In this document: in pieces, positions 1 to 49,982 of the stretch | Layout of the letters: every line of letters begins with the position of its first letter | Position numbering within the stretch: the stretch's first letter is position 1 | Origin: a virus | Lineage: Duplodnaviria; Heunggongvirae; Uroviricota; Caudoviricetes | Strand: one strand, 5' to 3' | IMG/VR virus record: IMGVR_UViG_2588253749_000002 | Length of the DNA stretch: 49,982 nucleotides | Made by a program: the position numbers and the translations under genes | Notes under the pieces: model-generated | What the model was told of the DNA's origin: nothing | The model's database searches: none | What the model saw: the letters and a program-made list of their open reading frames with translations, nothing else

Positions 1-1074
1 TCATTTGTCGATTTCAATTTTGTCCCATTCCCGTCCACGGCTGTCCCTATACCGCGCCGCCATTGAGTCTGATTTATGCCCGAGAAGACGTTGAGCAAAC
101 TTATCGCCAATCTGGTTCCGGTATAGCCTCGCTGACAGGCTACGCAGTTCATGGAATGTTGGCGGGTTTCCATCAAATGAGAGTCCAGATGCATTTCTCG
201 CCTTTGTAAAATACTTTGATACTGTTTTCGGGGAAAGCGGATCGTGATGCTTTGATGCGATTATAGTTTCACTGCTGCTGGCCTCCCTGCATTTCTGTAG
301 TGTATCAGCCAATGAGATATTGAGCGCGTCAATCGTTAGCGTTAGCGGAATGGCGAGTTTAGCCCCTGTTTTACTCTGTTCAATGTGAAGATGGTTGTCG
401 TTTATGTCTGACCATTTCATTCTGCACAAATCGCCGACTCTCTGCCCTGTAACGACGGCCAAATCCATCGCCAGCCTTAGCCAGATAGGGAGAGGTTCGG
501 CTGCATGGTAAATCTCGACATACTCATTAGCTGTCAGCCTTGAGCGCCTTACTTCTGACTTTGCTGTACGGGTTGCTGTTACCGGATTCGTTGCCACATG
601 CCCCTCGGCTATTGCTTCACGAAAAACGTCAACAAGGGTTGACCTGATTAATTTTGCGGAAGCTGCTTTACCTTCTGCTACGTAGGTGTTTAGCATTGCT
701 GCCACTTCTTTCGTTGATATGTCAGTGAGCGGTTTGTCCGGCAATTTTCTTCGGATTGCCCTGATTTTGCTGGCGTAGTCGAGTAGAGTTTTCGGCCTGA
801 TCCCCCTTTCGGTGAGGATTCTTTCATATCGGTCAAGCCACACATGAAGAGTGATTGCGTCACCGCCTTTAATTCTGTCTATCAGTGATTTGCGTCCGCT
901 GTCTGAGAGTAACTCAATATTGGCCTGTATTGCTTCAGTAATTGCTATCCTCCTGTCTCTGCCTAATCCGAACTCTTTACCCGTCCTTGGGTCCCTGTAG
1001 CAGTAATATCCATTGTTTCTTATATAAAGGTTAGGGGGTAAATCCCGGCGCTCATGACTTCGCCTTCTTCCCAT
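1..1074 (-). CDS. int: Tyrosine integrase, lambda Int family
   Basis: 357-aa ORF closely resembling lambda Int over its length; stop codon is the first 3 nt of the window; followed by overlapping xis. Confidence 0.9.
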   Translation of the reverse strand: MGRRRSHERRDLPPNLYIRNNGYYCYRDPRTGKEFGLGRDRRIAITEAIQANIELLSDSGRKSLIDRIKGGDAITLHVWLDRYERILTERGIRPKTLLDYASKIRAIRRKLPDKPLTDISTKEVAAMLNTYVAEGKAASAKLIRSTLVDVFREAIAEGHVATNPVTATRTAKSEVRRSRLTANEYVEIYHAAEPLPIWLRLAMDLAVVTGQRVGDLCRMKWSDINDNHLHIEQSKTGAKLAIPLTLTIDALNISLADTLQKCREASSSETIIASKHHDPLSPKTVSKYFTKARNASGLSFDGNPPTFHELRSLSARLYRNQIGDKFAQRLLGHKSDSMAARYRDSRGREWDKIEIDK

Positions 1075-1270
1075 TTCTGATCCTCTTCAAAAGGCTACCT
1101 GTTACTGGTCGATTTAAGTCAACCTTTACCGCTGATTCGTGGAACAGATACTCTCTTCCATCCTTAACCGGAGGAGGGAATATCCTGCACTCGCGTACCC
1201 ATCGACGAACTGTTTCAAGGCTTCTTGGGCGTCGCTGGCGTGCGTTCCACTCCTGAAGTGTCAAGTACAT
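1052..1270 (-). CDS. xis: Excisionase
   Basis: 72-aa ORF near-identical to lambda Xis (MYLTLQEWNARQRRPRSLETVRRW...); overlaps int start as in lambda. Confidence 0.9.
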   Translation of the reverse strand: MYLTLQEWNARQRRPRSLETVRRWVRECRIFPPPVKDGREYLFHESAVKVDLNRPVTGSLLKRIRNGKKAKS

Positions 1271-1295
1271 CGCAAAGTCTCCGCAATTACACGCA

Positions 1296-1317
1296 AGAAA
1301 AAACCGCCATCAGGCGG
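1296..1317 (-). terminator. Putative rho-independent terminator upstream of xis (minus-strand sense)
   Basis: CCGCC-ATCA-GGCGG hairpin preceded on the plus strand by an A-run (T-run on minus strand); coordinates approximate. Confidence 0.35.
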
Positions 1318-1490
1318 CTTGGTGTTCTTTCAGTTCTTCAATTCGAATATTGGTTACGTCTGCATGCGCTATCTGCGCCCATATCATCCAGTGGTTATAG
1401 CAGTCGTTGATGTTCTCTGCTTCGATAACCCTGTTGAATGGCTCTCCATTCCATTCACCTGTGACTCGGAAGTGCATTTATCATCTCCAT

Positions 1491-1514
1491 AAAACAAAAC
1501 TCGCCGTAGCGAGT
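1491..1514 (-). terminator. Putative terminator downstream of the 1566-1865 ORF
   Basis: ACTCGC-CGTA-GCGAGT hairpin with T-run on minus strand (AAAACAAA on plus); coordinates approximate. Confidence 0.35.
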
Positions 1515-1565
1515 TCAGATAAAAGAAATCCCCGCGAGTGCGAGGATAGTTACTTGTTCATATTA

Positions 1566-1865
1566 TTAATCGTCAATGTATTTTGAGCATTGTGGGCAAT
1601 CATCGATCCCACAATACGATTCATATGCATCCTTTATTGCGTCGCGGGCTTCAGTAAGAGTATTGAATAAGTTGCAGCTATTATCTTTTTGATATAGGTA
1701 AGTTCCTAATTTATAAGCAGAAGAAGCATCATTTTCGCTGTCTAAAATTACATCGTTATGGATTCTGCACCTTGCAAGAACTCCTGATCCCATAAGGGTC
1801 TGCATAGCCCATTGCTCTTGATCTTCACACAAATCATGAATGCTCATTTCAACACCTCTCTTCAC
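1566..1865 (-). CDS. Hypothetical small protein with C-terminal Cys cluster (CGIDDCPQC); accessory-type gene
   Basis: 99-aa ORF flanked by a very AT-rich upstream region (1866-1960) and a downstream hairpin with T-run; no family recognised. Confidence 0.5.
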   Translation of the reverse strand: MKRGVEMSIHDLCEDQEQWAMQTLMGSGVLARCRIHNDVILDSENDASSAYKLGTYLYQKDNSCNLFNTLTEARDAIKDAYESYCGIDDCPQCSKYIDD

Positions 1866-2657
1866 GTTTCACACACGTTAAGATTAACAGTGTTTTTACA
1901 TGCTTTGGAAGATTTATTTTATAAAAACTCTTTTAATACAAATAGATATAATAGTTCACTATTATAGCTCCTTTAATCGAGGCGGTTCTGGTAGAGGCAT
2001 CCAGTGGGTTACACCGCCAATTGGCTCATCGTCGTCGTACTCCAATGCGGCTATATAGAACCCGTCACGACGAGAATAAGAAATCCCGGACATTACAATG
2101 CCATCCGAAACAACAATAATGTCACCCGTTTCTTTCGGCATTCGCTCACTACAGCTTATCCAACCATCCGGAGTCACCGGAAGCGAGAACGGCAGCACAT
2201 CTCTGTGAACAAGTTTTTGCTGTGACAGGTTATCCAGAACTTTCTGTACTGCTGCATCACCGAATACACCAAGCGCATCTGCCATAACTCCTACAACCTG
2301 ATAAGCCTCAGCGCATACCGTGGATAAACCATCCGGAATTACCGGAGAGTTGCCGGGTTCTTTAATGTGCAAGCGAGGCTCACCATCTTTTGGTTCAGGC
2401 CACTGGCGCTCCATGTTGATCTTCAATTTATCTTCCATAGCAGCGGTAATTTCAGCATCGCTGATGCCAGCACGGCGCTGTGCATCCCACAACAGGAAAT
2501 GCATATCAGCCCACTCGCTGAGATCGTCTGGTTCGGCTGCGGCTTCCAGAGCCTCTTTTGAGAGGTGTTTCAGTGGACCAATGGGGCCAACGCAGCCAAA
2601 TGTGGAGTCAGACCATTTGGCATGCTCGTGGCGAATCAGTTCGCGTTCCAGTGATGC

Positions 2658-4665
<2,008 letters not shown>

Positions 4666-4714
4666 TCAAGCGGATTTTTAATGAACAATTCAATACGTTC
4701 TTTGGTAATAGTGG

Positions 4715-4924
4715 TCATGTGTTAATCCTCAAAACTTTATGCCCGGGCGCAAAAGTACGTGTTTTGTCTTTGCTTATTCGCCACCCGTCTTTACGGGCCT
4801 CTTTTGCACAACCAGACCATGACGTACCGATATACTCACCGAAGTCTGGCACTGGATATACACCTTCCGTACACTGGCGACAATCACAATAGAGATGCAT
4901 GGTGTAACTTGCAGCGATAGCCAT
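4715..4924 (-). CDS. Hypothetical Cys-rich small protein
   Basis: 69-aa ORF; AAGGAG-like RBS upstream; stop overlaps start of the DUF550 gene (ATGA). Confidence 0.5.
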   Translation of the reverse strand: MAIAASYTMHLYCDCRQCTEGVYPVPDFGEYIGTSWSGCAKEARKDGWRISKDKTRTFAPGHKVLRINT

Positions 4925-4925
4925 A

Positions 4926-5114
4926 TCACTCTCCTTTAGTCCGCAAGTAGTTTTTCCAGCGGTTTTGCGCCGCGCTGGGCTTTTTGCAACAACTGTGACC
5001 CATCACCCCGCAACACCCCATCAACCTCACTCGTCTGTTACTAATCCTCACCCATCGCCAGACCCCAACACCGTTTCTGCGAGCTAACAGAATCTTTGCT
5101 TTACGGTTTTTCAT
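4926..5114 (-). CDS. Hypothetical basic small protein with CC...CC motif
   Basis: 62-aa ORF with AGGAGAG RBS 7 nt upstream of ATG; tightly packed against the next gene; no homology recognised. Confidence 0.3.
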   Translation of the reverse strand: MKNRKAKILLARRNGVGVWRWVRISNRRVRLMGCCGVMGHSCCKKPSAAQNRWKNYLRTKGE

Positions 5115-5286
5115 CGTTTTGCTCTCCTGCGTCTCTTTGCTGCTCGTCGTGCCGCTGCAATACCGGTATGGCGGCGCTTTGGTGCCGGGATGATGTTGTC
5201 AGTCATCAGGACATGTGGCTTTGCAATTAGCGCAGAAGCCCAAAAACGAGTCGGGTACGGTAACAAGCCGATACATGCCACACGCA

Positions 5287-5976
5287 CTACTCACCTCCGT
5301 TGATGCGAATGCCAGCGGCACGGGAATCATTCCATCGCTTTACTTCTTCACGAATTACGTCAATGCATTCTTTCGAATCCATTAGGTAATCTTCATCAAA
5401 AAGCCTTTCCTGTTCGTTTTCTATCGCAACAATGATTGCTTCAACTAACTTTTGTGCCTGAGAACCACTTTCTAACTCTGCAATGCGCTTCTCTGCGGCT
5501 TCCAGCTTCTCGCGCATATCGTCAACGTACTCGACCAGAGAACCGCCAGCAGGAATTTCGCACTCCTCGACCGGTTGGAAGTAGATATCAGCTGCGGCCC
5601 GTGTGTTGCTATGCCTAGCGTCGCCCATCTCACCTTCACGAAGAGCATCGCGTTCGGCGGTAAGATTGGCTATTTTGCTGTCTTTGCCTTCCAGCTCAAC
5701 GCGCAGCCTCCCAACCGTAAGCGCAATATCCTCGTTCTCCTGGTCGCGTGATTTGATGTGTTGCTGGTTTCTTTCCCGTTCATCCAGCAGCGCCAGCACG
5801 GTTTCTGGTCCAGTCAGAAATTTGAAGGCGTTGAGCGCATTAATATCCACACCGTAATCTTTAAGTTCCTGTTCGCTTATCAGATCATCATCAACTGGCA
5901 ACATTAACAGGCGTTCCATTGCCGGAATTGCACGCTCTGCCGCTTCACGCAGTGCCTGATAGTTAATTTCGCTCAC
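5287..5976 (-). CDS. Ea22-like early protein
   Basis: 229-aa acidic coiled-coil ORF (MSEINYQALREAAERA...) resembling the ead/Ea22 family of lambdoid phages. Confidence 0.7.
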   Translation of the reverse strand: MSEINYQALREAAERAIPAMERLLMLPVDDDLISEQELKDYGVDINALNAFKFLTGPETVLALLDERERNQQHIKSRDQENEDIALTVGRLRVELEGKDSKIANLTAERDALREGEMGDARHSNTRAAADIYFQPVEECEIPAGGSLVEYVDDMREKLEAAEKRIAELESGSQAQKLVEAIIVAIENEQERLFDEDYLMDSKECIDVIREEVKRWNDSRAAGIRINGGE

Positions 5977-6194
5977 TTCGAACCTCTCTGTTTACTGATA
6001 AGCTCCAGATCCTCCTGGCAACTTGCACAAGTCCGACAACCCTGAACGACCAGGCGTCTTCGTTCATCTATGGGATCGCCACACTCACAACAATGAGTGG
6101 CGGATATAGTCTGGTAGTTCAGACGACGCATTTTTATTGCTGTATTGCGCTGTAATTCTTCAATTTCTGATGCTGAATCAATGATGTTCGCCAT
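5973..6194 (-). CDS. TraR/DksA-family C4 zinc-finger protein
   Basis: 73-aa ORF with CxxC...CxxC (CCECGDPIDERRRLVVQGCRTCASC). Confidence 0.75.
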   Translation of the reverse strand: MANIIDSASEIEELQRNTAIKMRRLNYQTISATHCCECGDPIDERRRLVVQGCRTCASCQEDLELISKQRGSK

Positions 6195-6292
6195 CTTTCA
6201 TTAATCCCTGAATTGTTGGTTAATACGCTTGAGGGTGAATGCGAATAATAAAAAAGGAGCCTGTAGCTCCCTGATGATTTTGCTTTTCATGT

Positions 6293-6508
6293 TCACCGTT
6301 CCTTAAAGACGCCGTTTAACATACCGATTGCCAGACTTAAGTGAGTCGGTGTGAATCCCATCAGCGTTACCGTTTCGCGGTGCTTCTTCAGTACGCTACG
6401 GCAAATGTCATCGACGTTTTTATCCGGAAAATGCTGTCTGGCTTTTTTGATTTCAGAATTAGCCTGACGGGCAATGCTGCGAAGGGCGTTTTCTTGCTGA
6501 GGTGTCAT
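6293..6508 (-). CDS. Hypothetical small early protein
   Basis: Track ORF 6293-6574; likely start at internal ATG (MTPQQENAL...); position corresponds to the small ORFs left of exo in lambda. Confidence 0.4.
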   Translation of the reverse strand: MTPQQENALRSIARQANSEIKKARQHFPDKNVDDICRSVLKKHRETVTLMGFTPTHLSLAIGMLNGVFKER

Positions 6509-6584
6509 TGAACAAGCCCCATGTCGGCAAGCATAAGCACACAGAATATGAAGCCCGCTGCCAGAAAAATGCATTCAGTGGTTG

Positions 6585-6776
6585 TCATACCTGGTCTCTC
6601 TCATCTGCTTCTGCTTTCGCCACCATCATTTCCAGCTTTTGTGAAAGGGATGTGGCTAACGTATGAAATTCTTCGTCTGTTTCTACTGGTATTGGCACAA
6701 ACCTGACTCCAATTTGAGCAAGGCTATGTGCCATCTCAATACTCGTTCTTAACTCAACAGGAGATGCTTTGTGCAT
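6585..6776 (-). CDS. Hypothetical small early protein (possibly lambda orf63-like)
   Basis: 63-aa ORF immediately upstream of exo on the same strand. Confidence 0.5.
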   Translation of the reverse strand: MHKASPVELRTSIEMAHSLAQIGVRFVPIPVETDEEFHTLATSLSQKLEMMVAKAEADERDQV

Positions 6777-6927
6777 ACCGCCTCCCGTTTATTATTTATC
6801 TTCTCAGCCAGCCGCTGTGCTTTCAGTGGATTTCTGATAACAGAAAGGCCGGGAAATACCCAGCCTCGCTTTGTAACGGAGTAGACGAAAGTGATCGCGC
6901 CTACCCGGATATTATCGTGAGGATGCG

Positions 6928-7608
6928 TCATCGCCATTGCTCCCCAAATACAAAACCAATTTCAGCCAGTGCCTCGTCCATTTTTTCGATGAACTCCGGC
7001 ACCATCTCGTCAAAACTCGCCATGTACTTTTCATTCCGCTCAATCACGACATAATGCAGGCCTTCACGCTTCATGCGCGGGTCATAGTTGGCAAAGTACC
7101 AGGCATCTTTTCGCGTCACCCACATGCTGTACTGCACCTGGGCCATGTAAGCCGATTTTATTGCCTCGAAACCACCGAGCCGGAATTTCATGAAATCCCG
7201 GGAGGTAAACGGGCATTTCAGTTCAAGGCCGTTGCCGTCACTGCATAAACCATCGGGAGAGCAGGCGGTGCGCATACTTTCGTCGCGATAGATGATCGGG
7301 GATTCAGTAATATTCACGCCGGAAGTGAATTCAAACAGGGTTCTGGCGTCGTTCTCGTACTGTTTTCCCCAGGCCAGCGCCTTAGCATTAACTTCCGGAG
7401 CCACACCGGTGCAAACCTCAGCCAGCAGGGTGTGGAAGTAGGACATTTTCATGTCAGGCCACTTCTTTCCTGAGCGGGGCTTTGCTATCACGTTGTGAAC
7501 TTCTGAAGCGGTGATGACGCCGAGCCGTAATTTGTGCCATGCATCATCCCCCTGTTCGACAGCTCTCACGTCGATCCCGGTACGCTGCAGGATAATGTCC
7601 GATATCAT
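6928..7608 (-). CDS. exo: Exonuclease (Red alpha)
   Basis: 226-aa ORF near-identical to lambda Exo. Confidence 0.95.
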
Positions 7609-8390
7609 GCTGCCACCTTCTGCTCAGTGGCTTTCTGTTTCAGGAATCCAAGAGCTTTCACTGCTTCGGCCTGTGTCAGTTCTGACGATGCGCGAATGTC
7701 GCGGCGAAATATCTGGGAACAGAGCGGCAATAAGTCGTCATCCCATGTTTTATCCAGGGCGATCAGCAGAGTGTTAATCTCCTGCATGGTTTCATCGTTA
7801 ACCGGAGTGATGTCGCGTTCTGGCTGACGTTCTGCAGTGTATGCAGTATTTTCGACAATGCGCTCGGCTTCATCCTTGTCATAGATACCAGCAAATCCGA
7901 AGGCCAGACGGGCACACTGAATCATGGCTTTATGCCGTAACATCCGTTTGGGATGCGACTGCCACGGCCCCGTGATTTCTCTGCCTTCGCGGGTTTTGAA
8001 TGGTTCGCGGCGGCATTCATCCATCCATTCGGTAACGCAGATCGGATGATTACGGTCCTTGCGGTAAATCCGGCATGTACAGGATTCATTGTCCTGCTCA
8101 AAGTCCATGCCATCAAACTGCTGGTTTTCATTGATGATGCGGGACCAGCCATCAACGCCCACCACCGGAACGATGCCATTCTGCTTATCAGGAAAGGCGT
8201 AAATTTCTTTCGTCCATGGATTAAGGCCGTACTGGTTGGCAACGATCAGTAATGCGATGAACTGCGCATCGCTGGCATCACCTTTAAATGCCGTCTGGCG
8301 AAGAGTGGTGATCAGTTCCTGTGGGTCGACAGAATCCATGCCGACACGTTCAGCCAGCTTCCCTGCCAGCGTTGCGAGTGCTGTACTCAT
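7605..8390 (-). CDS. bet: Recombination protein Bet (Red beta)
   Basis: 261-aa ORF near-identical to lambda Bet. Confidence 0.95.
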
Positions 8391-8395
8391 CCGTT

Positions 8396-8692
8396 TTATA
8401 CCTCTGAATCAATATCAACCTGGTGGTGAGCAATGGTTTCAACCATGTACTGGATGTGTTCTGCCATGCGCTCCTGAAACTCAACATCGTCATCAAACGC
8501 ACGGGTAATGGCTTTTTTGCTGGCCCCGTGGCGTTGCAAATGATCGATGCATAGCGATTCAAACAGGTGCTGGGGCAGGCCTTTTTCCATGTCGTCTGCC
8601 AGTTCTGCCTCTTTCTCTTCACGGGCGATCTGCTGGTAGTGACGCGCCCAGCTCTGAGCCTCAAGACGATCCTGAATGTAATAAGCGTTCAT
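8396..8692 (-). CDS. gam: Host-nuclease (RecBCD) inhibitor Gam
   Basis: 98-aa ORF matching lambda Gam short form ([21 protein letters not shown]...). Confidence 0.9.
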
Positions 8693-8768
8693 GGCTGACC
8701 TCCTGAAAATGGCTGTGAAAATATCGCCCGCGAAATGCCAGGCTGATTAGGAAAACAGGAAAGGGGGG

Positions 8769-9059
8769 TTAGTGATTCAGGCCGTTACCGCGTCCGTCGA
8801 GAAAAACTTCCACGAGCAAATCACTGGTATAAGTGCGCTCGATGCCGCGATGCAGATAAAGCCGTCCGCGTAAATTAGCTGATGCAGTCCAGGTACCATC
8901 TTTGTGTTTGACCAGCATTCCTGGCATGACCGCGCCGCGATTAACGGTCTGTGTTCCGTAATGTTGATGAACCATAAAAACTCCTGCCCGTAAGCTGGGC
9001 TGCTGAACATATAGAGACTTCTGCGCATATTCAGGCGGTGGATGGCCGCCGGTTGTCAT
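8769..9059 (-). CDS. Hypothetical protein in the kil/N position (first ORF downstream of PL)
   Basis: 96 aa from ATG with GAGG RBS; the ORF track extends it to a TTG at 9179, adding an Arg-rich N-terminus (see findings). Confidence 0.5.
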   Translation of the reverse strand: MTTGGHPPPEYAQKSLYVQQPSLRAGVFMVHQHYGTQTVNRGAVMPGMLVKHKDGTWTASANLRGRLYLHRGIERTYTSDLLVEVFLDGRGNGLNH

Positions 9060-9252
9060 AACTAAGCCGCCTCGTTGAAGCGACTGAGGTATGAAATGTT
9101 GAGTTAATTTCAGCTGGTCACACCGACGTTCACGCGTCCGTTTCACCCCTCGCACTCCCCGAAGCCTGCTGAAATTCAAACTGCGGATCTAAGCGGTCAT
9201 CGCAACGGTGAATCAGGTAGTTGCCGTATCGTTGTGTTGTTGCGATGAACTT

Positions 9253-9331
9253 ATTTAAAACTATAGTTGTTTTATCGTCAACAACAAAAGTTGTTTTATT
9301 GGTTGTTTTAGATATAACTGGTTGTATTTAG
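9253..9331 (-). promoter_or_regulatory. PL promoter with OL operator repeats
   Basis: Minus-strand TTGACG-17bp-TTAAAT embedded in palindrome GTTGTTGACGATAAAACAAC, plus AACAACTTTTGTTGTT and further GGTTGT half-sites; coordinates approximate. Confidence 0.5.
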
Positions 9332-9420
9332 GATGGATTTATTTTGTGACTTGAATCGCATAGCGATAACTGAAGCGAGGTTATGGTGGTTTTTTTAACG
9401 GTGTGTGTGATGAGGGGAGG

Positions 9421-9449
9421 GCAAAAGAAAACCCGGCACGGTGACCGGG
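9421..9449 (-). terminator. Rho-independent terminator downstream of cI
   Basis: CCCGG-CACGGTGA-CCGGG hairpin followed on the minus strand by TTTTCTTTT; coordinates approximate. Confidence 0.5.
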
Positions 9450-9570
9450 ATTCTTACGCCGTTAGGTAAAGATATTATTGCGGTGGCTTAATATTACTAC
9501 CTAGAGCAAAGATAGGAATTAGTTCTTTACTGAATGAGCACAATGCCCAGTTGATAATTTTTAATTGGTA

Positions 9571-10260
9571 CTACCCATGCTTCCTATATGTCTGCGGCAT
9601 GCTCCCAATAACCTTACCGAAGATGAACACCCGGTTCATCTCGTCTTTCTCGATCGGGTCCCACGGTGAGTAGCTTTTGTTATCAGAGATGACCAGCAGC
9701 TTATCCTTCATCATTTGCAGGCGCTTTACATGGGCTGTGTCGTCGTACAGAAACGCATAGATACCATCACCGTCGAAAGATTTAACTGTGATATCAACGA
9801 ACAGCAGATCACCTGGTTCGATCGTTCCTGACATGCTGTCACCACGCACGTTAATGATGCGGATATTTTCCGCCTTCCTACCATCGAACATGTGACGAGC
9901 ATCGTCAAACGAGTACTCAACCGAGCGTAGAACTTCTACAAACTCACGGTTGATGACTCCCGGCCCAGCACTGACTTCTATATCAAGAACGTCAATCTTG
10001 AAGTATTTGGAATGGCTGACAGTTGATTGTATTGGTTGCACTGTACTGTCTGACATATTTCCAACGCCAGAAGATAACCATTCTGCGCGCACACCCAAAG
10101 CGTTCGCGATCTCCACGATTTTAGTTGTTTGATTAGCTTTCCCTGTTTCGATTTTCTGAATAGCAGCCTGGCTAACCCCGACCAAATCCCCAAGCGCCTT
10201 TTGTGTAAGGCCTCGCGCTAATCTGGCTTCTTTAAGTCTTTCTGAGAGTGTTGTTTTCAT
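9571..10260 (-). CDS. cI: CI-type repressor (HTH plus S24 LexA-like peptidase domain)
   Basis: Track ORF 9571-10326; start taken at internal ATG (MKTTLSERLKEARLARGLTQKAL...) giving 229 aa; divergent from cro. Confidence 0.85.
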   Translation of the reverse strand: MKTTLSERLKEARLARGLTQKALGDLVGVSQAAIQKIETGKANQTTKIVEIANALGVRAEWLSSGVGNMSDSTVQPIQSTVSHSKYFKIDVLDIEVSAGPGVINREFVEVLRSVEYSFDDARHMFDGRKAENIRIINVRGDSMSGTIEPGDLLFVDITVKSFDGDGIYAFLYDDTAHVKRLQMMKDKLLVISDNKSYSPWDPIEKDEMNRVFIFGKVIGSMPQTYRKHG

Positions 10261-10301
10261 AGTCCAAATGTACAACCAAGGTTTTATTCCATCAAACGAA
10301 A

Positions 10302-10337
10302 ATGGTTGTTGACTAAAAACAACCATAGTTTTAATCT
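10302..10337 (+). promoter_or_regulatory. PR promoter with OR operator
   Basis: 25-bp palindrome ATGGTTGTT-GACTAAA-AACAACCAT containing -35 TTGACT, 17-bp spacer, -10 TAATCT; GGAGG RBS before cro. Confidence 0.6.
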
Positions 10338-10364
10338 TGATTCAAATTAACCACGGAGGTTGTT

Positions 10365-10595
10365 ATGAACCCAGCTATCAAAACAGCGATCAATATCGTT
10401 GGTTCACAAAAGAAACTGGGCGCTGCTTGCGAAGTTTCACAGCAGGCCGTCTATAAGTGGCTTCACAACAAAGCAAAGGTATCCCCTGAACATGTCGGCA
10501 GCATTGTTACGGCTACTGGTGGAGTAGTGAAGGCATACCAGATTCGCCCGGATCTTCCGAAGTTGTTTCCACACACCGAAAAGAACGCAGCTTAA
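10365..10595 (+). CDS. cro: Cro-like transcriptional regulator
   Basis: 76-aa HTH protein divergent from cI. Confidence 0.8.
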   Translation: MNPAIKTAINIVGSQKKLGAACEVSQQAVYKWLHNKAKVSPEHVGSIVTATGGVVKAYQIRPDLPKLFPHTEKNAA

Positions 10596-10607
10596 ATTTC
10601 CATTTCA

Positions 10608-10620
10608 CGCTCTTTAACAA
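10608..10620 (+). promoter_or_regulatory. boxA-like antitermination element (nutR position)
   Basis: CGCTCTTTAACAA directly downstream of cro, matching the boxA consensus; no boxB hairpin seen after it. Confidence 0.45.
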
Positions 10621-10664
10621 TAAGCAATCAACTTAACAGTCAATTCAAACTAAAGGAGTCAATT

Positions 10665-11204
10665 ATGCAACCACTTCCATACCAACAGACTAGCGGATTT
10701 AGCCCGACTGCGGTGATAAATCGTTCTCAAACAAAACAGGTGCCAGGCCACGAAAAAATCCGTGATGCCGTCCGCGCCTGGTCGGCTGTAGATAATCAGG
10801 ATGTCGTTGCCACACTCATTGTGAATGAGTATCGGGAGCAGGGCGGCGGCACCATCGATTTCCCTGATGATGTCAGCCGTGCACGCCAGAAGCTGTTCCG
10901 CTTCCTCGATAACAAATTCGATTCTGAAAAATACCGAAATAACGTGCGTGAACTGACCCCGGCAATTCTGGCGGTACTACCGCTGGAATATCGCGGTTAC
11001 CTGGTTGAGCAGGATAGCTTCATGGCCAGGTTGGCTGAAATGGAAAAGGAACTCAGTGAGGCAAAACAGGCTGTCATTCTCAACGCACCACGCCACCAGA
11101 AACTGAAGGAAATTAGTGAAGGTATTGTATCGATGTTTCGTGTGGACCCAGATCTGGCTGGTCCATTGATGGCGATGGTTACTACCATGCTGGGGGCGAT
11201 ATGA
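10665..11204 (+). CDS. CII-position regulator, YdaT-like family (tentative)
   Basis: 179-aa ORF in the cII position with RBS AAGGAG; recalled resemblance to prophage YdaT-family proteins. Confidence 0.5.
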   Translation: MQPLPYQQTSGFSPTAVINRSQTKQVPGHEKIRDAVRAWSAVDNQDVVATLIVNEYREQGGGTIDFPDDVSRARQKLFRFLDNKFDSEKYRNNVRELTPAILAVLPLEYRGYLVEQDSFMARLAEMEKELSEAKQAVILNAPRHQKLKEISEGIVSMFRVDPDLAGPLMAMVTTMLGAI

Positions 11205-11290
11205 CAGGTTCAGAAATGGCGAAAGCCGGTCTGCTGGAACAGAACCGACTTTCAGGTGCAAATCGTAACACACTCATTGCGGGAGGAATT

Positions 11291-12220
11291 ATGGCAAACA
11301 CTGCTGAGATATTCAATTTTCCAGTGCCGGATGCGGCACAAAAGGAGCCGCGCGTGGCAGATCTCGATGATGGTTATACGCGCATTGCAAATGAGTTGCT
11401 GGAAGCTGTGATGCTGGCCGGATTAACACAGCACCAGCTTCTGGTCTTCCTGGCTGTCATGCGCAAAACATATGGCTTTAATAAAAAACTGGATTGGGTG
11501 AGCAACGAGCAACTGTCCGGATTGACCGGGATATTACCGCACAAGTGTTCTGCTGCAAAAAGTGTTCTGGTAAAGCGTGGGATTTTGATTCAGAGCGGGC
11601 GGAATATCGGTATTAATAATGTGGTCAGTGAATGGTCAACATTACCCGAATCAGGTAAGAAAAATAAAGTTTACCTGAAAGAGGTAAATTTACCTGAATC
11701 AGGTAAGAAAAGTTTACCCAAATCAGGTAAAGGCGTTTACCCGAATCAGGTAAACACAAAAGACAAACTAACAAAAGACAATATAAAACCTTTTTCGTCC
11801 GAGAATTCTGGCGAATCCTCTGACCAACCAGAAAACGATCTTCCTGTGGTGAAACCAGATGCTGCAATTCAGAGCGGCAGCAAGTGGGGGACAGCAGAAG
11901 ACCTGACCGCCGCAGAGTGGATGTTTGACATGGTGAAGACCATCGCACCATCAGCCAGAAAACCGAATTTTGCAGGGTGGGCTAACGATATCCGCCTGAT
12001 GCGTGAACGTGACGGACGTAACCACCGCGACATGTGCGTGCTTTTCCGCTGGGCATGCCAGGACAACTTCTGGTCCGGTAACGTGCTAAGTCCGGCCAAA
12101 CTCCGCGACAAGTGGACCCAACTCGAAATCAACCGTAACAAGCAACAGGCAGGCATGATAGCCAGCAAACCAAAACTCGACCTGACAAACACTGACTGGA
12201 TTTACGGGGTGGATTTATGA
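11291..12220 (+). CDS. O: Replication initiator O
   Basis: N-terminal region like lambda O (MANTAEIFNF...ADLDDGY...); strong GGGAGGA RBS before ATG 11291; iterons inside the gene; stop overlaps P start. Confidence 0.85.
   Translation: MANTAEIFNFPVPDAAQKEPRVADLDDGYTRIANELLEAVMLAGLTQHQLLVFLAVMRKTYGFNKKLDWVSNEQLSGLTGILPHKCSAAKSVLVKRGILIQSGRNIGINNVVSEWSTLPESGKKNKVYLKEVNLPESGKKSLPKSGKGVYPNQVNTKDKLTKDNIKPFSSENSGESSDQPENDLPVVKPDAAIQSGSKWGTAEDLTAAEWMFDMVKTIAPSARKPNFAGWANDIRLMRERDGRNHRDMCVLFRWACQDNFWSGNVLSPAKLRDKWTQLEINRNKQQAGMIASKPKLDLTNTDWIYGVDL
11642..11753. repeat. Origin iterons (ori) inside O
   Basis: Four to five direct repeats TTACC(C/T)(G/A)AATCAGGTAA(G/A) at about 24-bp spacing (11642, 11670 degenerate, 11690, 11714, 11737) followed by an A-rich stretch. 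Confidence 0.7.
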
Positions 12221-12919
12221 AAAACATCGCCGCACAGATGGTTAACTTTGACCGTGAGCAGATGCGTCGGATCGCCAACAACATGCCGGAAACAGTACGA
12301 CGAAAAGCCGCAGGTACAGCAGGTAGCGCAGATCATCAACGGTGTGTTCAGCCAGTTACTGGCAACTTTCCCGGCGAGCCTGGCTAACCGTGACCAGAAT
12401 GAACTGAACGAAATCCGCCGCCAGTGGGTGCTGGCTTTTCGGGAAAACGGGATCACCACAATGGAACAGGTTAACGCTGGAATGCGCGTAGCCCGTCGGC
12501 AGAATCGACCATTCCTGCCATCACCCGGGCAGTTTGTCGCCTGGTGCCGGGAAGAAGCATCCGTTACCGCCGGGCTGCCAAACGCCAGCGAGCTGGTTGA
12601 TATGGTTTACGAGTATTGCCGGACGCGCGGGCTGTATCCGGATGCAGAGTCTTATCCGTGGAAATCAAACGCGCACTACTGGCTGGTTACCAACCTGTAT
12701 CAGAACATGCGGGCCAATGCGTTGACTGACGCGGAATTACGGCGCAAGGCTGCCGATGAACTGTCCTGTATGACCGCACGAATTAACCGTGGTGAGGCTA
12801 TACCTGAACCAGTAAAACAACTTCCTGTCATGGGCGGTAGACCTCTAAATCGTGCACAGGCTCTGGCGAAGATCGCAGAAATCAAAGCTAAGTTTGGGCT
12901 GAAAGGAGCAAGGGTATGA
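12217..12919 (+). pseudogene. P: Replication protein P, frameshifted
   Basis: ATG 12217 gives MKNIAAQMVNFDREQMRRIANNMPE, then the frame runs to a stop at 12385-12387; the rest of P continues in the +1 frame to 12919; consistent with one extra A in the run at 12290-12292. Confidence 0.8.
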
Positions 12920-13230
12920 CGGGCAAAGAGGCAATTATTCATTACCTGGGGACTCATAAGAAATTCTGTGCGCAGGACGTTGCCGCGGTAACAGGCGCAA
13001 CGGTAACCAGCATAAATCAGGCTGCGGCTAAAATGGCACGGGCAGGTCTTCTGGCTATCGAAGGTAAGGTCTGGCGAACGGTGTATTACCGGTTTGCTAC
13101 CAGAGAAAAACGGGAAGGAAAGGTGAGCACGAATCTGATTTTTAAGGAGTGTCGCCAGAGTGCCGCGATGAAACGGGTATTGAGGGTATTGGATTTGCCC
13201 CTATATTTCCAGACATCTGTTATCACTTAA
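12916..13230 (+). CDS. ren: Ren-like protein, 3' end altered by IS2 insertion
   Basis: First 90 or so aa match lambda Ren; reading frame enters the IS2 end at 13190. Confidence 0.8.
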
Positions 13231-14106
13231 CCCATTACAAGCCCGCTGCCGCAGATATTCCCGTGGCGAGCGATAACCCAGCGCACTATGCGGATGCCAT
13301 TCGTTATAATGCTCGAACGCCTCTGCAAGGTTCTTTGCTGCCGTTAACCCGTCTGGTTTGGGCATGATACTGATGTAGTCACGCTTTATCGTTTTCACGA
13401 AGCTCTCTGCTATTCCGTTACTCTCCGGACTCCGCACCGCCGTGTTCTTCGGTTCAAGTCCCAACATCCGGGCGAACTGGCGTGTTTCATTAGCCCGGTA
13501 GCATGAACCATTATCCGTCAGCCACTCCACTGGAGACGACGGAAGATCGTTGCCGAAGCGGCGTTCCACCGCTCCCAGCATGACGTCCTGTACTGTTTCA
13601 CTGTTGAAGCCGCCGGTAGTCACCGCCCAGTGCAGTGCCTCACGATCACAGCAGTCCAGCGCGAACGTGACACGCAGTCTCTCTCCGTTATCACAGCAGA
13701 ACTCGAACCCGTCAGAGCACCATCGCTGATTGCTTTCTTTCACGGCCACTCTGCCTGTATGTGCCCGTTTCGATGGCGGTACAGCAGGTTTTCGCTCAAG
13801 CAACAGCGCATTCTGGCGCATGATCCGGTAAACACGTTTGGCATTGATCGCAGGCATACCATCAAGTTCTGCCTGTCTGCGAAGCAGCGCCCATACCCGA
13901 CGATAACCATACGTGGGCAGCTCTCCGATAACATGGTGTATACGGAGAAGCACATCCGTATCATCAGTGTGACGACTGCGGCGGCCATCCATCCAGTCAT
14001 CGGTTCGTCTGAGAATGACGTGCAACTGCGCACGCGACACCCGGAGACAACGGCTGACTAAGCTTACTCCCCATCCCCGGGCAATAAGGGCGCGTGCGCT
14101 ATCCAC
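13201..14106 (-). CDS. insD: IS2 transposase OrfB (InsD)
   Basis: 301-aa DDE transposase ORF overlapping insC. Confidence 0.9.
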
Positions 14107-14429
14107 TTTTTTGCCCGTCCATATTCAACGGCTTCTTTGAGGAGTTCATTTTCCATCGTTTTCTTGCCGAGCAGGCGCTGGAGTTCTTTAATCTGCTTCA
14201 TGGCGGCAGCAAGTTCAGAGGCAGGAACAACCTGTTCTCCGGCGGCGACAGCAGTAAGACTTCCTTCCTGGTATTGCTTACGCCAGAGAAATAACTGGCT
14301 GGCTGCTACACCATGTTGCCGGGCAACGAGGGAGACCGTCATCCCCGGTTCAAAGCTCTGCTGAACAATTGCGATCTTTTCCTGTGTGGTACGCCGTCTG
14401 CGTTTCTCCGGCCCTAAGACATCAATCAT
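14064..14429 (-). CDS. insC: IS2 transposase OrfA (InsC)
   Basis: 121 aa from [14 protein letters not shown]... Confidence 0.9.
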
Positions 14430-14621
14430 CTGTTCTCCAATGACTAGTCTAAAAACTAGTATTAAGACTATCACTTATTTAAGTGATACTGGTTGTCTGG
14501 AGATTCAGGGGGCCAGTCTAGGTATATAAAAGAACATCAATGGGTACACAATGATGAAACAGGTGAGTTGAGTTCAAACTGTAGTACAATTCTCTCCAGT
14601 TTGAACAGGAAAGAATATTCT

Positions 14622-14954
14622 ATGAACCCTTATATTTATCTTGGTGGTGCAATACTTGCAGAGGTCATTGGTACAACCTTAATGAAGTTTTCAGAAGGTT
14701 TTACACGGTTATGGCCATCTGTTGGTACAATTATTTGTTATTGTGCATCATTCTGGTTATTAGCTCAGACGCTGGCTTATATTCCTACAGGGATTGCTTA
14801 TGCTATCTGGTCAGGAGTCGGTATTGTCCTGATTAGCTTACTGTCATGGGGACTTTTCGGCCAACGGCTGGACCTGCCAGCCATTATAGGCATGATGTTG
14901 ATTTGTGCCGGTGTGTTGGTTATTAATTTATTGTCACGAAGCACACCACATTAA
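14622..14954 (+). CDS. emrE: SMR-family multidrug efflux transporter EmrE
   Basis: 110 aa from MNPYIYLGGAILAEVIGTTLMKFSEGF...; four TM segments; low-GC context. Confidence 0.9.
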   Translation: MNPYIYLGGAILAEVIGTTLMKFSEGFTRLWPSVGTIICYCASFWLLAQTLAYIPTGIAYAIWSGVGIVLISLLSWGLFGQRLDLPAIIGMMLICAGVLVINLLSRSTPH

Positions 14955-15210
14955 AAATAATTTGTTTCTAAACGACTAAAATATGGAGGCTCTTATATTT
15001 ATATGAGCCTCGTTTTATGCTTTTTGTTAATGTCTTTATTTTTTTATGTATTCTTTTGTGCTTTCAAGATTATGGCGTAAGAAAATTGCAATACGATTAT
15101 TGTTGTATATTCAAGATAATGTGACCTTAATTGTCTTTTTAAATAAAAATTAAACAAAAATTATATCCCACCACTAAGGTTTATAAAAGCATACGTTAGC
15201 AGGTGTCACC

Positions 15211-16737
15211 ATGAAAAAAGCCATAGCATATATGCGATTTTCATCACCAGGTCAGATGTCTGGCGACTCATTAAACCGACAGAGAAGACTTATTGCTGAA
15301 TGGTTAAAGGTAAATAGTGATTATTATCTTGATACCATAACATATGAAGATTTAGGATTAAGTGCATTCAAAGGAAAGCATGCACAATCAGGAGCTTTTT
15401 CGGAATTTTTAGATGCTATAGAGCATGGTTATATATTGCCAGGAACTACATTGTTAGTTGAAAGTCTGGACAGACTTTCAAGAGAAAAAGTCGGTGAAGC
15501 GATTGAACGTCTGAAATTGATTTTGAATCACGGTATTGATGTTATAACTCTTTGCGACAATACAGTCTATAATATTGACTCTTTGAATGAGCCATATTCA
15601 TTAATAAAAGCCATACTTATAGCACAAAGGGCAAATGAAGAAAGCGAGATAAAGTCAAGTCGGGTTAAATTATCATGGAAGAAAAAACGGCAGGATGCAC
15701 TGGAGTCAGGCACGATTATGACGGCGTCTTGTCCGAGATGGCTCTCATTGGATGACAAAAGAACAGCTTTTATTCCAGACCCCGACAGGGTGAAAACGAT
15801 TGAGCTAATTTTTAAACTCAGGATGGAAAGGCGATCATTGAATGCAATAGCCAAGTATTTAAATGATCATGCTGTAAAAAATTTCTCAGGAAAAGAAAGT
15901 GCATGGGGGCCTTCTGTAATTGAAAAATTATTAGCGAATAAAGCTCTGATAGGTATATGCGTACCTTCATATCGTGCAAGAGGTAAAGGAATAAGTGAAA
16001 TCGCTGGCTATTATCCCAGAGTCATATCAGATGATTTGTTTTACGCTGTGCAGGAAATTCGATTGGCACCTTTTGGTATTAGCAATAGTAGCAAAAATCC
16101 TATGTTGATAAATCTACTTCGAACAGTTATGAAGTGCGAGGCTTGTGGTAATACCATGATTGTTCATGCGGTATCTGGAAGTTTGCATGGCTATTATGTT
16201 TGTCCGATGAGAAGACTGCATCGATGTGACAGGCCATCAATAAAGAGAGATTTGGTTGATTATAATATCATTAATGAGTTGCTTTTTAATTGTAGTAAAA
16301 TCCAACCAGTTGAAAACAAGAAAGATGCTAATGAAACTTTAGAGTTGAAAATTATTGAGCTCCAGATGAAAATTAATAATTTAATTGCTGCATTATCTGT
16401 TGCGCCTGAAGTTACCGCTATAGCAGAAAAAATCAGAGTATTAGATAAGGAATTACGAAGGGCTTCTGTATCATTAAAAACTTTGAAGAGTAAAGCGGTG
16501 AGCTCACTTGGTGATTTTCATGCTATTGACTTAACCAGTAAAAATGGGCGAGAGCTATGTCGTACACTTGCCTATAAAACATTCGAAAAAATCATAATCA
16601 ATACAGATAATAAAACCTGTGATATCTATTTTATGAATGGCATTGTTTTTAAACACTATCCTTTAATGAAAACAATATCCGCCCAGCAGGCGATAAGTAC
16701 TCTCAAATATATGGTTGATGGTGAGGTTTATTTTTGA
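15211..16737 (+). CDS. ybcK: Large serine recombinase (YbcK-like)
   Basis: 508 aa; N-terminal resolvase-type domain with candidate Ser in YMRFSSPGQ, Cys-rich zinc-ribbon segment and C-terminal coiled coil; AT-rich. Confidence 0.85.
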   Translation: MKKAIAYMRFSSPGQMSGDSLNRQRRLIAEWLKVNSDYYLDTITYEDLGLSAFKGKHAQSGAFSEFLDAIEHGYILPGTTLLVESLDRLSREKVGEAIERLKLILNHGIDVITLCDNTVYNIDSLNEPYSLIKAILIAQRANEESEIKSSRVKLSWKKKRQDALESGTIMTASCPRWLSLDDKRTAFIPDPDRVKTIELIFKLRMERRSLNAIAKYLNDHAVKNFSGKESAWGPSVIEKLLANKALIGICVPSYRARGKGISEIAGYYPRVISDDLFYAVQEIRLAPFGISNSSKNPMLINLLRTVMKCEACGNTMIVHAVSGSLHGYYVCPMRRLHRCDRPSIKRDLVDYNIINELLFNCSKIQPVENKKDANETLELKIIELQMKINNLIAALSVAPEVTAIAEKIRVLDKELRRASVSLKTLKSKAVSSLGDFHAIDLTSKNGRELCRTLAYKTFEKIIINTDNKTCDIYFMNGIVFKHYPLMKTISAQQAISTLKYMVDGEVYF

Positions 16738-16848
16738 GTAATAATCACTTTTTCAACCGTGCTATAGTAAGAAAGTTAGGGAAGTACAATAAAATTATCT
16801 ATCCTGAACGAAGCGTCCTGAGCTATGGTTTTACTATAGGGACTGCCA

Positions 16849-17172
16849 ATGGATGCTGGCGTTCTCGTTCTAGCAGTTCAACAATTCCCAATCACAAAAC
16901 AATTCACTGATAACGAACTTTGCACACTCGCCTGGTTATGGCGAGCAGGGGATGCGATGTTAACCGCCTGCCAGAACGTTACTCCCCTTCTTCAGGTTGC
17001 GGAGCATCGTGAAGCTGGTCGCTTCACTTCCATCGAGCAAGAATATTCCCAGATACTCACCAGAGCGCGAGCAATCCTCGCCAGAGAAACGGCACATGTA
17101 AAATTCCAGCCGTGGCTGGATGATAAGTGGAGTCGAGTGTTACCATATTTCCGTCAGAATCTGTTGCAATAA
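16849..17172 (+). CDS. Hypothetical protein
   Basis: 107-aa ORF followed by a clear terminator. Confidence 0.45.
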   Translation: MDAGVLVLAVQQFPITKQFTDNELCTLAWLWRAGDAMLTACQNVTPLLQVAEHREAGRFTSIEQEYSQILTRARAILARETAHVKFQPWLDDKWSRVLPYFRQNLLQ

Positions 17173-17192
17173 AGTCACTGGTTAGAAATACT

Positions 17193-17230
17193 GCCAGCAT
17201 TCTACGATGACGGAAGTGCTGGCATTTTTT
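17193..17230 (+). terminator. Rho-independent terminator
   Basis: GCCAGCA...TGCTGGC hairpin followed by ATTTTTT. Confidence 0.5.
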
Positions 17231-17410
17231 GGGGTAATGTGCGAGTCCATTTCATAAAATACGGGTGCTGTAAACTGGACGAAATAATCTAAAAGACACC
17301 ATTACCAGTAGCATTCAAATCGCTATGTGCCGATACGGATAAAATTATATTGATTGTTCACATACCTTATTGGATATTACTGAGGGGTATTTATATAAGG
17401 TGTAACGATA

Positions 17411-17917
17411 ATGTGGAACTTTGACAGTGCCGACTTAAGTGCAATAGCAGCAGGCATTTCTGCGTTTGGCACATTAGCCGCAGCGGGGTCGGCGCTTGCA
17501 AGTTGGTACACGTCAAAAAAAGCGCTGCAGCTACAAAATAGAGTTTACCTTTATGAGTCTTTAAAGGCTTGCGCTGAGAGAGCCAATACATCAGCTAAAG
17601 ATAAGCGCGGATCTGAATGGAGCGTTAATGATGCAGCGGATATCATCAGGTGCCTGGTACGGGCGATGGAGATCATCAAGCAGGATAGCCAGCAGAAAGA
17701 AGGTAATCAGGCATTAATGTTGAAACAGTACTTTGTTAATCTGCTAATAATGGAACTGTACGAGGAAGTTCATAACGGTGATGTGGCTGATTCTGTTTTT
17801 AAAAGTACGGAACCTACACAAGTACTTGATAATTTATGGAACAAATGGCAGGAGGCTATAGCTTTTTTTGATATTTGGAATTACCCAGTTGTGACTGAGG
17901 AAGACTTGGCAGACTAA
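17411..17917 (+). CDS. Hypothetical membrane-anchored protein
   Basis: 168 aa; N-terminal hydrophobic helix (LSAIAAGISAFGTLAAAGSALASWY); own AT-rich upstream region and RBS. Confidence 0.5.
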   Translation: MWNFDSADLSAIAAGISAFGTLAAAGSALASWYTSKKALQLQNRVYLYESLKACAERANTSAKDKRGSEWSVNDAADIIRCLVRAMEIIKQDSQQKEGNQALMLKQYFVNLLIMELYEEVHNGDVADSVFKSTEPTQVLDNLWNKWQEAIAFFDIWNYPVVTEEDLAD

Positions 17918-18111
17918 TTTTCAGCACATTTGATTTCCCATAATCAACCAGCCATAATCATGCCATTGGAGCTTGAACAACTCCGGTGACTTCTGCGCTA
18001 AACGGGGACGTTTATGCGCACATACAATCCAAACTATCTTCTCCCTTCACAGATGCAGAAATGCACCTGCGATATCTTGCATCCAGCGTTTGATCTCTGC
18101 GGAGGTGAAGC

Positions 18112-18567
18112 GTGAACTTCCCACAAGATGGCATCAAACTGCATCGCGGTAACTTCACCGCTATCGGTCGGCAGATCCAGCCTTATCTGGAGGACGGCAA
18201 ATGCTTTCGCATGGTGCTTAAACCATGGCGCGAGAGACGCAGTCTTTCCCAGAATGCACTCAGCCACATGTGGTACAGCGAAATCAGTGAATACCTCATC
18301 AGCAGGGGTAAAACGTTCGCCACTCCAGCTTGGGTAAAAGATGCTCTCAAACACACTTATCTCGGTTATGAAACCAAAGAACTGGTTGATGTCGTAACCG
18401 GTGAAATCACCACCATTCAGTCATTACGTCATACCTCCGATCTCGATACCGGAGAGATGTATGTCTTCCTGTGTAAGGTTGAAGCCTGGGCGATGAATAT
18501 TGGCTGCCACCTGACTATTCCGCAGAGCTGCGAGTTCCAGCTGCTGCGCGACAAGCAGGAGGCGTAA
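18112..18567 (+). CDS. ybcN: NinB/Orf-family recombination protein (YbcN-like)
   Basis: 151-aa ORF matching DLP12 YbcN. Confidence 0.8.
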
Positions 18568-18737
18568 TGGCTACACCGCTTATTCGTGTCATGAACGGAC
18601 ACATCTACAAAGTACCAAATCGTCGTAAGCGTAAACCTGAGCTGAAGCCATCCGAAATACCAACTCTGCTCGGATATACCGCCAGCCTGGTTGATAAAAA
18701 ATGGTTGCGACTGGCAGCAAGGAGGAATCATGGCTGA
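18567..18737 (+). CDS. ninE: NinE-like protein
   Basis: 56-aa ORF below the track cutoff ([27 protein letters not shown]...[13 protein letters not shown]), ATG overlapping ybcN stop. Confidence 0.6.
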   Translation: MATPLIRVMNGHIYKVPNRRKRKPELKPSEIPTLLGYTASLVDKKWLRLAARRNHG

Positions 18738-19020
18738 TTTGAGAAAAGCAGCGCGTGGTCGGGAATGCCAGGTAAGAATCCCTGGCGTATGTAATGGCAA
18801 TCCTGAAACGTCAGTACTGGCACATATCCGGCTGGCTGGATTGTGCGGTACCGGTATCAAACCGCCAGACCTGATTGCCACCATTGCATGTTCTGCCTGC
18901 CACGACGAAATCGACCGTCGCACGCATTTTGTTGACGCTGGATATGCAAAAGAATGCGCGCTGGAAGGTATGGCGAGAACACAGGTTATCTGGTTGAAAG
19001 AGGGGGTTATTGAGGCGTGA
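18730..19020 (+). CDS. ybcO: YbcO-like putative nuclease (DUF1364)
   Basis: 96 aa from [19 protein letters not shown]... Confidence 0.8.
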
Positions 19021-19379
19021 ATACCTACAGCATCACATTACCCTGGCCGCCGAGCAATAACCGCTACTACCGGCATAATCGCGGGCGCACGCACATCAGC
19101 GCAGAAGGGCAGGCATACCGTGATAACGTCGCCCGAATCATTAAAGGCTCAATGCTGGATATCGGCCTGGCTATTCCTGTGAAAATCCGCATAGAGTGCC
19201 ACATGCCGGATCGCCGTCGCCGTGACCTGGATAATCTGCAAAAAGCCGCTTTTGACGCACTCACCAAAGCAGGTTTCTGGCTGGATGATGCTCAGGTCGT
19301 TGATTACCGCGTTGTGAAGATGCCTGTTACCAAAGGTGGGAGGCTGGAACTGACCATCACCGAAATGGGGAATGAATGA
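19017..19379 (+). CDS. rusA: Holliday-junction resolvase RusA
   Basis: 120-aa ORF matching RusA ([18 protein letters not shown]...); GTG start. Confidence 0.9.
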
Positions 19380-19516
19380 TGTTTGAGTTTTATATGGCAG
19401 AACTTCTTCGCCACCGCTGGGGGCATCTGCGCTTATATCGTTTCCCCGGTTCTGTTTTGACCGATTACCGAATACTGAAGAATTACGCCAAAACCCTGAC
19501 AGGAGCAGGAGTATGA
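19376..19516 (+). CDS. ylcG: YlcG-like small protein
   Basis: 46-aa ORF below the track cutoff ([46 protein letters not shown]); coordinates +/-1. Confidence 0.5.
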
Positions 19517-19602
19517 AGTCAGAGATAACAATCAACTAATACTGTTTTGTTGATTTTTGCTTGTAATTGGCGTTTCTGGTCTGATTTTTGTGGAGTAAGT
19601 TG

Positions 19603-19986
19603 ATGCGTGATATTCAGATGGTTCTTGAGCGTTGGGGAGCGTGGGCGGCTAATAATCATGAAGATGTGACCTGGTCGTCCATTGCCGCCGGTTTTAAGGG
19701 ATTAATTCCTTCAAAAGTAAAATCTCGCCCGCAATGTTGTGACGATGACGCGATGATCATTTGCGGGTGCATGGCCCGTCTGAAAAAGAACAACAGCGAT
19801 TTGCACGATTTATTAGTAGATTATTATGTAGTCGGTATGACATTCATGTCACTGGCAGGTAAGCATTGCTGCTCTGATGGTTATATCGGGAAAAGGTTAC
19901 AAAAGGCTGAGGGCATAATTGAAGGGATGTTAATGGCATTAGATATCCGGTTAGAGATGGATATCGTTGTTAATAACTCTAATTAA
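19603..19986 (+). CDS. quuD: Late-gene antiterminator Q (QuuD-like)
   Basis: 127 aa from [22 protein letters not shown]... with a Cys cluster. Confidence 0.85.
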
Positions 19987-20019
19987 TACGCCAATTATTT
20001 ACTAAAAGTTATTAAAAAT

Positions 20020-20037
20020 GGGGCGTTGAAACGCCCC
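20020..20037 (-). terminator. Hairpin with T-run downstream of nmpC
   Basis: GGGGCG-TTGAAA-CGCCCC followed on the minus strand by ATTTTT. Confidence 0.4.
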
Positions 20038-20174
20038 CAAAAATAAAGGGTAATATATAACAGAAGGTTTGTATAGTTAGAAGCAAGGTTGTGCTTCTAA
20101 AGGAAGTGGCTTGAGGGAGCCACTTATATGTTGGGGAGGCAAAGCCTCCCACAACATATCTTTTAGTAATCAAA

Positions 20175-21257
20175 TTAGAACTGGTAAACCATACCTACAG
20201 CAACGATATCATCGGTAGCAACGCCAGATGCTTTCGTGAAATCGCTCTTATCAATCAGGTTGATTTTGTAGTCAACAAAAGTGGACATATTTTTGTTGAA
20301 GTAATAGGTTGCACCTACATCAACATATTCAACCAGGTCCTGATCACCCCAAACACCCAAGTCTTTTCCTTTAGAATGCAGGTAAGCAACGGATGGACGC
20401 AGGCCGAAGTCGAACTGATATTGTGCAACAGCTTCGAAGTTTTGTGCTTTGTTGGCAATATGGTTATTACCAAAAACAGTCATGTTCTGGGTTTCAGAAT
20501 AGGTGGTGGCCAGATAGATGTTGTTCGCATCATATTTCAGACCAGCTGCCCATACTTCAGCATTTTGACCAGAAGCATTCAGACCGTTGTTACCGTAGAT
20601 AACCTGATTATTAGTGCGATCAGATTTAGCATAGGTTGCACCTACACCGAATCCTTCATACTCATAAGTAGTGGAGAAACCGAAACCATCACCATTAGCT
20701 TCAGTTACGTCAGTGCGGTCATTTTTACCCTGATACTGAGCAGCAAAGTTCAGACCATCAACCAGACCAAAGAAGTCGTTGTTACGATAAGTTGCAACAC
20801 CAGTGGTGCGACCAGTCATGAACACATCTGTTTGAGTCCAAGTGTCACCACCGAATTCTGGCAGGACGTCAGTCCACGCACCGATGTCGTATGCTACACC
20901 GTAGTTACGGCCGTAATCGATGGAGCCGTAGTCACCGAATTTCAGGCCAGCGAAGGCAAGACGGGTTTTATCTTTGGAGGAACCTTGAGATTCAGCGCGG
21001 TTGCCTTTGAATTCATATTCCCACTGACCGAAACCAGTCAGTTGATCGTTGATTTGGGTTTCACCTTTGAAGCCAAGACGGGCATAAGTAGTATCACCAT
21101 CATCTGCATCATTAGAGGAGAAGTAGTGCTTAGCATTAACTTTCCCGTACAGATCCAGCTTGTTACTGTCTTTATTATAAATTTCAGCTGCCTGAGCAGA
21201 CATCGCCATCAGTACTGATGCAGCTACAGCAGAAATTGCCACTGTTAATTTTTTCAT
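20175..21257 (-). CDS. nmpC: Outer-membrane porin, NmpC/OmpD type
   Basis: 360 aa from [23 protein letters not shown] (signal peptide), C-terminal ...VGMVYQF; opposite strand to flanking phage late genes. Confidence 0.85.
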
Positions 21258-21454
21258 CGTGAGCCCTTTTTTTGAACTATTATTAAAAAATGATGTCACT
21301 GCGCGATAAATATTCATCTAATCAATATGATTATTTCAAGATGTAAGTTTTAGTTTCTCATTTAATTTGTGAAGTAGATCTCTATTTTTATCTGAACTTT
21401 TTCTATCGAAACCTATTTATGGCTCTTATTTGAACAAAAATAAACCTATTAGCT

Positions 21455-21495
21455 AATTTATATTAATGGCTGTTATTTATGGGGGGGGCTATAAT
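21455..21495 (+). promoter_or_regulatory. Candidate promoter: G8 tract abutting a consensus TATAAT
   Basis: GGGGGGGG at 21481-21488 followed by CTATAAT; weak -35; coordinates approximate. Confidence 0.3.
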
Positions 21496-21845
21496 TCGAT
21501 GGTTTAATTTAAATTAACTAAAAATAACGCCGGAAATTATTTGTTGGTTATTTGTTGAGGTTTTCTTATGTATTTGTGGTGGTGTTTTGAACACTCGGTA
21601 GCATTCTCATAAATATCATTCAGTGGTTTACGTACGTAAAAAATTGGTTATGCTGTTAAGAGTGGTTACTTCGTCACACAGCTTAAACCCGCCGTCGAGC
21701 TGGTTTTTCCATTTTTTGAGTCTCGATATTAGCTGATAACTCAATACCTGAGTTATTCACTGACTCCGAGTCTGTTACGTTTCTGCTTTTTTGCGATACG
21801 TTGTATTCCCTCAATTTACACCCGCTTTGTCTGCGAGGTGGGGTT

Positions 21846-22061
21846 ATGAAATCCATGGATAAGTTAACAACGGGTGTCGCCTATGGCACCTCAGCAGGTA
21901 GTGCCGGTTACTGGTTTTTACAGCTGCTCGATAAAGTCACGCCCTCACAGTGGGCAGCAATAGGTGTGCTGGGTAGCCTGGTATTTGGCCTGCTGACGTA
22001 CCTGACAAACCTTTATTTCAAGATTAAAGAAGATAAGCGCAAGGCTGCGAGAGGTGAATAA
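21846..22061 (+). CDS. essD: Holin, S21 pinholin type, dual-start motif
   Basis: 71 aa from [24 protein letters not shown]...; Met1 and Met4 give a possible holin/antiholin pair. Confidence 0.85.
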
Positions 22062-22558
22062 TGCCTCCATCATTACGAAAAGCCGTTGCTGCTGCTATTG
22101 GTGGCGGAGCAATTGCTATAGCATCAGTGTTAATCACTGGCCCAAGTGGTAACGATGGTCTGGAAGGTGTCAGCTACATACCATACAAAGATATTGTTGG
22201 TGTATGGACCGTATGTCACGGGCATACAGGAAAAGACATCATGCTCGGTAAAACGTATACCAAAGCAGAATGCAAAGCACTCTTGAATAAAGACCTTGCC
22301 ACTGTCGCCAGACAAATTAACCCATACATCGAAGTCGATATACCGGAAACAACGCGCGGCGCTCTTTACTCATTCGTTTACAACGTAGGTGCTGGCAATT
22401 TCAGAACATCGACGCTTCTTCGCAAAATAAACCAGGGCGATATCAAAGGCGCATGTGATCAGTTACGTCGCTGGACATATGCTGGCGGTAAGCAATGGAA
22501 AGGTCTCATGACTCGTCGTGAGATTGAGCGTGAAATCTGTTTGTGGGGTCAGCAATGA
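22061..22558 (+). CDS. rrrD: SAR endolysin (T4-lysozyme-like)
   Basis: 165 aa; N-terminal Gly/Ala-rich signal-anchor segment ([20 protein letters not shown]) then lysozyme core. Confidence 0.9.
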
Positions 22559-23016
22559 ACAGAGTAACCGCGATTATCTCCGCTCTGGTTATCTGCATCA
22601 TCGTCTGCCTGTCATGGGCTGTTAATCATTACCGTGATAACGCCATTACCTATAAAGCCCAGCGCGACAAAAATGCCAAAGAACTGAAGCTGGCGAACGC
22701 GGCAATTACTGACATGCAGATGCGTCAGCGTGATGTTGCTGCGCTCGATGCAAAATACACGAAGGAGTTAGCTGATGCGAAAGCTGAAAATGATGCTCTG
22801 CGTGATGATGTTGCCGCTGGTCGTCGTCGGTTGCACATCAAAGCAGTCTGTCAGTCAGTGCGTGAAGCCACCACCGCCTCCGGCGTGGATAATGCAGCCT
22901 CCCCCCGACTGGCAGACACCGCTGAACAGGATTATTTCACCCTCAGAGAGAGGCTGATCACTATGCAAAAACAACTGGAAGGAACCCAGAAGTATATTAA
23001 TGAGCAGTGCAGATAG
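22555..23016 (+). CDS. rzpD: Spanin inner-membrane subunit Rz
   Basis: 153 aa from [21 protein letters not shown]...; coiled coil. Confidence 0.85.
22775..22957 (+). CDS. rzoD: Spanin outer-membrane lipoprotein Rz1, embedded in Rz
   Basis: 60-aa ORF in the +1 frame of Rz; lipobox LVVVGC; Pro-rich. Confidence 0.8.
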
Positions 23017-23047
23017 AGCTGCCCATATCGATGGGCAACTCATGCAA

Positions 23048-23341
23048 TTATTGTGAGCAATACACACGCGCTTCCAGCGGAGTATAAATGCCTAAAGTAA
23101 TAAAACCGAGCAATCCATTTACGAATGTTTGCTGGGTTTCTGTTTTAACAACATTTTCTGCGCCGCCACAAATTTTGGCTGCATCAACAGTTTTCTCCTG
23201 TCCAATTCCCGAAACGAAGAAGTGATGGGTGATGGTTTCCTTTGGTGTTACTGCTGTCGGTTTGTTTCCAACAGTAAACGTCTGTTGAGCACATCCTGTA
23301 ATAAGCATTGCCAGAGCGGCAGAAAACAACATTTTTTTCAT
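23048..23341 (-). CDS. borD: Bor lipoprotein (serum-resistance family)
   Basis: 97 aa from MKKMLFSAALAMLITGCAQ... (lipobox). Confidence 0.9.
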   Translation of the reverse strand: MKKMLFSAALAMLITGCAQQTFTVGNKPTAVTPKETITHHFFVSGIGQEKTVDAAKICGGAENVVKTETQQTFVNGLLGFITLGIYTPLEARVYCSQ

Positions 23342-23701
23342 CTTATTATCCTGCATTGTTAAAAACGGCAGAATCCTATGTGACAACAATTAAACGATAG
23401 TTAAATGGATTGATGAAAATTAAAACTATATAGGTGGATGCTCAGCCTATTGGAGGAGGGGGGGCACTCAGAATCCTGTGGAATGAAATAAACCGCTCTA
23501 TCTGTCCATTACCCTTTTAGCTGCGCTGTATCGTCGCCGTATTCCCGCATTAACCATGACCGTAGCCCGACGGGGAATTCCTTCTGCGTGAGTGTGCGGG
23601 AATAATCAAAAACGATGCACACCGGGTTTTACTGTGCTGACAGACGCAGGGTTACCCTCATAGTCGCTTTTCCGGTGCGATGGTGGAAGAAACCGGGATG
23701 T

Positions 23702-23896
23702 TCATCCATCATCACTTTGGATTGATGTATATGCTCTCTTTTCTGACGTTAGTCTCCGACGGCAGGCTTCAATGACCCAGGCTGAGAAATTCCCAGACCC
23801 TTTTTGCTCAAGAGCGATGTTAATTTGTTCAATCATTTGGTTAGGAAAGCGGATGTTGCGGGTTGTTGTTCTGCGGGTTCTGTTCTTCGTTGACAT
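23702..23896 (-). CDS. Small ribbon-helix-helix-like protein (YlcI/DUF3950-like, tentative)
   Basis: 64-aa ORF; N-terminal basic stretch then RHH-like segment. Confidence 0.5.
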   Translation of the reverse strand: MSTKNRTRRTTTRNIRFPNQMIEQINIALEQKGSGNFSAWVIEACRRRLTSEKRAYTSIQSDDG

Positions 23897-24095
23897 GAGG
23901 TTGCCCCGTATTCAGTGTCGCTGATTTGTATTGTCTGAAGTTGTTTTTACGTTAAGTTGATGCAGATCAATTAATACGATACCTGCGTCATAATTGATTA
24001 TTTGACGTGGTTTGATGGCGTAGATGCACGTTGTGACATGTAGATGATAATTATTATCATTTTGCGGGTCCTTTCCGGCGATCCGACAGGTTACG

Positions 24096-24284
24096 GGGCG
24101 GCGACCTCGCGGGTTTTCGCTATTTATGAAAATTTTCCGGTTTAAGGCGTTTCCGTTCTTCTTCGTCGTAACTTAATGTTTTTATTTAAAATACCCCCTG
24201 AAAAGAAAGGAAACGACAGGTGCTGAAAACGAACTTTTGGGCCTTTGTCGTTTCCTTTCTCTGTTTTTGGCCGTGGAATGAACA
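24096..24284. other. cos: cos site (cosN 12-nt cohesive end GGGCGGCGACCT at about 24096-24107, followed by cosB)
   Basis: Sequence GGGCGGCGACCTCGCGGGTTTTCGCTATTTATGAAAATTTTCCGG... is collinear with the lambda left end and sits about 190 nt before the Nu1 ATG; coordinates +/-2. Confidence 0.75.
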
Positions 24285-24804
24285 ATGGAAGTCAACAAAA
24301 AGCAGCTGGCTGACATTTTCGGTGCGAGTATCCGTACCATTCAGAACTGGCAGGAACAGGGAATGCCCGTTCTGCGAGGCGGTGGCAAGGGTAATGAGGT
24401 GCTTTATGACTCTGCCGCCGTCATAAAATGGTATGCCGAAAGGGATGCTGAAATTGAGAACGAAAAGCTGCGCCGGGAGGTTGAAGAACTGCGGCAGGCC
24501 AGCGAGGCAGATCTCCAGCCAGGAACTATTGAGTACGAACGCCATCGACTTACGCGTGCGCAGGCCGACGCACAGGAACTGAAGAATGCCAGAGACTCCG
24601 CTGAAGTGGTGGAAACCGCATTCTGTACTTTCGTGTTGTCGCGGATCGCAGGTGAAATTGCCAGTATTCTCGACGGGCTCCCCCTGTCGGTGCAGCGGCG
24701 TTTTCCGGAACTGGAAAACCGACATGTTGATTTCCTGAAACGGGATATCATCAAAGCCATGAACAAAGCAGCCGCGCTGGATGAACTGATACCGGGGTTG
24801 CTGA

Positions 24805-24830
<26 letters not shown>
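24285..24830 (+). CDS. nu1: Terminase small subunit Nu1
   Basis: 181-aa ORF near-identical to lambda Nu1. Confidence 0.95.
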
Positions 24831-28511
<3,681 letters not shown>

Positions 28512-28531
<20 letters not shown>

Positions 28532-29831
28532 TCTCCCGCATATTGCCAGCATGGCCTTTAATGAGCCGCTGATGCTTGAACCCGCCTATGCGCGGGTTTT
28601 CTTTTGTGCGCTTGCAGGCCAGCTTGGGATCAGCCGCCTGACGGATGCGGTGTCCGGCGACAGCCTGACTGCCCAGGAGGCACTCGCGACGCTGGCATTA
28701 TCCGGTGATGATGACGGACCACGACAGGCCCGCAGTTATCAGGTCATGAACGGCATCGCCGTGCTGCCGGTGTCCGGCACGCTGGTCAGCCGGACGCGGG
28801 CGCTGCAGCCGTACTCGGGGATGACCGGTTACAACGGCATTATCGCCCGTCTGCAACAGGCTGCCAGCGATCCGATGGTGGACGGCATTCTGCTCGATAT
28901 GGACACGCCCGGCGGGATGGTGGCGGGGGCATTTGACTGCGCTGACATCATCGCCCGTGTGCGTGACATAAAACCGGTATGGGCGCTTGCCAACGACATG
29001 AACTGCAGTGCAGGTCAGTTGCTTGCCAGTGCCGCCTCCCGGCGTCTGGTCACGCAGACCGCCCGGACAGGCTCCATCGGCGTCATGATGGCTCACAGTA
29101 ATTACGGTGCTGCGCTGGAGAAACAGGGTGTGGAAATCACGCTGATTTACAGCGGCAGCCATAAGGTGGATGGCAACCCCTACAGCCATCTTCCGGATGA
29201 CGTCCGGGAGACACTGCAGTCCCGGATGGACGCAACCCGCCGGATGTTTGCGCAGAAGGTGTCGGCATATACCGGCCTGTCCGTGCAGGCTGTGCTGGAT
29301 ACCGAGGCTGCAGTGTACAGCGGTCAGGAGGCCATTGATGCCGGACTGGCTGATGAACTTGTTAACAGCACCGATGCGATCACCGTCATGCGTGATGCAC
29401 TGGATGCACGTAAATCCCGTCTCTCAGGAGGGCGAATGACCAAAGAGACTCAATCAACAACTGTTTCAGCCACTGCTTCGCAGGCTGACGTTACTGACGT
29501 GGTGCCAGCGACGGAGGGCGAGAACGCCAGCGCGGCGCAGCCGGACGTGAACGCGCAGATCACCGCAGCGGTTGCGGCAGAAAACAGCCGCATTATGGGG
29601 ATCCTCAACTGTGAGGAGGCTCACGGACGCGAAGAACAGGCACGCGTGCTGGCAGAAACCCCCGGTATGACCGTGAAAACGGCCCGCCGCATTCTGGCCG
29701 CAGCACCACAGAGTGCACAGGCGCGCAGTGACACTGCGCTGGATCGTCTGATGCAGGGGGCACCGGCACCGCTGGCTGCAGGTAACCCGGCATCTGATGC
29801 CGTTAACGATTTGCTGAACACACCAGTGTAA
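28512..29831 (+). CDS. C: Head maturation protease / minor capsid protein C
   Basis: Track ORF 28377-29831; lambda-equivalent GTG start gives 439 aa (VTAELRNLPHIASMAFNEP...). Confidence 0.9.
29436..29831 (+). CDS. nu3: Scaffold protein Nu3 (in-frame C-terminal product of C)
   Basis: Internal ATG (MTKETQSTTV...) gives 131 aa co-terminal with C, as in lambda. Confidence 0.6.
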   Translation: MTKETQSTTVSATASQADVTDVVPATEGENASAAQPDVNAQITAAVAAENSRIMGILNCEEAHGREEQARVLAETPGMTVKTARRILAAAPQSAQARSDTALDRLMQGAPAPLAAGNPASDAVNDLLNTPV

Positions 29832-29840
29832 GGGATGTTT

Positions 29841-30173
29841 ATGACGAGCAAAGAAACCTTTACCCATTACCAGCCGCAGGGCAACAGTGACCCGGCTCAT
29901 ACCGCAACCGCGCCCGGCGGATTGAGTGCGAAAGCGCCTGCAATGACCCCGCTGATGCTGGACACCTCCAGCCGTAAGCTGGTTGCGTGGGATGGCACCA
30001 CCGACGGTGCTGCCGTTGGCATTCTTGCGGTTGCTGCTGACCAGACCAGCACCACGCTGACGTTCTACAAGTCCGGCACGTTCCGTTATGAGGATGTGCT
30101 CTGGCCGGAGGCTGCCAGCGACGAGACGAAAAAACGGACCGCGTTTGCCGGAACGGCAATCAGCATCGTTTAA
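29841..30173 (+). CDS. D: Capsid decoration protein D
   Basis: 110 aa matching lambda gpD. Confidence 0.9.
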
Positions 30174-30228
30174 CTTTACCCTTCATCACTAAAGGCCGCC
30201 TGTGCGGCTTTTTTTACGGGATTTTTTT

Positions 30229-31254
30229 ATGTCGATGTACACAACCGCCCAACTGCTGGCGGCAAATGAGCAGAAATTTAAGTTTGATCCGCTGTTTCTG
30301 CGTCTCTTTTTCCGTGAGAGCTATCCCTTCACCACGGAGAAAGTCTATCTCTCACAAATTCCGGGACTGGTAAACATGGCGCTGTACGTTTCGCCGATTG
30401 TTTCCGGTGAGGTTATCCGTTCCCGTGGCGGCTCCACCTCTGAATTTACGCCGGGATATGTCAAGCCGAAGCATGAAGTGAATCCGCAGATGACCCTGCG
30501 TCGCCTGCCGGATGAAGATCCGCAGAATCTGGCGGACCCGGCTTACCGCCGCCGTCGCATCATCATGCAGAACATGCGTGACGAAGAGCTGGCTATTGCT
30601 CAGGTCGAAGAGATGCAGGCAGTTTCTGCCGTGCTTAAGGGCAAATACACCATGACCGGTGAAGCCTTCGATCCGGTTGAGGTGGATATGGGCCGCAGTG
30701 AGGAGAATAACATCACGCAGTCCGGCGGCACGGAGTGGAGCAAGCGTGACAAGTCCACGTATGACCCGACCGACGATATCGAAGCCTACACGCTGAACGC
30801 CAGCGGTGTGGTGAATATCATCGTGTTCGATCCGAAAGGCTGGGCGCTGTTCCGTTCCTTCAAAGCCGTCAAGGAGAAGCTGGATACCCGTCGTGGCTCT
30901 AATTCCGAGCTGGAGACAGCGGTGAAAGACCTGGGTAAAGCGGTGTCCTATAAGGGGATGTATGGCGATGTGGCCATCGTCGTGTATTCCGGACAGTACG
31001 TGGAAAACGGCGTCAAAAAGAACTTCCTGCCGGACAACACGATGGTGCTGGGGAACACTCAGGCACGCGGTCTGCGCACCTATGGCTGCATTCAGGATGC
31101 GGACGCACAGCGCGAAGGCATTAACGCCTCTGCCCGTTACCCGAAAAACTGGGTGACCACCGGCGATCCGGCGCGTGAGTTCACCATGATTCAGTCAGCA
31201 CCGCTGATGCTGCTGGCTGACCCTGATGAGTTCGTGTCCGTACAACTGGCGTAA
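30229..31254 (+). CDS. E: Major capsid protein E
   Basis: 341 aa from MSMYTTAQLLAANEQKF... matching lambda gpE. Confidence 0.95.
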   Translation: MSMYTTAQLLAANEQKFKFDPLFLRLFFRESYPFTTEKVYLSQIPGLVNMALYVSPIVSGEVIRSRGGSTSEFTPGYVKPKHEVNPQMTLRRLPDEDPQNLADPAYRRRRIIMQNMRDEELAIAQVEEMQAVSAVLKGKYTMTGEAFDPVEVDMGRSEENNITQSGGTEWSKRDKSTYDPTDDIEAYTLNASGVVNIIVFDPKGWALFRSFKAVKEKLDTRRGSNSELETAVKDLGKAVSYKGMYGDVAIVVYSGQYVENGVKKNFLPDNTMVLGNTQARGLRTYGCIQDADAQREGINASARYPKNWVTTGDPAREFTMIQSAPLMLLADPDEFVSVQLA

Positions 31255-31295
31255 TCATGGCCCTTCGGGGCCATTGTTTCTCTGTGGAGGAGTCC

Positions 31296-31694
31296 ATGAC
31301 GAAAGATGAACTGATTGCCCGTCTCCGCTCGCTGGGTGAACAACTGAACCGTGATGTCAGCCTGACGGGGACGAAAGAAGAACTGGCGCTCCGTGTGGCA
31401 GAGCTGGAAGAGGAGCTTGATGACACGGATGAAACTGCCGGTCAGGACACCCCTCTCAGCCGGGAAAATGTGCTGACCGGACATGAAAATGAGGTGGGAT
31501 CAGCGCAGCCGGATACCGTGATTCTGGATACGTCTGAACTGGTCACGGTCGTGGCACTGGTGAAGCTGCATACTGATGCACTTCACGCCACGCGGGATGA
31601 ACCTGTGGCATTTGTGCTGCCGGGAACGGCGTTTCGTGTCTCTGCCGGTGTGGCAGCCGAAATGACAGAGCGCGGCCTGGCCAGAATGCAATAA
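31296..31694 (+). CDS. FI: DNA-packaging protein FI
   Basis: 132 aa from MTKDELIARLRSLGEQ... Confidence 0.85.
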   Translation: MTKDELIARLRSLGEQLNRDVSLTGTKEELALRVAELEEELDDTDETAGQDTPLSRENVLTGHENEVGSAQPDTVILDTSELVTVVALVKLHTDALHATRDEPVAFVLPGTAFRVSAGVAAEMTERGLARMQ

Positions 31695-31705
31695 CGGGAG
31701 GCGCT

Positions 31706-32059
31706 GTGGCTGATTCCGATAACCTGTTCGATGCTGCCATTGCCCGCGCCGATGAAACGATACGCGGGTACATGGGAACGTCAGCCACCATGACATCCGG
31801 TGAGCTGTCCGGTGCTGTGATACGTGGTGTTTTTGATGACCCTGAAAATATCAGCTATGCCGGACAGGGGGTGCGCGTTGAAGGCTCCAGCCCGTCCCTG
31901 TTTGTCCGGACTGATGATGTGCGGCAGCTGCGGCGTGGAGACACACTGACCATCGGCGAGGAAAACTTCTGGGTGGACCGGATTTCGCCGGATGATGGCG
32001 GAAGCTGTCATCTCTGGCTTGGGCGTGGCGTGCCGCCTGCCGTTAACCGTCGCCGCTGA
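31706..32059 (+). CDS. FII: Head-tail connector FII
   Basis: 117-aa ORF matching lambda gpFII. Confidence 0.9.
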   Translation: MADSDNLFDAAIARADETIRGYMGTSATMTSGELSGAVIRGVFDDPENISYAGQGVRVEGSSPSLFVRTDDVRQLRRGDTLTIGEENFWVDRISPDDGGSCHLWLGRGVPPAVNRRR

Positions 32060-32070
32060 AAGGGGGATGT

Positions 32071-32649
32071 ATGGCCATAAAAGGTCTTGAGCAGGCCGTT
32101 GAAAACCTCAGCCGTATCAGCAAAACGGCGGTGCCTGGTGCCGCCGCAATGGCCATTAACCGCGTTGCGTCATCCGCGATATCGCAGTCTGCGTCACAGG
32201 TTGCCCGTGAGACAAAGGTACGCCGGAAACTGGTAAAGGAAAGGGCCAGGCTGAAAAGGGCCACGGTCAAAAATCCGCAGGCCAGAATCAAAGTTAACCG
32301 GGGGGATTTGCCCGTAATCAAGCTGGGTAATGCGCGGGTTGTCCTTTCGCGCCGCAGGCGTCGTAAAAAGGGGCAGCGTTCATCCCTGAAAGGTGGCGGC
32401 AGCGTGCTTGTGGTGGGTAACCGTCGTATTCCCGGCGCGTTTATTCAGCAACTGAAAAATGGCCGGTGGCATGTCATGCAGCGTGTGGCCGGGAAAAACC
32501 GTTACCCCATTGATGTGGTGAAAATCCCGATGGCGGTGCCGCTGACCACGGCGTTTAAACAAAATATTGAGCGGATACGGCGTGAACGTCTTCCGAAAGA
32601 GCTGGGCTATGCGCTGCAGCATCAACTGAGGATGGTAATAAAGCGATGA
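32071..32649 (+). CDS. Z: Tail completion protein Z
   Basis: 192-aa ORF matching lambda gpZ. Confidence 0.9.
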   Translation: MAIKGLEQAVENLSRISKTAVPGAAAMAINRVASSAISQSASQVARETKVRRKLVKERARLKRATVKNPQARIKVNRGDLPVIKLGNARVVLSRRRRRKKGQRSSLKGGGSVLVVGNRRIPGAFIQQLKNGRWHVMQRVAGKNRYPIDVVKIPMAVPLTTAFKQNIERIRRERLPKELGYALQHQLRMVIKR

Positions 32650-33041
32650 AACATACTGAACTCCGTGCAGCCGTACTGGATGCACTGGAGAAGCATGACA
32701 CCGGGGCGACGTTTTTTGATGGTCGCCCCGCTGTTTTTGATGAGGCGGATTTTCCGGCAGTTGCCGTTTATCTCACCGGCGCTGAATACACGGGCGAAGA
32801 GCTGGACAGCGATACCTGGCAGGCGGAGCTGCATATCGAAGTTTTCCTGCCTGCTCAGGTGCCGGATTCAGAGCTGGATGCGTGGATGGAGTCCCGGATT
32901 TATCCGGTGATGAGCGATATCCCGGCACTGTCAGATTTGATCACCAGTATGGTGGCCAGCGGCTATGACTACCGGCGCGACGATGATGCGGGCCTGTGGA
33001 GTTCAGCCGATCTGACTTATGTCATTACCTATGAAATGTGA
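32646..33041 (+). CDS. U: Tail terminator protein U
   Basis: 131-aa ORF matching lambda gpU. Confidence 0.9.
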
Positions 33042-33048
33042 GGACGCT

Positions 33049-33789
33049 ATGCCTGTACCAAATCCTACAATGCCGGTGAAAGGTGCCGGGACCACCCTGT
33101 GGGTTTATAAGGGGAGCGGTGACCCTTATGCGAATCCGCTTTCAGACGTTGACTGGTCGCGTCTGGCAAAAGTTAAAGACCTGACGCCCGGCGAACTGAC
33201 CGCTGAGTCCTATGACGACAGCTATCTCGATGATGAAGATGCAGACTGGACTGCGACCGGGCAGGGGCAGAAATCTGCCGGAGATACCAGCTTCACGCTG
33301 GCGTGGATGCCCGGAGAGCAGGGGCAGCAGGCGCTGCTGGCGTGGTTTAATGAAGGCGATACCCGTGCCTATAAAATCCGCTTCCCGAACGGCACGGTCG
33401 ATGTGTTCCGTGGCTGGGTCAGCAGTATCGGTAAGGCGGTGACGGCGAAGGAAGTGATCACCCGCACGGTGAAAGTCACCAATGTGGGACGTCCGTCGAT
33501 GGCAGAAGATCGCAGCACGGTAACAGCGGCAACCGGCATGACCGTGACGCCTGCCAGCACCTCGGTGGTGAAAGGGCAGAGCACCACGCTGACCGTGGCC
33601 TTCCAGCCGGAGGGCGTAACCGACAAGAGCTTTCGTGCGGTGTCTGCGGATAAAACAAAAGCCACCGTGTCGGTCAGTGGTATGACCATCACCGTGAACG
33701 GCGTTGCTGCAGGCAAGGTCAACATTCCGGTTGTATCCGGTAATGGTGAGTTTGCTGCGGTTGCAGAAATTACCGTCACCGCCAGTTAA
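33049..33789 (+). CDS. V: Major tail tube protein V
   Basis: 246 aa from [22 protein letters not shown]...; C-terminal Ig-like region. Confidence 0.9.
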
Positions 33790-33804
33790 TCCGGAGAGTC
33801 AGCG

Positions 33805-34227
33805 ATGTTCCTGAAAACCGAATCATTTGAACATAACGGTGTGACCGTCACGCTTTCTGAACTGTCAGCCCTGCAGCGCATTGAGCATCTCGCCCTGATG
33901 AAACGGCAGGCAGAACAGGCGGAGTCAGACAGCAACCGGAAGTTTACTGTGGAAGACGCCATCAGAACCGGCGCGTTTCTGGTGGCGATGTCCCTGTGGC
34001 ATAACCATCCGCAGAAGACGCAGATGCCGTCCATGAATGAAGCCGTTAAACAGATTGAGCAGGAAGTGCTTACCACCTGGCCCACGGAGGCAATTTCTCA
34101 TGCTGAAAACGTGGTGTACCGGCTGTCCGGTATGTATGAGTTTGTGGTGAATAATGCCCCTGAACAGACAGAGGACGCCGGGCCCGCAGAGCCTGTTTCT
34201 GCGGGAAAGTGTTCGACGGTGAGCTGA
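33805..34227 (+). CDS. G: Tail assembly chaperone G
   Basis: 140-aa ORF matching lambda gpG. Confidence 0.9.
   Translation: MFLKTESFEHNGVTVTLSELSALQRIEHLALMKRQAEQAESDSNRKFTVEDAIRTGAFLVAMSLWHNHPQKTQMPSMNEAVKQIEQEVLTTWPTEAISHAENVVYRLSGMYEFVVNNAPEQTEDAGPAEPVSAGKCSTVS
34203..34209 (+). other. Programmed -1 ribosomal frameshift slippery heptamer G GGA AAG (G to G-T)
   Basis: GGGAAAG in the G frame, 6 codons before the G stop; the -1 frame opens the T ORF running to 34643. Confidence 0.75.
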
Positions 34228-34643
34228 GTTTTGCCCTGAAACTGGCGCGTGAGATGGGGCGACCCGACTGGCGTGCCATGCTTGCCGGGATGTCATCCAC
34301 GGAGTATGCCGACTGGCACCGCTTTTACAGTACCCATTATTTTCATGATGTTCTGCTGGATATGCACTTTTCCGGGCTGACGTACACCGTGCTCAGCCTG
34401 TTTTTCAGCGATCCGGATATGCATCCGCTGGATTTCAGTCTGCTGAACCGGCGCGAGGCTGACGAAGAGCCTGAAGATGATGTGCTGATGCAGAAAGCGG
34501 CAGGGCTTGCCGGAGGTGTCCGCTTTGGCCCGGACGGGAATGAAGTTATCCCCGCTTCCCCGGATGTGGCGGACATGACGGAGGATGACGTAATGCTGAT
34601 GACAGTATCAGAAGGGATCGCAGGAGGAGTCCGGTATGGCTGA
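34209..34643 (+). CDS. T: Tail assembly protein T (made as G-T fusion by -1 frameshift)
   Basis: 144-aa ORF in the -1 frame relative to G, overlapping the G 3' end. Confidence 0.8.
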   Translation: MFDGELSFALKLAREMGRPDWRAMLAGMSSTEYADWHRFYSTHYFHDVLLDMHFSGLTYTVLSLFFSDPDMHPLDFSLLNRREADEEPEDDVLMQKAAGLAGGVRFGPDGNEVIPASPDVADMTEDDVMLMTVSEGIAGGVRYG

Positions 34644-37197
34644 ACCGGTAGGCGATCTGGTCGTTGATTTGAGTCTGGATGCGGCCAGATTTGACGAGCA
34701 GATGGCCAGAGTCAGGCGTCATTTTTCCGGTACGGAAAGTGATGCGAAAAAAACAGCGGCAGTCGTTGAACAGTCGCTGAGCCGACAGGCGCTGGCTGCA
34801 CAGAAAGCGGGGATTTCCGTCGGGCAGTATAAAGCCGCCATGCGTATGCTGCCTGCACAGTTCACCGACGTGGCCACGCAGCTTGCAGGCGGGCAAAGTC
34901 CGTGGCTGATCCTGCTGCAACAGGGGGGGCAGGTGAAGGACTCCTTCGGCGGGATGATCCCCATGTTCAGGGGGCTTGCCGGTGCGATCACCCTGCCGAT
35001 GGTGGGGGCCACCTCGCTGGCGGTGGCGACCGGTGCGCTGGCGTATGCCTGGTATCAGGGCAACTCAACCCTGTCCGATTTCAACAAAACGCTGGTCCTT
35101 TCCGGCAATCAGGCGGGACTGACGGCAGATCGTATGCTGGTCCTGTCCAGAGCCGGGCAGGCGGCAGGGCTGACGTTTAACCAGACCAGCGAGTCACTCA
35201 GCGCACTGGTTAAGGCGGGGGTAAGCGGTGAGGCTCAGATTGCGTCCATCAGCCAGAGTGTGGCGCGTTTCTCCTCTGCATCCGGCGTGGAGGTGGACAA
35301 GGTCGCTGAAGCCTTCGGGAAGCTGACCACAGACCCGACGTCGGGGCTGACGGCGATGGCACGCCAGTTCCATAACGTGACGACGGAGCAGATTGCGTAT
35401 GTTGCTCAGTTGCAGCGTTCCGGCGATGAAGCCGGGGCATTGCAGGCGGCGAACGAGGCCGCAACGAAAGGGTTTGATGACCAGACCCGCCGCCTGAAAG
35501 AGAACATGGGCACGCTGGAGACCTGGGCAGACAGGACTGCGCGGGCATTCAAATCCATGTGGGATGCGGTGCTGGATATTGGTCGTCCTGATACCGCGCA
35601 GGAGATGCTGATTAAGGCAGAGGCTGCGTTTAAGAAAGCAGACGACATCTGGAATCTGCGCAAGGATGATTATTTTGTTAACGATGAAGCGCGGGCGCGT
35701 TACTGGGATGATCGTGAAAAGGCCCGTCTTGCGCTTGAAGCCGCCCGAAAGAAGGCTGAGCAGCAGACTCAACAGGACAAAAATGCGCAGCAGCAGAGCG
35801 ATACCGAAGCGTCACGGCTGAAATATACCGAAGAGGCGCAGAAGGCTTACGAACGGCTGCAGACGCCGCTGGAGAAATATACCGCCCGTCAGGAAGAACT
35901 GAACAAGGCACTGAAAGACGGGAAAATCCTGCAGGCGGATTACAACACGCTGATGGCGGCGGCGAAAAAGGATTATGAAGCGACGCTGAAAAAGCCGAAA
36001 CAGTCCGGCGTGAAGGTGTCTGCGGGCGATCGTCAGGAAGACAGTGCTCATGCTGCCCTGCTGACGCTTCAGGCAGAACTCCGGACGCTGGAGAAGCATG
36101 CCGGAGCAAATGAGAAAATCAGCCAGCAGCGCCGGGATTTGTGGAAGGCGGAGAGTCAGTTCGCGGTACTGGAGGAGGCGGCGCAACGTCGCCAGCTGTC
36201 TGCACAGGAGAAATCCCTGCTGGCGCATAAAGATGAGACGCTGGAGTACAAACGCCAGCTGGCTGCACTTGGCGACAAGGTTACGTATCAGGAGCGCCTG
36301 AACGCGCTGGCGCAGCAGGCGGATAAATTCGCACAGCAGCAACGGGCAAAACGGGCCGCCATTGATGCGAAAAGCCGGGGGCTGACTGACCGGCAGGCAG
36401 AACGGGAAGCCACGGAACAGCGCCTGAAGGAACAGTATGGCGATAATCCGCTGGCGCTGAATAACGTCATGTCAGAGCAGAAAAAGACCTGGGCGGCTGA
36501 AGACCAGCTTCGCGGGAGCTGGATGGCAGGCCTGAAGTCCGGCTGGAGTGAGTGGGAAGAGAGCGCCACGGACAGTATGTCGCAGGTAAAAAGTGCAGCC
36601 ACGCAGACCTTTGATGGTATTGCACAGAATATGGCAGCGATGCTGACCGGCAGTGAGCAGAACTGGCGCAGCTTCACCCGTTCCGTGCTGTCCATGATGA
36701 CAGAAATTCTGCTTAAGCAGGCAATGGTGGGGATTGTCGGGAGTATCGGCAGCGCCATTGGCGGGGCTGTTGGTGGCGGCGCATCCGCGTCAGGCGGTAC
36801 AGCCATTCAGGCCGCTGCGGCGAAATTCCATTTTGCAACCGGAGGATTCACAGGAACCGGCGGCAAATATGAGCCAGCGGGGATTGTTCACCGTGGTGAA
36901 TTTGTCTTCACGAAGGAGGCAACCAGCCGGATTGGCGTGGGGAATCTCTACCGGCTGATGCGCGGCTATGCCACCGGTGGTTATGTCGGTACACCGGGCA
37001 GTCTGGCTGACAGCCGGTCGCAGGCGTCCGGGACGTTTGAGCAGAATAACCATGTGGTGATTAACAACGACGGCACGAACGGGCAGATAGGTCCGGCTGC
37101 TCTGAAGGCGGTGTATGACATGGCCCGCAAGGGTGCCCGTGATGAGATTCAGACACAGATGCGTGATGGTGGCCTGTTCTCCGGAGGTGGACGATGA
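34636..37197 (+). CDS. H: Tape-measure protein H
   Basis: 853-aa ORF matching lambda gpH. Confidence 0.95.
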   Translation: MAEPVGDLVVDLSLDAARFDEQMARVRRHFSGTESDAKKTAAVVEQSLSRQALAAQKAGISVGQYKAAMRMLPAQFTDVATQLAGGQSPWLILLQQGGQVKDSFGGMIPMFRGLAGAITLPMVGATSLAVATGALAYAWYQGNSTLSDFNKTLVLSGNQAGLTADRMLVLSRAGQAAGLTFNQTSESLSALVKAGVSGEAQIASISQSVARFSSASGVEVDKVAEAFGKLTTDPTSGLTAMARQFHNVTTEQIAYVAQLQRSGDEAGALQAANEAATKGFDDQTRRLKENMGTLETWADRTARAFKSMWDAVLDIGRPDTAQEMLIKAEAAFKKADDIWNLRKDDYFVNDEARARYWDDREKARLALEAARKKAEQQTQQDKNAQQQSDTEASRLKYTEEAQKAYERLQTPLEKYTARQEELNKALKDGKILQADYNTLMAAAKKDYEATLKKPKQSGVKVSAGDRQEDSAHAALLTLQAELRTLEKHAGANEKISQQRRDLWKAESQFAVLEEAAQRRQLSAQEKSLLAHKDETLEYKRQLAALGDKVTYQERLNALAQQADKFAQQQRAKRAAIDAKSRGLTDRQAEREATEQRLKEQYGDNPLALNNVMSEQKKTWAAEDQLRGSWMAGLKSGWSEWEESATDSMSQVKSAATQTFDGIAQNMAAMLTGSEQNWRSFTRSVLSMMTEILLKQAMVGIVGSIGSAIGGAVGGGASASGGTAIQAAAAKFHFATGGFTGTGGKYEPAGIVHRGEFVFTKEATSRIGVGNLYRLMRGYATGGYVGTPGSLADSRSQASGTFEQNNHVVINNDGTNGQIGPAALKAVYDMARKGARDEIQTQMRDGGLFSGGGR

Positions 37198-37523
37198 AAA
37201 CCTTCCGCTGGAAAGTGAAACCCGGTATGGATGTGGCTTCGGCCCCTTCTGTAAGAAAGGTGCGCTTTGGTGATGGCTATTCCCAGCGAGCGCCTGCCGG
37301 GCTGAATGCCAACCTGAAAACGTACAGCGTGACGCTTTCTGTCCCCCGTGAGGAGGCCACGGTACTGGAGTCGTTTCTGGAAGAGCACGGGGGCTGGAAA
37401 TCCTTTCTGTGGACGCCGCCTTATGAGTGGCGGCAGATAAAGGTGACCTGCGCAAAATGGTCGTCGCGGGTCAGTATGCTGCGTGTTGAGTTCAGCGCAG
37501 AGTTTGAACAGGTGGTGAACTGA
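37194..37523 (+). CDS. M: Tail tip protein M
   Basis: 109-aa ORF matching lambda gpM. Confidence 0.9.
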   Translation: MKTFRWKVKPGMDVASAPSVRKVRFGDGYSQRAPAGLNANLKTYSVTLSVPREEATVLESFLEEHGGWKSFLWTPPYEWRQIKVTCAKWSSRVSMLRVEFSAEFEQVVN

Positions 37524-38221
37524 TGCAGGATATCCGGCAGGAAACACTGAATGAATGCACCCGTGCGGAGCAGTCGGCCAGCGTGGTGCTCTGGGAAATC
37601 GACCTGACAGAGGTCGGTGGAGAACGTTATTTTTTCTGTAATGAGCAGAACGAAAAAGGTGAGCCGGTCACCTGGCAGGGGCGACAGTATCAGCCGTATC
37701 CCATTCAGGGGAGCGGTTTTGAACTGAATGGCAAAGGCACCAGTACGCGCCCCACGCTGACGGTTTCTAACCTGTACGGTATGGTCACCGGGATGGCGGA
37801 AGATCTGCAGAGTCTGGTCGGCGGAACGGTGGTCCGGCGTAAGGTTTACGCCCGTTTTCTGGATGCGGTGAACTTCGTCAACGGAAACAGTGACGCCGAT
37901 CCGGAGCAGGAGGTGATCAGCCGCTGGCGCATCGAGCAGTGCAGCGAACTGAGCGCGGTGAGTGCCTCCTTTGTACTGTCCACGCCGACGGAAACGGATG
38001 GCGCTGTTTTTCCGGGACGTATCATGCTGGCCAACACCTGCACCTGGACCTATCGCGGTGACGAGTGCGGTTATAGCGGTCCGGCTGTCGCGGATGAATA
38101 TGACCAGCCGACGTCCGATATCACGAAGGATAAATGCAGCAAATGCCTGAGTGGCTGTAAGTTCCGCAATAACGTCGGCAACTTTGGCGGCTTCCTTTCC
38201 ATTAACAAACTTTCGCAGTAA
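37523..38221 (+). CDS. L: Tail tip protein L
   Basis: 232-aa ORF matching lambda gpL; Cys cluster. Confidence 0.9.
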   Translation: MQDIRQETLNECTRAEQSASVVLWEIDLTEVGGERYFFCNEQNEKGEPVTWQGRQYQPYPIQGSGFELNGKGTSTRPTLTVSNLYGMVTGMAEDLQSLVGGTVVRRKVYARFLDAVNFVNGNSDADPEQEVISRWRIEQCSELSAVSASFVLSTPTETDGAVFPGRIMLANTCTWTYRGDECGYSGPAVADEYDQPTSDITKDKCSKCLSGCKFRNNVGNFGGFLSINKLSQ

Positions 38222-38369
38222 TCCCATGACAGAGACAGAATCAGCGATTCTGGCGCACGCCCGGCGATGTGCGCCAGCGGAGTCGTGCGGCTTCGTGGTA
38301 AGCACGCCGGAGGGGGAAAGATATTTCCCCTGCGTGAATATCTCCGGTGAGCCGGAGGCGTATTTCCGT

Positions 38370-38969
38370 ATGTCGCCGGAAGACTGGCTGCAGGCAGAAA
38401 TGCAGGGTGAGATTGTGGCGCTGGTCCACAGCCACCCCGGTGGTCTGCCCTGGCTGAGTGAGGCCGACCGGCGGCTGCAGGTGCAGAGTGATTTGCCGTG
38501 GTGGCTGGTCTGCCGGGGGACGATTCATAAGTTCCGCTGTGTGCCGCATCTCACCGGGCGGCGCTTTGAGCACGGGGTGACGGACTGTTACACGCTGTTC
38601 CGGGATGCTTATCATCTGGCGGGGATTGAGATGCCGGATTTTCATCGCGGGGATGACTGGTGGCGTCACGGTCAGAATCTCTATCTGGATAATCTGGAGG
38701 CCACAGGGCTGTATCAGGTGCCGTTGTCATCAGCACAACCGGGCGATGTGCTGCTGTGCTGTTTTGGTTCATCGGTGCCGAATCATGCCGCCATTTACTG
38801 TGGTGACGGCGAGCTGCTGCACCATATTCCTGAACAACTGAGCAAACGAGAGAGGTATACCGACAAATGGCAGCGACGCACACACTCCCTCTGGCGTCAC
38901 CGGGCATGGCGCGCATCTGCCTTTACGGGGATTTACAACGATTTGGCCGCCGCATCGACCTTCGTGTGA
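38370..38969 (+). CDS. K: Tail tip assembly protein K (JAB/MPN plus NlpC/P60-like)
   Basis: Lambda-equivalent start MSPEDWLQAEMQGE... gives 199 aa; in-frame ORF extends upstream to 38226; HSHPGG motif. Confidence 0.8.
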   Translation: MSPEDWLQAEMQGEIVALVHSHPGGLPWLSEADRRLQVQSDLPWWLVCRGTIHKFRCVPHLTGRRFEHGVTDCYTLFRDAYHLAGIEMPDFHRGDDWWRHGQNLYLDNLEATGLYQVPLSSAQPGDVLLCCFGSSVPNHAAIYCGDGELLHHIPEQLSKRERYTDKWQRRTHSLWRHRAWRASAFTGIYNDLAAASTFV

Positions 38970-39538
38970 AAACGGGGGCTGAAGCCATCCGGGCGCTGGC
39001 CACACAGCTCCCGGCGTTTCGTCAGAAACTGAGCGACGGCTGGTATCAGGTACGGATTGCCGGGCAGGATGTCAGCACGTCCGGATTAACGGCGCAGTTA
39101 CATGAGACTCTGCCTGATGGCGCTGTGATTCATATTGTTCCCAGAGTCGCCGGGGCCAAGTCAGGTGGTGTATTCCAGATTGTCCTGGGAGCAGCCGCCA
39201 TTGCCGGATCATTCTTTACCGCCGGAGCCACCCTTACAGCATGGGGGGCAGCCATTGGGGCCGGTGGTATGACCGGCATCCTGTTTTCTCTCGGTGCCAG
39301 TATGGTGCTCGGTGGTGTGGCGCAGATGCTGGCACCGAAAGCCCGGACGCCCACAGCGACCAGCACGGATAACGGTAAGCAGAACACCTATTTTTCATCA
39401 CTGGATAACATGGTTGCCCAGGGCAATGTTCTGCCTGTTCTGTACGGTGAAATGCGCGTGGGGTCACGCGTGGTTTCTCAGGAGATCAGCACGGCAGACG
39501 AAGGGGATGGTGGTCAGGTTGTGGTGATTGGTCGCTGA
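38867..39538 (+). CDS. I: Tail tip assembly protein I
   Basis: 223-aa ORF matching lambda gpI. Confidence 0.9.
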   Translation: MAATHTLPLASPGMARICLYGDLQRFGRRIDLRVKTGAEAIRALATQLPAFRQKLSDGWYQVRIAGQDVSTSGLTAQLHETLPDGAVIHIVPRVAGAKSGGVFQIVLGAAAIAGSFFTAGATLTAWGAAIGAGGMTGILFSLGASMVLGGVAQMLAPKARTPTATSTDNGKQNTYFSSLDNMVAQGNVLPVLYGEMRVGSRVVSQEISTADEGDGGQVVVIGR

Positions 39539-39595
39539 TGCAAAATGTTTTATGTGAAACCGCCTGCGGGAGGTTTTGTCGTTTATGGAGCGTGA

Positions 39596-42997
<3,402 letters not shown>

Positions 42998-43063
42998 ATT
43001 TTATAACCCATAACGGGCGTCAGAAATGACGCCTTTTTTATTGCAGAAAAGCGAGAGGTAATT

Positions 43064-43663
43064 ATGCGTAAACTTTATGCCGCCATTTTGTCCGCAGCCA
43101 TTTGTCTGGCCGTATCCGGTGCGCCTGCATGGGCGTCTGAACATCAGTCCACGCTGAGCGCGGGGTATCTTCATGCCTCGACGAACGTTCCCGGCAGCGA
43201 TGATCTGAACGGGATTAACGTGAAATACCGTTATGAGTTTACGGACATACTGGGGCTGGTGACGTCATTCAGCTATGCAGGAGACAAGAATCGCCAGCTG
43301 ACCCGTTACAGCGATACCCGCTGGCATGAAGATTCCGTTCGTAACCGCTGGTTCAGCGTGATGGTGGGGCCGTCTGTGCGCGTGAATGAATGGTTCAGCG
43401 CGTATGCGATGGCGGGTATGGCTTACAGCCGTGTGTCGACTTTCTCCGGGGATTATCTCCGCGTAACTGACAACAAGGGGAAAACGCACGACGTGCTGAC
43501 CGGAAGTGATGACGGTCGCCACAGCAACACGTCTCTGGCGTGGGGAGCTGGCGTGCAGTTTAACCCGACCGAATCCGTGGCCATTGATATTGCTTATGAA
43601 GGCTCCGGCAGTGGCGACTGGCGCACTGACGGTTTCATCATGGGTGTCGGTTATAAGTTCTGA
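43064..43663 (+). CDS. lom: Outer-membrane protein Lom (Ail/PagC family)
   Basis: 199-aa ORF with signal peptide and beta-barrel signature ending ...GVGYKF. Confidence 0.9.
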   Translation: MRKLYAAILSAAICLAVSGAPAWASEHQSTLSAGYLHASTNVPGSDDLNGINVKYRYEFTDILGLVTSFSYAGDKNRQLTRYSDTRWHEDSVRNRWFSVMVGPSVRVNEWFSAYAMAGMAYSRVSTFSGDYLRVTDNKGKTHDVLTGSDDGRHSNTSLAWGAGVQFNPTESVAIDIAYEGSGSGDWRTDGFIMGVGYKF

Positions 43664-43721
43664 TTAGCCAGGTAACACAGTGTTATGACAGCCCGCCGGT
43701 TCAGGCGGGCTTTTTTGTGGG

Positions 43722-46700
43722 GTGAATATGGCAGTAAAGATTTCAGGTGTACTGAAAGACGGCACAGGAAAACCGGTACAGAACTGCACAATCCAGCTGA
43801 AAGCAAAACGTAACAGCACCACGGTGGTGGTGAACACGCTGGCCTCAGAAAATCCGGATGAAGCCGGGCGTTACAGCATGGACGTTGAGTACGGTCAGTA
43901 CAGCGTTATTCTGTTGGTGGAAGGATTCCCGCCGTCACATGCCGGGACCATCACCGTGTATGAAGATTCTCAACCCGGTACGCTGAATGATTTTCTTGGT
44001 GCCATGACGGAGGATGATGTCCGTCCGGAGGCACTGCGCCGTTTTGAGCTGATGGTGGAAGAGGTGGCGCGTAACGCGTCCGCGGTGGCACAGAACACGG
44101 CAGCCGCGAAGAAGTCAGCCAGCGATGCCAGCACATCAGCCCGTGAGGCGGCAACCCATGCGACTGATGCTGCGGACTCAGCTCGCGCAGCCAGCACGTC
44201 AGCCGGACAGGCCGCGACGTCGGCTCAGGAGGCTTTTTCCAGCGCAGGAACGGCATCAGCAAAAGCCTCTGAGGCATCAAAAAGTGCTGCCGCTGCAGAG
44301 TCCTCAAAAAGCGCGGCGGCTACCAGTGCCGGTGCGGCGAAAACGTCAGAAACGAATGCGGCAGCGTCACAACAATCAGCAGCCACTTCTGCATCCACCG
44401 CGACCACGAAAGCGTCAGAAGCAGCCACTTCAGCACGGGATGCGTCGGCTTCAAAAGAGGCGGCAAAATCATCAGAAACGAACGCAGCCTCGAGCGCCAG
44501 CAGCGCAGCTTCCTCGGCAACGGCGGCAGCAAATTCTGCGAAGGCGGCAAAAACGTCCGAGACGAACGCTAAGTCTTCTGAAACGGCAGCGGGACAGAGC
44601 GCCTCAGCTGCGGCAGGCTCAAAAACAGCGGCTGCGTCGTCTGCCAGTGCCGCGTCAACAAGTGCCGGGCAGGCCTCAGCCAGTGCCACCGCCGCCGGAA
44701 AATCGGCAGAAAGCGCCGCATCATCCGCTTCAACAGCCACAACGAAGGCTGGCGAAGCCACTGAGCAGGCCACGGCAGCAGCGAGGTCAGCTTCCGCAGC
44801 GAAGACATCCGAAACGAACGCGAAAGCGTCGGAAACCAGCGCAGAATCCTCAAAAACGGCTGCCGCATCGTCAGCCAGTTCGGCGGCGTCATCGGCATCA
44901 TCGGCGTCTGCTTCAAAAGATGAGGCGACCAGACAAGCGTCAGCAGCGAAGAGCAGCGCCACGACGGCATCCACGAAGGCGACAGAGGCAGCTGGCAGTG
45001 CGACGGCGGCAGCTCAGAGCAAAAGTACGGCGGAATCCGCGGCAACGCGCGCCGAGACAGCAGCTAAACGGGCAGAGGATATTGCATCCGCCGTGGCGCT
45101 TGAGGATGCAAGTACGACGAAAAAGGGGATAGTACAGCTCAGCAGTGCGACCAACAGTACGTCTGAAACGCTGGCGGCAACGCCAAAGGCAGTAAAATCA
45201 GCCTATGACAATGCAGAGAAACGTCTGCAGAAAGACCAGAACGGCGCTGATATACCCGATAAGGGACGCTTCCTGAACAACATTAACGCGGTCAATAAAA
45301 CAGACTTTGCTGATAAGCGTGGTATGCGTTATGTGCGGGTTAACGCTCCTGCAGGTGCAACATCTGGAAAATATTACCCTGTTGTTGTTATGCGTTCTGC
45401 TGGCTCAGTAAGCGAACTGGCATCAAGGGTCATTATCACCACGGCAACGCGAACTGCAGGCGATCCTATGAATAACTGCGAGTTTAACGGATTTGTTATG
45501 CCTGGTGGCTGGACTGACAGGGGGCGTTATGCTTATGGAATGTTCTGGCAATATCAAAACAATGAACGAGCCATCCACTCAATAATGATGAGTAATAAGG
45601 GCGATGATTTGCGCTCTGTGTTCTATGTTGATGGCGCTGCTTTCCCTGTTTTTGCGTTTATCGAAGATGGCCTGTCAATATCCGCACCTGGTGCTGATCT
45701 CGTTGTTAATGATACGACCTATAAGTTTGGGGCAACAAATCCAGCGACTGAATGTATCGCGGCGGACGTTATCCTTGATTTTAAGAGTGGGCGTGGTTTT
45801 TATGAGTCTCATTCGTTAATCGTTAACGATAACTTGTCGTGCAAAAAACTTTTTGCCACAGACGAAATTGTAGCGCGTGGTGGTAATCAGATTCGAATGA
45901 TAGGTGGGGAGTATGGTGCATTATGGCGTAATGATGGCGCTAAAACTTACCTGCTGCTTACCAATCAAGGTGATGTTTATGGTGGCTGGAATACATTAAG
46001 ACCGTTTGCTATTGATAACGCAACCGGCGAACTGGTTATTGGAACCAAACTGTCCGCAAGTCTGAACGGTAATGCATTAACAGCAACAAAGCTGCAAACG
46101 CCAAGACTGGTTTCTGGTGTTGAGTTTGATGGTTCCAAAGATATTACTTTAACCGCCGCGCATGTGGCTGCTTTTGCCAGAAGGGCAACGGATACATATG
46201 CCGATGCGGATGGTGGCGTTCCCTGGAATGCCGAATCAGGCGCTTACAATGTCACCCGCTCTGGCGACAGCTATATTCTGGTTAACTTCTATACCGGAGT
46301 CGGAAGTTGCCGGACCTTGCAGATGAAGGCGCATTACAGAAATGGTGGTCTGTTCTACCGTTCTTCAAGAGACGGTTATGGTTTTGAGGAAGACTGGGCA
46401 GAAGTTTATACCTCGAAAAATCTTCCACCAGAAAGCTACCCAGTCGGCGCACCAATCCCGTGGCCATCAGATACCGTTCCGTCTGGTTATGCCCTGATGC
46501 AGGGGCAGACTTTTGACAAATCTGCTTACCCGAAACTTGCAGCCGCTTATCCGTCAGGCGTGATCCCTGATATGCGTGGCTGGACGATTAAGGGAAAACC
46601 TGCCAGTGGTCGGGCCGTATTGTCTCAGGAACAGGACGGCATTAAATCGCACACCCACAGCGCCAGCGCATCCAGTACGGATTTGGGGACGAAAACCACA

Positions 46701-47090
46701 TCGTCGTTTGATTACGGCACTAAATCCACGAATAACACCGGGGCGCATACGCACAGTGTGAGCGGCTCTACAAACTCGGCTGGAGCACACACACACTCAC
46801 TAGCCAACGTGAACACGGCTAGTGCTAACTCCGGTGCTGGTAGTGCATCAACAAGATTGTCTGTTGTGCATAATCAAAACTATGCAACATCATCCGCTGG
46901 CGCACATACCCACTCACTGTCCGGCACTGCTGCAAGCGCAGGTGCACACGCACATACTGTCGGTATTGGTGCTCATACGCACTCGGTTGCGATTGGCTCA
47001 CATGGACACACCATCACCGTTAACGCTGCTGGTAACGCGGAAAACACCGTCAAAAACATCGCATTTAACTATATTGTGAGGCTTGCATAA
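43722..47090 (+). CDS. stf: Side tail fibre protein Stf
   Basis: 1122-aa ORF; lambda Stf-like N-terminus ([17 protein letters not shown]...), long Ala/Ser/Thr-rich repeats, C-terminal HxH repeats. Confidence 0.85.
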
Positions 47091-47674
47091 TGGCATTCAG
47101 AATGAGTGAACAACCACGGACCATAAAAATTTATAATCTGCTGGCCGGAACTAATGAATTTATTGGTGAAGGTGACGCATATATTCCGCCTCATACAGGT
47201 CTGCCAGCAAACAGTACCGATATTGCACCGCCAGATATTCCGGCTGGCTTTGTGGCTGTTTTCAACAGTGATGAGGCATCGTGGCATCTCGTTGAAGACC
47301 ATCGGGGTAAAACCGTCTATGACGTGGCTTCCGGCGACGCGTTATTTATTTCTGAACTCGGCTCATTACCGGAAAATGTCACCTGGTTATCCCCGGAAGG
47401 GGAGTTTCAGAAGTGGAACGGCACAACCTGGGTGAAAGATGCAGAAGCAGAAAAACTGTTCCGGATCCGGGAGGCGGAAGAAACAAAAAATAGCCTGATG
47501 CAGGTAGCCAGTGAGCATATTGCGCCACTTCAGGATGCTGCAGATCTGGAAATCGCAACGGAGGGAGAAACCTCGTTGCTGGAAGCCTGGAAAAAGTATC
47601 GGGTGTTGCTGAACCGTGTTGATACATCAACTGCACCTGATATTGAGTGGCCTGCTGTCCCTGTTATGGAGTAA
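47090..47674 (+). CDS. tfa: Tail fibre assembly chaperone Tfa
   Basis: 194-aa ORF immediately after stf; lambda Tfa-like. Confidence 0.85.
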
Positions 47675-47777
47675 TCGTTTTGAGATACGCCGCATACACG
47701 TTGTATGCAATAACGTGCTGCGGCTTGGTAAATTTTAGCTAGTTTCAGCAGGAGACATAAAAAACTTCAATATAAGA

Positions 47778-48566
47778 TTAAGCATCACGTATTGCCAATC
47801 TGATTTTTGACTGATACCAATTGGGGCCTTCTGCAATTATTTCTTCCTCAACATGCATGATGGGATGCATTTCAATTTCAGAGTTTTTGACTTTCAGATC
47901 TAGTCCATGTTTTTTTGAAATTTGTAAAACTTCATTTTTGAAATCCTTATCTGCGAAAGGTGAAATCCTTATTTCTTCCAACAGATTATTAAGAGATACA
48001 GGGACTAGTTTTCCCTTTACAGGTGGAGTGTTAAAGGTATTCTCTTGAAAAATAGCTCTAAACTCTTTTTCGTATTCGAAAGATGGTCTCTTGTTAAAGA
48101 ATACATCTGATTCTGGATTGTATTGTTTTATCCAGAAATTTTTGACGTATTTTACGTGTTTTAATTGTAGTTTGTTTAGATTATTATTTTCAAGTTGGCT
48201 TTGGAGGTTTTTTTTCTTTGATTTTATGACAACGCCTTTAGCGGGGTTTTTACAATACAGCTTCCACATAGCTTCAGATTCATGTTCGTTACAATGCCAG
48301 CAACTTATATATGTCCTCTCGCTTATTTCCTTAAGTGTCTTTAAATTGAATGCCATGAAAGGATCTAAGTCCATGCCGGCACCATAAGTAGCGCATAGTT
48401 TTTCCTGTGTCTCAATGAATTTTTTATAGCCAGTATGTCCCCAAGCAAATTCACCTTCGAACGGATCTTCAAAATTTTTTGCTGAGCAAAAAAATAAAGC
48501 ATTTTGTTCGAGTAACATAGAGAATTTCTCTATGTCAAGGTATCGCCATATATACTCAGTGTGCAT
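47778..48566 (-). CDS. Hypothetical protein, DUF2971-like (tentative)
   Basis: Track ORF 47778-48767; probable start ATG 48564-48566 with AAGGAG RBS (262 aa); motif FEDPFEGEF; AT-rich. Confidence 0.5.
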   Translation of the reverse strand: MHTEYIWRYLDIEKFSMLLEQNALFFCSAKNFEDPFEGEFAWGHTGYKKFIETQEKLCATYGAGMDLDPFMAFNLKTLKEISERTYISCWHCNEHESEAMWKLYCKNPAKGVVIKSKKKNLQSQLENNNLNKLQLKHVKYVKNFWIKQYNPESDVFFNKRPSFEYEKEFRAIFQENTFNTPPVKGKLVPVSLNNLLEEIRISPFADKDFKNEVLQISKKHGLDLKVKNSEIEMHPIMHVEEEIIAEGPNWYQSKIRLAIRDA

Positions 48567-48779
48567 GATAGCTCCTTGCAATATAACTATTTCTATCTGT
48601 TCATTTGTACTTAAAAAGGATTGAGTAGCCTGAACAGTTCTATCCGTAAATATACCAGATAGAAGAGTTGTACAATAACAAATCCTCCGTACAAGAACCA
48701 GCCATAATAGTCTGGTTCTTAAGGTTTTTTTTGTTCTAGGGGGTTTTAACCTACGATTCGTCCCCATATCGGCGATAAA

Positions 48780-49982
48780 TCAGGCCTGTACCAACGCTTC
48801 TGTTTCTGTGAGTGAAATCTGATAGCATTTTACTGCCTCAGCAAAGGCGTGCGCGGCATCTGCATTTGATACCATATATTCTTCAGTTACCCCTGTTTGA
48901 GAATGGAAAGTAATATTTCCATAAATGCAAATAGGGATTTGGTAGTTATCTTTAAAACGACGGTCTGGTGAGCCATTCTTATTCGTTTTCGCCCATGTAT
49001 AACCATCTATGCGTGAGTCACTGGGAACACCTTCTTCCTCATGGAATCTTAGATATTCTGAACTAATTTGTAATTCGCGTAAATCAATCAGAGCGAATGC
49101 TCCATCAGCTCGTGGTATGACTGCAACTCCAGGATAAAGCAAAATATCGTCTCCATTCACATTTTCAAACCTCATCGCACGCCCTGTAAATTGAATGAGA
49201 TCTGTTGAACTAAAATCAAAGGTAACTGGGTGACGATTAACAGACCGGGTTGCTAATGTTCTTTCAGCAAACTGGTCTGTAGCTTTATCTGCAGTAATAT
49301 CCCATTTTTTGACACTCGATTTTAACATATCAAATGCATGGACCATCGCTGCATATGCGCGCTGTGAAGCATCACTGCTCTCGAATGTTATGGCTATTTT
49401 TGTGCTGTCTTCCCATGAAACTAGGCGAGATATCTCAGCTTGGGTTAGGGGGAGTAGTGTCTCAAGTTCTGCGATGCGTCGTTTGTAAAACCAACGGAAT
49501 AGACTTGATTTGCGTCGAGCCAGCTCGCTTTTTTGTTTTGATTCTTCGGCAAGAGCCTCTTGAAGATCTGCTTTTATCTCTGCTCTTTGTTCTCGTGCTT
49601 TAGCAATCAAATCTCGTAAAGGTAAAAGGGAGGTACTTGTAAGGACTTCTACCGAAGCGCTGGATATTTCATTCATGCCAGCTACAGGCATATATATTTT
49701 AGCGTTCGATGGTGTGTTTTCTGGAGATGACCCAGACTCCAAATGAGGTTCTGTAGGGGCTGGATTTAATGGATTGGTAACTGAGTATCCATCATCATAG
49801 GGCAAGGTAGGTGTAGTATAAGATAAGCCTGTGCCCGGTAATCCGACAGTTGCTCTAACCCCTTTTTTACCAACATTGACAGTTGCGCCAGGCACGCCAA
49901 TGCTTGCACTTATTCCACGCTTGCCAATGTTGAGTCGAACGCCAGGAAATAGAGTAAAGGTTTGTCTGAAACGAAGAGACAT
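48780..49982 (-). CDS. Hypothetical protein with N-terminal DUF4236-like repeats
   Basis: 400-aa ORF, start codon is the last 3 nt of the window; three G-x-x-x-N-[IV]-G-K-[RK]-G repeats, Pro-rich linker, predicted coiled coil, uncharacterised C-terminal domain. Confidence 0.55.
   Translation of the reverse strand: MSLRFRQTFTLFPGVRLNIGKRGISASIGVPGATVNVGKKGVRATVGLPGTGLSYTTPTLPYDDGYSVTNPLNPAPTEPHLESGSSPENTPSNAKIYMPVAGMNEISSASVEVLTSTSLLPLRDLIAKAREQRAEIKADLQEALAEESKQKSELARRKSSLFRWFYKRRIAELETLLPLTQAEISRLVSWEDSTKIAITFESSDASQRAYAAMVHAFDMLKSSVKKWDITADKATDQFAERTLATRSVNRHPVTFDFSSTDLIQFTGRAMRFENVNGDDILLYPGVAVIPRADGAFALIDLRELQISSEYLRFHEEEGVPSDSRIDGYTWAKTNKNGSPDRRFKDNYQIPICIYGNITFHSQTGVTEEYMVSNADAAHAFAEAVKCYQISLTETEALVQA

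Follow-up and report, generated by a model that had tools for sequence, protein, structure and literature searches.

How does a lambdoid phage express its early operons when no N gene is found downstream of PL, and what is the open reading frame that stands there instead? These questions are raised by a prophage that fills the whole of the DNA analyzed here, a stretch of 49,982 nucleotides from IMG/VR virus record IMGVR_UViG_2588253749_000002 (hereafter, the window). The original prediction for this locus noted that the only ORF between PL and gam can be extended upstream to a TTG codon, where it acquires an arginine-rich string resembling those of lambda N and P22 N, and proposed that the phage either encodes a divergent N with a non-canonical start or relies on N-independent antitermination. 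The first of these readings, if true, would amount to a new N family with a non-canonical start. The analysis described below leads to another answer, namely that the interval very probably consists of PL, an untranslated leader of ~271 nt and kil, and is without any N-nut system.

Region 8300-10400 of the window shares 99.6% identity with phages Turner and PhiR34_1, and phages 4A7 and Perceval (genus Bievrevirus according to their records) are further close relatives. The features of the leftward early region, in the direction of transcription from the immunity region, are as follows.

9571..10260, minus strand: cI-like repressor with HTH and S24 peptidase domains (Pfam Peptidase_S24, 1.5e-18; HTH_3, 6.5e-13)
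9449-9432, minus strand: terminator-like hairpin with T-run, a predicted intrinsic terminator closing the immunity transcript 5' of PL (terminator scan)
9295-9280, minus strand: OL palindrome AACAAC-TTTT-GTTGTT (sequence)
9281-9276 and 9258-9253, minus strand: PL promoter, -35 TTGACG and -10 TTAAAT (sequence)
9097..9246, minus strand: distal leader, ~150 nt, lineage-specific (96-99% conserved in 16 phages and more than 100 IMG/VR loci)
8981..8985, minus strand: Shine-Dalgarno sequence AGGAG, 5 nt 5' of the kil start ATG at 8975 (sequence)
8769..8975, minus strand: kil, encoding a 68-aa Kil/KilR-family protein, stop codon included (PHROG 294, NF008465, KilR alignment)
8396-8692, minus strand: gam (Pfam Gam, E=2e-64)
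7605-8390, minus strand: bet, lambda-type Red recombination (annotations of relatives)
6928-7608, minus strand: exo, lambda-type Red recombination (annotations of relatives)
6867-6845, minus strand: terminator-like site directly after exo (terminator scan)
6272-6254, minus strand: strong terminator-like site within the PL operon, 8 bp and a T-run (terminator scan)

The order along the minus strand is PL, leader, kil, gam, bet and exo. The repressor is given with the start used in RefSeq (a CDS of 690 nt, 229 aa); a longer ORF of 251 aa reaches 10326. The promoter and operator palindromes that had been reported for PL are indeed present, at 9253..9295 on the minus strand, and the OL/PL region is ~90% identical to the PR/OR region over 31 nt. 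Transcription from PL probably starts near 9246, and homology across phages of different immunity starts at 9246/9245. The terminator-like sites in the PL operon raise the question of how the distal leftward genes are transcribed without N (see below).

The gap between cI and PL (~9300-9570 in the window) is an insertion hot spot among relatives (L002 4156-5584; L003 5182-6755), with GevT/GevA in PhiR47_2, HipA/HipD in PhiR5_1 and other genes in 4A7 and Perceval. Toxin-antitoxin genes are found between cI and PL in relatives, and the window has no insert there. The distal leftward region carries an IS21-like pair (2724-4525, minus strand), with a 340-aa ORF resembling transposases (3503-4525) and a 260-aa ORF for a DnaC/IstB-like ATPase (2724-3506).

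The ORF in question spans 8769-9179 on the minus strand and would encode 136 aa from the TTG, or 96 aa from an internal ATG at 9059. The extension that precedes this ATG (40 codons, 9179-9060) begins MNFSRLRGVRGVKRTRERRCDQLK and has the KRTRERR string at 9143-9123, so the TTG at 9179, the ATG at 9059 and the arginine-rich stretch are all present as described in the original prediction. An ORF scan found an 83-aa alternative frame as the sole other minus-strand ORF of at least 30 aa between PL and gam, and the interval therefore holds no N-sized ORF and no cIII, again in agreement with what had been claimed. KRTRERR alone is weak evidence, however, because translating the window in six frames gives 29 comparable R/K-rich clusters, many of which lie in non-coding frames (~0.08 would be expected by chance in the leader).

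What, then, does this ORF contain? By homology, the conserved gene is kil, which encodes a 68-aa FtsZ inhibitor of the Kil/KilR family from the ATG at 8975. The protein matches PHROG 294 ('Kil protein for bacterial septation inhibition') over residues 1-68 (E=2e-37) and NCBIfam NF008465 ('FtsZ inhibitor protein') over profile positions 1-70 of 73 (E=3e-18). The NF008465 score of 65.5 bits lies below the curated cut-off of 92 bits, and the window protein is therefore classed as a relative of KilR and not as an equivalog. The Met at 8975 corresponds to profile position 1 of NF008465, KilR of the K-12 Rac prophage aligns pairwise with the window protein from Met1 of both, and the AGGAG sequence is kept in every leader variant, save for a 1-nt deletion just 5' of it. 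Membership in this family suggests that the window Kil would inhibit the FtsZ ring. The ORF is of an already known kind, and is labelled Kil in several relatives.

A 68-aa gene is annotated in the curated HK225 record, in RefSeq 4A7 and in the RefSeq E. coli chromosome that exactly matches 9020-9101. Public phage records differ: Perceval has a 139-aa 'Kil' (L009 4057-4476), Turner a 93-aa ORF that is a frame-hybrid owing to a 1-nt deletion (L011 1606-1887) and PhiR34_1 a 77-aa ORF in the wrong frame (L001 4477-4710). Against these conflicting records, the analysis fixes the start of kil at 8975, giving 68 aa.

The pattern of natural variation was studied in 80 IMG/VR loci with near-identical kil, which represent 59 distinct leader plus kil sequences. 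The kil core has 20 synonymous and 2 non-synonymous variants, 20/22 of them at codon position 3. The TTG extension (9179-9060) has 6 synonymous versus 15 non-synonymous variants (9:6:6 over the codon positions), and the segment from 9059 to 8976 has 3 versus 4 (3:2:2), counts that are small, particularly in 9059-8976, because the relatives are 96-99% identical. The frame from the TTG to kil is open in 68 of 128 related copies, a set that includes some duplicates, and is broken in 59/128, by an in-frame stop in 45 and by a frameshift in 14. The commonest allele has a C to T change at 9086, creating an in-frame TAG at 9086-9084, and is shared by PhiR34_1 and PhiR5_1. A 5-nt duplication (AACTC) is present in several lineages, others have single-base indels, and phage Turner has a 1-nt deletion between 9059 and 8975. 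In two variants (L023 and L027), the TTG itself is out of frame with the arginine-rich segment.

Searches for relatives of the extension gave a similar picture. There is no Shine-Dalgarno sequence upstream of the TTG at 9179, and tblastn of the 40-aa extension against 50,697 phage records uncovered no relatives outside its own lineage; it was found in the same 16 phages, with protein identities of 87.5-97.5%. The extension has no match in Pfam, NCBIfam or the functionally annotated PHROG families, its lone PHROG match being weak (E=0.024) and to an uncharacterized family, and Pfam has no match for either the 136-aa or the 96-aa ORF. A profile search with both versions, proposed earlier as a check, returned no N/Nun family and found the Kil families instead, and the NCBIfam and PHROG matches of the full-length ORF fall in the Kil core. 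In RefSeq, nothing is annotated over 9020-9101 in 40/40 genomes sampled from the 2224 that carry this segment, and only the 68-aa gene is annotated over the ORF in RefSeq, HK225 and 4A7.

We judge from these patterns that the TTG extension is non-coding and behaves like untranslated sequence. The supposed N-like protein of 136 aa is an artefact of read-through. By coincidence, this allele has no stop codon between the leader and kil in that frame, and the 136-aa and 96-aa ORFs have no other reason to exist; the arginine-rich peptide is what results when leader RNA rich in G and purines is read as codons. With the frame open in the window and in roughly half of the related copies, ribosomes may now and then initiate at the TTG or at the ATG of 9059.

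Could N be located elsewhere on the prophage? A PHROG scan of 20 further ORFs from the early-left and early-right regions identified Ren, an SMR (QacE-like) transporter, NinB, an HNH endonuclease, RusA, a P-like helicase loader, a DksA-like zinc-finger protein, a serine recombinase and IS21-like genes. N was found neither among these ORFs nor downstream of PL, and none is present in the annotated early regions examined of close relatives. The rightward side does provide two features related to antitermination.

19588..19986, plus strand: Q-like late antiterminator (PHROG 79, E=6e-54)
10608..10619, plus strand: consensus boxA, CGCTCTTTAACA, 13 nt after the cro stop codon

The boxA is an exact match to what we take to be the rrn-type consensus, and its 11-nt core (GCTCTTTAACA, 10609-10619) has exactly one occurrence in the window. 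No boxB follows it: the RNA of this intergenic region folds with -3.7 kcal/mol (z=-0.44) and has no stable hairpin. The PL leader has no boxA, and nut sites consisting of boxA plus boxB were not found in both the PL and PR transcripts. The boxA travels only with this cro allele, being absent from most loci with other cro alleles, and the N-less relatives 4A7 and Perceval have no boxA and a cro-cII gap of 30 nt. The terminator scan detected no convincing intrinsic terminator between PR and Q. As a separate observation, weak pairing is possible between the boxA and the Shine-Dalgarno region of the ydaT/cII-like gene that comes next.

The gene scans confirm, at the level of homology, that the phage lacks N and carries a Q-like antiterminator. 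Because no N was found downstream of PL or among the 20 ORFs, we accept that early transcription is independent of N, and the second alternative of the original prediction stands to this extent. An N-less state has also been reported for another lambdoid phage, LLS (Genome Res 2025, PMC12315714).

Some further features of the rightward side deserve mention in their own right. A 508-aa large serine recombinase (PHROG 95; 15211-16737, plus strand) lies in a nin-type region between the replication genes and Q, with the SMR-type (QacE-like) transporter gene just upstream of it (14493-14954). Near the tail-fibre end of the prophage, Rfam IS009 (RF02111) matches 47433-47631 on the plus strand with 225 bits, above the gathering score, inside an ORF of the size of a tail-fibre-assembly gene (47090-47674).

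If the DNA between PL and kil is not a gene, what kind of sequence is it? The distal leader (9246-9097) stands in the place of the nutL, N and tL1 of relatives, where upstream genes with a terminator occupy the equivalent position (in phi80, N as annotated, together with its terminator). It holds an inverted repeat and the G-rich stretch that reads as an arginine-rich motif. The inverted repeat had been recognized in the original prediction and does exist, but it is 10 bp and not 9 bp long (TCATCGCAAC at 9248-9239 and GTTGCGATGA at 9206-9197); the first 35 nt of the leader, including the 5' arm of this repeat, are replaced in some relatives. Folding of the PL leader, another of the proposed checks, gave no support for a special structure, the distal leader folding no better than shuffled sequence (z=-0.13). 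An nhmmer search of 308 loci (2.6 Mb) found the same lineage and no remote homologues. RNAalifold and pair counts over 36-44 close variants revealed neither covariation nor compensatory changes, which we attribute to the relatives being too close, and no match to the leader came from Rfam, whether 8000-12000 (E up to 10) or the whole window was scanned. In the predicted fold, C-rich sequence nearer the 5' end pairs with the G-rich stretch, which would explain the composition of the latter. The leader also has a moderate C-over-G bias (C/G 1.3-1.7).

One short segment of the distal leader has a possible partner in the host. The sequence CAACAACACAAC (9231-9242, minus strand), corresponding to nt 5-16 of the putative PL transcript, is complementary to GcvB nt 72-83 over all 12 nt, presumably within the GU-rich stretch of GcvB that serves as its R1 seed. 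The whole window has only two such GcvB-complementary 12-mers, with about one expected by chance, and some relatives have other sequence at this place. The match may be due to chance, or the segment may act as a target or a sponge of GcvB.

The part of the leader that lies closer to kil contains a structured RNA.

9030-9092, minus strand: two-hairpin RNA element (covariation, conservation, fold)
9065..9085, minus strand: hairpin 1, a 9-bp stem with conserved apical UUC / loop / GAG (covariation)
9034..9059, minus strand: linker with the ATG at 9059, and hairpin 2; the start of the 96-aa ORF lies within the RNA element
9050-9034, minus strand: hairpin 2, GGCGG-CCAUCCA-CCGCC (near-invariance)

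Phage phi80, HK225 and an Enterobacter phage have in common a block in which an intrinsic terminator is followed, in this order, by CAUACC, a hairpin, UUAGUUAUGACAACC and GGCGG-CCAUCCA-CCGCC. Scanning lambdoid contigs in IMG/VR with two patterns yielded at least 174 distinct versions of the element. Among the matches listed, hairpin 1 is 98% paired and has 6/9 pairs changed on both sides (76 cells), the lower stem varying while the apical UUC / loop / GAG is retained, and the whole element is 98.6% paired as against 35-55% in slid-partner controls. The linker and hairpin 2 are almost invariant among these matches. Hairpin 2 has one natural compensatory variant, a GGCGC/GCGCC stem followed by seven T, and two frame-shifting deletions leave it intact. 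The element in the window is predicted to be more stable than its shuffled counterparts (z=-2.5). Rfam has no entry that matches it, and a literature search by sequence gave no match. We regard the two-hairpin element as a real, undescribed structured RNA of lambdoid early-left operons, a conclusion that is much better supported than the proposal that the leader is an antiterminator (see below).

The ATG at 9059, from which the 96-aa ORF is read, belongs to this element. A mini-ORF that begins at this ATG (MTTGGHPPP...) ends after 16-24 codons in most phages, and its counterparts in phi80 and HK225 reach a stop after 21 codons, before kil. A GAGG lies 10 nt 5' of the ATG and is paired inside a hairpin. 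From the behavior of the mini-ORF and of the hairpin variants, we conclude that the region of the ATG is an RNA element and that the 96-aa ORF owes its existence to a chance agreement of frames in this lineage. A stalling leader peptide with the polyproline sequence MTTGGHPPP was considered as the main constraint and rejected: it is not preceded by a Shine-Dalgarno sequence; the variant types among the matches listed comprise 10 non-synonymous and 5 synonymous ones; the two frame-shifting deletions and the compensatory stem change spare the hairpin and not the peptide; and the shared downstream nucleotides are read in differing frames across phages.

How closely is the element tied to kil? Among the matches listed, a T-run lies just upstream of it in 71% of versions and kil follows within 400 nt in 41/174. 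By these figures, the element marks a junction in early-left operons generally and does not serve as a kil-specific leader. In most other lambdoid phages it directly follows an intrinsic terminator, and the genes downstream vary. A crude and noisy extraction of the ORF 5' of the element indicated that the upstream gene is often not N. The version found in this lineage is very widespread, since the segment 9020-9101 (82 nt, ending just inside the distal leader) occurs in 2224/5426 complete E. coli genomes, or ~40%, in a median of one place each and at most 2. An AgvB-like anti-sRNA was also considered as a candidate and discarded, as the two are not homologous and AgvB sits downstream of PR', not at PL (PMC4104026).

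With these results in hand, how should the possible substitutes for N be weighed? The proposal of a divergent N holds that the TTG-initiated 136-aa protein, or a free peptide of 33-40 aa, acts through the binding of KRTRERR to a hairpin in the leader RNA. It draws on the open frame in the window and the likeness of KRTRERR to arginine-rich motifs, as well as on the genuine lack of N, the terminator-like sites downstream and the consensus boxA after cro. Against it, the extension has no coding signature, its frame is interrupted in so many copies and the TTG is out of frame in L023 and L027, the TTG has no Shine-Dalgarno sequence and the boxA no boxB, and neither an N/Nun family match nor a relative outside the lineage came to light. 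R/K clusters are common in six-frame translations, and what remains of the protein is a member of the Kil family. We consider a divergent N of either form to be extremely improbable. Its core is homologous to Kil/KilR, a non-antiterminator family, and its extension behaves as untranslated; the first alternative of the original prediction thus falls, and the N-like reading should not enter annotation because this is not a new N family.

Two other proposals dispense with an N protein altogether. One is suggested by phage HK022, a lambdoid phage without N in which putL begins at the PL transcription start (PMC9378689): the distal leader, alone or together with the two-hairpin element, would be a cis-acting, put-like antiterminator RNA that replaces N-nut on the leftward side. 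Such an element could be a new RNA, like put but unrelated to it, that comprises the first 150 nt and possibly the two hairpins and lets host RNA polymerase pass terminators or escape Rho without N. The leader does begin at the PL start, with the homology boundary at +1, and it sits exactly where relatives carry N and a terminator; it is conserved in a very common lineage, and there are terminator-like sites downstream for it to act on. However, BLAST of putL and putR against the window gave chance-length matches only, there is no second copy in the PR operon or anywhere else in the window, the distal leader neither folds better than shuffled sequence nor covaries, and its first 35 nt can be replaced. 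The two-hairpin element, for its part, coexists in phi80 with a gene annotated as N, and in other versions it lies mostly downstream of a terminator and not upstream. On balance, a put-like function for the PL leader seems quite unlikely. The other proposal relies only on host factors, in the manner of rrn operons: the boxA after cro would recruit NusB/NusE and partners and shield the PR transcript from Rho, and the PL operon would need no antitermination. A single exact boxA at the nutR position, with no boxB, fits this scheme, as does the stretch from PR to Q with its lack of a convincing intrinsic terminator. Yet the boxA is tied to one cro allele, is absent from the N-less 4A7 and Perceval and has no counterpart in the PL leader, and it may be a relic of an ancestral nutR. 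We find the combined proposal, that is, the boxA for PR together with an unassisted PL operon, unlikely.

The explanation that we favor is that the interval holds PL, an untranslated leader and kil, with no N-nut system. Once the S24-type repressor is cleaved, host RNA polymerase would start at PL and, unmodified and without N-nut, would transcribe the leader, kil, gam, bet and exo; Kil would then block assembly of the FtsZ ring and hence division. By analogy, the long and partly structured leader probably limits or tunes the expression of the toxic kil gene, possibly through Rho/NusG-dependent attenuation as for Rac kilR, or through RNA processing and stability. In Rac, termination that depends on NusG controls kilR (PMC5793797), and the sRNA KilS derives from the 5' UTR of this gene (PMC8175672). 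For the window, Rho-dependent attenuation is an analogy and not a result, because the C-over-G bias of the leader is only moderate. The terminator-like sites downstream weigh against this explanation where the expression of the distal PL genes is concerned.

What do these conclusions mean for the wider group? A very common lineage of E. coli prophages is confirmed to have Q and no N, and this turns the opening question into a concrete one, namely how its early operons cope with terminators and Rho. The analysis has also brought to light a covarying two-hairpin RNA that occupies a fixed junction in the leftward operons of lambdoid phages, and the remaining interest of the locus lies in the leader and this element.

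It is instructive to compare the locus with known systems. It shares with lambda N and nutL the map place just 3' of PL and an arginine-rich string in one frame, and is unlike them in having no homology, coding constraint, boxB or start signal. The likeness to putL/putR of HK022 consists in a non-coding RNA that starts at the PL transcription start of an N-less lambdoid phage (PMC9378689). The put RNA is ~70 nt and forms two stems at the start of the PL transcript; in the window the position matches, but the leader, with a fold z of -0.13 and with close variants only for comparison, shows no sequence or structural resemblance to put and is present in a single copy. Lambda Kil (47 aa) has the same map position, immediately 5' of gam, and provides the annotation label that is common to related phages. 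Unlike the window gene, however, lambda kil lies behind N, ral and cIII and is N-dependent, and the window protein found no match in Pfam, lambda Kil families included.

The closest parallel is with the Rac prophage. The leader of Rac kilR, with KilS and control by NusG and Rho, is a regulatory 5' region, as the window leader may be, and like it precedes a kil gene that has to be expressed at a low level (PMC8175672; PMC5793797), and differs in that no terminator-bounded sRNA is evident in the window leader. The possibility that the two leaders are homologous was rejected, their alignment scoring the same as shuffled sequence. Beyond kilR, Rac continues with ydaE/racC/recE, whereas the window continues with lambda-type gam/bet/exo, and only about one third of the residues of the window Kil are identical in KilR. 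The two proteins (NF008465, PHROG 294) are nonetheless both small, at 68 aa in the window and 73 aa in Rac, and colinear from Met1, and in both prophages the gene stands in the early leftward operon, 5' of recombination genes and behind a long untranslated leader.

Follow-up and report, generated by a model that had tools for sequence, protein, structure and literature searches.

A consensus boxA without boxB between cro and cII of a DLP12-like Escherichia coli prophage: a probable relic of nutR

The nutR sites of lambdoid phages consist of a boxA and a boxB and are read by N together with NusA, NusB, NusE and NusG. The boxA of phage lambda is CGCTCTTA. The site described here, CGCTCTTTAACAA, is of the consensus form, and it resembles the nutR sites of lambda, P22 and phi21-type phages in its type of boxA and in its place just after cro on the PR transcript. 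Compared with a lambda-type nut site, however, only the boxA is present in the window (the whole 49,982-bp stretch of DNA that was analysed), whereas the boxB hairpin, a cognate N gene and a nutL partner are absent, so that the site lacks three of the four defining nut features. The BoxA-only elements of rrn leaders, the suhB 5′ UTR and Salmonella CRISPR leaders share with it a lone GYTCTTTAANA and the absence of N and boxB, and the suhB element also resembles it in having a consensus boxA within 50 nt of a start codon. BoxA-only elements recruit SuhB or NusB and alter Rho termination or translation; the suhB boxA mediates translational repression and then Rho termination, and the boxA of the CRISPR leaders acts against Rho (PMC5725501, PMC7665894). 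Both the consensus match and the sense-strand location that mark this class are found in the window. The window site differs from these elements in that it is known from sequence alone, in that sister phages do without it and in that a decayed nutR origin is visible. A further likeness is to the N-less lambdoid phages HK022 and HK639, whose early region also has no N; HK639 moreover has cro and cII genes of the same types as the window. However, both phages have put RNA, which the window lacks, and neither has a boxA after cro.

The window holds a lambdoid, DLP12-like prophage of E. coli with a YdaS-type cro and a YdaT-type cII. On the minus strand stand exo, bet, gam and kil, then a PL-like promoter, a terminator and cI; the order on the plus strand is YdaS-type cro, a 69-nt spacer, the YdaT-type cII-like gene, O and P. 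An IS element splits the region after ren, and emrE and the remaining DLP12 genes lie beyond it. The features around the boxA are the following.

8769–8975, minus strand: kil, of the FtsZ inhibitor family, the first recognisable gene of the PL operon (phrog_294, 2e-37)
9571–10260, minus strand: cI repressor with HTH and S24 peptidase domains (Pfam Peptidase_S24 and HTH_3; RefSeq annotation of the same gene)
10300–10340, plus strand: candidate PR promoter and operator, read by eye (TTGACT, 17 nt, TAATCT; operator repeats AACAACC/GGTTGTT)
10365–10595, plus strand: cro, YdaS-type HTH repressor of 76 aa (Pfam YdaS_toxin 4.1e-17 and P22_Cro 8e-5; phrog_35)
10596–10664, plus strand: cro-cII spacer of 69 nt, which closes the immunity module on the right; poor in G (6 G, 15 C) and without structure
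10608–10620, plus strand: boxA CGCTCTTTAACAA in the nutR position (sequence match; lines up with the nutR boxA found behind related cro genes)
10653–10658, plus strand: Shine-Dalgarno of cII, AAGGAG, read directly (GGAG at 10655–10658, ending 6 nt before the ATG)
10665–11204, plus strand: cII-like activator of the YdaT family, 179 aa (Pfam YdaT_toxin 8.5e-30; phrog_163, CII-like, 3.9e-67)

YdaT is a functional CII equivalent (PMC9986795). The PR-like architecture is repeated at PL, as far as can be read from the letters; PR was not called by the promoter scan and its assignment is putative. Escherichia phage PhiR34_1, deposited as a complete phage genome, is 99.5% identical to the window over 2.6 kb around boxA, and its record annotates the same gene as Cro. 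The cro-cII junction itself was found in about 1506 of 5426 complete E. coli genomes, that is, in more than a quarter. The PhiR34_1 GenBank record also lists a 77-aa ‘hypothetical protein’ (L001, 4508–4741) in another frame over the kil DNA, which looks like a mis-called frame. Within 13201–14474 on the minus strand, just after ren, lie two overlapping transposase-like ORFs of 136 and 301 aa, which we take from their sequence to be IS2/IS3-like. An istA/istB pair, IS21-like by eye, is found in the distal left arm (2724–4525, minus strand), and an Rfam IS009 RNA match of 225 bits at 47433–47631 on the plus strand. Mobile elements interrupt the prophage, which is probably defective.

The cro stop codon TAA occupies 10593–10595 and the ATG of the next gene begins at 10665. 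By direct reading boxA lies 12–13 nt past the cro stop and 44 nt ahead of the cII start, which bears out the original prediction of a near-consensus boxA 13 nt past that stop. The core GCTCTTTAACAA (10609–10620) occurs once as an exact match in the 49,982 bp; the remaining matches, all elsewhere in the window, have two mismatches each. The functional consensus used was the gamma-proteobacterial GYTCTTTAANA (Baniulyte et al. 2017, PMC5725501). Its sole exact match in the window is at 10609–10619; by chance 0.11 would be expected, and one match turned up in 11 of 100 whole-window shuffles. The boxA is on the sense strand of cro and cII, between both genes and downstream of the PR-like promoter and operators, and the region is presumably transcribed from PR.

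The 69-nt spacer forms no hairpin (fold of −3.6 kcal/mol, z = −0.76), and a 161-nt context around it shows less structure than shuffled versions do (z = +1.18). Past boxA, the most stable local hairpin within 55 nt reaches only −0.8 kcal/mol, and none is read upstream, within the 12 nt that separate the cro stop from boxA. In rrn antitermination leaders boxA stands between an upstream boxB and a downstream boxC; the comparison with them covered the boxA core. These values uphold the earlier observation that no boxB-like stem-loop precedes the next gene. The spacer is almost invariant across 16 loci and 100% identical in six deposited phages; since it is essentially invariant, population variation shows neither drift nor constraint on boxA. 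In E. coli genomes of another immunity type the match to the window begins 2 nt ahead of the cII ATG, which assigns the entire spacer to the immunity module.

An N gene was sought by tblastn with the N proteins of lambda, P22 and phi80 and with HK022 Nun, and no match was found in the window at E ≤ 1. The same lambda, P22 and Nun queries do detect N genes in loci L020–L039 of the comparison described below. Among the ORFs of at least 20 aa listed for 8690–9575, from PL to gam, no Pfam or PHROG match to N was obtained and Kil alone was recognised; no N lies between kil and PL. No N is annotated in the near-identical PhiR34_1 or in the RefSeq prophage, and the homology searches, the ORF listing and these annotations all agree with the original prediction that a canonical N is missing. 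A nutL is also lacking: the early region contains no second boxA with up to two mismatches, and none was seen when the PL leader was read directly. The corresponding feature is

9096–9295, minus strand: PL promoter (about 9262–9295) and conserved 5′ leader of about 150 nt, by sequence reading, with no nutL, boxA or put

An arginine-rich stretch, KRTRERRCDQ, can be read in this leader in frame with kil, and it resembles the Arg-rich motif of lambda N. As a hidden N this frame was rejected. It contains a TAG in PhiR68_2 and frameshifting indels of 1 nt or 5 nt in four loci, its ratio of synonymous to nonsynonymous changes (8:13) is no better than that of other frames, and it has no Pfam or PHROG match.

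For put, a covariance model (R1) was built from five sites, namely putL and putR of HK022, putL of HK639 and two new putL copies. It scores 57–104 bits on its own training sites (HK022, HK639, CobraSix and L057). In the window's early region it found nothing, and its one partial match in the window is at 26942–26970 (10.5 bits, E 1.3); blastn-short with put also gave no match in the window. Rfam negatives are uninformative on put, since HK022 and HK639 themselves have no Rfam match and Rfam thus has no put family. Two unannotated HK639-type putL sites came to light, one in Logan contig ERR1015440 (L057, 1350–1429, minus strand, 104 bits) and one in Enterobacter phage CobraSix (L005, 2726–2802, minus strand, 102 bits).

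The comparison with relatives was based on 25 aligned Cro homologs and on 45 genomic loci fetched from other Enterobacterales, to which five loci that encode the closest Cro proteins (80–84% identical; L057–L061) were added. A boxA with at most two mismatches lies 7–24 nt after the cro stop in 21 fetched loci, and 19 of these 21 have, within the following 55 nt, a hairpin with a folding energy of −5.3 to −11.3 kcal/mol, compared with −0.8 kcal/mol for the window's best. In the Serratia locus L034, for example, CGCTCTTAAACATCTC is followed by GCTCTGAAGAAGAGC. Many of the boxA loci also have a nutL, in the form of a boxA with a comparable hairpin that lies left of cI and on the other strand, and in many a lambda- or P22-like N gene was identified leftward by tblastn with the N queries. 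Because relatives carry a boxA and a hairpin, and often a nutL and an N, the position after this YdaS-type cro family is the nutR position. The Rac prophage was discarded as a comparator; its ydaS-ydaT spacer of 22 nt is too short for a nut site.

The nutR-like sites of L057–L061 are the closest to the window. Their boxA and flanking spacer can be aligned with the window's, whereas at their hairpin about 21 nt are missing from the window. In these five loci boxA is followed after 15–20 nt by GGCUGA-NNNN-UCAGCC, with the loop GAAA, GGAA or AUUA, and the hairpins have −10.5 to −11.3 kcal/mol. In the MAFFT alignment that includes them (A2), the gap of about 21 nt in the window lies over the 3′ arm of boxB, and window AGTCAATT stands opposite GGCTGAATT. 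Two E. coli variants that share the junction also miss about 21 nt in the MAFFT alignment. Window AGTCAATTCA lines up with GGCTGAATTATCAGCC, which implies that the 3′ arm of boxB is gone from the window, and what may be left of the hairpin is

10638–10647, plus strand: likely remainder of the ancestral boxB hairpin (5′ arm and loop), where AGTCAATTCA aligns to GGCTGAATTA..., as suggested by one alignment

The alignment with nutR regions of related prophages, by which the original prediction was to be judged, thus went against it, with a conserved boxB-like hairpin in the relatives and a deletion of about 21 nt across it in the window. One of the five loci, L057, has a YdaT-type cII and PL operators that match those of the window. 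Behind its cro both boxA and hairpin are intact, yet the place of nutL is taken by putL, and tblastn found no N homolog in the fetched stretch. L057 appears to be the same combination as the window at an earlier stage. In L058, L060 and L061 the nutR-like site is paired with a phi80-type PL leader.

The phages 4A7, PhiR68_2 and PhiR30_1 have a cII 95–97% identical to that of the window and the same O, P and ren, joined to a different cro/immunity module, and their 30-nt cro-cII spacer contains no boxA. The viability of these sister phages was taken from their deposit as complete phage genomes of isolates. No boxA is found in the PR position of phi80, HK639, HK225 and CobraSix either, which are built like the 4A7 type. 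On the plus strand of the intact relative L065, a consensus scan from cro to Q revealed no convincing intrinsic terminator, and the first good one lies just past Q; as Rho-dependent sites are beyond prediction here, the absence of PR terminators covers intrinsic ones only.

A small GC hairpin over the cro stop (GCCGCYTAA..GGCGGC) was observed in phi80, HK639, HK225, CobraSix and the 4A7-type phages. It occurs in L003 (3960–3985), L004, L005, L008 and L009–L011, about 15–25 nt ahead of the cII start, and the window's immunity type is without it.

Since sister phages do without a boxA and no convincing intrinsic terminator precedes Q, the window site is best described as an orphan half-nut site. 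With boxB deleted and no N protein encoded, its boxA is probably a leftover rather than a new mechanism. The reading we consider likely, with appreciable doubt, is that the boxA at 10608–10620 is the orphan half of a nutR, carried along with the immunity module and at most modulatory. The 13-mer would be a boxA by descent from a lambda-type nutR that once stood behind the YdaS-type cro family, and the boxB hairpin would have been destroyed in this lineage by a deletion of about 21 nt and by point changes. The immunity module, which runs from cI over PR and cro to the end of the spacer at the cII ATG, would now reside in a DLP12-like backbone without N, nutL or put. When PR fires, boxA would be transcribed. 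Because the consensus match is 12 of 12, binding of NusB-S10 by the boxA RNA most likely persists, and this RNA could still seed a Nus complex without N. The phage would nonetheless not depend on boxA, as the same downstream operon appears to run without it in the sister phages. The orphan half-nut site would then be a by-product of mosaic immunity-module exchange between N-dependent and N-independent lambdoid phages.

Some observations speak against a relic. BoxA-only elements do work without N on rrn operons, suhB and CRISPR arrays (PMC5725501, PMC7665894). The perfect 12/12 boxA stands beside a boxB remnant and flanks that look decayed, and selection could be acting on boxA, although the dating of boxA against boxB decay, for which the ancestral boxB sequence would be needed, is weak. 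In addition, the G-poor, unstructured spacer would seem to resemble a Rho loading site. A working boxA-only role, with protection from Rho and damping of cII translation taken together, is possible but on balance doubtful.

In the first of these two forms, which is rather unlikely, NusB/S10 with NusA, NusG and SuhB would assemble on boxA without N or boxB and protect the early operon of about 10 kb transcribed from PR from Rho, in the manner of rrn operons and CRISPR arrays. The functional consensus is matched perfectly, on the sense strand and early in the operon, in a phage without N, nutL and put; the spacer is G-poor and unstructured, and boxA has stayed intact despite the loss of boxB. 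There is also a precedent in the CRISPR transcripts, which are untranslated and which boxA alone shields from Rho (PMC7665894). However, genes are densely packed in the PR operon, and RNA under translation is no substrate for Rho (PMC7665894). The sister phages with the same cII, O, P and ren manage without a boxA, as do phi80, HK639, HK225 and CobraSix, and descent from nutR already accounts for its presence. The PL operon, moreover, has a good intrinsic terminator yet no boxA. The original prediction of a boxA-only or otherwise non-lambda antitermination mechanism on the PR operon therefore found no support in the comparison, given the hairpin in the relatives, the boxA-free sisters and the lack of a convincing terminator before Q.

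In the second form, which we regard as improbable, a Nus complex would tether the boxA RNA to RNA polymerase and hinder ribosomes at the cII Shine-Dalgarno, 34 nt from boxA, and so tune the choice between lysis and lysogeny. Lambda N represses comparably at nutL. With less than 50 nt between boxA and the cII start, the site is within the distance set by Baniulyte et al., whose genome screen listed boxA matches ahead of prophage cII and cI genes and who found that suhB repression survives when as much as 100 nt is inserted between boxA and Shine-Dalgarno (PMC5725501). However, in the sister phages this cII allele functions with a spacer that has no boxA, and since the boxA of the relatives belongs to a full nutR, its closeness to cII reflects inheritance and not design.

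The N proteins vary widely, and Gp17 of mEp021 is encoded to the right of the repressor. The boxA could accordingly be part of a nut site for an N-like factor that has escaped recognition, either independent of a hairpin or encoded elsewhere. Loci L041 and L042, with paired boxA sites, a common CACGACAGGC motif and weak hairpins, are compatible with such a factor, and so is the readability of KRTRERRCDQ in frame with kil. However, that frame is broken by the stop and indels described above, with an 8:13 ratio and no family match, the early region has no second boxA, and the window's spacer is deleted relative to intact sites. Such a factor is accordingly very improbable.

Equally remote is a role at the level of DNA, in which the 13-mer would be part of a YdaT operator or of a PRE-like promoter region. 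In CP-933P the YdaT footprint spans about 95 bp over the ydaS-ydaT junction, around TTGATT-N6-AATCAA (PMC9986795). The window has TTAACAATAAGCAATCAA at 10614–10631, with a perfect right half-site. Its three mismatches, however, are all in the left half-site, and the window has 34 matches of this kind where 27 are expected; the same cII allele is found with an unrelated spacer in the sister phages, and nutR homology explains the 13-mer. The sole zero-mismatch match in the window to the CP-933P operator consensus is a separate palindrome, TTGATTTCCCATAATCAA, at 17930–17947 on the plus strand in the gap upstream of ybcN. Lastly, a chance match without history, for which the single matches in 11 of 100 shuffles to the degenerate consensus might be cited, is effectively refuted by the alignment, as the exact 12-mer and its preceding C, with alignable flanks, are placed where 21 related cro loci carry boxA.

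In the PL operon, these phages would have to pass terminators without N and put. At 6254–6272 (minus strand), an intergenic gap of this operon contains a good intrinsic terminator, AGGGAGCTACAGGCTCCTT and then TTTTATTATT, in a phage without N, nutL or put, and a second candidate at 6845–6867 lies inside an ORF. The PL leader at 9096–9255 (minus strand) begins with a 5′ stem, CATCGCAAC...GTTGCGATG, which is kept while its loop varies; the roughly 100 nt beyond this hairpin form a core with almost no variation. The leader is conserved over at least four PL/immunity types, in 32 distinct variants. RNAalifold on 25 variants gave 38 pairs with no compensatory change, and the leader has no Rfam match and does not look coding. 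By eye, the sequence around the annotated KilS sRNA upstream of kilR in Rac, which was considered as a comparator, is unrelated to it. The leader adjoins a 37-nt junction, and in L057 putL directly precedes that junction. Other loci carry a phi80-type boxA leader several hundred nt before the junction, and in many other IMG/VR loci the junction is preceded by an intrinsic terminator that ends the upstream gene, so that position alone is no proof of a putL-like function. The PL leader is a candidate for a new sort of cis-acting RNA. A wider proposal is that in this DLP12-like family (near Bievrevirus), with neither N nor put, the boxA of PR serves against Rho or in the tuning of cII and the PL leader is a new cis-acting antiterminator that carries transcription past 6254–6272; this is speculative and, as a whole, quite unlikely.

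The phi80 ‘nutL’ leader of about 170 nt has the boxA TGCTTTTTAACAA, a CACG-loop-CGTG and then a long GC-rich segment. Leaders of this type are 97–99% conserved in several prophages that have no homolog of the ORF annotated as N in phi80, and their sites, all on the minus strand, are L058 1134–1305, L060 1267–1438, L061 1699–1870, L014 2475–2662 and L008 972–1129. Either these prophages have their real N elsewhere or the leader acts alone. An ORF starting MPVKQRER lies downstream of the leader in some of them.

Taken together with its relatives, the boxA after cro appears to be a further BoxA element, whose descent from nutR can still be seen, rather than a new mechanism, and the binding of NusB/S10 is probably retained. 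If it is a relic, it would be a clear example of how the mosaic exchange of immunity modules leaves regulatory-RNA half-sites in phages that do not use them, and it would also be a warning against reading mechanism from a motif alone. Since the junction is present in more than a quarter of complete E. coli genomes, a consensus NusB/S10 site would be transcribed at each induction, and this wide occurrence makes even a weak effect of the boxA on Rho termination or cII translation cheap to test.

Follow-up and report, generated by a model that had tools for sequence, protein, structure and literature searches.

In IMG/VR virus record IMGVR_UViG_2588253749_000002, a lambda/DLP12-like prophage located between torS and torT carries a replication gene P that is broken by one surplus base in a short run of A. 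The question raised by this locus is whether the prophage has lost its helicase loader by mutation, as assumed in the original prediction of a replication-defective prophage, or whether the surplus base belongs to the deposited sequence and not to the phage. The whole stretch of DNA analysed (49,982 nucleotides) is referred to here as the window, and positions are those of the window unless otherwise stated.

Gene P and its surroundings as deposited

The features of the replication region are the following:

11201–12220, plus strand: replication initiator O, 339 aa, intact (Pfam PF04492 Phage_rep_O, E = 2.4e-33)
11642–11758, plus strand: iterons inside O, five copies of TTACCYGAATCAGGTAA, detected by a repeat search and followed by an A-rich stretch
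12217–12919, plus strand: gene P (helicase loader) as deposited, 703 nt, one base surplus
12289–12293, plus strand: lesion site GAAAC, with AAA at 12290–12292; GAAC in relatives and in an independent assembly
12217–12387, plus strand: apparent truncated ORF of 56 aa, with 25 native P residues and then 31 out of frame, a product of the extra base
12248–12919, plus strand: mechanical ORF in the +1 frame, containing P residues 26–233

When the sequence was re-read, the positions originally given for the P start, the overlap with O, the break of the frame and the stop were all found to be correct. The ATG of P (12217–12219) overlaps the TGA stop codon of O (12218–12220) within TTATGA, and frame 0 encodes MKNIAAQMVNFDREQMRRIANNMPE followed by 31 out-of-frame residues up to a TAA at 12385–12387 (56 aa in total). 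The nearest relative was found in E. coli TW10573, whose torS-torT interval harbours the same prophage at 99.96% identity, and the free phage Turner was 99.8% identical over O-P-ren. Base-by-base alignment with these two sequences and with one Stx1a phage revealed a single surplus base in P, where the window reads CCGGAAACAG and the relatives read CCGGAACAG, so that one extra A at 12290–12292 is indeed present in the deposited sequence.

The ORF at 12248–12919 matched PF06992 (Phage_lambda_P) over positions 1–162 of 162 (E = 7e-62, 208 bits, with a cut-off of 26); NCBIfam returned no match for P with any form of the sequence. Deletion of one A from P produced a gene of 702 nt coding for 233 aa plus the stop, and residues 1–233 of this repaired protein were collinear with residues 1–233 of the 233-aa lambda P chains in the PDB (8v9t, E = 2e-150), with 6 differences from wild-type lambda P (~97% identity). 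The near-identity of the rest of P to lambda P that had been noticed at first sight was therefore borne out. Given this degree of identity, P would be expected to act as a helicase loader that binds DnaB and loads it at the origin.

Gene O has the same size as the replication protein found here in TW10573 (339 aa), without any DNA difference inside the gene. The five iterons are followed by two ACAAAAGACAA repeats (region 11642–11785), and by analogy with lambda ori the iteron region is presumed to be the replication origin. P is thus placed directly after an O-type initiator with origin iterons, as is the case for members of the lambda P family. The replication genes follow the order O-P-ren, and the modules kept by the prophage comprise int, xis, exo/bet/gam, an S24 repressor with YdaS/YdaT-like regulators, O, P, Q, lysis, terminase, head and tail. 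Accessory genes detected in the window (1–49982) include those for an emrE-like SMR pump, the ybcK recombinase and an OmpC/NmpC-like porin, as well as iss/bor and lom, and at its right end there is a DUF4236/DUF2971/DUF6602 block that was found phage-free in some genomes (L007, L010).

The AAA allele is present in a single record

The distribution of the allele was analysed in several collections. An exact-sequence lookup in a collection of 153 billion genes found the 56-aa product encoded on one contig only, GenBank CP005998.1 (GCA_000725265.1). The window is an unaltered segment of this record: positions 129039–141209 of CP005998.1 are contained in it with zero differences, a window position x corresponding to CP005998.1 position x + 122,822, which places the AAA of P at 135112–135114 and the insertion at window 19573 at 142395. 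According to two papers, CP005998.1 is the genome that serves as reference for the enterotoxigenic E. coli strain B7A, and the GAAC/GTTC phosphorothioate sites of this strain were counted and mapped on it (PMC6459556).

A 61-nt query centred on the site was assayed against complete E. coli genomes from a RefSeq collection lacking NZ_CP005998.1, and the AAA allele was found at none of 3,888 P loci, which were distributed over 2,994 of the 5,426 genomes. The best match was of 98.4% (60 of 61 bases, with a one-base gap), none reaching 99%. A 36-mer with AAA was found neither among 2.9 million IMG/VR contigs nor among the GTDB species representatives, while its AA version was present in at least 120 IMG/VR viral contigs. 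Phage records aligned over the whole 851-base query at 90% identity or more numbered 152; among the 30 phage matches listed, the span was of 850 bases, except for 12 Stx1a phages with 851; the single Stx1a phage that was inspected had no extra A at the P site. The AAA allele is thus unique to the CP005998.1 record, and comparison with related prophages, the check suggested at the outset, showed GAAC in all the relatives examined.

P is intact in a second, independent assembly of the prophage

A 45-mer spanning the junction between IS2 and ren and two further window-specific strings were found in one viral contig only, IMGVR_UViG_638341085_000015, which comes from an early IMG isolate genome and contains the same prophage as the window. 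This contig was compared with the window over positions 9304–38636 (29,333 bases) in three pieces (L078, L147 and L166). Only two differences were detected, both of them insertions in the window, an A at 12290 and a T at 19573, and there were zero substitutions; piece L147, for instance, equals window 18848–23765 save for the T at 19573. In common with the window, the independent contig has the whole IS2 in ren together with the 5-bp duplication of its target, the run lengths T7 and G8 described below and, within the compared stretch, all the substitutions by which the window differs from TW10573. To judge from this sequence identity, it would represent B7A itself or a clone of B7A.

At the P site, the independent contig reads GAAC and P is intact, its product being likewise of 233 aa and aligned end to end with lambda P in the PDB. 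The lesion was therefore not reproduced in an independent sequence of the same lineage, as would be required of a genuine pseudogene, and it shows what is expected of an artefact, being found in one record only and missing where the same DNA was assembled independently. Raw reads with two A residues had been named as the observation that would overturn the frameshift; in effect this has come about through an independent assembly with AA, which is evidence at the level of assemblies. The opposite possibility, an error in the older assembly, was rejected, as all the relatives have GAAC and neither ORF would be whole without it.

Two IS elements had been taken as a further hint of a defective phage. 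Their positions are as follows:

12916–13189, plus strand: 5' part of ren, about 91 of 100 codons, interrupted by IS2 (comparison with ren of TW10573)
13190–14520, minus strand: IS2, 1,331 bp, in ren (BLAST breakpoints and junction sequences)
2658–4611: IS100 (istA/istB), with target duplication GATGC, at the very start of an accessory gene

IS2 is flanked by the 5-bp target duplication GGTAT (13185–13189 and 14521–14525), and its insertion in ren is real, because the identical junction is present in the independent contig; it costs ren only about its last 9 codons. The gene hit by IS100 encodes a dATP/dGTP-pyrophosphohydrolase(-like) protein with DUF551 (by comparison with L140 8415–9113). 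In lambda, lytic growth requires neither ren nor the early-left accessory region. Both IS elements are real but affect accessory functions, namely the end of ren and a pyrophosphohydrolase-like gene, so that the hint of a defective phage was not confirmed. In TW10573, ren has no IS2, IS2 and IS1203 being found elsewhere in the prophage, and IS100 occupies a different place in the same prophage.

Some lookups did not return the strain. The exact-sequence lookup with the 104-aa ren::IS2 fusion ORF (12916–13230) gave no record, though the gene list of CP005998.1 has a 104-aa product there, and this missing entry is a quirk of the index, not a property of the sequence. The IstB of IS100 is a common protein (8,026 blocks), with no B7A among those returned, and the lookup with the integrase returned 10 other genomes, B7A not being among them.

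The same kind of insertion recurs at GAAC/GTTC

Besides the IS positions, comparison of the window with TW10573 over about 48 kb revealed 11 substitutions, one 6-nt repeat unit in J and four 1-nt indels. Of the latter, those at 15038 (T7/T8) and 21480 (G8/G9) fall within long runs. The remaining pair are bases gained by the window within runs of two, which turn GAAC into GAAAC in P and GTTC into GTTTC at 19573. The T7 and G8 runs, one base below the T8 and G9 of TW10573, are real strain differences and not errors, because the independent contig has the same run lengths. The annotation of TW10573 gives ylcJ a frameshift at the T run (window 15038). The repeat unit in J is an extra in-frame GACACT at 42874–42879, which makes J of 1132 aa compared to 1130 aa in TW10573; the 29-mer of the window at this site, with the extra GACACT, was not found in the independent contig, though the contig was expected to extend there.

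The second insertion in a two-base run is located as follows:

19572–19576, plus strand: GTTTC, second insertion of the same kind (GTTC in TW10573 and in the independent contig)

This site falls in the intergenic region that separates ylcG from the antiterminator gene quuD and precedes the start of quuD by about 30 nt. When the 10 kb of CP005998.1 to the right of the window were compared with TW10573, a single 1-nt indel was detected, again GTTC to GTTTC, this time in torC. The insertion is at about position 178592 of CP005998.1 (L015 4213) and splits torC into 318 + 75 aa, compared to a torC of 390 aa in TW10573 and in eight others among the genomes returned. The 10-mer around it, GGCGTTCTGG, is also that of the insertion at window 19573. 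Altogether, the three insertions in short runs found in 59,982 bases of CP005998.1 are all GAAC to GAAAC or GTTC to GTTTC, and the change in P recurs in the same sequence context elsewhere in the record, as would be expected of a consensus artefact.

A different kind of lesion was observed in torA, outside the window (L015 700–3246 and L016 1–2471), which is broken into 299 + 537 aa in B7A and TW10573 alike and is annotated with an 'internal stop' in TW10573. Unlike the torC split, the torA break looks like a real lesion common to the lineage.

The 59,982 bases contain 44,357 homopolymer runs, among which 500 are GAAC/GTTC motif sites. The chance of all three insertions falling at the motif was p = 1.4e-6 when any homopolymer run was taken as the null, 1.9e-4 for any two-base run and 2.2e-3 for AA/TT runs only, these values being based on 3 events and about 500 motif sites in 60 kb of a 4.9-Mb genome. 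Given the SMRT context, CP005998.1 is presumed to be a PacBio-only consensus, and the artefact is probably linked to phosphorothioation.

Strain B7A carries phosphorothioate at GpsAAC/GpsTTC, as mapped by SMRT sequencing (PMC6459556); this modification alters the interpulse duration and the kinetics of the polymerase in SMRT sequencing, and PacBio reads have more inserted bases in slow regions (PMC4384361). A putative chain of events would start with the phosphorothioate linkage at GpsAAC/GpsTTC slowing the SMRT polymerase; the slow steps could then give rise to extra same-base pulses, and a two-base run beside the modified linkage might end up being called as three bases in the consensus. Some observations weigh against phosphorothioate as the cause. 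Modification per site is partial, 8–41% at the four sites measured, which makes it hard to see how most reads, or the consensus model, would come to prefer an extra base, and the insertions affect no more than 3 of about 500 motif sites. No description of phosphorothioation-linked consensus insertions as a class of error was found in the literature searched.

Alternative explanations for the extra base

The best explanation is that the extra A is a consensus error of CP005998.1 and not a phage mutation, because it is missing from the independent assembly of this prophage; judged on sequence comparisons, and with phosphorothioation as the presumed cause, this explanation is given a probability of roughly 0.9. 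P in the organism would then almost certainly read ...CCG GAA CAG TAC... and encode an intact 233-aa lambda-type helicase loader, and as a consequence the short product of 56 aa, the P lacking its N-terminus and the 'replication-defective prophage' would be artefacts of annotation. Two points speak against a consensus error, namely that the B7A stock behind CP005998.1 could differ from the stock of the older assembly and that the case is built on assemblies, not on reads. Divergence between stocks of one strain can occur, and a real +1 frameshift in P, either in B7A or in the sequenced stock, would produce a null helicase loader and no replication after induction. Such a frameshift would fit with the base standing in a finished public record, with the common occurrence of frameshifts in prophage genes and with the two real IS insertions of this prophage. 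However, P is intact in an independent assembly that has the same private IS2 and SNPs, the AAA allele was detected in no other genome searched, and 29,333 bases with zero substitutions contain two insertions, both at one 4-base motif, a third like insertion breaking the chromosomal gene torC. If 3 of about 500 sites were extrapolated to the 40,701 sites of the genome, roughly 250 insertions would be predicted, with essential genes being hit; as roughly 250 frameshifting insertions without substitutions would hardly be credible as real mutations in a viable stock, a true frameshift appears highly unlikely. It is still more improbable that the insertions are real because phosphorothioated GAAC/GTTC sites are +1 insertion hot spots in B7A, for example by error-prone repair of breaks at the modified linkage. 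If this were true, the CP005998.1 stock would truly have lost P, torC and many other genes, the prophage would be replication-dead, and a modification of the DNA backbone would act as a motif-directed mutagen.

A variant of the artefact explanation is an ordinary random error of run length in the assembly, the match to the motif being a coincidence and phosphorothioation irrelevant. This variant is unlikely, since the three events are all insertions in two-base runs and all of them fall in GAAC/GTTC, with a probability of 2.2e-3 even under the most lenient null, and the long runs that differ from TW10573 (T7 and G8) match the independent contig and hence are not errors. In its favour, the sample consists of three events, and the errors that early consensus callers left behind in long-read assemblies are typically ones of run length. 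A further possibility is the synthesis of P through a programmed +1 ribosomal frameshift or through transcriptional slippage at the A run. The two frames do overlap at 12248–12384, and a shift anywhere there would give the long product, but no homologue examined has the split arrangement and none of the 3,888 E. coli P loci has the AAA allele. Within the overlap no X XXY YYZ slippery heptamer and no shift-prone stop context were found, the longest run being AAAA, and no Shine-Dalgarno-like element was detected upstream; a three-base run is, moreover, far too short for transcriptional slippage. With neither a conserved split frame nor a slippery or stimulatory element, the probability of recoding is practically negligible. 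Restart of translation at an internal codon (GTG 12344 and others) was also rejected, as no Shine-Dalgarno sequence precedes any of them.

Implications for the prophage and for the B7A reference genome

Nothing found supports a replication-defective prophage. The claim that a frameshifted P made it so did not withstand comparison with an independent assembly that has GAAC and an intact P, whereas sequencing error, offered originally as the alternative, is strongly supported by an allele that is present in one record and missing from that assembly. An intact P removes the sole evidence for a defect in replication, and the torS-torT prophage of ETEC B7A would have a complete lambda-type gene set and may well be inducible.

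The reference genome CP005998.1 itself appears to contain false insertions that are specific to the motif of its phosphorothioation sites. If about 0.6% of the motif sites were written as GAAAC or GTTTC, roughly 250 sites would be missing from the phosphorothioate maps (PMC6459556), and about as many genes would be falsely split, like P and torC. A link between phosphorothioation and run length in SMRT consensus sequences, if true, would call for caution with dnd-positive genomes assembled from native DNA.

Comparison with known systems

The repaired protein resembles lambda P (PF06992; PDB 6bbm, 8v9s and 8v9t) in its 233 aa end to end, in the O-P-ren gene order and in the ATGA overlap between O and P. 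In contrast to lambda, O has here its own iteron specificity, with TTACCYGAATCAGGTAA repeats, and the immunity region has an S24 repressor, with YdaS/YdaT-like proteins where cro and cII sit.

The surplus base is similar to the homopolymer-length errors of long reads in that it is a single-base change of a run, confined to one record, of a kind that breaks conserved ORFs (P and torC). Such errors usually occur in long runs and are often deletions, whereas the three described here are all insertions in two-base runs within one 4-base motif. Nanopore assemblies are also known to contain systematic consensus errors at Dam/Dcm methylation motifs, and the present case is like them in recurring at the motif that is recognised by the strain's own system of DNA modification; it differs in that the platform is presumed to be SMRT and the modification is a backbone phosphorothioate and not a methylated base.

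Finally, the prophage is similar to the defective lambdoid prophages DLP12, Rac and Qin of K-12, with which it shares the emrE, ybcK, rusA, quuD, essD/rrrD/rzpD and nohD modules and the presence of real IS insertions. In contrast to DLP12, Rac and Qin, which have lost large blocks including replication and structural genes, the prophage of the window retains int, xis, recombination, immunity, O, P, Q, lysis, terminase, head and tail genes.

Follow-up and report, generated by a model that had tools for sequence, protein, structure and literature searches.

The emrE-ybcK locus and its boundaries

The window, by which we mean the whole 49,982-nucleotide stretch of viral DNA analysed here (IMG/VR record IMGVR_UViG_2588253749_000002), holds a lambdoid prophage in which a copy of IS2 splits ren and is followed by a low-GC segment carrying emrE and ybcK (Table 1). 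The IS2 copy is flanked by a 5-bp target duplication, GGTAT, read from the sequence at 13185-13189 and 14521-14525, and the insertion is not present in K-12, EDL933, Perceval or PhiR5_1. Up to position 14527 the DNA shares 94.8% identity with lambda P-ren and 97.5% with PhiR5_1. From 14528 onward, the last nine codons of ren are those of the DLP12-type allele, which is always found ahead of emrE. The left edge of the low-GC segment falls within these nine codons, 2 bp from the IS2 duplication.

GC content drops from 0.53-0.57 in IS2 to 0.31-0.39 between approximately 14400 and 16800, and is 0.485 beyond, in keeping with the preliminary description of a low-GC island directly after IS2. The extent given there, 14526-16737, was right as to location and wrong as to the right end: comparison with PhiR5_1 places the compositional island at 14528-16861. 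This segment occupies the left part of a variable slot between ren and ninB/ybcN, where it stands in place of 1499 bp of PhiR5_1 that comprise three small ORFs and the 5' part of rha. PhiR5_1 has a full-length Rha gene, and homology to that phage resumes at 16862. An Rfam scan of positions 13000-18500 returned no RNA family match.

Table 1. Positions and supporting evidence of the features discussed, in window coordinates.
Feature	Position	Strand	Evidence or remark
Lambda-type tyrosine integrase of the prophage (the "first" recombinase)	1..1074	-	357-aa ORF with HELRS...LLGH...Y motifs
72-aa ORF in the Xis position	1052..1270	-	ORF list; directly upstream of int, as in Perceval (position only)
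ren, split by IS2	12916..14554	+	Reading frame traced across the IS2 site
IS2, 1331 bp	13190..14520	-	NCBIfam IS2 TnpB 727.6 bits, IS2 TnpA 275.8 bits
Low-GC replacement segment, 2334 bp	14528..16861	+	Comparison with the near-isogenic phage PhiR5_1; GC 0.31-0.39 against ~0.5 in the flanks
emrE cassette	~14545-14962		Cassette of its own
emrE, small multidrug resistance efflux transporter, 110 aa	14622..14954	+	Pfam PF00893 Multi_Drug_Res 3e-35; NCBIfam EmrE 239.6 bits
ybcK cassette, ~1.84 kb (gene with its leader and ~70 bp past its 3' end)	14963..16805	+	Right end approximate, 16800-16817
Terminator-like hairpin GAGGCUC...GAGCCUC with U-rich tract	14986..15011	+	After emrE, at the left end of the ybcK cassette
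ybcK leader	15056..15210	+	Conserved blocks 15076-15150 and 15181-15210
ybcK, large serine recombinase, 508 aa	15211..16737	+	Three Pfam domains, all above gathering scores
rha/antirepressor gene, truncated 3' part	16849..17172	+	Pfam P22_AR_C 2.8e-16; right-hand mosaic joint

The emrE gene named in the preliminary description is indeed present. Its product scores above the NCBIfam EmrE cut-off of 226 bits and shares 108 of 110 residues (98%) with EmrE of K-12. The hairpin that follows it has a predicted fold of -15.5 kcal/mol (z = -3.39), which none of 200 shuffles equalled, and lies within a hypervariable stretch. By comparison, the conserved blocks of the ybcK leader are constrained, with diversity of 0.016-0.03 vs 0.053 at synonymous sites. 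The leader also contains a 19-bp direct repeat (15056-15074 and 15103-15121). The small ORF ylcJ is frameshifted in the leader of the window and differs in O157, and for this reason was rejected as a candidate directionality factor. Promoter-like matches were no more frequent than in shuffles (11 found, 10.9 expected). A Rho/NusG-dependent terminator has been described in the untranslated region upstream of ybcK, and Rho silences ybcK in K-12 (PMC4150792).

The prophage around this locus appears far more complete than DLP12 of K-12, and its genes for head, tail and lysis run collinear with those of phage Perceval. The coexistence of ybcK with a tyrosine integrase, as first proposed, was also borne out. 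The integrase ORF is 38.7% identical to Perceval Int over 367 aligned amino acids (tblastn), and its NCBIfam matches are tyrosine recombinase models, each below its cut-off. ybcK lies in the nin region, with phage genes on either side and some 14 kb away from the prophage end that carries int; it is neither at the edge of an integrated element nor the only integrase-type gene of this phage. It is not the prophage's own integrase; the lambda-type Int has that role. The emrE-ybcK block is likewise carried by the isolated viable lambdoid phages Perceval, 4A7 and Turner, and Perceval encodes a tyrosine Int, Xis and YbcK together. The Perceval record already names its protein "Large serine recombinase".

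The YbcK protein and its relatives

YbcK of the window is identical to K-12 YbcK (P77698) at 497 of 508 residues (98%). It comprises a Resolvase domain (PF00239, residues 4-161, 7.8e-19), a Recombinase domain (PF07508, residues 191-284, 2.3e-14) and a Zn_ribbon_recom domain (PF13408, residues 302-357, 8.2e-08). These three domains and four conserved cysteines confirm the 508-aa ORF with a resolvase domain and a zinc-ribbon Cys cluster that had been noticed at the outset. In a 24-sequence family alignment reaching down to 29% identity, R9, S11, Q15, D87, R88, R91 and E144 are invariant, and the zinc-ribbon cysteines C309, C312, C331 and C339 are kept in at least 90% of the sequences. Loss of catalytic residues on alignment, which could have undone the first assignment, was not found, and the enzyme looks functional. 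A PDB search with the single YbcK sequence gave no match, and the family profile alone matched. Positions 190-476 of the profile aligned with residues 37-321 of the C-terminal fragment of A118 integrase (4kis, E = 2.7e-16), and the family N-terminus aligned with the catalytic domain of TP901-1 integrase. The A118 alignment, made with the family profile, spans the stretch in which a coiled coil would be expected.

ybcK was intact in 84 of 85 copies, with a median dN/dS of 0.064 at dS of approximately 0.1. Its diversity by codon position was 0.014, 0.0045 and 0.053. With the catalytic residues invariant, nearly all copies intact and dN/dS this low, the gene is not decaying. Judged from its sequence, ybcK encodes an intact large serine recombinase (LSR) kept functional by selection. 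Alternatively, the strong purifying selection on ybcK in a cryptic prophage might stem from an advantage to the host or from repeated exchange with active phages. PADLOC assigned 0 families to YbcK and to the two downstream ORFs, a result that neither supports nor excludes a role in defence. We found no paper on the function of YbcK. In the literature the protein appears as a "predicted recombinase" and as a member of a 16-recombinase knockout panel, where it had no effect on excision of the H47 island, and the locus appears in the Rho-terminator model.

Relatives of YbcK fall at several distances. A Pantoea cassette is 94% identical from -223 to +56 around the gene, and so of similar extent, with unrelated flanks on both sides. 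In Pantoea L034, the cassette seemed to have inserted into a P-like gene, a reading that was rejected because it there meets a second, truncated copy of P (residues 76-229, 64% identity) at a mosaic joint. Relatives with 49-60% identity often lie at prophage ends and adjoin host DNA, as in Atlantibacter (DHIB01000016.1, beside ssrA), Yersinia (DANMWH010000013.1, beside a tRNA fragment) and Citrobacter (CDHL01000051.1, beside yedK). Some of these could be primary integrases, the compared loci covering the near ends of the three prophages. Overall, ybcK homologues occur as single genes in various prophage positions: in the nin region, behind the tail-fibre genes, or at the end of the prophage.

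Relatives with 37-39% identity along the whole protein are the integrases of 7-10 kb islands, which interrupt hofB at codon 311. The LSR gene of the hofB island lies 52 bp from the junction, and the junctions have symmetric imperfect inverted arms. LSR defence islands in hofB or beside cmoA were found in Serratia, Leclercia, Rahnella, Mixta, Erwinia and Klebsiella, with AbiTii, Shedu and a small resolvase as cargo. To our knowledge, these islands bear no published name.

Two side-by-side cassettes in a variable slot

The slot that holds the emrE-ybcK block has common borders and differing contents. Lambda, PhiR5_1, K-12, EDL933, Perceval and the window differ from one another beyond ren codon 92, and common sequence is regained 183 bp upstream of ninB in K-12, EDL933, Perceval and PhiR5_1. 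What lies in the slot differs among all six. Thus placed between conserved modules, the block also has a deviant composition and is present or absent in close relatives, as is typical of morons and other phage cargo. Roughly one in four complete E. coli genomes carries it. The fullest form is that of K-12, emrE-ybcK-ybcL-ybcM, which measures 4.06 kb and has contiguous low GC over all four genes.

Within the block, emrE and ybcK are two separate cassettes and not one module, since ybcK is absent from approximately 2,290 E. coli genomes with emrE-ybcL-ybcM and a step in diversity occurs at approximately 14960. At the fliE locus, emrE stands without ybcK, and the match there ends at 14961/14962. 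The left end of the ybcK cassette was defined by a 2083-bp indel against emrE-ybcL-ybcM, and the right end by a four-way comparison of differing downstream contexts. Nucleotide diversity rises at the left edge of the cassette, and its 3' flank is hypervariable. Synonymous diversity is 0.015 in emrE vs 0.053 in ybcK, a 3.5-fold difference with the step at 14955-14985. In K-12 the ybcK indel extends approximately 240 bp past the shared right end, and breakpoints downstream of ybcK are scattered (16746/16776, 16803, 17020, 17154 and 17223). The preliminary description had suggested a nested mobile module made of emrE and ybcK. The separate assortment of the two genes, the diversity step, and edges that are generic lambdoid junctions all contradict it.

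The junction between emrE and ybcK is essentially invariant. It was identical in approximately 1,400 of the 1,405 genomes that contain the 5' region of ybcK, was kept in 79 of 80 IMG/VR loci (the single exception being broken by IS1), and was kept in all 28 metagenome contigs. By the same counts, the ybcK cassette was never found away from emrE in the E. coli genomes, viral contigs and metagenome contigs examined. This invariance, seen on the left side of ybcK, is in essence the refuting outcome that the preliminary description had named, and it does not agree with an active element or switch. Several insertion sites within one species were not seen in E. coli; across genera, the Pantoea cassette was found in two contexts. 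A pattern search for circle junctions or joined ends gave 0 matches in viral contigs and 0 in metagenome contigs, assemblies being a weak test of this kind. Full-length PLSDB matches fell on records of 1.3-4.9 Mb that are evidently mislabelled chromosomes, so plasmid carriage was rejected, and the other PLSDB matches were merely distantly related emrE/qacG genes.

End repeats were sought with a repeat finder and by local alignment against random pairs drawn from the same AT-rich island, and neither gave a significant result. In the alignment test the ends of the ybcK cassette reached P = 0.12 (direct) and 0.47 (inverted), and those of the whole low-GC island P = 0.95, which agrees with the initial failure to see att-like repeats by eye. 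The power of this test is low, a certain LSR insertion (the hofB positive control) reaching just P ~0.09, and att sites may be present all the same. A shared 8-mer (TTAGAAAC) and short palindromes at the ends of the E. coli and Pantoea cassettes, seen by eye, were indistinguishable from chance. YbcK is not visibly recombining the DNA that adjoins it.

Of the rival explanations, the one that survives best is that the 1.84-kb ybcK cassette is a minimal element, mobile by itself at present or until recently, in which an LSR uses its own att ends to enter the cargo slots of prophages, in the manner of Tn4451 and Tn5397. The clean presence or absence of the cassette between emrE and ybcL would fit such an element, as would the Pantoea copy with its unrelated flanks, the homologues found as lone genes at differing prophage positions, the diversity step at the left edge with the hypervariable 3' flank, and the more distant relatives that are proven island integrases. 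However, in the E. coli genomes and contigs counted the cassette was not seen away from emrE, no circle or tandem junction appeared in the assemblies searched, and the low-power test of its ends gave no repeat signal. The extra ~240 bp of the K-12 indel, the scattered downstream breakpoints and the Pantoea L034 junction, a mosaic joint and no clean insertion, also speak against it. On balance, self-mobility of the cassette seems unlikely.

It is improbable that the low-GC block instead goes back to a single island carried by an LSR, put into the nin region by YbcK and since eroded, the forms in the window, in O157 and at the fliE locus being its deletion derivatives. The contiguous low GC over four K-12 genes, the 7-10 kb of cargo carried with the LSR in relatives, and variants that differ by lost or replaced parts would be expected of such a remnant. 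Nevertheless, its edges are generic lambdoid junctions (ren codon 92, common to lambda, and 183 bp upstream of ninB), the LSR is internal and not terminal, the ends of the island in the window show no repeat signal, and a 3.5-fold gap in synonymous diversity separates emrE from ybcK.

We consider it very improbable that some past recombination event left ybcK behind as an inert gene now decaying in a cryptic prophage. In K-12, DLP12 is defective; ybcK is silenced by Rho, and the literature is silent on its function, all of which would suit a relic. The selection data already contradict this reading: the near-complete intactness of the copies, the low dN/dS and the diversity by codon position are those of a constrained gene, the catalytic residues are invariant across genera, and viable phages carry ybcK.

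Finally, that YbcK works an inversion or excision switch in the prophage, as also suggested at first, is hardly credible, its only support being a second site-specific recombinase with intact catalytic residues, whereas YbcK is a 508-aa integrase-type LSR and not a ~190-aa invertase of the Hin/Gin/Pin type, the emrE-ybcK region has no inverted repeats above chance, no inverted repeats of at least 24 nt bracket a plausible segment anywhere in the 50-kb window, and all of the approximately 1,500 matches are single collinear pieces with no inverted variants in the population. The nested-element or switch reading is unsupported.

A possible role for YbcK, and comparison with known systems

The explanation we favor, with a probability of roughly 0.6, is that emrE and ybcK here form the cargo block of a lambdoid prophage of the DLP12 type and that ybcK encodes an integrase-type enzyme acting elsewhere than on its own flanks. 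The slot from ren to ninB/ybcN is one where lambdoid phages swap non-essential genes. ybcK is co-oriented with the delayed-early operon of pR. In the lysogen, the hairpin after emrE together with the published Rho/NusG-dependent leader terminator would silence it; upon infection or induction, antitermination would read through and YbcK would be made. From its family membership we infer that YbcK, like its relatives, would join two short att sites via a serine-DNA intermediate, and these sites would lie away from its own flanks. The likeliest use would be a second, Xis-independent route of integration or recombination for the phage.

A broader conjecture, which we regard as rather doubtful, is that genes of the YbcK type form a distinct class of single-gene LSR cassettes of approximately 1.8 kb in the cargo slots of enterobacterial temperate phages. 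Under strong purifying selection, they would either provide a second, Xis-free route beside the tyrosine integrase or be autonomous hitch-hikers that insert into phage genomes. The cargo slots meant here are two, one in the nin region and one that follows the tail-fibre genes.

The emrE-ybcK block is already known and is ordinary cargo, annotated in K-12 (emrE, ylcJ, ybcK) and in phage records. The block as such is of little importance, and what interest it has lies in the recombinase. YbcK is one of the few site-specific recombinases of K-12 without a known substrate, and it combines strong purifying selection and carriage by viable phages with membership in a family whose distant members are the integrases of small defence islands. 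A new att pair for YbcK, if identified, would account for the presence of two integrase-type enzymes in one lambdoid phage and could be of some use in genome engineering.

Among known recombination systems, the invertases Hin, Gin, Cin and Pin are proteins of approximately 190 aa with a C-terminal HTH and an adjoining segment bounded by inverted repeats. Tn4451 (TnpX) and Tn5397 (TndX) of clostridia represent a second type, in which an LSR mobilises its own segment via a circular intermediate. For ybcK, in contrast, the genomes and contigs searched yielded neither multiple insertion sites nor a circle junction, and no conserved end dinucleotide emerged. With the LSR integrases of A118/LI, TP901-1, phiC31 and Bxb1, YbcK shares the domain order, the nucleophile serine and the catalytic arginines. 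The similarity is distant, however, and seen by the family profile only, and the ybcK gene is not at the edge of an element beside attP but in a phage that already has a tyrosine Int. The islands in hofB or beside cmoA belong to the same protein family (37-39% identity) and are characterized by precise insertion in a host gene and a terminal LSR. ybcK differs from them in being internal to a phage, without AbiTii, Shedu or small-resolvase cargo and without disruption of a target gene.

Further parallels are found in the morons and nin cargo of lambdoid phages, such as lom and bor, or nmpC and sitABCD in Perceval. The ybcK block has in common with these a variable slot, a deviant composition, a terminator-like hairpin and a pattern of presence or absence. 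Morons usually encode fitness factors that are expressed in the lysogen, and a recombinase silenced in the lysogen makes ybcK an atypical one. The nearest counterpart is DLP12 of K-12, which has the same order, ren-emrE-(ylcJ)-ybcK (ren-emrE-ylcJ-ybcK in the RefSeq annotation), at the same place upstream of ybcN-ninE-ybcO-rusA-quuD-nmpC. The two differ in that ren is cut by IS3 in DLP12 and by IS2 in the window, and in that the window has the rha fragment and a 168-aa ORF in place of ybcL-ybcM, together with an intact nmpC.

The cargo slot of a lambdoid prophage

The window carries a largely complete E. coli lambdoid prophage, whose early, lysis, head and tail regions are collinear with phage Perceval and whose early-right operon runs cI, cro, cII, O, P, ren. 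Past IS2, GC content drops from 0.53-0.57 to 0.31-0.39 as far as about position 16800. The preliminary description of a low-GC stretch after IS2 with emrE and a 508-aa recombinase ORF, in a prophage that also has a tyrosine integrase, was correct in all its elements by GC content, Pfam and NCBIfam.

Features of the window in and around the emrE-ybcK region
Feature	Position	Strand	Remark
Tyrosine integrase, lambda-type	1-1074	-	
72-aa ORF in Xis position	1052-1270	-	
IS2 interrupting ren	13190-14520		NCBIfam IS2 TnpA and TnpB; 5-bp duplication GGTAT
emrE	14622-14954		Pfam 3e-35; NCBIfam EmrE model, score above cut-off
ylcJ, small ORF	15002-15151		49 aa in K-12
19-bp direct repeat, first copy	15056-15074		TTGTGCTTTCAAGATTATG
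19-bp direct repeat, second copy	15103-15121		TTGTATATTCAAGATAATG; copies spaced 47 bp
ybcK, 508-aa ORF	15211-16737		Resolvase, Recombinase and Zn_ribbon_recom domains, each above Pfam thresholds
rha 3' fragment	16849-17172		P22AR_C domain
nmpC-type porin gene	20175-21317	-	Intact, downstream of the Q antiterminator; K-12 copy interrupted by IS5

EmrE and YbcK, the encoded large serine recombinase (LSR), match those of DLP12, the cryptic prophage of K-12, at 108 of 110 and 497 of 508 residues, and RefSeq annotates the equivalent stretch as ren, emrE, ylcJ, ybcK. The ybcK 5' region is present in 1,405 of 5,426 complete E. coli genomes, and the block also occurs in isolated viable lambdoid phages (Perceval, 4A7, Lambda_4C10, 1W, 3W, D2, Turner and several PhiR phages). 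In the record of Perceval, which also has tyrosine Int and Xis, the gene is already named 'Large serine recombinase'; in the literature YbcK is a predicted recombinase only. The emrE-ybcK feature is real, yet already known and widespread.

The near-isogenic phage PhiR5_1 is 96-97.5% identical to the window on either side of the island, and in place of window 14528-16861 (2334 bp) it has 1499 bp that encode the 5' part of rha and three small ORFs. The left breakpoint is ren codon 92, where lambda diverges at the identical nucleotide; K-12, EDL933, Perceval and PhiR5_1 reconverge 183 bp upstream of ninB/ybcN. Between these joints the content differs from phage to phage: emrE-ybcK in EDL933, emrE-ybcK-ybcL-ybcM in K-12 (4.06 kb, low GC throughout), emrE-ybcK with an rha fragment and a hydrolase in Perceval, and emrE-ybcK with the rha 3' part and a 168-aa ORF in the window. 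Judged from these alignments, this is a cargo slot with the mosaicism usual among lambdoid phages. The rha/antirepressor gene is full length in PhiR5_1, and its 3' fragment in the window is a marker of the right-hand mosaic joint. Right-hand breakpoints are dispersed (16746/16776, 16803, 17020, 17154, 17165, 17223), a pattern that fits homologous or illegitimate exchange, not one crossover point. IS2 with its duplication (13185-14525) lies 2 bp from the mosaic breakpoint 14527/14528, a proximity that looks coincidental because other genomes share the breakpoint without IS2.

emrE and ybcK as separate modules

In about 2,290 E. coli genomes, emrE (~90-92% identical) is followed directly by ybcL-ybcM, without ybcK, between fliE and a yedK remnant. 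With a match that starts within the final 10 bp of ren, this diverged second block (for example 6001-7940 of comparison locus L001, from E. coli Ecol_276) looks like what remains of another lambdoid prophage. Compared with K-12, the fliE-locus form shows a clean 2083-bp indel starting 8 nt past the emrE stop codon (window 14962/14963), and the sequence common to four different downstream contexts ends at ~16803-16817. From these limits, ybcK behaves like a ~1.84-kb cassette in which the gene follows a 249-bp leader and is itself followed by ~70 bp of 3' flank. Across 57 distinct haplotypes, diversity at synonymous sites is 0.053 for ybcK versus 0.015 for emrE, with the step located at 14955-14985. 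A Pantoea homologue forms a similar unit, with 94% identity between positions -223 and +56 relative to the gene and unrelated sequence beyond. On these comparisons, emrE and ybcK are two modules, not one.

The ~70 bp past the ybcK stop codon (16738-16810) have a diversity of 0.12-0.23, versus 0.053 at synonymous sites, and the K-12 3' flank, though alignable, has diverged far more than the gene (98% identical). The jump points to a recombination breakpoint at the stop codon itself. The ybcK-ybcL interval of K-12 (L003 8285-8524) holds an AT-rich 240-bp segment, missing from the window and the fliE-locus copy, with a hairpin and a perfect 13-nt inverted repeat (AAAATACGTGACA/TGTCACGTATTTT).

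Stability of the ybcK surroundings

Self-mobility of the ybcK cassette draws its main support from the clean indel against emrE-ybcL-ybcM and from the Pantoea pair, and we consider it unlikely. A nested mobile module or an inversion/excision switch, as initially proposed, gains no support from the large sample of genomes and contigs: the emrE/ybcK junction is intact in 1,400 genomes versus the 1,405 with the ybcK 5' region, and the listed matches are all single collinear pieces. Among the few exceptions, one genome matches just the final 130 bp of the query sequence. The ybcK-containing match continues unbroken leftward across emrE into ren at 77 of 80 IMG/VR loci; of the other three, two begin with the ybcK start codon and one is a contig broken by IS1 at 15011. 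All 28 metagenome contigs bearing the cassette left end have the emrE 3' end adjoining it, and a pattern search for joined cassette ends gave no match in viral or metagenome contigs. In other genomes, IS insertions at the cassette edges comprise the IS1 at window 15011 (L125 1-436) and, in a different locus, a 1.33-kb IS at 16786-16788 (L114 5579-6911).

Inverted repeats of at least 24 nt bracketing a plausible segment were absent from the window. The initial impression of no flanking att-like repeats held up when ends were compared with random pairs from the same island (cassette ends, P = 0.12 direct and P = 0.47 inverted; island ends, P = 0.95), in a weak test that reached only P ~0.09 on a certain LSR insertion, so that this absence does not exclude att sites.

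The recombinase, its expression and its relatives

Loss of catalytic residues, raised earlier as a possible objection, was not found: none of R9, S11, Q15, D87, R88, R91 and E144 varies across 24 aligned sequences with identities down to 29%, and at least 90% of these sequences keep the four zinc-ribbon cysteines. The family profile matches the catalytic domain of TP901-1 and, at E = 2.7e-16, a C-terminal fragment of the A118 integrase. ybcK is intact in 84 of 85 E. coli and IMG/VR copies, with a median dN/dS of 0.064 (Nei-Gojobori; 620 pairs with dS > 0.03) and diversities of 0.014, 0.0045 and 0.053 by codon position. Given such strong purifying selection, ybcK is not a relic; by its coding sequence it is an intact, conserved LSR gene.

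ybcK is co-oriented with the pR operon, and a terminator-like hairpin lies upstream of it (-15.5 kcal/mol, z = -3.4). The ybcK leader is partly more conserved than synonymous sites. A Rho/NusG-dependent terminator lies in the untranslated region upstream of ybcK, and ybcK mRNA is increased in rho and nusG mutants (PMC4150792). ybcK would be silent in the lysogen; upon infection or induction, phage antitermination would read through and allow its expression, and YbcK would then perform integrase-type recombination at sites other than its own flanks. The 19-bp repeat overlaps in part the conserved leader block and could be a regulatory or binding site. In the window ylcJ is frameshifted (a T7 run versus T6), and O157 has yet another version, which makes a conserved partnership with YbcK unlikely.

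Atlantibacter, Yersinia, Pantoea, Ewingella, Citrobacter and Erwinia have homologues with 40-60% identity; in the contexts examined, each is a single gene tied to a prophage or an integrated element. The nin region is the site of some of them (Pantoea L010, Atlantibacter L013), whereas others are found past the tail genes close to the prophage end, sometimes next to umuDC-like genes. Such umuD/umuC-like genes directly adjoin the homologue in Ewingella and another enterobacterium (L015 8148-9865, L016, L014 11604-13351), and in L014 they are followed by a gene for a 194-aa small serine recombinase.

More distant relatives (37-39% identity) are found in Mixta, Serratia fonticola, Leclercia and Rahnella (L026-L029, ~9940-20200 each; also L030, L031, L033). 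In these four genera, islands of 7-10 kb split hofB (T2SS/T4P ATPase) at codon 311, with HofB residues 311-461 just left of the LSR and residues 1-310 at 7-10 kb distance. The junction lies 52 bp from the LSR start codon, both junctions carry 22-bp imperfect inverted arms equidistant from the crossover, and among the cargo are a Shedu nuclease, a small resolvase and two genes for AbiTii. A sister group adjoins cmoA-cmoB. The remaining interest is the substrate of the well-conserved YbcK, whose family, from the LSR placement and junction arms of the hofB islands, includes genuine integrases of small defence islands.

Follow-up and report, generated by a model that had tools for sequence, protein, structure and literature searches.

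Temperate phages encode membrane superinfection-exclusion proteins, such as P22 SieA, HK97 gp15, and lactococcal Sie2009, and the defense hotspots of P2 and P4 elements have been described in detail. Superinfection-exclusion proteins are small inner-membrane products of prophage "moron" genes that block the entry of other phages (PMC10883804, PMC3594210). SNIPE is a prophage defense protein anchored in the inner membrane by its N-terminal part and facing the cytoplasm, with an experimentally established N-out orientation, and it acts at injection sites (PMC13190303). BstA localizes to the sites of phage DNA replication, with no membrane anchor described, and its usual site adjoins the cI repressor rather than the nin region (PMC8585504). 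Our literature search returned no description of the lambdoid slot analyzed here. Querying the literature with the RefSeq accessions, the PHROG number, and the names of the phages gave nothing on its genes or phages, and the supplements of DefensePredictor did not contain these accessions.

Layout of the locus

The window is the whole stretch of DNA analyzed, 49,982 nucleotides long. Two open reading frames (ORF1 and ORF2) and the hairpin between them belong to a DLP12-like lambdoid prophage of Escherichia coli (Table 1). The first-pass annotation had placed these ORFs, of 107 and 168 aa, between a recombinase gene and ninB, and their coordinates were confirmed (16849-17172 and 17411-17917). 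On the left, emrE and ybcK form a low-GC module (GC 0.36) that stands in place of the 5' half of a rha gene. An Rfam search of positions 16600-18200 gave no match, and PADLOC-DB 2.0.0 held no family matching ORF1, ORF2, or YbcK at E ≤ 1.

Table 1. Features of the slot and its flanks (positions in the window)
Feature	Position	Strand	Basis or remark
ybcK, left neighbor, large serine recombinase family	15211..16737	+	Pfam Resolvase, Recombinase, Zn_ribbon_recom; RefSeq name ybcK
Junction of ybcK flank and rha remnant	16738..16861	+	DNA alignment with PhiR26_1 and PhiR5_1; BLAST boundaries; sequence
ORF1, 107 aa, ATG	16849..17172	+	PF10548 match; intact in the window
Intrinsic-terminator-like hairpin, 10-bp stem and T6	17192..17230	+	Fold; stem kept in 44/45 loci
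Exchangeable ORF2 cassette, narrowest sense	17224..17925	+	Slot boundaries; GC; nucleotide diversity
Candidate sigma-70 promoter, TTGATT-N17-GATATT, 8/12	17350..17378	+	Read by eye from the sequence
Shine-Dalgarno-like AAGGTG, 8 nt 5' of the ORF2 start codon	17397..17402	+	Sequence
ORF2, 168 aa, ATG, phrog_1779	17411..17917	+	Rare, conserved, all-helical
Predicted single-pass anchor, ORF2 residues 9-33	17435..17509	+	Hydropathy, flank charges, AF2 model
Acidic C-terminal tail TEEDLAD, ORF2 residues 162-168	17894..17914	+	Family alignments
Fixed right edge of the variable slot	17926..17930		BLAST boundaries in 10 loci and K-12
ylcH-like ORF of 33 aa, within the conserved right flank	18014..18115	+	RefSeq annotation
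ybcN (NinB/Orf family), right neighbor	18112..18567	+	Pfam, RefSeq

ORF1 is the remnant of a rha-type gene

ORF1 is what is left, at the 3' end, of an antirepressor-like gene of the Rha/Bro type that has been truncated from the 5' side; P22_AR_C is the only domain still there. ORF1 matched Pfam P22_AR_C (PF10548) with an E value of 2.8e-16 and 59.8 bits (cut-off, 22.4), its residues 15-85 covering positions 3-73 of the 73 in the profile. The RefSeq naming agrees with this match, and among PHROGs it corresponds over its full length to phrog_7640, with weaker matches to Ant phrogs. Proteins of 202 and 249 aa composed of Bro-N and P22_AR_C, annotated as "Rha protein" in PhiR26_1 and PhiR5_1, are 85-88% identical in their C-terminal part to residues 5-107 of ORF1, and the full-length gene is found on the same DNA in PhiR26_1, PhiR5_1, E. 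coli EC6868, and O157:H7. Whereas the full-length relatives have an N-terminal Bro-N domain, ORF1 lacks any Bro-N and starts at a recombination joint. DNA alignment and BLAST boundaries identified the DNA 5' of ORF1 as ybcK flank without rha homology, and alignment to full-length rha genes placed the beginning of that homology at about 16850-16862. The start codon of ORF1, an ATG, is inside the joint, four codons 3' of an in-frame stop, with a 1-nt gap offset relative to the ancestral rha frame.

The stub is decaying. Stop counts and dN/dS values for ORF1 were taken from a set of 45 loci, small-sample pairwise dN/dS being uninformative. Nonsense alleles were present in 11 of the 16 truncated copies and in 0 of the 29 full-length ones, and they go back to two independent mutations, E80* (7 copies) and Y100* (4 copies). 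RefSeq flags the copy in O104:H4 as a pseudogene, the 3' end has been overwritten by adjacent cargo in several strains, and the stub is reduced (to about 170 bp) or missing in others and wholly missing in K-12. Such losses, together with a start codon in a frame-shifted joint, argue against ORF1 being a functional stand-alone P22_AR_C protein, for instance a dominant-negative or modulatory partner of the full-length Rha/Ant-type proteins of co-resident phages. That idea is improbable, even though the window and 5 of the 16 truncated copies have the 107-aa form intact and this form has a PHROG of its own, is preceded by an AGGGA motif 6 nt 5' of its ATG, and occurs in phage Turner, an environmental isolate. 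The pairwise dN/dS of 0.17 among truncated alleles would also favor function, but this low value mostly reflects divergence built up while the segment was part of the full-length gene.

In our reading, the ancestral rha-type gene consisted of a Bro-N DNA-binding domain, a P22_AR_C domain, and an intrinsic terminator, and recombination at the boundary between the domains swapped the emrE-ybcK module in for the Bro-N half. The leftover 107-aa stub is dispensable, and its role here is solely that of the left flank of the slot. The first-pass annotation had taken ORF1 for uncharacterized cargo, while itself naming homology to phage regulatory proteins as a finding that would speak against this. 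ORF1 has such homology, and the annotation is corrected here: one of the two "unknowns" is a pseudogenizing stub, and the phage regulator gene from which it derives is known.

The hairpin that follows ORF1 has a 10-bp stem, with arms at 17192-17201 and 17215-17224, and a run of six T residues at 17225-17230; our consensus terminator scan missed it because its loop is longer than 8 nt. The stem was unchanged in 44 of the 45 related loci, changes being confined to the loop and to the T run (6-8 T), and position 17223, directly 3' of the stem, marks the slot boundary in strain E9. Terminators of the lambda nin region occupy a similar position. The "strong terminator" at 17193-17230 previously credited to ORF1 itself does exist as a hairpin with a T run, but it is a conserved element that belongs to the ancestral rha gene as its terminator.

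A recombinational cargo slot between ren and ninB

Alternative versions of the slot, including that of K-12, share homology that resumes at 17926-17930 on the right (BLAST, 10 loci and K-12), while the left edge is variable and lies within or just 3' of the rha 3' end. Between these edges, E. coli RM9387 carries BstA (PADLOC E value, 3.6e-121; phrog "BstA abortive infection system"), located between the rha stub and ylcH; O157:H7 carries a HEPN gene with its partner; K-12 carries ybcL/ybcM; and other E. coli strains carry a 260-aa hypothetical protein, a 118-aa hypothetical protein, or an alpha/beta hydrolase. The ORF2 version was found in 175 of 5,426 complete E. coli genomes (about 3%), in line with the variability between prophages that had been suspected. 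ORF2 is present or absent between otherwise collinear prophages with common flanks, and the GC content of its cassette (17224..17925) deviates from that of the window (0.41 versus 0.51). Within the window, the cassette is not bounded by direct repeats. We conclude that the ren-ninB zone of DLP12-like lambdoid prophages is a recombinational cargo hotspot, whose cargo slot is now placed within a few bases. Two cargo genes had been counted in it; ORF2 stands as single-gene cargo, and ORF1 is the rha remnant at its flank.

In the closest phages, PD-lambda-1/SNIPE lies just upstream of rha. In every one of the 45 E. coli-type loci, ORF2 occurs together with the C-terminal segment of rha, and its position directly 5' of NinB-type genes is kept across homologs of 44-100% identity, which is steadier than would be expected for a hyper-mobile defense cassette. 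Other lambdoid prophages have more distant homologs in their accessory zones, as does a P4-like island, and the neighbors of these homologs include Abi_2, a retron-type RT with SLATT_5, and an AAA_15/AAA_21 ATPase. Lambda NinA was considered as an equivalent of ORF2 and dropped, there being no NinA comparison to make since NinB directly follows ren in lambda.

ORF2 is a rare and conserved all-helical protein

ORF2 belongs to phrog_1779, a very small family with 34 clusters among 1.84 billion proteins; a profile scan of genome contigs with a narrower ORF2 alignment added only two species, Enterobacter cloacae and Phytobacter sp. The members have a uniform length of about 155-180 aa and share one architecture in 31 of 31 aligned sequences, down to 22% identity: an N-terminal helix of marginal hydrophobicity, a domain made up entirely of helices, and an acidic tail, with the consensus TDEDLxD in most of them. 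Only three polar residues are near-invariant (S31, Q42, and N59). The AF2 model of ORF2 reached a pLDDT of 78.9, above 90 in the core, with residues 6-62 in one continuous helix and a folded, predicted cytoplasmic part of about 130 residues. ORF2 was intact in 45 of 45 loci, and its dN/dS against homologs at 52-72% identity was 0.08-0.12. Given this integrity, the low deep dN/dS, the uniform architecture, the confidently modeled core, and the low GC content, ORF2 is real cargo, a rare, conserved, all-helical protein.

Nucleotide diversity drops over ORF2 (π = 0.0058, versus 0.028-0.069 in the flanks), which indicates that a single allele has recently spread through diverged backgrounds. Alternatively, ORF2 could currently be functionless in E. 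coli, a passenger, hitch-hiking or selfish, that travels with the rha 3' block and spreads by recombination. Its constant linkage to the rha C-terminal segment would fit, as would the existence of one decayed copy, the homolog L066 (one stop; dN/dS, 0.76), and the recent dN/dS of ORF2 itself (0.80). Values of dN/dS are inflated at very low divergence, and this one is based on very few substitutions (dS, only 0.011). Moreover, ORF2 has stayed intact in every locus while the neighboring stub decays, and a deep dN/dS of about 0.1 with conservation of the architecture to 22% identity points to function. We therefore hold the passenger reading to be improbable.

Nothing specific was found for ORF2 in Pfam, NCBIfam, or PADLOC, nor in Pfam for any of the 31 family members. 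The same was true of a profile search of PDB sequences (best E value, 3.1) and of Foldseek searches against BFVD (best E value, 0.095) and, with a better ORF2 model, against PDB (best E value, 0.17). The earlier statement that neither ORF resembles a recognizable family thus held for ORF2, without a Pfam, PADLOC, PDB, or fold match, and failed for ORF1 with its P22_AR_C domain.

Residues 9-33 of ORF2 form a hydrophobic helix rich in Ala, Gly, and Ser, with an acidic N-terminal and a basic C-terminal flank. By the positive-inside rule, these flanks predict an N-out/C-in topology, and insertion of ORF2 into the membrane in this orientation is likewise a prediction from its sequence. Across the 31 members, the Kyte-Doolittle mean over 19 residues of this helix was 1.5-2.5. 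The summed Hessa scale gave +2.7 kcal/mol for ORF2 and about -1 to +5 kcal/mol for the family. Of the single N-terminal transmembrane helix and soluble domain proposed previously, the hydrophobic helix is therefore real and family-wide, but it is marginal on the Hessa scale. This marginal insertion energy and the recent dN/dS both count against a role in defense.

A helix of this kind might also suggest a holin-like or other lysis-timing membrane protein, since ORF2 combines a short length with one hydrophobic helix, rich in small residues, and with a charged C terminus. We consider this very improbable: the lysis genes essD/rrrD/rzpD lie several kilobases downstream, past quuD and a porin gene, a folded predicted cytoplasmic domain of that size is atypical of holins, and no holin Pfam matched ORF2 or the 31 family members.

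Transcription of ORF2

ORF2 had been described as separately promoted, a description that our consensus scan for sigma-70 promoters did not bear out, with no site of at least 9/12 matches in 17231-17410. The best site found by eye (17350-17378) has 8/12 matches, which is below the scan threshold and not better than chance. No consistent promoter was found 5' of the ORF2 homologs in three other loci by the same kind of scan, although consensus scans cannot exclude a real promoter. Downstream, a scan of 17918-18013 gave no terminator-like site; terminators are present at some distant homologs, for instance in locus L016 at 6540-6557. ORF2 has the orientation of the early-right operon and lies behind the terminator hairpin, and the gap between the ORF2 homolog and its upstream gene is only about 80 nt in L008 and L009. 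Co-orientation, terminator, and short gaps fit a gene that is expressed while the phage grows lytically and not one expressed in the lysogen, and with the missing consensus promoter they count against a defense reading.

These signals are the basis of a serious rival explanation, in which ORF2 would be a delayed-early lytic gene of the nin region, read through from pR by antitermination and acting, for example, in counter-defense, in host takeover, or as a membrane helper of replication or recombination together with NinB. With the hairpin upstream of it, ORF2 would need antitermination to be expressed. Homologs with 44-72% identity keep their place directly 5' of NinB, DUF1367, or RusA genes in phages, and ORF2 itself is found in PhiR5_1 and PhiR26_1, which were deposited as complete phage genomes with named hosts. 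Yet ORF2 is missing from most otherwise syntenic prophages, which have defense genes in its place; lytic growth therefore does not require it. Homologs in L016/L017 and L011 lie outside nin operons (int-proximal pL arm, P4-like island), and the O104:H4 prophage still has an intact ORF2 although its emrE, ybcK, rha stub, and rusA have all become pseudogenes. A lytic role is possible on this evidence, if doubtful.

A candidate role in phage-phage conflict

The sister prophages carry anti-phage defense genes in the same slot, which makes ORF2 a candidate for defense or exclusion. The superinfection exclusion or abortive infection proposed at first pass gains from the sharing of the slot with BstA and the HEPN pair; the argument is one of position, and no PADLOC, Pfam, PDB, or fold match adds to it. 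We regard a defense or exclusion role, drawn from location, as a tentative reading with somewhat less than even chances. In the mechanism that we prefer, ORF2 would be an accessory protein with which the prophage competes against other phages, on the cytoplasmic side of the inner membrane. There it could interfere with the genome entry of superinfecting phages or serve as an oligomerizing membrane effector of abortive infection. SNIPE is a precedent for a membrane-anchored prophage defense of this topology.

In a more specific and unlikelier form, phrog_1779 might be a new family of single-gene anti-phage proteins. These would be anchored N-out/C-in by an oligomerizing helix of small residues, and their cytoplasmic domain and acidic tail would sense or block a component of the incoming phage, leading to exclusion or abortive infection, with one allele recently spread by recombination among diverged lambdoid prophages of E. 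coli, those of the O104:H4 outbreak lineage included. For the account as a whole, a rha remnant flanking ORF2 as hotspot cargo with a role in phage conflict, we estimate a probability of roughly 0.4. ORF2 is a compact candidate from a slot that elsewhere holds BstA and a HEPN pair, in a family without known fold or function; should it have no phenotype, it would be just another hypothetical prophage gene.

Comparison with known systems

HEPN toxins of the MntA-HepT type were the top PDB matches of ORF2 in Foldseek, with weak scores (E values, 0.28-2; TM scores, 0.21-0.33), and a HEPN gene shares its slot position in O157:H7. As a HEPN protein ORF2 was nevertheless rejected: hhalign assigned a probability of only 0.08% to its pairing with the HEPN protein of O157, the Rx4-6H motif is not conserved, and no Pfam HEPN model matched any of the 31 members. 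The likeness is that of a generic helical bundle.

BstA, a prophage abortive infection protein with an aba self-immunity element, has a homolog in exactly the slot of ORF2 in E. coli RM9387, and the two proteins share no sequence similarity. The superinfection-exclusion proteins showed no homology to ORF2 in any search, and the predicted cytoplasmic helical domain of ORF2 is comparatively large beside theirs. Each of them is an independent expression unit of its prophage, whereas ORF2 is only a candidate for such a unit.

SNIPE, a membrane-bound nuclease that defends E. coli prophages, differs from ORF2 in size (about 500 versus 168 aa), in its DUF4041 and GIY-YIG domains, neither of which is found in ORF2, in the absence of sequence similarity between the two, and in lying on the opposite strand in those closest phages. 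Like ORF2, SNIPE (PD-lambda-1) is single-gene cargo, and it occupies the same nin-proximal accessory zone in the closest relatives of the ORF2 prophage; its topology, N-out with cytoplasmic domains, is the one predicted for ORF2.

Prophage setting

The window is a DLP12-like lambdoid prophage of Escherichia coli, with the local gene order ren, emrE, ybcK, ORF1, ORF2, a ylcH-like 33-aa ORF, ybcN (NinB/Orf family), ninE, ybcO, rusA, ylcG, and quuD, followed by a porin gene on the opposite strand and then the lysis genes. The segment around the two ORFs is identical (100% at the DNA level) to that of E. coli A34 and TW10573. At least 80% of it was present in just 175 of 5426 complete E. coli genomes and 2937 matched part of it, indicating a variable insert with conserved flanks. 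Both ORFs described in the first-pass annotation exist with the extents listed in the table.

Several features of the surroundings can be recorded here. IS2 sits in the 3' end of ren and replaces the final ~10 residues of Ren compared with strain A34, where the site is IS-free. The nmpC/OmpD-like porin gene (“porin OmpC” in A34) is unbroken in the window; the K-12 DLP12 porin gene is split by IS5. A single Rfam hit in the window, IS009, exceeded the gathering score. The outbreak-lineage prophage of O104:H4 2011C-3493 has pseudogene annotations for emrE, ybcK, the rha stub, and rusA, and it retains intact copies of the ORF2 homolog, ybcN, ninE, ybcO, and quuD.

Coordinates of features in the window and in related loci
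Feature	Locus	Coordinates	Strand	Remark
ren ORF	window	12916-13230
IS2	window	13201-14474	-	InsC/InsD-type ORFs
Variable segment	window	16700-18150
Slot left edge	window	16776 to 17223		differs among loci
ORF1	window	16849-17172	+	107 aa
Hairpin stem	window	17192-17201/17215-17224		10 bp
T run	window	17225-17230		T6
Best by-eye promoter site	window	17350-17378		8/12
ORF2	window	17411-17917	+	168 aa
Slot right edge	window	17926-17930		all variants
Promoter-like site	window	17930-17958		TTGATT-N17-CATAAT, 9/12
ylcH-upstream region	window	17954-18091
Repeat copy	L002	4200-4297
Repeat copy	L006	2699-2796
Repeat copy	L007	2659-2796
Porin gene	window	20175-21317	-
IS009 (RF02111)	window	47433-47631	+	225 bits
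BstA homolog	RM9387 (L021)	3023-3952		309 aa
P0041	L018	6001-6867		288 aa
Stretch with pseudogenes and the ORF2 homolog	O104:H4 2011C-3493 (L005)	2417-6029

ORF1 and the downstream hairpin

ORF1 had been described as resembling no recognized family, which is incorrect: it matches P22_AR_C in Pfam (E = 2.8e-16; 59.8 bits, cutoff 22.4) and is the rest of a Rha-type gene. It also gave a full-length match to phrog_7640 and weaker matches to “anti-repressor Ant” PHROGs, and its RefSeq name is “P22AR C-terminal domain-containing protein.” In PhiR26_1 and PhiR5_1, the same DNA is part of a full-length “Rha protein” gene (202 or 249 aa); behind it come the same hairpin and ~240-nt spacer as in the window, then an ORF2 homolog (96 to 98% identity) and ninB. 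Full-length Rha proteins consist of Bro-N and P22_AR_C. The homology of the window with these genes begins at ~16850 to 16862, with the ybcK flank upstream, and the ORF1 start codon lies inside this ybcK/rha joint, 4 codons past an in-frame stop, and is separated from the ancestral rha frame by a 1-nt gap. The two types of full-length rha have Bro-N halves that are ~48% identical and a common C-terminal block; the joint therefore coincides with a point of recurrent recombination between the two domains. ORF1, previously counted as cargo, and the hairpin are very probably the relic of a known regulator gene. In 4A7, Lambda_4C10, D2, 1W, 3W, and Perceval, an unannotated stretch at ~41.4 to 41.9 kb holds a 45-residue match (56%) to the N-terminal part of ORF1, which suggests another putative rha vestige near the ren/ninB junction of these lambda-like phages.

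The strong terminator proposed at 17193-17230 proved to be a real hairpin with a T run. Its stem was unaltered in 44 of 45 related loci, variation being confined to the loop and to the length of the T run (6 to 8 T). Since the loop exceeds 8 nt, a consensus terminator scanner omitted it, and the 76-nt fold containing it had a shuffle z-score of just -1.33. The hairpin is supported by its canonical form and conservation, not by energy.

ORF1 is undergoing decay. Among 45 ORF2-carrying loci (IMG/VR contigs, phage records, and genomes), 29 had a full-length rha, in all of which the shared segment was stop-free, and 16 had the ybcK-stub arrangement. Eleven of these stubs carried a nonsense mutation, at one of two codons (E80*, n = 7; Y100*, n = 4), and that of O104:H4 2011C-3493 is a RefSeq pseudogene with an internal stop. 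Neighboring cargo overwrites the final stub codons in some strains (left edge at 17154-17165), one lineage has a stub shortened to ~170 bp (edge at 17020), and in K-12 the stub is absent, homology stopping at 16776. The window's own copy is intact; a residual function of ORF1 is nonetheless very unlikely.

The cargo slot

BLAST comparison of the window with ten related loci and K-12 showed that homology restarts at the same right edge in all variants, with a left edge that differs. Between these edges, the window carries ORF2, RM9387 a BstA homolog (PADLOC E = 3.6e-121; phrog_6287 “BstA abortive infection system”), E9 a 260-aa hypothetical protein, IR53017 and phage Turner a 118-aa hypothetical protein, and K-12 ybcL and ybcM. 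The idea of a variable slot was right, and the coordinates given in the first-pass annotation were largely correct. It is ORF2 that constitutes the cargo, in a hotspot with precise boundaries (probability of roughly 90%). Lambda has NinB directly after ren, so the emrE-ybcK-stub-cargo stretch is an expansion of the ren/NinB junction.

In related phages, full-length rha is preceded by a 98- to 138-bp copy of the ylcH-upstream region (88 to 89% identity). Direct repeats therefore bracket the rha and cargo module in these loci (L002, L006, and L007), and the window keeps the right-hand copy alone. Such repeats are a likely substrate for module exchange.

ORF2 and its family

ORF2 is a genuine gene: all 45 loci have it intact, with an unchanged start and an unchanged length. 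Its dN/dS was 0.08 to 0.12 against homologs with 52 to 72% protein identity, at a dS near saturation. It is already cataloged as a RefSeq hypothetical protein and as phrog_1779 (function unknown), and a literature search found no publication on the gene. The family is small: 14 clusters in 5.8 billion proteins by word-indexed search and 34 clusters at 50% identity in 1.84 billion representatives by exhaustive profile search, with full-length members nearly all of 153 to 180 aa. A scan of species-representative genomes extended it only by Enterobacter cloacae and a Phytobacter, and ORF2 DNA was found in 180 of 5426 complete E. coli genomes, chromosomal every time. One family member, P0041, encoded past the O/P replication genes in the nin region of a lambdoid element, has an additional N-terminal extension of ~135 residues before the ORF2-like region.

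All 31 aligned members have a short acidic/aromatic N terminus, often MSWHxxDW, followed by an Ala/Gly/Ser-rich hydrophobic helix (Kyte-Doolittle 19-residue mean, 1.5 to 2.5). There is almost no K/R before the helix and 2 to 6 within the 15 residues after it; the topology predicted by the positive-inside rule is a single-pass anchor, N terminus out and the remainder in the cytoplasm. The AlphaFold2 model (31-sequence alignment; pLDDT 78.9, core mostly >88) comprises a continuous helix (6-62), a compact helical bundle (72-153), and a short C-terminal helix. Of the proposed N-terminal transmembrane helix with a soluble domain, the hydrophobic helix is real and conserved across the family; membrane insertion itself is inferred, the helix being marginal on the Hessa scale (+2.7 kcal/mol for ORF2). 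A28, S31, Q42, L51, A55, N59, W70, A85, I89, F108, L112, and W146 are near invariant, the C-terminal tail of most members is acidic, of the type TDEDLxD, and the alignment showed no conserved catalytic-looking motif. Sequence and fold searches returned no specific relative; HEPN toxins, to which Foldseek gave a weak similarity, were tested as relatives and rejected.

Distant homologs lie in temperate-phage accessory zones in every case, several immediately upstream of NinB, DUF1367, YbcO, or RusA in other lambdoid phages. One homolog was flanked by an Abi_2 gene on one side and, on the other, by DinI with a cloacin-type bacteriocin/immunity pair. Further single examples were found after a Dam-type methylase, in the int-proximal part of the pL arm close to an AAA_15/AAA_21 ATPase pair, and in a P4-like island also carrying a reverse transcriptase/SLATT_5 pair. 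No partner gene was conserved across these contexts, so ORF2 is a single-gene unit.

Nucleotide diversity across 31 distinct haplotypes was 0.069 in the rha C-terminal segment, 0.030 in the hairpin and spacer, 0.0058 in ORF2, 0.028 in the right flank, and 0.036 in ybcN, i.e., 5- to 12-fold lower in ORF2 than in either flank. Given a recent dN/dS of 0.80 and a dS of 0.011, this trough is explained by the recent ancestor that ORF2 copies on diverged backgrounds share, rather than by strong constraint on the protein, and it looks like a single allele spread lately through recombination. The GC content of the ORF2 cassette is 0.41, versus 0.51 for the window.

Expression and possible role of ORF2

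ORF2 had been described as separately promoted, for which no support was found: a consensus scan found no sigma-70 promoter between the hairpin and ORF2, and no consistent promoter was found for its homologs in three other loci, some of which have a terminator just downstream. ORF2 does have a good ribosome-binding site (AAGGTG, 8 nt upstream of the start). The only promoter-like site of the region coincides with the right edge of the slot and would point into ylcH-ybcN.

Expression is the weakest point of a defense reading, and we propose only tentatively that ORF2 acts in phage-phage conflict at the inner membrane, via exclusion or abortive infection. A role in the lytic cycle or in counter-defense ranks next, as a somewhat less probable reading. 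ORF2 has the orientation of the early-right operon and lies behind a terminator, and it could just as well be a delayed-early gene transcribed by antiterminated polymerase. Many candidates like ORF2 exist in prophage hotspots, and nothing about it is mechanistically surprising so far. The definition of the slot, the isolation of the family in sequence and fold, and the sweep-like diversity trough make it a reasonable candidate for phage challenge.

Known defense genes occur nearby in related elements. The nearest phages with a full-length rha carry PD-lambda-1 immediately upstream of it; this is SNIPE, an N-out membrane-anchored nuclease cutting phage DNA during injection (PMC13190303). BstA is a proven abortive-infection protein of prophages, usually next to the cI repressor, and its location downstream of the prophage repressor has been described as strikingly conserved (PMC8585504). 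The presence of the RM9387 homolog in the nin-region slot is noteworthy in itself.

Follow-up and report, generated by a model that had tools for sequence, protein, structure and literature searches.

The stretch of DNA analysed here (the window; 49,982 nucleotides of IMG/VR record IMGVR_UViG_2588253749_000002) carries the Q-to-lysis region of a DLP12/PA-2-type lambdoid prophage. The Q antiterminator gene quuD lies on the plus strand at 19603-19986 (Pfam PF06530, E = 8.5e-54), and its product also gives a distant match to Q21 structures (E = 7.6e-8). QuuD has 127 amino acids versus 144 in Q933W; the two proteins are 79% identical up to the residues LEMD and diverge thereafter. The porin gene nmpC/lc is located on the minus strand at 20175-21257 (Pfam Porin_1, E = 3e-152) and is annotated in K-12, A34, and PA-2. 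The lysis cassette begins with the holin gene essD on the plus strand at 21846-22061, recognized by Pfam Phage_holin_2_1 (E = 2e-35) and by annotations, and continues with rrrD, rzpD, and bor/iss. Of 5426 complete E. coli genomes, 3167 contain the intergenic region between nmpC and essD, which also occurs in 36 phage records, PA-2 and 434B among them.

On the plus strand of this intergenic region, t21480 is followed by a run of eight G residues (G8, 21481-21488), c21489, and a TATAAT hexamer (21490-21495). The text at the site is ...GCTGTTATTTAT GGGGGGGG C TATAAT TCGATGG.... The initial annotation had described a G8 run immediately followed by CTATAAT, and the sequence as read bears this out, with CTATAAT at 21489-21495. 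Its approximate distances also hold: the nmpC start, placed about 225 nt away, is at 224 nt (minus-strand ATG at 21257), and the holin gene, placed about 350 nt away, is at 358 nt (essD ATG at 21846). The two elements differ in how far chance accounts for them. In the whole 50-kb window, G8 occurs once against 1.02 expected from shuffles, which is not unusual, and TATAAT occurs 14 times against 15.9 expected. Within the 588-nt intergenic region (34% GC), G8 or C8 appears in only 0.05% of dinucleotide shuffles, whereas 1.2 copies of TATAAT are expected and at least one is present in 71% of shuffles. The perfect hexamer is therefore no evidence of a promoter on its own, and it is the run, not the hexamer, that needs explaining. 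The mutational history of the run, described below, provides one explanation for its local presence.

The G8 run is the expanded form of a sequence-variable patch that is usually 7 nt long. In a conservation profile of 55 unique sequences, this patch is among the most variable and least conserved stretches of the intergenic region. It is flanked on the left by a conserved AT-rich block, ATTTATATTAATGGCTGTTATTTAT (21456-21480, plus strand), and on the right by the block CTATAATT (21489-21496, plus strand), which is at least 90% conserved and contains the consensus -10-like TATAAT. Another variable stretch follows just past the hexamer. Variants of the hexamer among the alleles are TGTAAT, TATGAT (PA-2), and CATAAT (in a remnant of the locus). 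Over 21456-21545 as a whole, conserved blocks alternate with variable patches at 21481-88, 21497-502, 21514-18, and 21529-33, about 15-16 bp apart, and the alleles of these patches are linked into two haplotype families. A GTTATTTRT motif is repeated at 21472, 21538, and 21548.

The G8 run and the TATAAT lie inside an insert. On the left side, the window is homologous to the Q genes of Sp5 and S. flexneri as far as ...GAGATGGAT, near 19962. On the right side, homology across genera resumes at the TTTACG at 21627. The 1.66-kb segment in between, at about 19963-21626, is therefore an insert (moron) placed between the truncated 3' end of Q and the late promoter pR'. It contains nmpC, its terminators, and 368 nt of upstream DNA. 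The insert replaced the last ~20 codons of Q and directly adjoins the -35 element of pR', so that the A-rich stretch that precedes the -35 in insert-free phages is lost. The proximal part of the nmpC upstream DNA includes a CRP site annotated for lc (21365-21385, mapped onto the window from the PA-2 record J02580) and is common to the upstream regions of Salmonella and Citrobacter ompD. Past the proximal 80-130 nt the resemblance ends: nothing homologous to the distal part (21390-21626) was found in front of ompD or other porin paralogues. The G8/TATAAT segment belongs to this distal part. It is about 100 bp from the CRP site and 135-170 bp upstream of pR'. The core promoter common to nmpC and ompD implies a start for nmpC, and the segment lies about 180 bp upstream of this start.

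The distal region travels with nmpC. nmpC is present in every one of the 79 loci that have a QuuD-type Q, and the distal region is present in 78, the exception being a short locus (L134). Among phages, the distal region occurs in no records other than the 36 matched by the entire nmpC-essD intergenic query. Identity between the region and the PA-2 lc record J02580 is 94.5%, and the tract is, like the corresponding DNA of the PA-2 lc and DLP12 nmpC morons, part of the nmpC/lc insert. Judged from co-occurrence and from the insert boundaries, the G8/TATAAT region is a part of the porin moron.

The TATAAT is not the promoter of the lysis cassette. The Q-dependent late promoter is found further downstream, on the plus strand at 21627-21654. 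It consists of a -35 element TTTACG (21627-32), a 16-nt spacer with the dyad TTTACGTACGTAAA, and a -10 element TATGCT (21649-54). We assign this sequence as pR' with high confidence from its conservation and homology. It is followed by a conserved block that covers the start site and the initially transcribed region, TGTTAAGAGTGGTTACTTCGTCACA (21655-21679), and then by a GC-rich hairpin with a T run (21686-21712), the homologue of which is annotated as tR' in 933W. From the spacing and the Sp5 homologue, the pR' start is predicted near A21661, which would place the hairpin and T run 26-52 nt past the start.

This assignment was examined in a scan of Q loci, in which one genome per species was searched with an alignment of QuuD and Q21, yielding 80 Q loci with 29-99% identity. 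Only window positions 21626-21712 of the intergenic region are conserved downstream of Q homologues, in approximately 20 species of many genera. In nine loci (from Shigella/E. coli, Pantoea, Trabulsiella, Yersinia, and Xenorhabdus) the pR' block begins 5-47 nt after the Q stop codon, with no insert in between. In eleven other loci it lies 855-2893 nt from Q, behind other inserts. The aligned layout in 21 loci comprises an A-rich stretch, TT(T/A)ACG, the dyad (A/G)CGTACG(T/C), AAAA, about five variable bases, the TAnnnT that is invariant in 21 of 21, TG(T/A)TAAGAGTGGT...GTCAC, and the GC-rich hairpin with its T run. The stems of the hairpin vary between genera, but their pairing is kept. The block also matches 362 phage records. 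In one of them, the Stx phage 933W (Y10775), the homologous block is annotated as putative pR' and tR', and window positions 21626-21708 align with it. The annotation of Shigella phage Ss-VASD names it as the late promoter.

A link to mapped transcripts is provided by the Stx phage Sp5 of the Sakai strain. The promoter scan called TTTACG-16-TATCAT in Sp5, and a distance of 258 nt separates the start predicted from it and the end of the second terminator. In a study that combined dRNA-seq and Term-seq in Sakai, the distance from the PR' start to the tR' 3' end was 258 nt (PMC7547250; its coordinates refer to an older genome version and are offset by 142). The exact agreement of the predicted and the mapped distances supports the assignment of the homologous pR'. 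A similar layout is annotated for the pR' of phage 21, with a Q-binding element in the spacer and a terminator within 50 nt. The G8/TATAAT segment resembles these promoters in lying between Q and the lysis genes (933W/Sp5, phage 21). However, it is absent from all Q loci that lack nmpC and has no homology to any annotated or mapped pR', whereas linkage to Q is seen for 21627-21712. The distance from the TATAAT to the hairpin, about 210 nt, recalls the lambda 6S region. The TATAAT was considered as pR', in which case the hairpin at 21686-21712 would end a lambda-6S-like RNA of ~210 nt; this reading was rejected on the strength of the cross-genus Q loci and the homology with 933W and Sp5. The corrected map of the DLP12/PA-2-type lysis cassette thus has a 933W-type pR' at 21627-21654 that is split from Q by the nmpC insert, and the G8/TATAAT segment should not be mistaken for pR'. 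One further resemblance was considered: CGATGGnTTAATT resembles the lambda pause region. It falls in a haplotype-specific patch and was dismissed as a coincidence.

Several features of pR' can be noted in their own right. The spacer dyad TTTACGTACGTAAA (21627-21643) overlaps the -35 element, and its halves covary between clades, the versions being ACGTACGT, ACGATCGT, GCGTACGC, and GCGG(T/A)CCGC. The type of dyad tracks the Q clade. The dyad is a candidate for the element bound by Q in the Q933W/QuuD group, whereas the Q protein of phage 21 binds a direct repeat. The first hairpin and T run (21686-21712; 669-696 in locus L321) are conserved across genera at 26-52 nt past the pR' start. The mapped 3' end of the Sp5 pR' transcript is at the second terminator, 258 nt from the start, and not at this first hairpin (PMC7547250). 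The PA-2 record also lists a second 'CRP site' (window 21662-21682; 1730-1750 in locus L124), which falls on the initially transcribed block of pR', GTGGTTACTTCGTCACAC. Since this second site is conserved in phages without a porin gene, it probably serves the late promoter and not lc.

The variable patch was compared in 78 rows (77 fetched loci, sampled by Q identity, and the window itself). The patch is 7 nt long in 75 of the 78, and only about 4% depart from this length. More than 90% of the alleles have a 7-nt patch, with sequences such as AAGTGCT, GGGGGTT, and GGTGGTT; further alleles include GGGGGGT, G7, G8, and G9, and GGTGGGG and GAGGGGGT were found too. Two haplotype families can be distinguished, one with AAGTGCT-like patches (K-12, PA-2, 434B) and the other with G-rich patches (GGGGGTT, GGTGGTT, GGAGGTT, and others). 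PA-2 and K-12 have AAGTGCT in place of the G run, and PA-2 has TATGAT in place of TATAAT, while the G-run alleles form the separate family. Approximately half of the 78 loci sampled by Q identity have an AAGTGCT-type patch without any run. The functional phages have a 7-nt patch: all five phage genomes checked (Turner, ev099, PhiR29_1, 434B, and PA-2) carry GGGGGTT, GGTGGTT, or AAGTGCT. Across the 78 loci and the phages checked, the locus does not maintain the tract.

Among the G-rich alleles, the length of the run does vary. On several sequence backgrounds the alleles form length series, namely G7/G8/G9 followed by C, G6/G7/G8 followed by TC, and G5/G6 followed by TTC. The suspicion that tract length differs among isolates is thereby upheld, since, on several backgrounds, sequences that are nearly identical elsewhere carry patches of 6-9 nt. 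When IMG/VR was scanned in full for runs of at least six G, the yield was G6TC four times, G7TC twice, and G8TC, G6TTC, G7C, G8C, and G9C once each; metagenome contigs gave G6TC three times and G7TC once. In complete E. coli genomes, in which tract lengths were taken from span lengths and 12 fetched loci, we found G7C (A34), G8C (Z1323HEC0422), G9C (TW10573 and Z1323HEC0399), and G7TC (SW070917 and 2014C-3307). Strain 64 has G8 with T replacing C, and in strain 135 a G7 run directly abuts the TATAAT. The sole difference between Z1323HEC0422 and Z1323HEC0399 over 400 bp is G8 versus G9. G9C and G7TC were each found on three backgrounds and G8C was found on two, indicating that length changes arose repeatedly.

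All of the length variants among the pooled fetched loci are in G-run alleles: one shorter by one base, eight distinct backgrounds longer by one, and four backgrounds longer by two. These counts are approximate because the loci were partly retrieved by patterns requiring a flanking motif and one contig may bear two locus identifiers. No length variant was found among approximately 120 K-12-type loci on 51 backgrounds in the same pool. The restriction of length changes to G-rich alleles fits replication slippage. Furthermore, the fraction of length variants grows with the length of the run; it is low at G5, about 3 of 7 at G6T, and includes most alleles at G7. This rise is a signature of slipped-strand mispairing, although a part of it may be homopolymer sequencing error. 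We found no description of the G-run polymorphism in the literature searched. The sequences themselves have long been known (the PA-2 lc record dates from the 1980s), and the polymorphism is a new instance of a familiar phenomenon.

As a promoter, the TATAAT has little to pair with. The only -35-like hexamer that a position-weight scan provides is ATGGCT (21466-21471, plus strand), which matches the -35 consensus in 3 of 6 positions and would pair with the perfect consensus -10. The spacer between them is 17 bp with the usual 7-nt patch, 18 bp in the window, and 19 bp with G9. In this crude scan the pair is among the top plus-strand candidates, although nearly all of its score comes from the TATAAT. 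The total score is 7.2 with a 7-nt patch, 6.4 with G8, 5.0 with G9, and 4.0 with G10, whereas the real pR' scores 6.1 and thus below the 6.4-7.2 of the TATAAT candidate. A consensus promoter scan called no promoter at the TATAAT. In the window haplotype the run places G at -14 and -15, and there is no TGn extended -10.

There is also no evident product. No conserved open reading frame lies between 21496 and the pR' hairpin and hence no switched gene is found downstream; nmpC is divergent, and the holin gene is behind the hairpin and T run. Two small open reading frames were considered and rejected. One of 44 amino acids spans the tract and is annotated in ev099 and PhiR29_1, and another of 14 codons occupies 21569-21613; the frames and stops of both differ between alleles. 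In K-12, the small open reading frame downstream of the TATAAT has a stop at codon 4. A search of 19900-22100 found no Rfam family, and the predicted folding of 21499-21725 is no better than that of shuffled sequences (z = 0.64).

From these observations, we consider it fairly probable that the G8 run is a by-product of replication slippage on an unconstrained patch, outside the promoter of the lysis genes. The patch, normally 7 nt long, lies between two conserved AT-rich blocks, of which the right one reads CTATAATT by happenstance. In a G-rich allele such as GGTGGTT or GGGGGTT, point substitutions would add further Gs to make first G6T and then G7. Once a run of approximately six or seven G is present, slipped-strand mispairing would add single Gs, and in one case remove a base, to produce the patches of 6-9 nt. 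If the TATAAT fires at all, each extra G would widen the spacer to ATGGCT, which is 17 bp at first and then 18 or 19 bp, and lower the output of a rightward promoter that is weak to begin with. Polymerase starting there would transcribe through the pR' region and reach the hairpin and T run about 200 nt downstream. It would be unmodified by Q, because Q loads at pR', and holin expression should therefore change little. Two observations point the other way. In the crude scan, the TATAAT candidate does as well as the real pR', so that it may have promoter activity. In addition, the length of 7 nt is kept in more than 90% of alleles while the sequence of the patch drifts and its flanks are conserved. 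This looks like a length-constrained spacer that separates two functional elements, and changes in length may therefore have a phenotype. The pattern fits a spacer-like element, but it equally fits the alternation of conserved and variable blocks through 21456-21545.

The initial annotation saw in the run a homopolymer within a promoter spacer and proposed length-dependent switching. Spelled out, this would be a phase-variable sigma-70 promoter in the porin insert, with the TATAAT as its -10 and the length of the G run setting the spacer, switched by slipped-strand mispairing. The part that stands is the spacer-like position upstream of a consensus -10, behind a conserved upstream block, together with a spacer that is conserved in length but free in sequence. 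It also stands that tract length differs among near-identical isolates with repeated origins, and the predicted score falls from 7.2 to 6.4 to 5.0 as the patch grows from 7 to 9 nt. However, the -35 matches only 3 of 6 positions and the scan called no promoter. The TATAAT is expected by chance, and some alleles have TGTAAT, in which the key A is lost. The long run is missing from most alleles, which have no homopolymer, and from all phages checked, the five of them having 7 nt. To our knowledge, runs of G7-G9 are also shorter than the tracts of the classic contingency promoters. We therefore regard a dedicated phase switch as unlikely. The output of such a switch would be non-coding RNA transcribed rightward, basal read-through that reaches the late region, or interference with pR'. 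No gene precedes the pR' hairpin, and the small open reading frames are unconserved. A different role would place the tract in a distal regulatory site of the divergent nmpC, bound by a nucleoid protein or an upstream activator, with the length of the tract tuning nmpC expression. The tract does lie in an nmpC-specific upstream region that travels with the gene, and both the alternating blocks of 21456-21545 and the repeated GTTATTTRT motif would suit such a site. However, it is ~100 bp beyond the annotated CRP site and ~180 bp upstream of the implied nmpC start, it has no homologue upstream of ompD or other paralogues, and the patch sequence is among the least conserved, all of which makes this role improbable.

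Another possibility, which touches the length call only, is that the eighth G is a sequencing or assembly error and that the true allele is G7. Homopolymers are error-prone, and the closest complete genome, A34, has G7. The window segment 21340-21640 has no exact match among complete RefSeq E. coli genomes, the best being 99.3%. The only exact match over the promoter-core segment (21440-21725) and nmpC is the IMG/VR contig IMGVR_UViG_638341085_000015 (locus L139, a contig shared with L028), which is probably the source genome or a very close relative. Since it is probably the same genome, it lends no independent support to G8. However, G8C occurs on a different background in Z1323HEC0422, G9C on three backgrounds, and G7TC and G8TC in isolates and a metagenome, so expanded tracts exist in nature. 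Some of the length variants could be homopolymer sequencing or assembly errors, but for the window we consider an erroneous eighth G unlikely. Finally, and least probable of all, the run may be a true contingency tract that tunes a rightward insert promoter through the pR'/Q-loading region or acts divergently on nmpC. In that event, subpopulations of lysogens would differ heritably in basal late-region or porin expression, and the repeated independent expansions to G8 and G9 would reflect selection in lysogens and not drift. We retain slippage on an unconstrained patch as the preferred reading.

Phase-variable promoters with a homopolymer in the spacer are known from the poly-G of Neisseria meningitidis porA and the poly-C of Bordetella fim. 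The locus described here resembles them in that a G run lies just upstream of a -10 hexamer, its length sets the distance between -35 and -10, and this length differs between isolates. It differs from them in that the promoter is putative, the -35 is poor, and the run is short (7-9 G). Moreover, most alleles have no run, no gene lies downstream, and the putative promoter points away from the porin gene. Were the tract to modulate transcription, E. coli would have here one of its rare promoter polymorphisms of the slipped-strand type. Under the preferred reading, it would offer a small case of the birth and instability of a homopolymer, from a G-rich patch through point substitutions to slippage. 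The prophage regulatory region that bears the tract is found in more than 40% of complete E. coli genomes (2415 of 5426).

Two further features of the nmpC upstream DNA were observed. The plus strand has a sigma-E-like promoter at 21274-21306 (GAACTA, 16 nt, TCACT). When the primers of a study of this region are mapped onto K-12, its '-121 to +650' amplicon sets the '+1' at K-12 position 576874, corresponding to approximately 21306 in the window (PMC7918800). That study cites the '+1', which belongs to the RpoE-regulated lysis cassette, from Rueggeberg 2015 (PMC7918800). The mapped '+1' falls within the porin insert; the nmpC ATG is about 50 nt away and the G run 175 nt downstream. The second feature is seen in E. 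coli G3X16-2 (positions 2501-2829 of locus L003, at ~1.96 Mb), where the initial 330 nt of the nmpC upstream region recur at approximately 80% identity but without nmpC. This copy adjoins emrE-ybcL-ybcM and an IS200/TnpB element. Its patch sequence is GATTGAC, and TCATAAT comes next. A DLP12-like prophage seems to have left the copy behind after a deletion, and similar remnants are present in many genomes (H31-H37).

Follow-up and report, generated by a model that had tools for sequence, protein, structure and literature searches.

Two stacked genes behind the tail operon of an Escherichia coli B7A prophage are probably unrelated single-gene morons

The two genes beyond the tail operon of a lambda-like (lambdoid) prophage of E. 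coli B7A, integrated between torS and torT, are best explained as a whole as two unrelated single-gene morons that were acquired independently and stacked in the cargo region, a reading to which we give a probability of about 0.7. Both lie on the minus strand, at the end of the stretch of DNA that was analysed (the window; 49,982 nucleotides). Gene A (48780..49982) encodes a 400-aa DUF4236-family protein, and gene B (47778..48566, stop codon included) a 262-aa DUF2971 protein, a predicted DarT-like ADP-ribosyltransferase. An initial annotation had taken the pair for one two-gene cassette or system. This did not hold, as the two genes do not co-occur outside one E. coli prophage lineage and each has solitary copies elsewhere. 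That is, the A-B adjacency is a linkage peculiar to this lineage and not a functional pairing. A false lead is thereby removed: cloning the pair as one 'system' would misassign phenotypes, so the genes are to be judged singly. Of the two, gene B is the better defence candidate.

Cargo region and conservation

The tail module ends with tfa (at 47674), as first described, and past it come two minus-strand ORFs (47778-48566 and 48780-49982) that are convergent with the tail operon. Both are inside the prophage, in the equivalent of the lambda b-region (tfa to attR). The view that this interval holds accessory cargo in lambdoid prophages is supported: a lambda-type att arm lies just before torT, and the same interval of related prophages carries other cargo (i.e. 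DUF6602, DinI-like or DUF3800 genes). The right prophage border was set where the sequence resembles lambdoid phage ends; a search for an attL/attR core repeat returned no common sequence of at least 11 nt. Both genes are also lower in GC than the phage genes, as had been claimed, with 34.3% for gene B and 43.0% for gene A against 51.4% for positions 1-47674 of the window.

The two genes thus resemble the morons of lambdoid and P2 phages (bor, lom, stx and the defence genes of P2/P4 hotspots), each being a self-contained gene in a variable phage slot, with a GC content that departs from the phage's. The slots seen here are behind tfa, between Q and holin (the position of stx in Stx phages), and after ogr. 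Unlike the classic morons bor, lom and stx, to whose products theirs are unrelated, genes A and B are presumed rather than observed to be expressed in the lysogen.

It is improbable that both genes are merely decaying, functionless passengers of prophage recombination, with their low GC a mere mark of foreign origin. Some decay is evident. About 10-12 of 40 evenly sampled E. coli gene B matches have an indel or no proper annotation, and IS scraps and pseudogenes are present in the same cargo region. Moreover, a frameshift in gene B was verified in five copies: an A8 homopolymer at codons 117-120 (48208..48215, minus strand) is a -1 frameshift site in the tRNA-Pro/yejM prophage lineage, where all five copies are one A short (A7) and terminate at aa 130. 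Gene A, however, is intact in that lineage and in every E. coli copy checked, and its relatives keep 65-93% protein identity from Enterobacterales to alphaproteobacteria. The Paracoccus copy has a GC content of 59.5%, near its genome's composition, and is therefore no recent arrival. This broad identity and compositional fit argue for long purifying selection. As for gene B, roughly 70% of the copies sampled are intact, and the B7A copy keeps all invariant residues of the catalytic core.

Linkage of the two genes

The case for a single two-gene defence or toxin-antitoxin module (e.g. one in which the DUF4236 protein senses infection or neutralizes a DUF2971 toxin) begins with E. coli itself. 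The same 122 of 5426 E. coli genomes carry both genes, always strictly adjacent, in prophages at a minimum of three attachment sites, so that a lineage-specific functional link is conceivable on sequence alone. The genes also have a common orientation with no clear terminator or promoter between them, and DarT-type toxins (as in DarTG) normally require an antitoxin. Beyond this lineage the pairing dissolves, and we consider such a module quite improbable. Among 80 genome loci of the DUF2971 subfamily, not one has a DUF4236-family gene within 8 kb. Likewise, of the 56 viral loci that have a gene A relative, 51 lack gene B, and the remaining five, where both are found, are near-identical E. coli copies.

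Each gene is found alone elsewhere at 76-93% identity. For example, a gene A of 93% aa identity stands alone in Klebsiella between ssrA and the tail fibre gene of a different prophage, and solitary copies are surrounded by core genes in Serratia and Paracoccus. A further 13 E. coli genomes have a 76%-identical gene A and no detectable gene B; in the one examined, gene A sits by itself between Q and holin. In turn, Enterobacter has a solitary gene B (81% aa identity) after ogr in a P2-like prophage. The homology blocks are just as separate at the DNA level. That of gene A extends no further than 146 bp before and 90 bp past the gene (the Klebsiella block ends 90 bp after the stop), and that of gene B with Enterobacter spans 48584-47778 only, with the limits of the blocks located between A and B. 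The frameshift decay of gene B beside an intact gene A and the unlike GC contents (34% for gene B and 43% for gene A) also speak against one module.

The spacer between the genes (48567..48779, minus strand; GC 36.6%) is 213 bp long and contains, at about 48690, the junction of the two independent homology blocks. Its length had been given correctly as about 210 bp; the promoter-like hexamers also reported for it were not recovered, as none scored above threshold inside the spacer. A consensus scan found nine such hexamers against 8.5 expected in shuffled sequence, zero of them in the spacer, and the promoter and terminator consensus scans are altogether at chance level. RNA folding places a hairpin with a stem of ~13 bp at 48692..48721 (minus strand), where the gene A module ends on its 3' side and the homology block common to Klebsiella also stops. 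This hairpin may be a terminator. It has no U-tract, and the z-score is only -1.97 for the whole 120-nt stretch. Given a hairpin of this kind and a spacer in which no promoter was found, transcription of gene A in E. coli could run on into gene B.

Gene B and the DUF2971 family

The likeness of gene B to DUF2971 that had been suspected from its FEDPFEGEF motif was borne out: the protein matches Pfam DUF2971 (PF11185) at aa 100-170 with 30.7 bits against a gathering score of 22 (E 8e-7). The start at ATG 48566 with a strong ribosome binding site was upheld as well, with a Shine-Dalgarno sequence, AAGGAG (48573..48578, minus strand), 6 nt upstream. RefSeq places the start at 48518. We find ATG 48566 better supported, because the Enterobacter homology begins at 48584 (and so takes in the Shine-Dalgarno sequence), the homologues are 262 aa long and a conserved WRY strand lies upstream of 48518.

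Although the initial annotation recognized no catalytic motif, gene B does contain one. In an alignment of 50 homologues, Y140, E166, E168 and R170 are invariant. The E166-K-E168 stretch (48063..48071, minus strand) forms the invariant ExE motif, or ADP-ribosyltransferase motif III, which the model places where strand 168-174 begins; it and the motif II aromatic residue (Y140) were assigned from PMC12522546 together with the strand order of the model. The FEDPFEGEF motif itself is a loop at aa 32-40 (48447..48473, minus strand), in which D34 is invariant and E37 near-invariant in the same alignment. The model of the protein displays the ADP-ribosyltransferase core fold, and its best structural matches are intracellular, DNA-modifying DarT toxins. 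DarT (the toxin of DarTG) is an ADP-ribosyltransferase of thymidine or guanosine in single-stranded DNA, from which gene B differs by large helical inserts and a sequence identity of only 8-14%; at HMM level, gene B matched no PDB sequence.

Gene B is not undescribed as a family. DUF2971 has been predicted as a DarT-like ADP-ribosyltransferase with a described ExE motif (PMC12522546), and for one of its proteins, Aristaios, single-gene protection against phage has been validated by experiment (PMC11381338). Aristaios and gene B are both Pfam DUF2971 proteins with a predicted ADP-ribosyltransferase fold, each encoded by a single gene on a mobile element. Aristaios differs in length (316 aa), in residing on a Lactococcus plasmid, and in its host and phages (PMC11381338); a tblastn search of a plasmid collection gave no Lactococcus plasmid match to gene B, Aristaios being too distant for this method to detect, and the known relationship is that of a common Pfam family. 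Among the PADLOC profiles, four of PDC-S31 match gene B (E 2.5e-20 at aa 80-233, then 2.7e-11, 2.1e-8 and 7.1e-8). PDC-S31 is a computational defence candidate only, in whose name we take the 'S' to stand for single-gene, and gene B is indeed solitary in other genomes. We know of no validation of PDC-S31, and a literature search for it or for the protein accessions found nothing.

Such single-gene behaviour also emerged from the neighbourhood analysis. When the ORFs within 3 kb were clustered all against all, no neighbour family, and hence no candidate for a conserved partner or antitoxin, occurred in more than 6 of the 80 loci. No macrodomain gene adjoins the copies in Enterobacter and E. coli; gene B differs from DarTG in lacking both this adjacent component (DarG) and any other conserved partner. 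On our reading, gene B would encode an enzyme of the cytoplasm that adopts a DarT-like ADP-ribosyltransferase fold, retains its ExE motif and has no conserved partner, and it most likely acts alone as an anti-phage toxin that protects the lysogen. On infection, it might abort phage replication by ADP-ribosylating a nucleic acid or a protein with NAD+ as substrate. An anti-phage role is plausible. As a member of the predicted DUF2971/PDC-S31 ADP-ribosyltransferase family that is native to E. coli and genetically tractable, gene B offers a means of learning which target a DarT-like toxin of this kind modifies and how it functions in the absence of an antitoxin.

A role for gene B in lysogenic conversion or virulence, as an ADP-ribosyltransferase against eukaryotic host or competitor targets and not against phages, is very improbable: B7A is an enterotoxigenic human isolate and about 18% of DUF2971 proteins are predicted effectors (PMC12522546), but no part of the protein looks like a membrane helix or signal peptide (no 19-residue window contains more than 13 hydrophobic residues), no secretion or delivery partner recurs near the gene, the structural matches named above are not exotoxins, the subfamily is spread across environmental bacteria, archaea and plasmids, and the gene occupies phage moron slots, including a P2-like prophage end just after ogr.

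Gene A and the DUF4236 family

Less is understood about gene A than about gene B. It is a very widespread moron, strongly conserved from one proteobacterial class to another, and occupies classic lambdoid cargo slots. The ORF matches phrog_17982 over its full length (E 6e-194) and has 960 homologues. The window ends at its ATG, which leaves the promoter beyond the analysed DNA. The labels available for it, Pfam DUF4236 and PHROG 17982, carry no function, and its C-terminal domain of roughly 200 aa falls beyond Pfam.

The AF2 model of the protein (pLDDT 87.8) comprises four parts. At the N-terminus, the DUF4236 domain (aa 3-56; 49815..49976, minus strand) matches Pfam PF14020 with 76.1 bits against a gathering score of 27 (E 3e-21), with model strands at 7-60. 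It is a basic six-strand beta-meander of 9-residue, Gly-bounded units, with eight K/R and no D/E. Three tandem G-x-x-x-N-[IV]-G-K-[RK]-G repeats had been proposed in this region, of which only two are exact (aa 14 and 32); the repeat is better described as four 9-residue Gly-bounded units (aa 14, 23, 32 and 41), i.e. two 18-residue hairpin repeats. Next comes the Pro-rich linker, which was correctly recognized (nine Pro in the 49 residues of aa 57-105; 49668..49814, minus strand). It is modelled at low confidence, with a block-mean pLDDT of about 46-51 for aa 61-90 and values below 50 for aa 63-74, and is probably disordered. A long antiparallel helical hairpin follows (aa 117-193; 49404..49634, minus strand), and the charged, coiled-coil-like segment pointed out earlier corresponds to a charged helix that begins at aa 130. 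Finally, a conserved alpha/beta domain without a Pfam model makes up the C-terminal part (aa 195-400; 48783..49400, minus strand). It carries a W-x-K-x-N-K-[DN]-G-S-P-D-R-R-F loop and the invariant residues W227, R241, W330, N334, G337, D340, R342, N346, G364 and S372; it matched nothing in the PDB, which holds no solved structural relative.

The helical hairpin and C-terminal domain together (aa 100-400) match 2898 cluster representatives at 50% identity, and a phenotype for gene A would annotate thousands of proteins. Among the longer relatives, 32 of 65 have an SH3_3 domain and 3 of 65 a PG_binding_1 domain, with a predicted membrane helix between the conserved domain and these additions. 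In such proteins the conserved domain would be cytoplasmic, followed by the membrane helix and then a periplasmic SH3b or peptidoglycan-binding domain. From this arrangement our best guess, held with low confidence, is that gene A has an envelope-proximal role in the lysogen, e.g. in exclusion or defence. Gene A could also be the founding member of an unrecognized single-gene prophage function, such as a factor for superinfection exclusion or abortive infection that acts where the envelope faces the cytoplasm; we regard this as possible and well short of likely. Other approaches gave little purchase on function. No family of the PADLOC-DB v2 defence profiles matched gene A at E <= 1, and the literature search yielded one paper that mentions DUF4236, merely in a prophage remnant. 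With the 60-aa DUF4236 domain alone as query, only proteins of at most 105 aa were returned, which say nothing on domain architecture. Ten neighbours of distant gene A relatives, scanned against Pfam, gave only unrelated matches (HTH, SLT, ThsB-TIR and a tape measure protein).

As regards its spread, gene A behaves as a self-contained module of roughly 1.4 kb, in which the gene is preceded by about 146 bp, the promoter region, and followed by about 90 bp, with the hairpin closing the module. This module moves on its own between the ends of prophages, further moron slots and sites in the chromosome. Transposon-like mobility was considered and found no support, as the block ends differ between Klebsiella and Serratia and no repeats were seen at the block edges. 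Many of the gene A copies on viral contigs are located at the extreme end of the predicted prophage.

Two independent cargo genes behind tfa

The interval beyond the tail operon is made up of two independent morons (self-contained cargo genes in a variable slot of a phage), not an undescribed two-gene module. The window is identical in sequence to the chromosome of E. coli B7A (NZ_CP035812) and contains a complete lambda-like prophage, running from the integrase gene beside torS to the window's last base. The tail operon includes stf (43722-47090) and ends with tfa (47090-47674). After tfa come two ORFs on the minus strand, gene B (47778-48566, 262 aa) and gene A (48780-49982, 400 aa), whose ATG is the window's final base. 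As the initial annotation had noticed, both are low in GC (34.3% for gene B, 36.6% for the 213-bp spacer and 43.0% for gene A versus 51.4% elsewhere in the window). In B7A the prophage runs on past the window, with a DUF6602 gene (459 aa; locus L001, 14933-16312) whose product's N-terminus matches a PADLOC PD-(D/E)xK nuclease profile (E 2e-9), an IS fragment and an orphan of 261 aa without family match (L001, 16822-17607). It terminates directly before torT, where the sequence resembles the right ends of lambdoid phages. Therefore, genes A and B lie inside the prophage, in its tfa-to-attR cargo region, the setting originally proposed.

The pair had also been read as one cassette, with a lack of co-occurrence elsewhere named in advance as refuting it, and such a lack is what we found. 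A scan with the gene B alignment, limited to a single genome from each species, left 80 loci, and in none of them did a relative of gene A lie within 8 kb (0/80). Among viral contigs, gene B lies next to a gene A relative in only 5 of 56, all of them E. coli copies at ≥99% identity. In favour of a unit, 122 of 5426 complete E. coli genomes carry both genes, the same genomes for each and always behind tfa; these prophages are located at torT, tRNA-Pro/yejM and icd, and their cargo further along varies. Elsewhere, the two genes travel separately. We detected 960 homologues of gene A and 68 of gene B; those of gene A (65-93% identity) range from Klebsiella, Serratia, Yersinia and Pectobacterium as far as Paracoccus and Phaeobacter, both alphaproteobacteria. 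The Klebsiella gene A (93% identity) is solitary, flanked by ssrA on one side and by an unrelated prophage's tail-fibre end on the other, and the Serratia and Paracoccus copies stand alone amid core genes. Likewise, the Enterobacter gene B (81% identity) sits by itself in a P2-like prophage, at its end and behind ogr. The DNA homology that B7A shares with Klebsiella is restricted to gene A and its flanks (146 bp on the upstream side, 90 bp on the downstream side), ending at a hairpin in the spacer (48692-48721), while that with Enterobacter is limited to the gene B stretch (48584-47778). The 'promoter-like hexamers' previously placed in the spacer occur at chance level, with none inside its 213 bp.

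A further 13 E. coli genomes have a gene A copy at 76% identity and no detected gene B. In the one examined (MFDS1019527; L160, 5988-7175) the copy is solitary and runs antisense in the interval from the Q antiterminator gene to the holin gene, another of the variable slots of lambdoid phages. Finally, all five checked tRNA-Pro/yejM copies (L100, L161, L162, L105 and L106, including ST131 O25b:H4) share a -1 frameshift in the A8 run of gene B at 48208-48215 (A7, stop at aa 130), one with a second indel, and in all five gene A is intact. The A7 allele may go back to one ancestral loss or may reflect switching by slippage. The solitary copies, separate homology blocks, co-occurrence counts and frameshifted gene B together argue that the adjacency of the two genes is linkage within one prophage lineage.

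Gene B, a DUF2971 protein

Gene B is the more defence-like of the two, in a family already catalogued. The DUF2971 resemblance first noted by eye is confirmed by Pfam (E 8e-7, above the gathering score), with the FEDPFEGEF motif at aa 32-40. The protein also matches phrog_34615 and four profiles of PDC-S31, a PADLOC computational phage-defence candidate (best E 2.5e-20). For the start, we retain the proposed ATG at 48566, with AAGGAG 6 nt upstream, over the RefSeq/PGAP start at 48518 (246 aa), because homology with the Enterobacter gene starts at 48584, close homologues share the length of 262 aa, and the shorter form would drop a conserved N-terminal WRY strand.

A structure model built from 50 homologues is confident (pLDDT 92.8), and Y140, K159, E166, E168 and R170 are among the residues invariant in their alignment (A2). 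The invariance of Y140, E166 and E168 agrees with a published account of DUF2971 (PMC12522546), which describes a conserved Tyr and an ExE motif and predicts a DarT-like DNA-acting enzyme. In DarTG, the DarG antitoxin is encoded beside the toxin; in contrast, no neighbour family recurs around 80 gene B relatives, so this subfamily has no DarG-like partner. Our conclusion is that gene B, from a known family of defence candidates, encodes a predicted stand-alone ADP-ribosyltransferase, whose anti-phage role and target are inferred.

The subfamily also has plasmid-borne members, in Bacillus, haloarchaea and other hosts, and is present in one Acinetobacter phage. Some relatives (P0026, P0029, P0031, P0036) begin with a probable zinc ribbon, an extension of ~80 aa that shows CxxC...CxxC spacing and is missing from the E. 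coli protein (A2, columns 1-100). In several Lachnospiraceae loci (L048 6612-7562, L057 6090-6680), the ORFs beside the DUF2971 relative look like what we take to be AbiEii and AbiEi; if so, this would hint at a defence-island setting for these relatives.

Gene A, a DUF4236 protein

The novelty left resides in gene A, whose family is uncharacterised yet very common. Pfam places DUF4236 at aa 3-56 (E 3e-21, above the gathering score), in line with the first assignment. The Pro-rich linker and charged helix (from aa 130) described earlier were both found. The N-terminal repeats exist, as four 9-residue Gly-bounded units, of which only two fit the exact pattern proposed. In the model, which is confident (pLDDT 87.8), a disordered linker joins a basic six-strand meander (DUF4236) to a long helical hairpin (aa 117-193), and an alpha/beta domain follows (aa 195-400). 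A search with residues 100-400 gave 2898 matching cluster representatives (clustered at 50% identity), with invariant residues clustered in a W-x-K-x-N-K-[DN]-G-S-P-D-R-R-F loop. The conserved alpha/beta part matched none of the models in Pfam, NCBIfam or PADLOC, nor did it have a relative among solved structures.

Many relatives are 550-700 aa long (P0202, P0221, P0235, P0257 and others), with one predicted membrane helix at ~aa 420-460 followed by C-terminal SH3_3/SH3_4 or PG_binding_1. Among 65 longer relatives, 32 carry a bacterial SH3 domain and 3 PG_binding_1. The predicted helix separates these additions from the conserved domain, which would thus be cytoplasmic and adjoin the envelope. 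The B7A protein has neither helix nor SH3 domain. Our best guess, held with low confidence, is that the protein acts close to the envelope of the lysogen. P0249, P0252 and P0314 have long C-terminal extensions without family match, and the 55-aa DUF4236 domain occurs by itself in many phages, including large ones of Klebsiella (~140 kb) and Brevundimonas (~350 kb).

Other features of the prophage

The early region has insertions of IS100 (istA/istB, 2726-4527) and IS2 (13202-14430). The prophage is a mosaic, as shown by emrE, ybcK and a DLP12-type gene run (ybcN, ninE, ybcO, rusA, quuD, essD, rrrD, rzpD, nohD), and is possibly defective. Two more genes look like morons: an ompC-type porin gene (20175-21257), placed antisense with the Q-like antiterminator quuD on one side and the lysis genes on the other, and the iss (bor-like) lipoprotein gene (23048-23341), after the lysis cassette. 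In related prophages, DinI-like, GIY-YIG-like and DUF3800 genes replace B7A's further cargo. The side tail fibre protein (43722-47090) has a long low-complexity Ala/Ser/Thr-rich stretch, which accounts for a strong AT skew of up to 0.45 and ~60% GC around 44000-45200.
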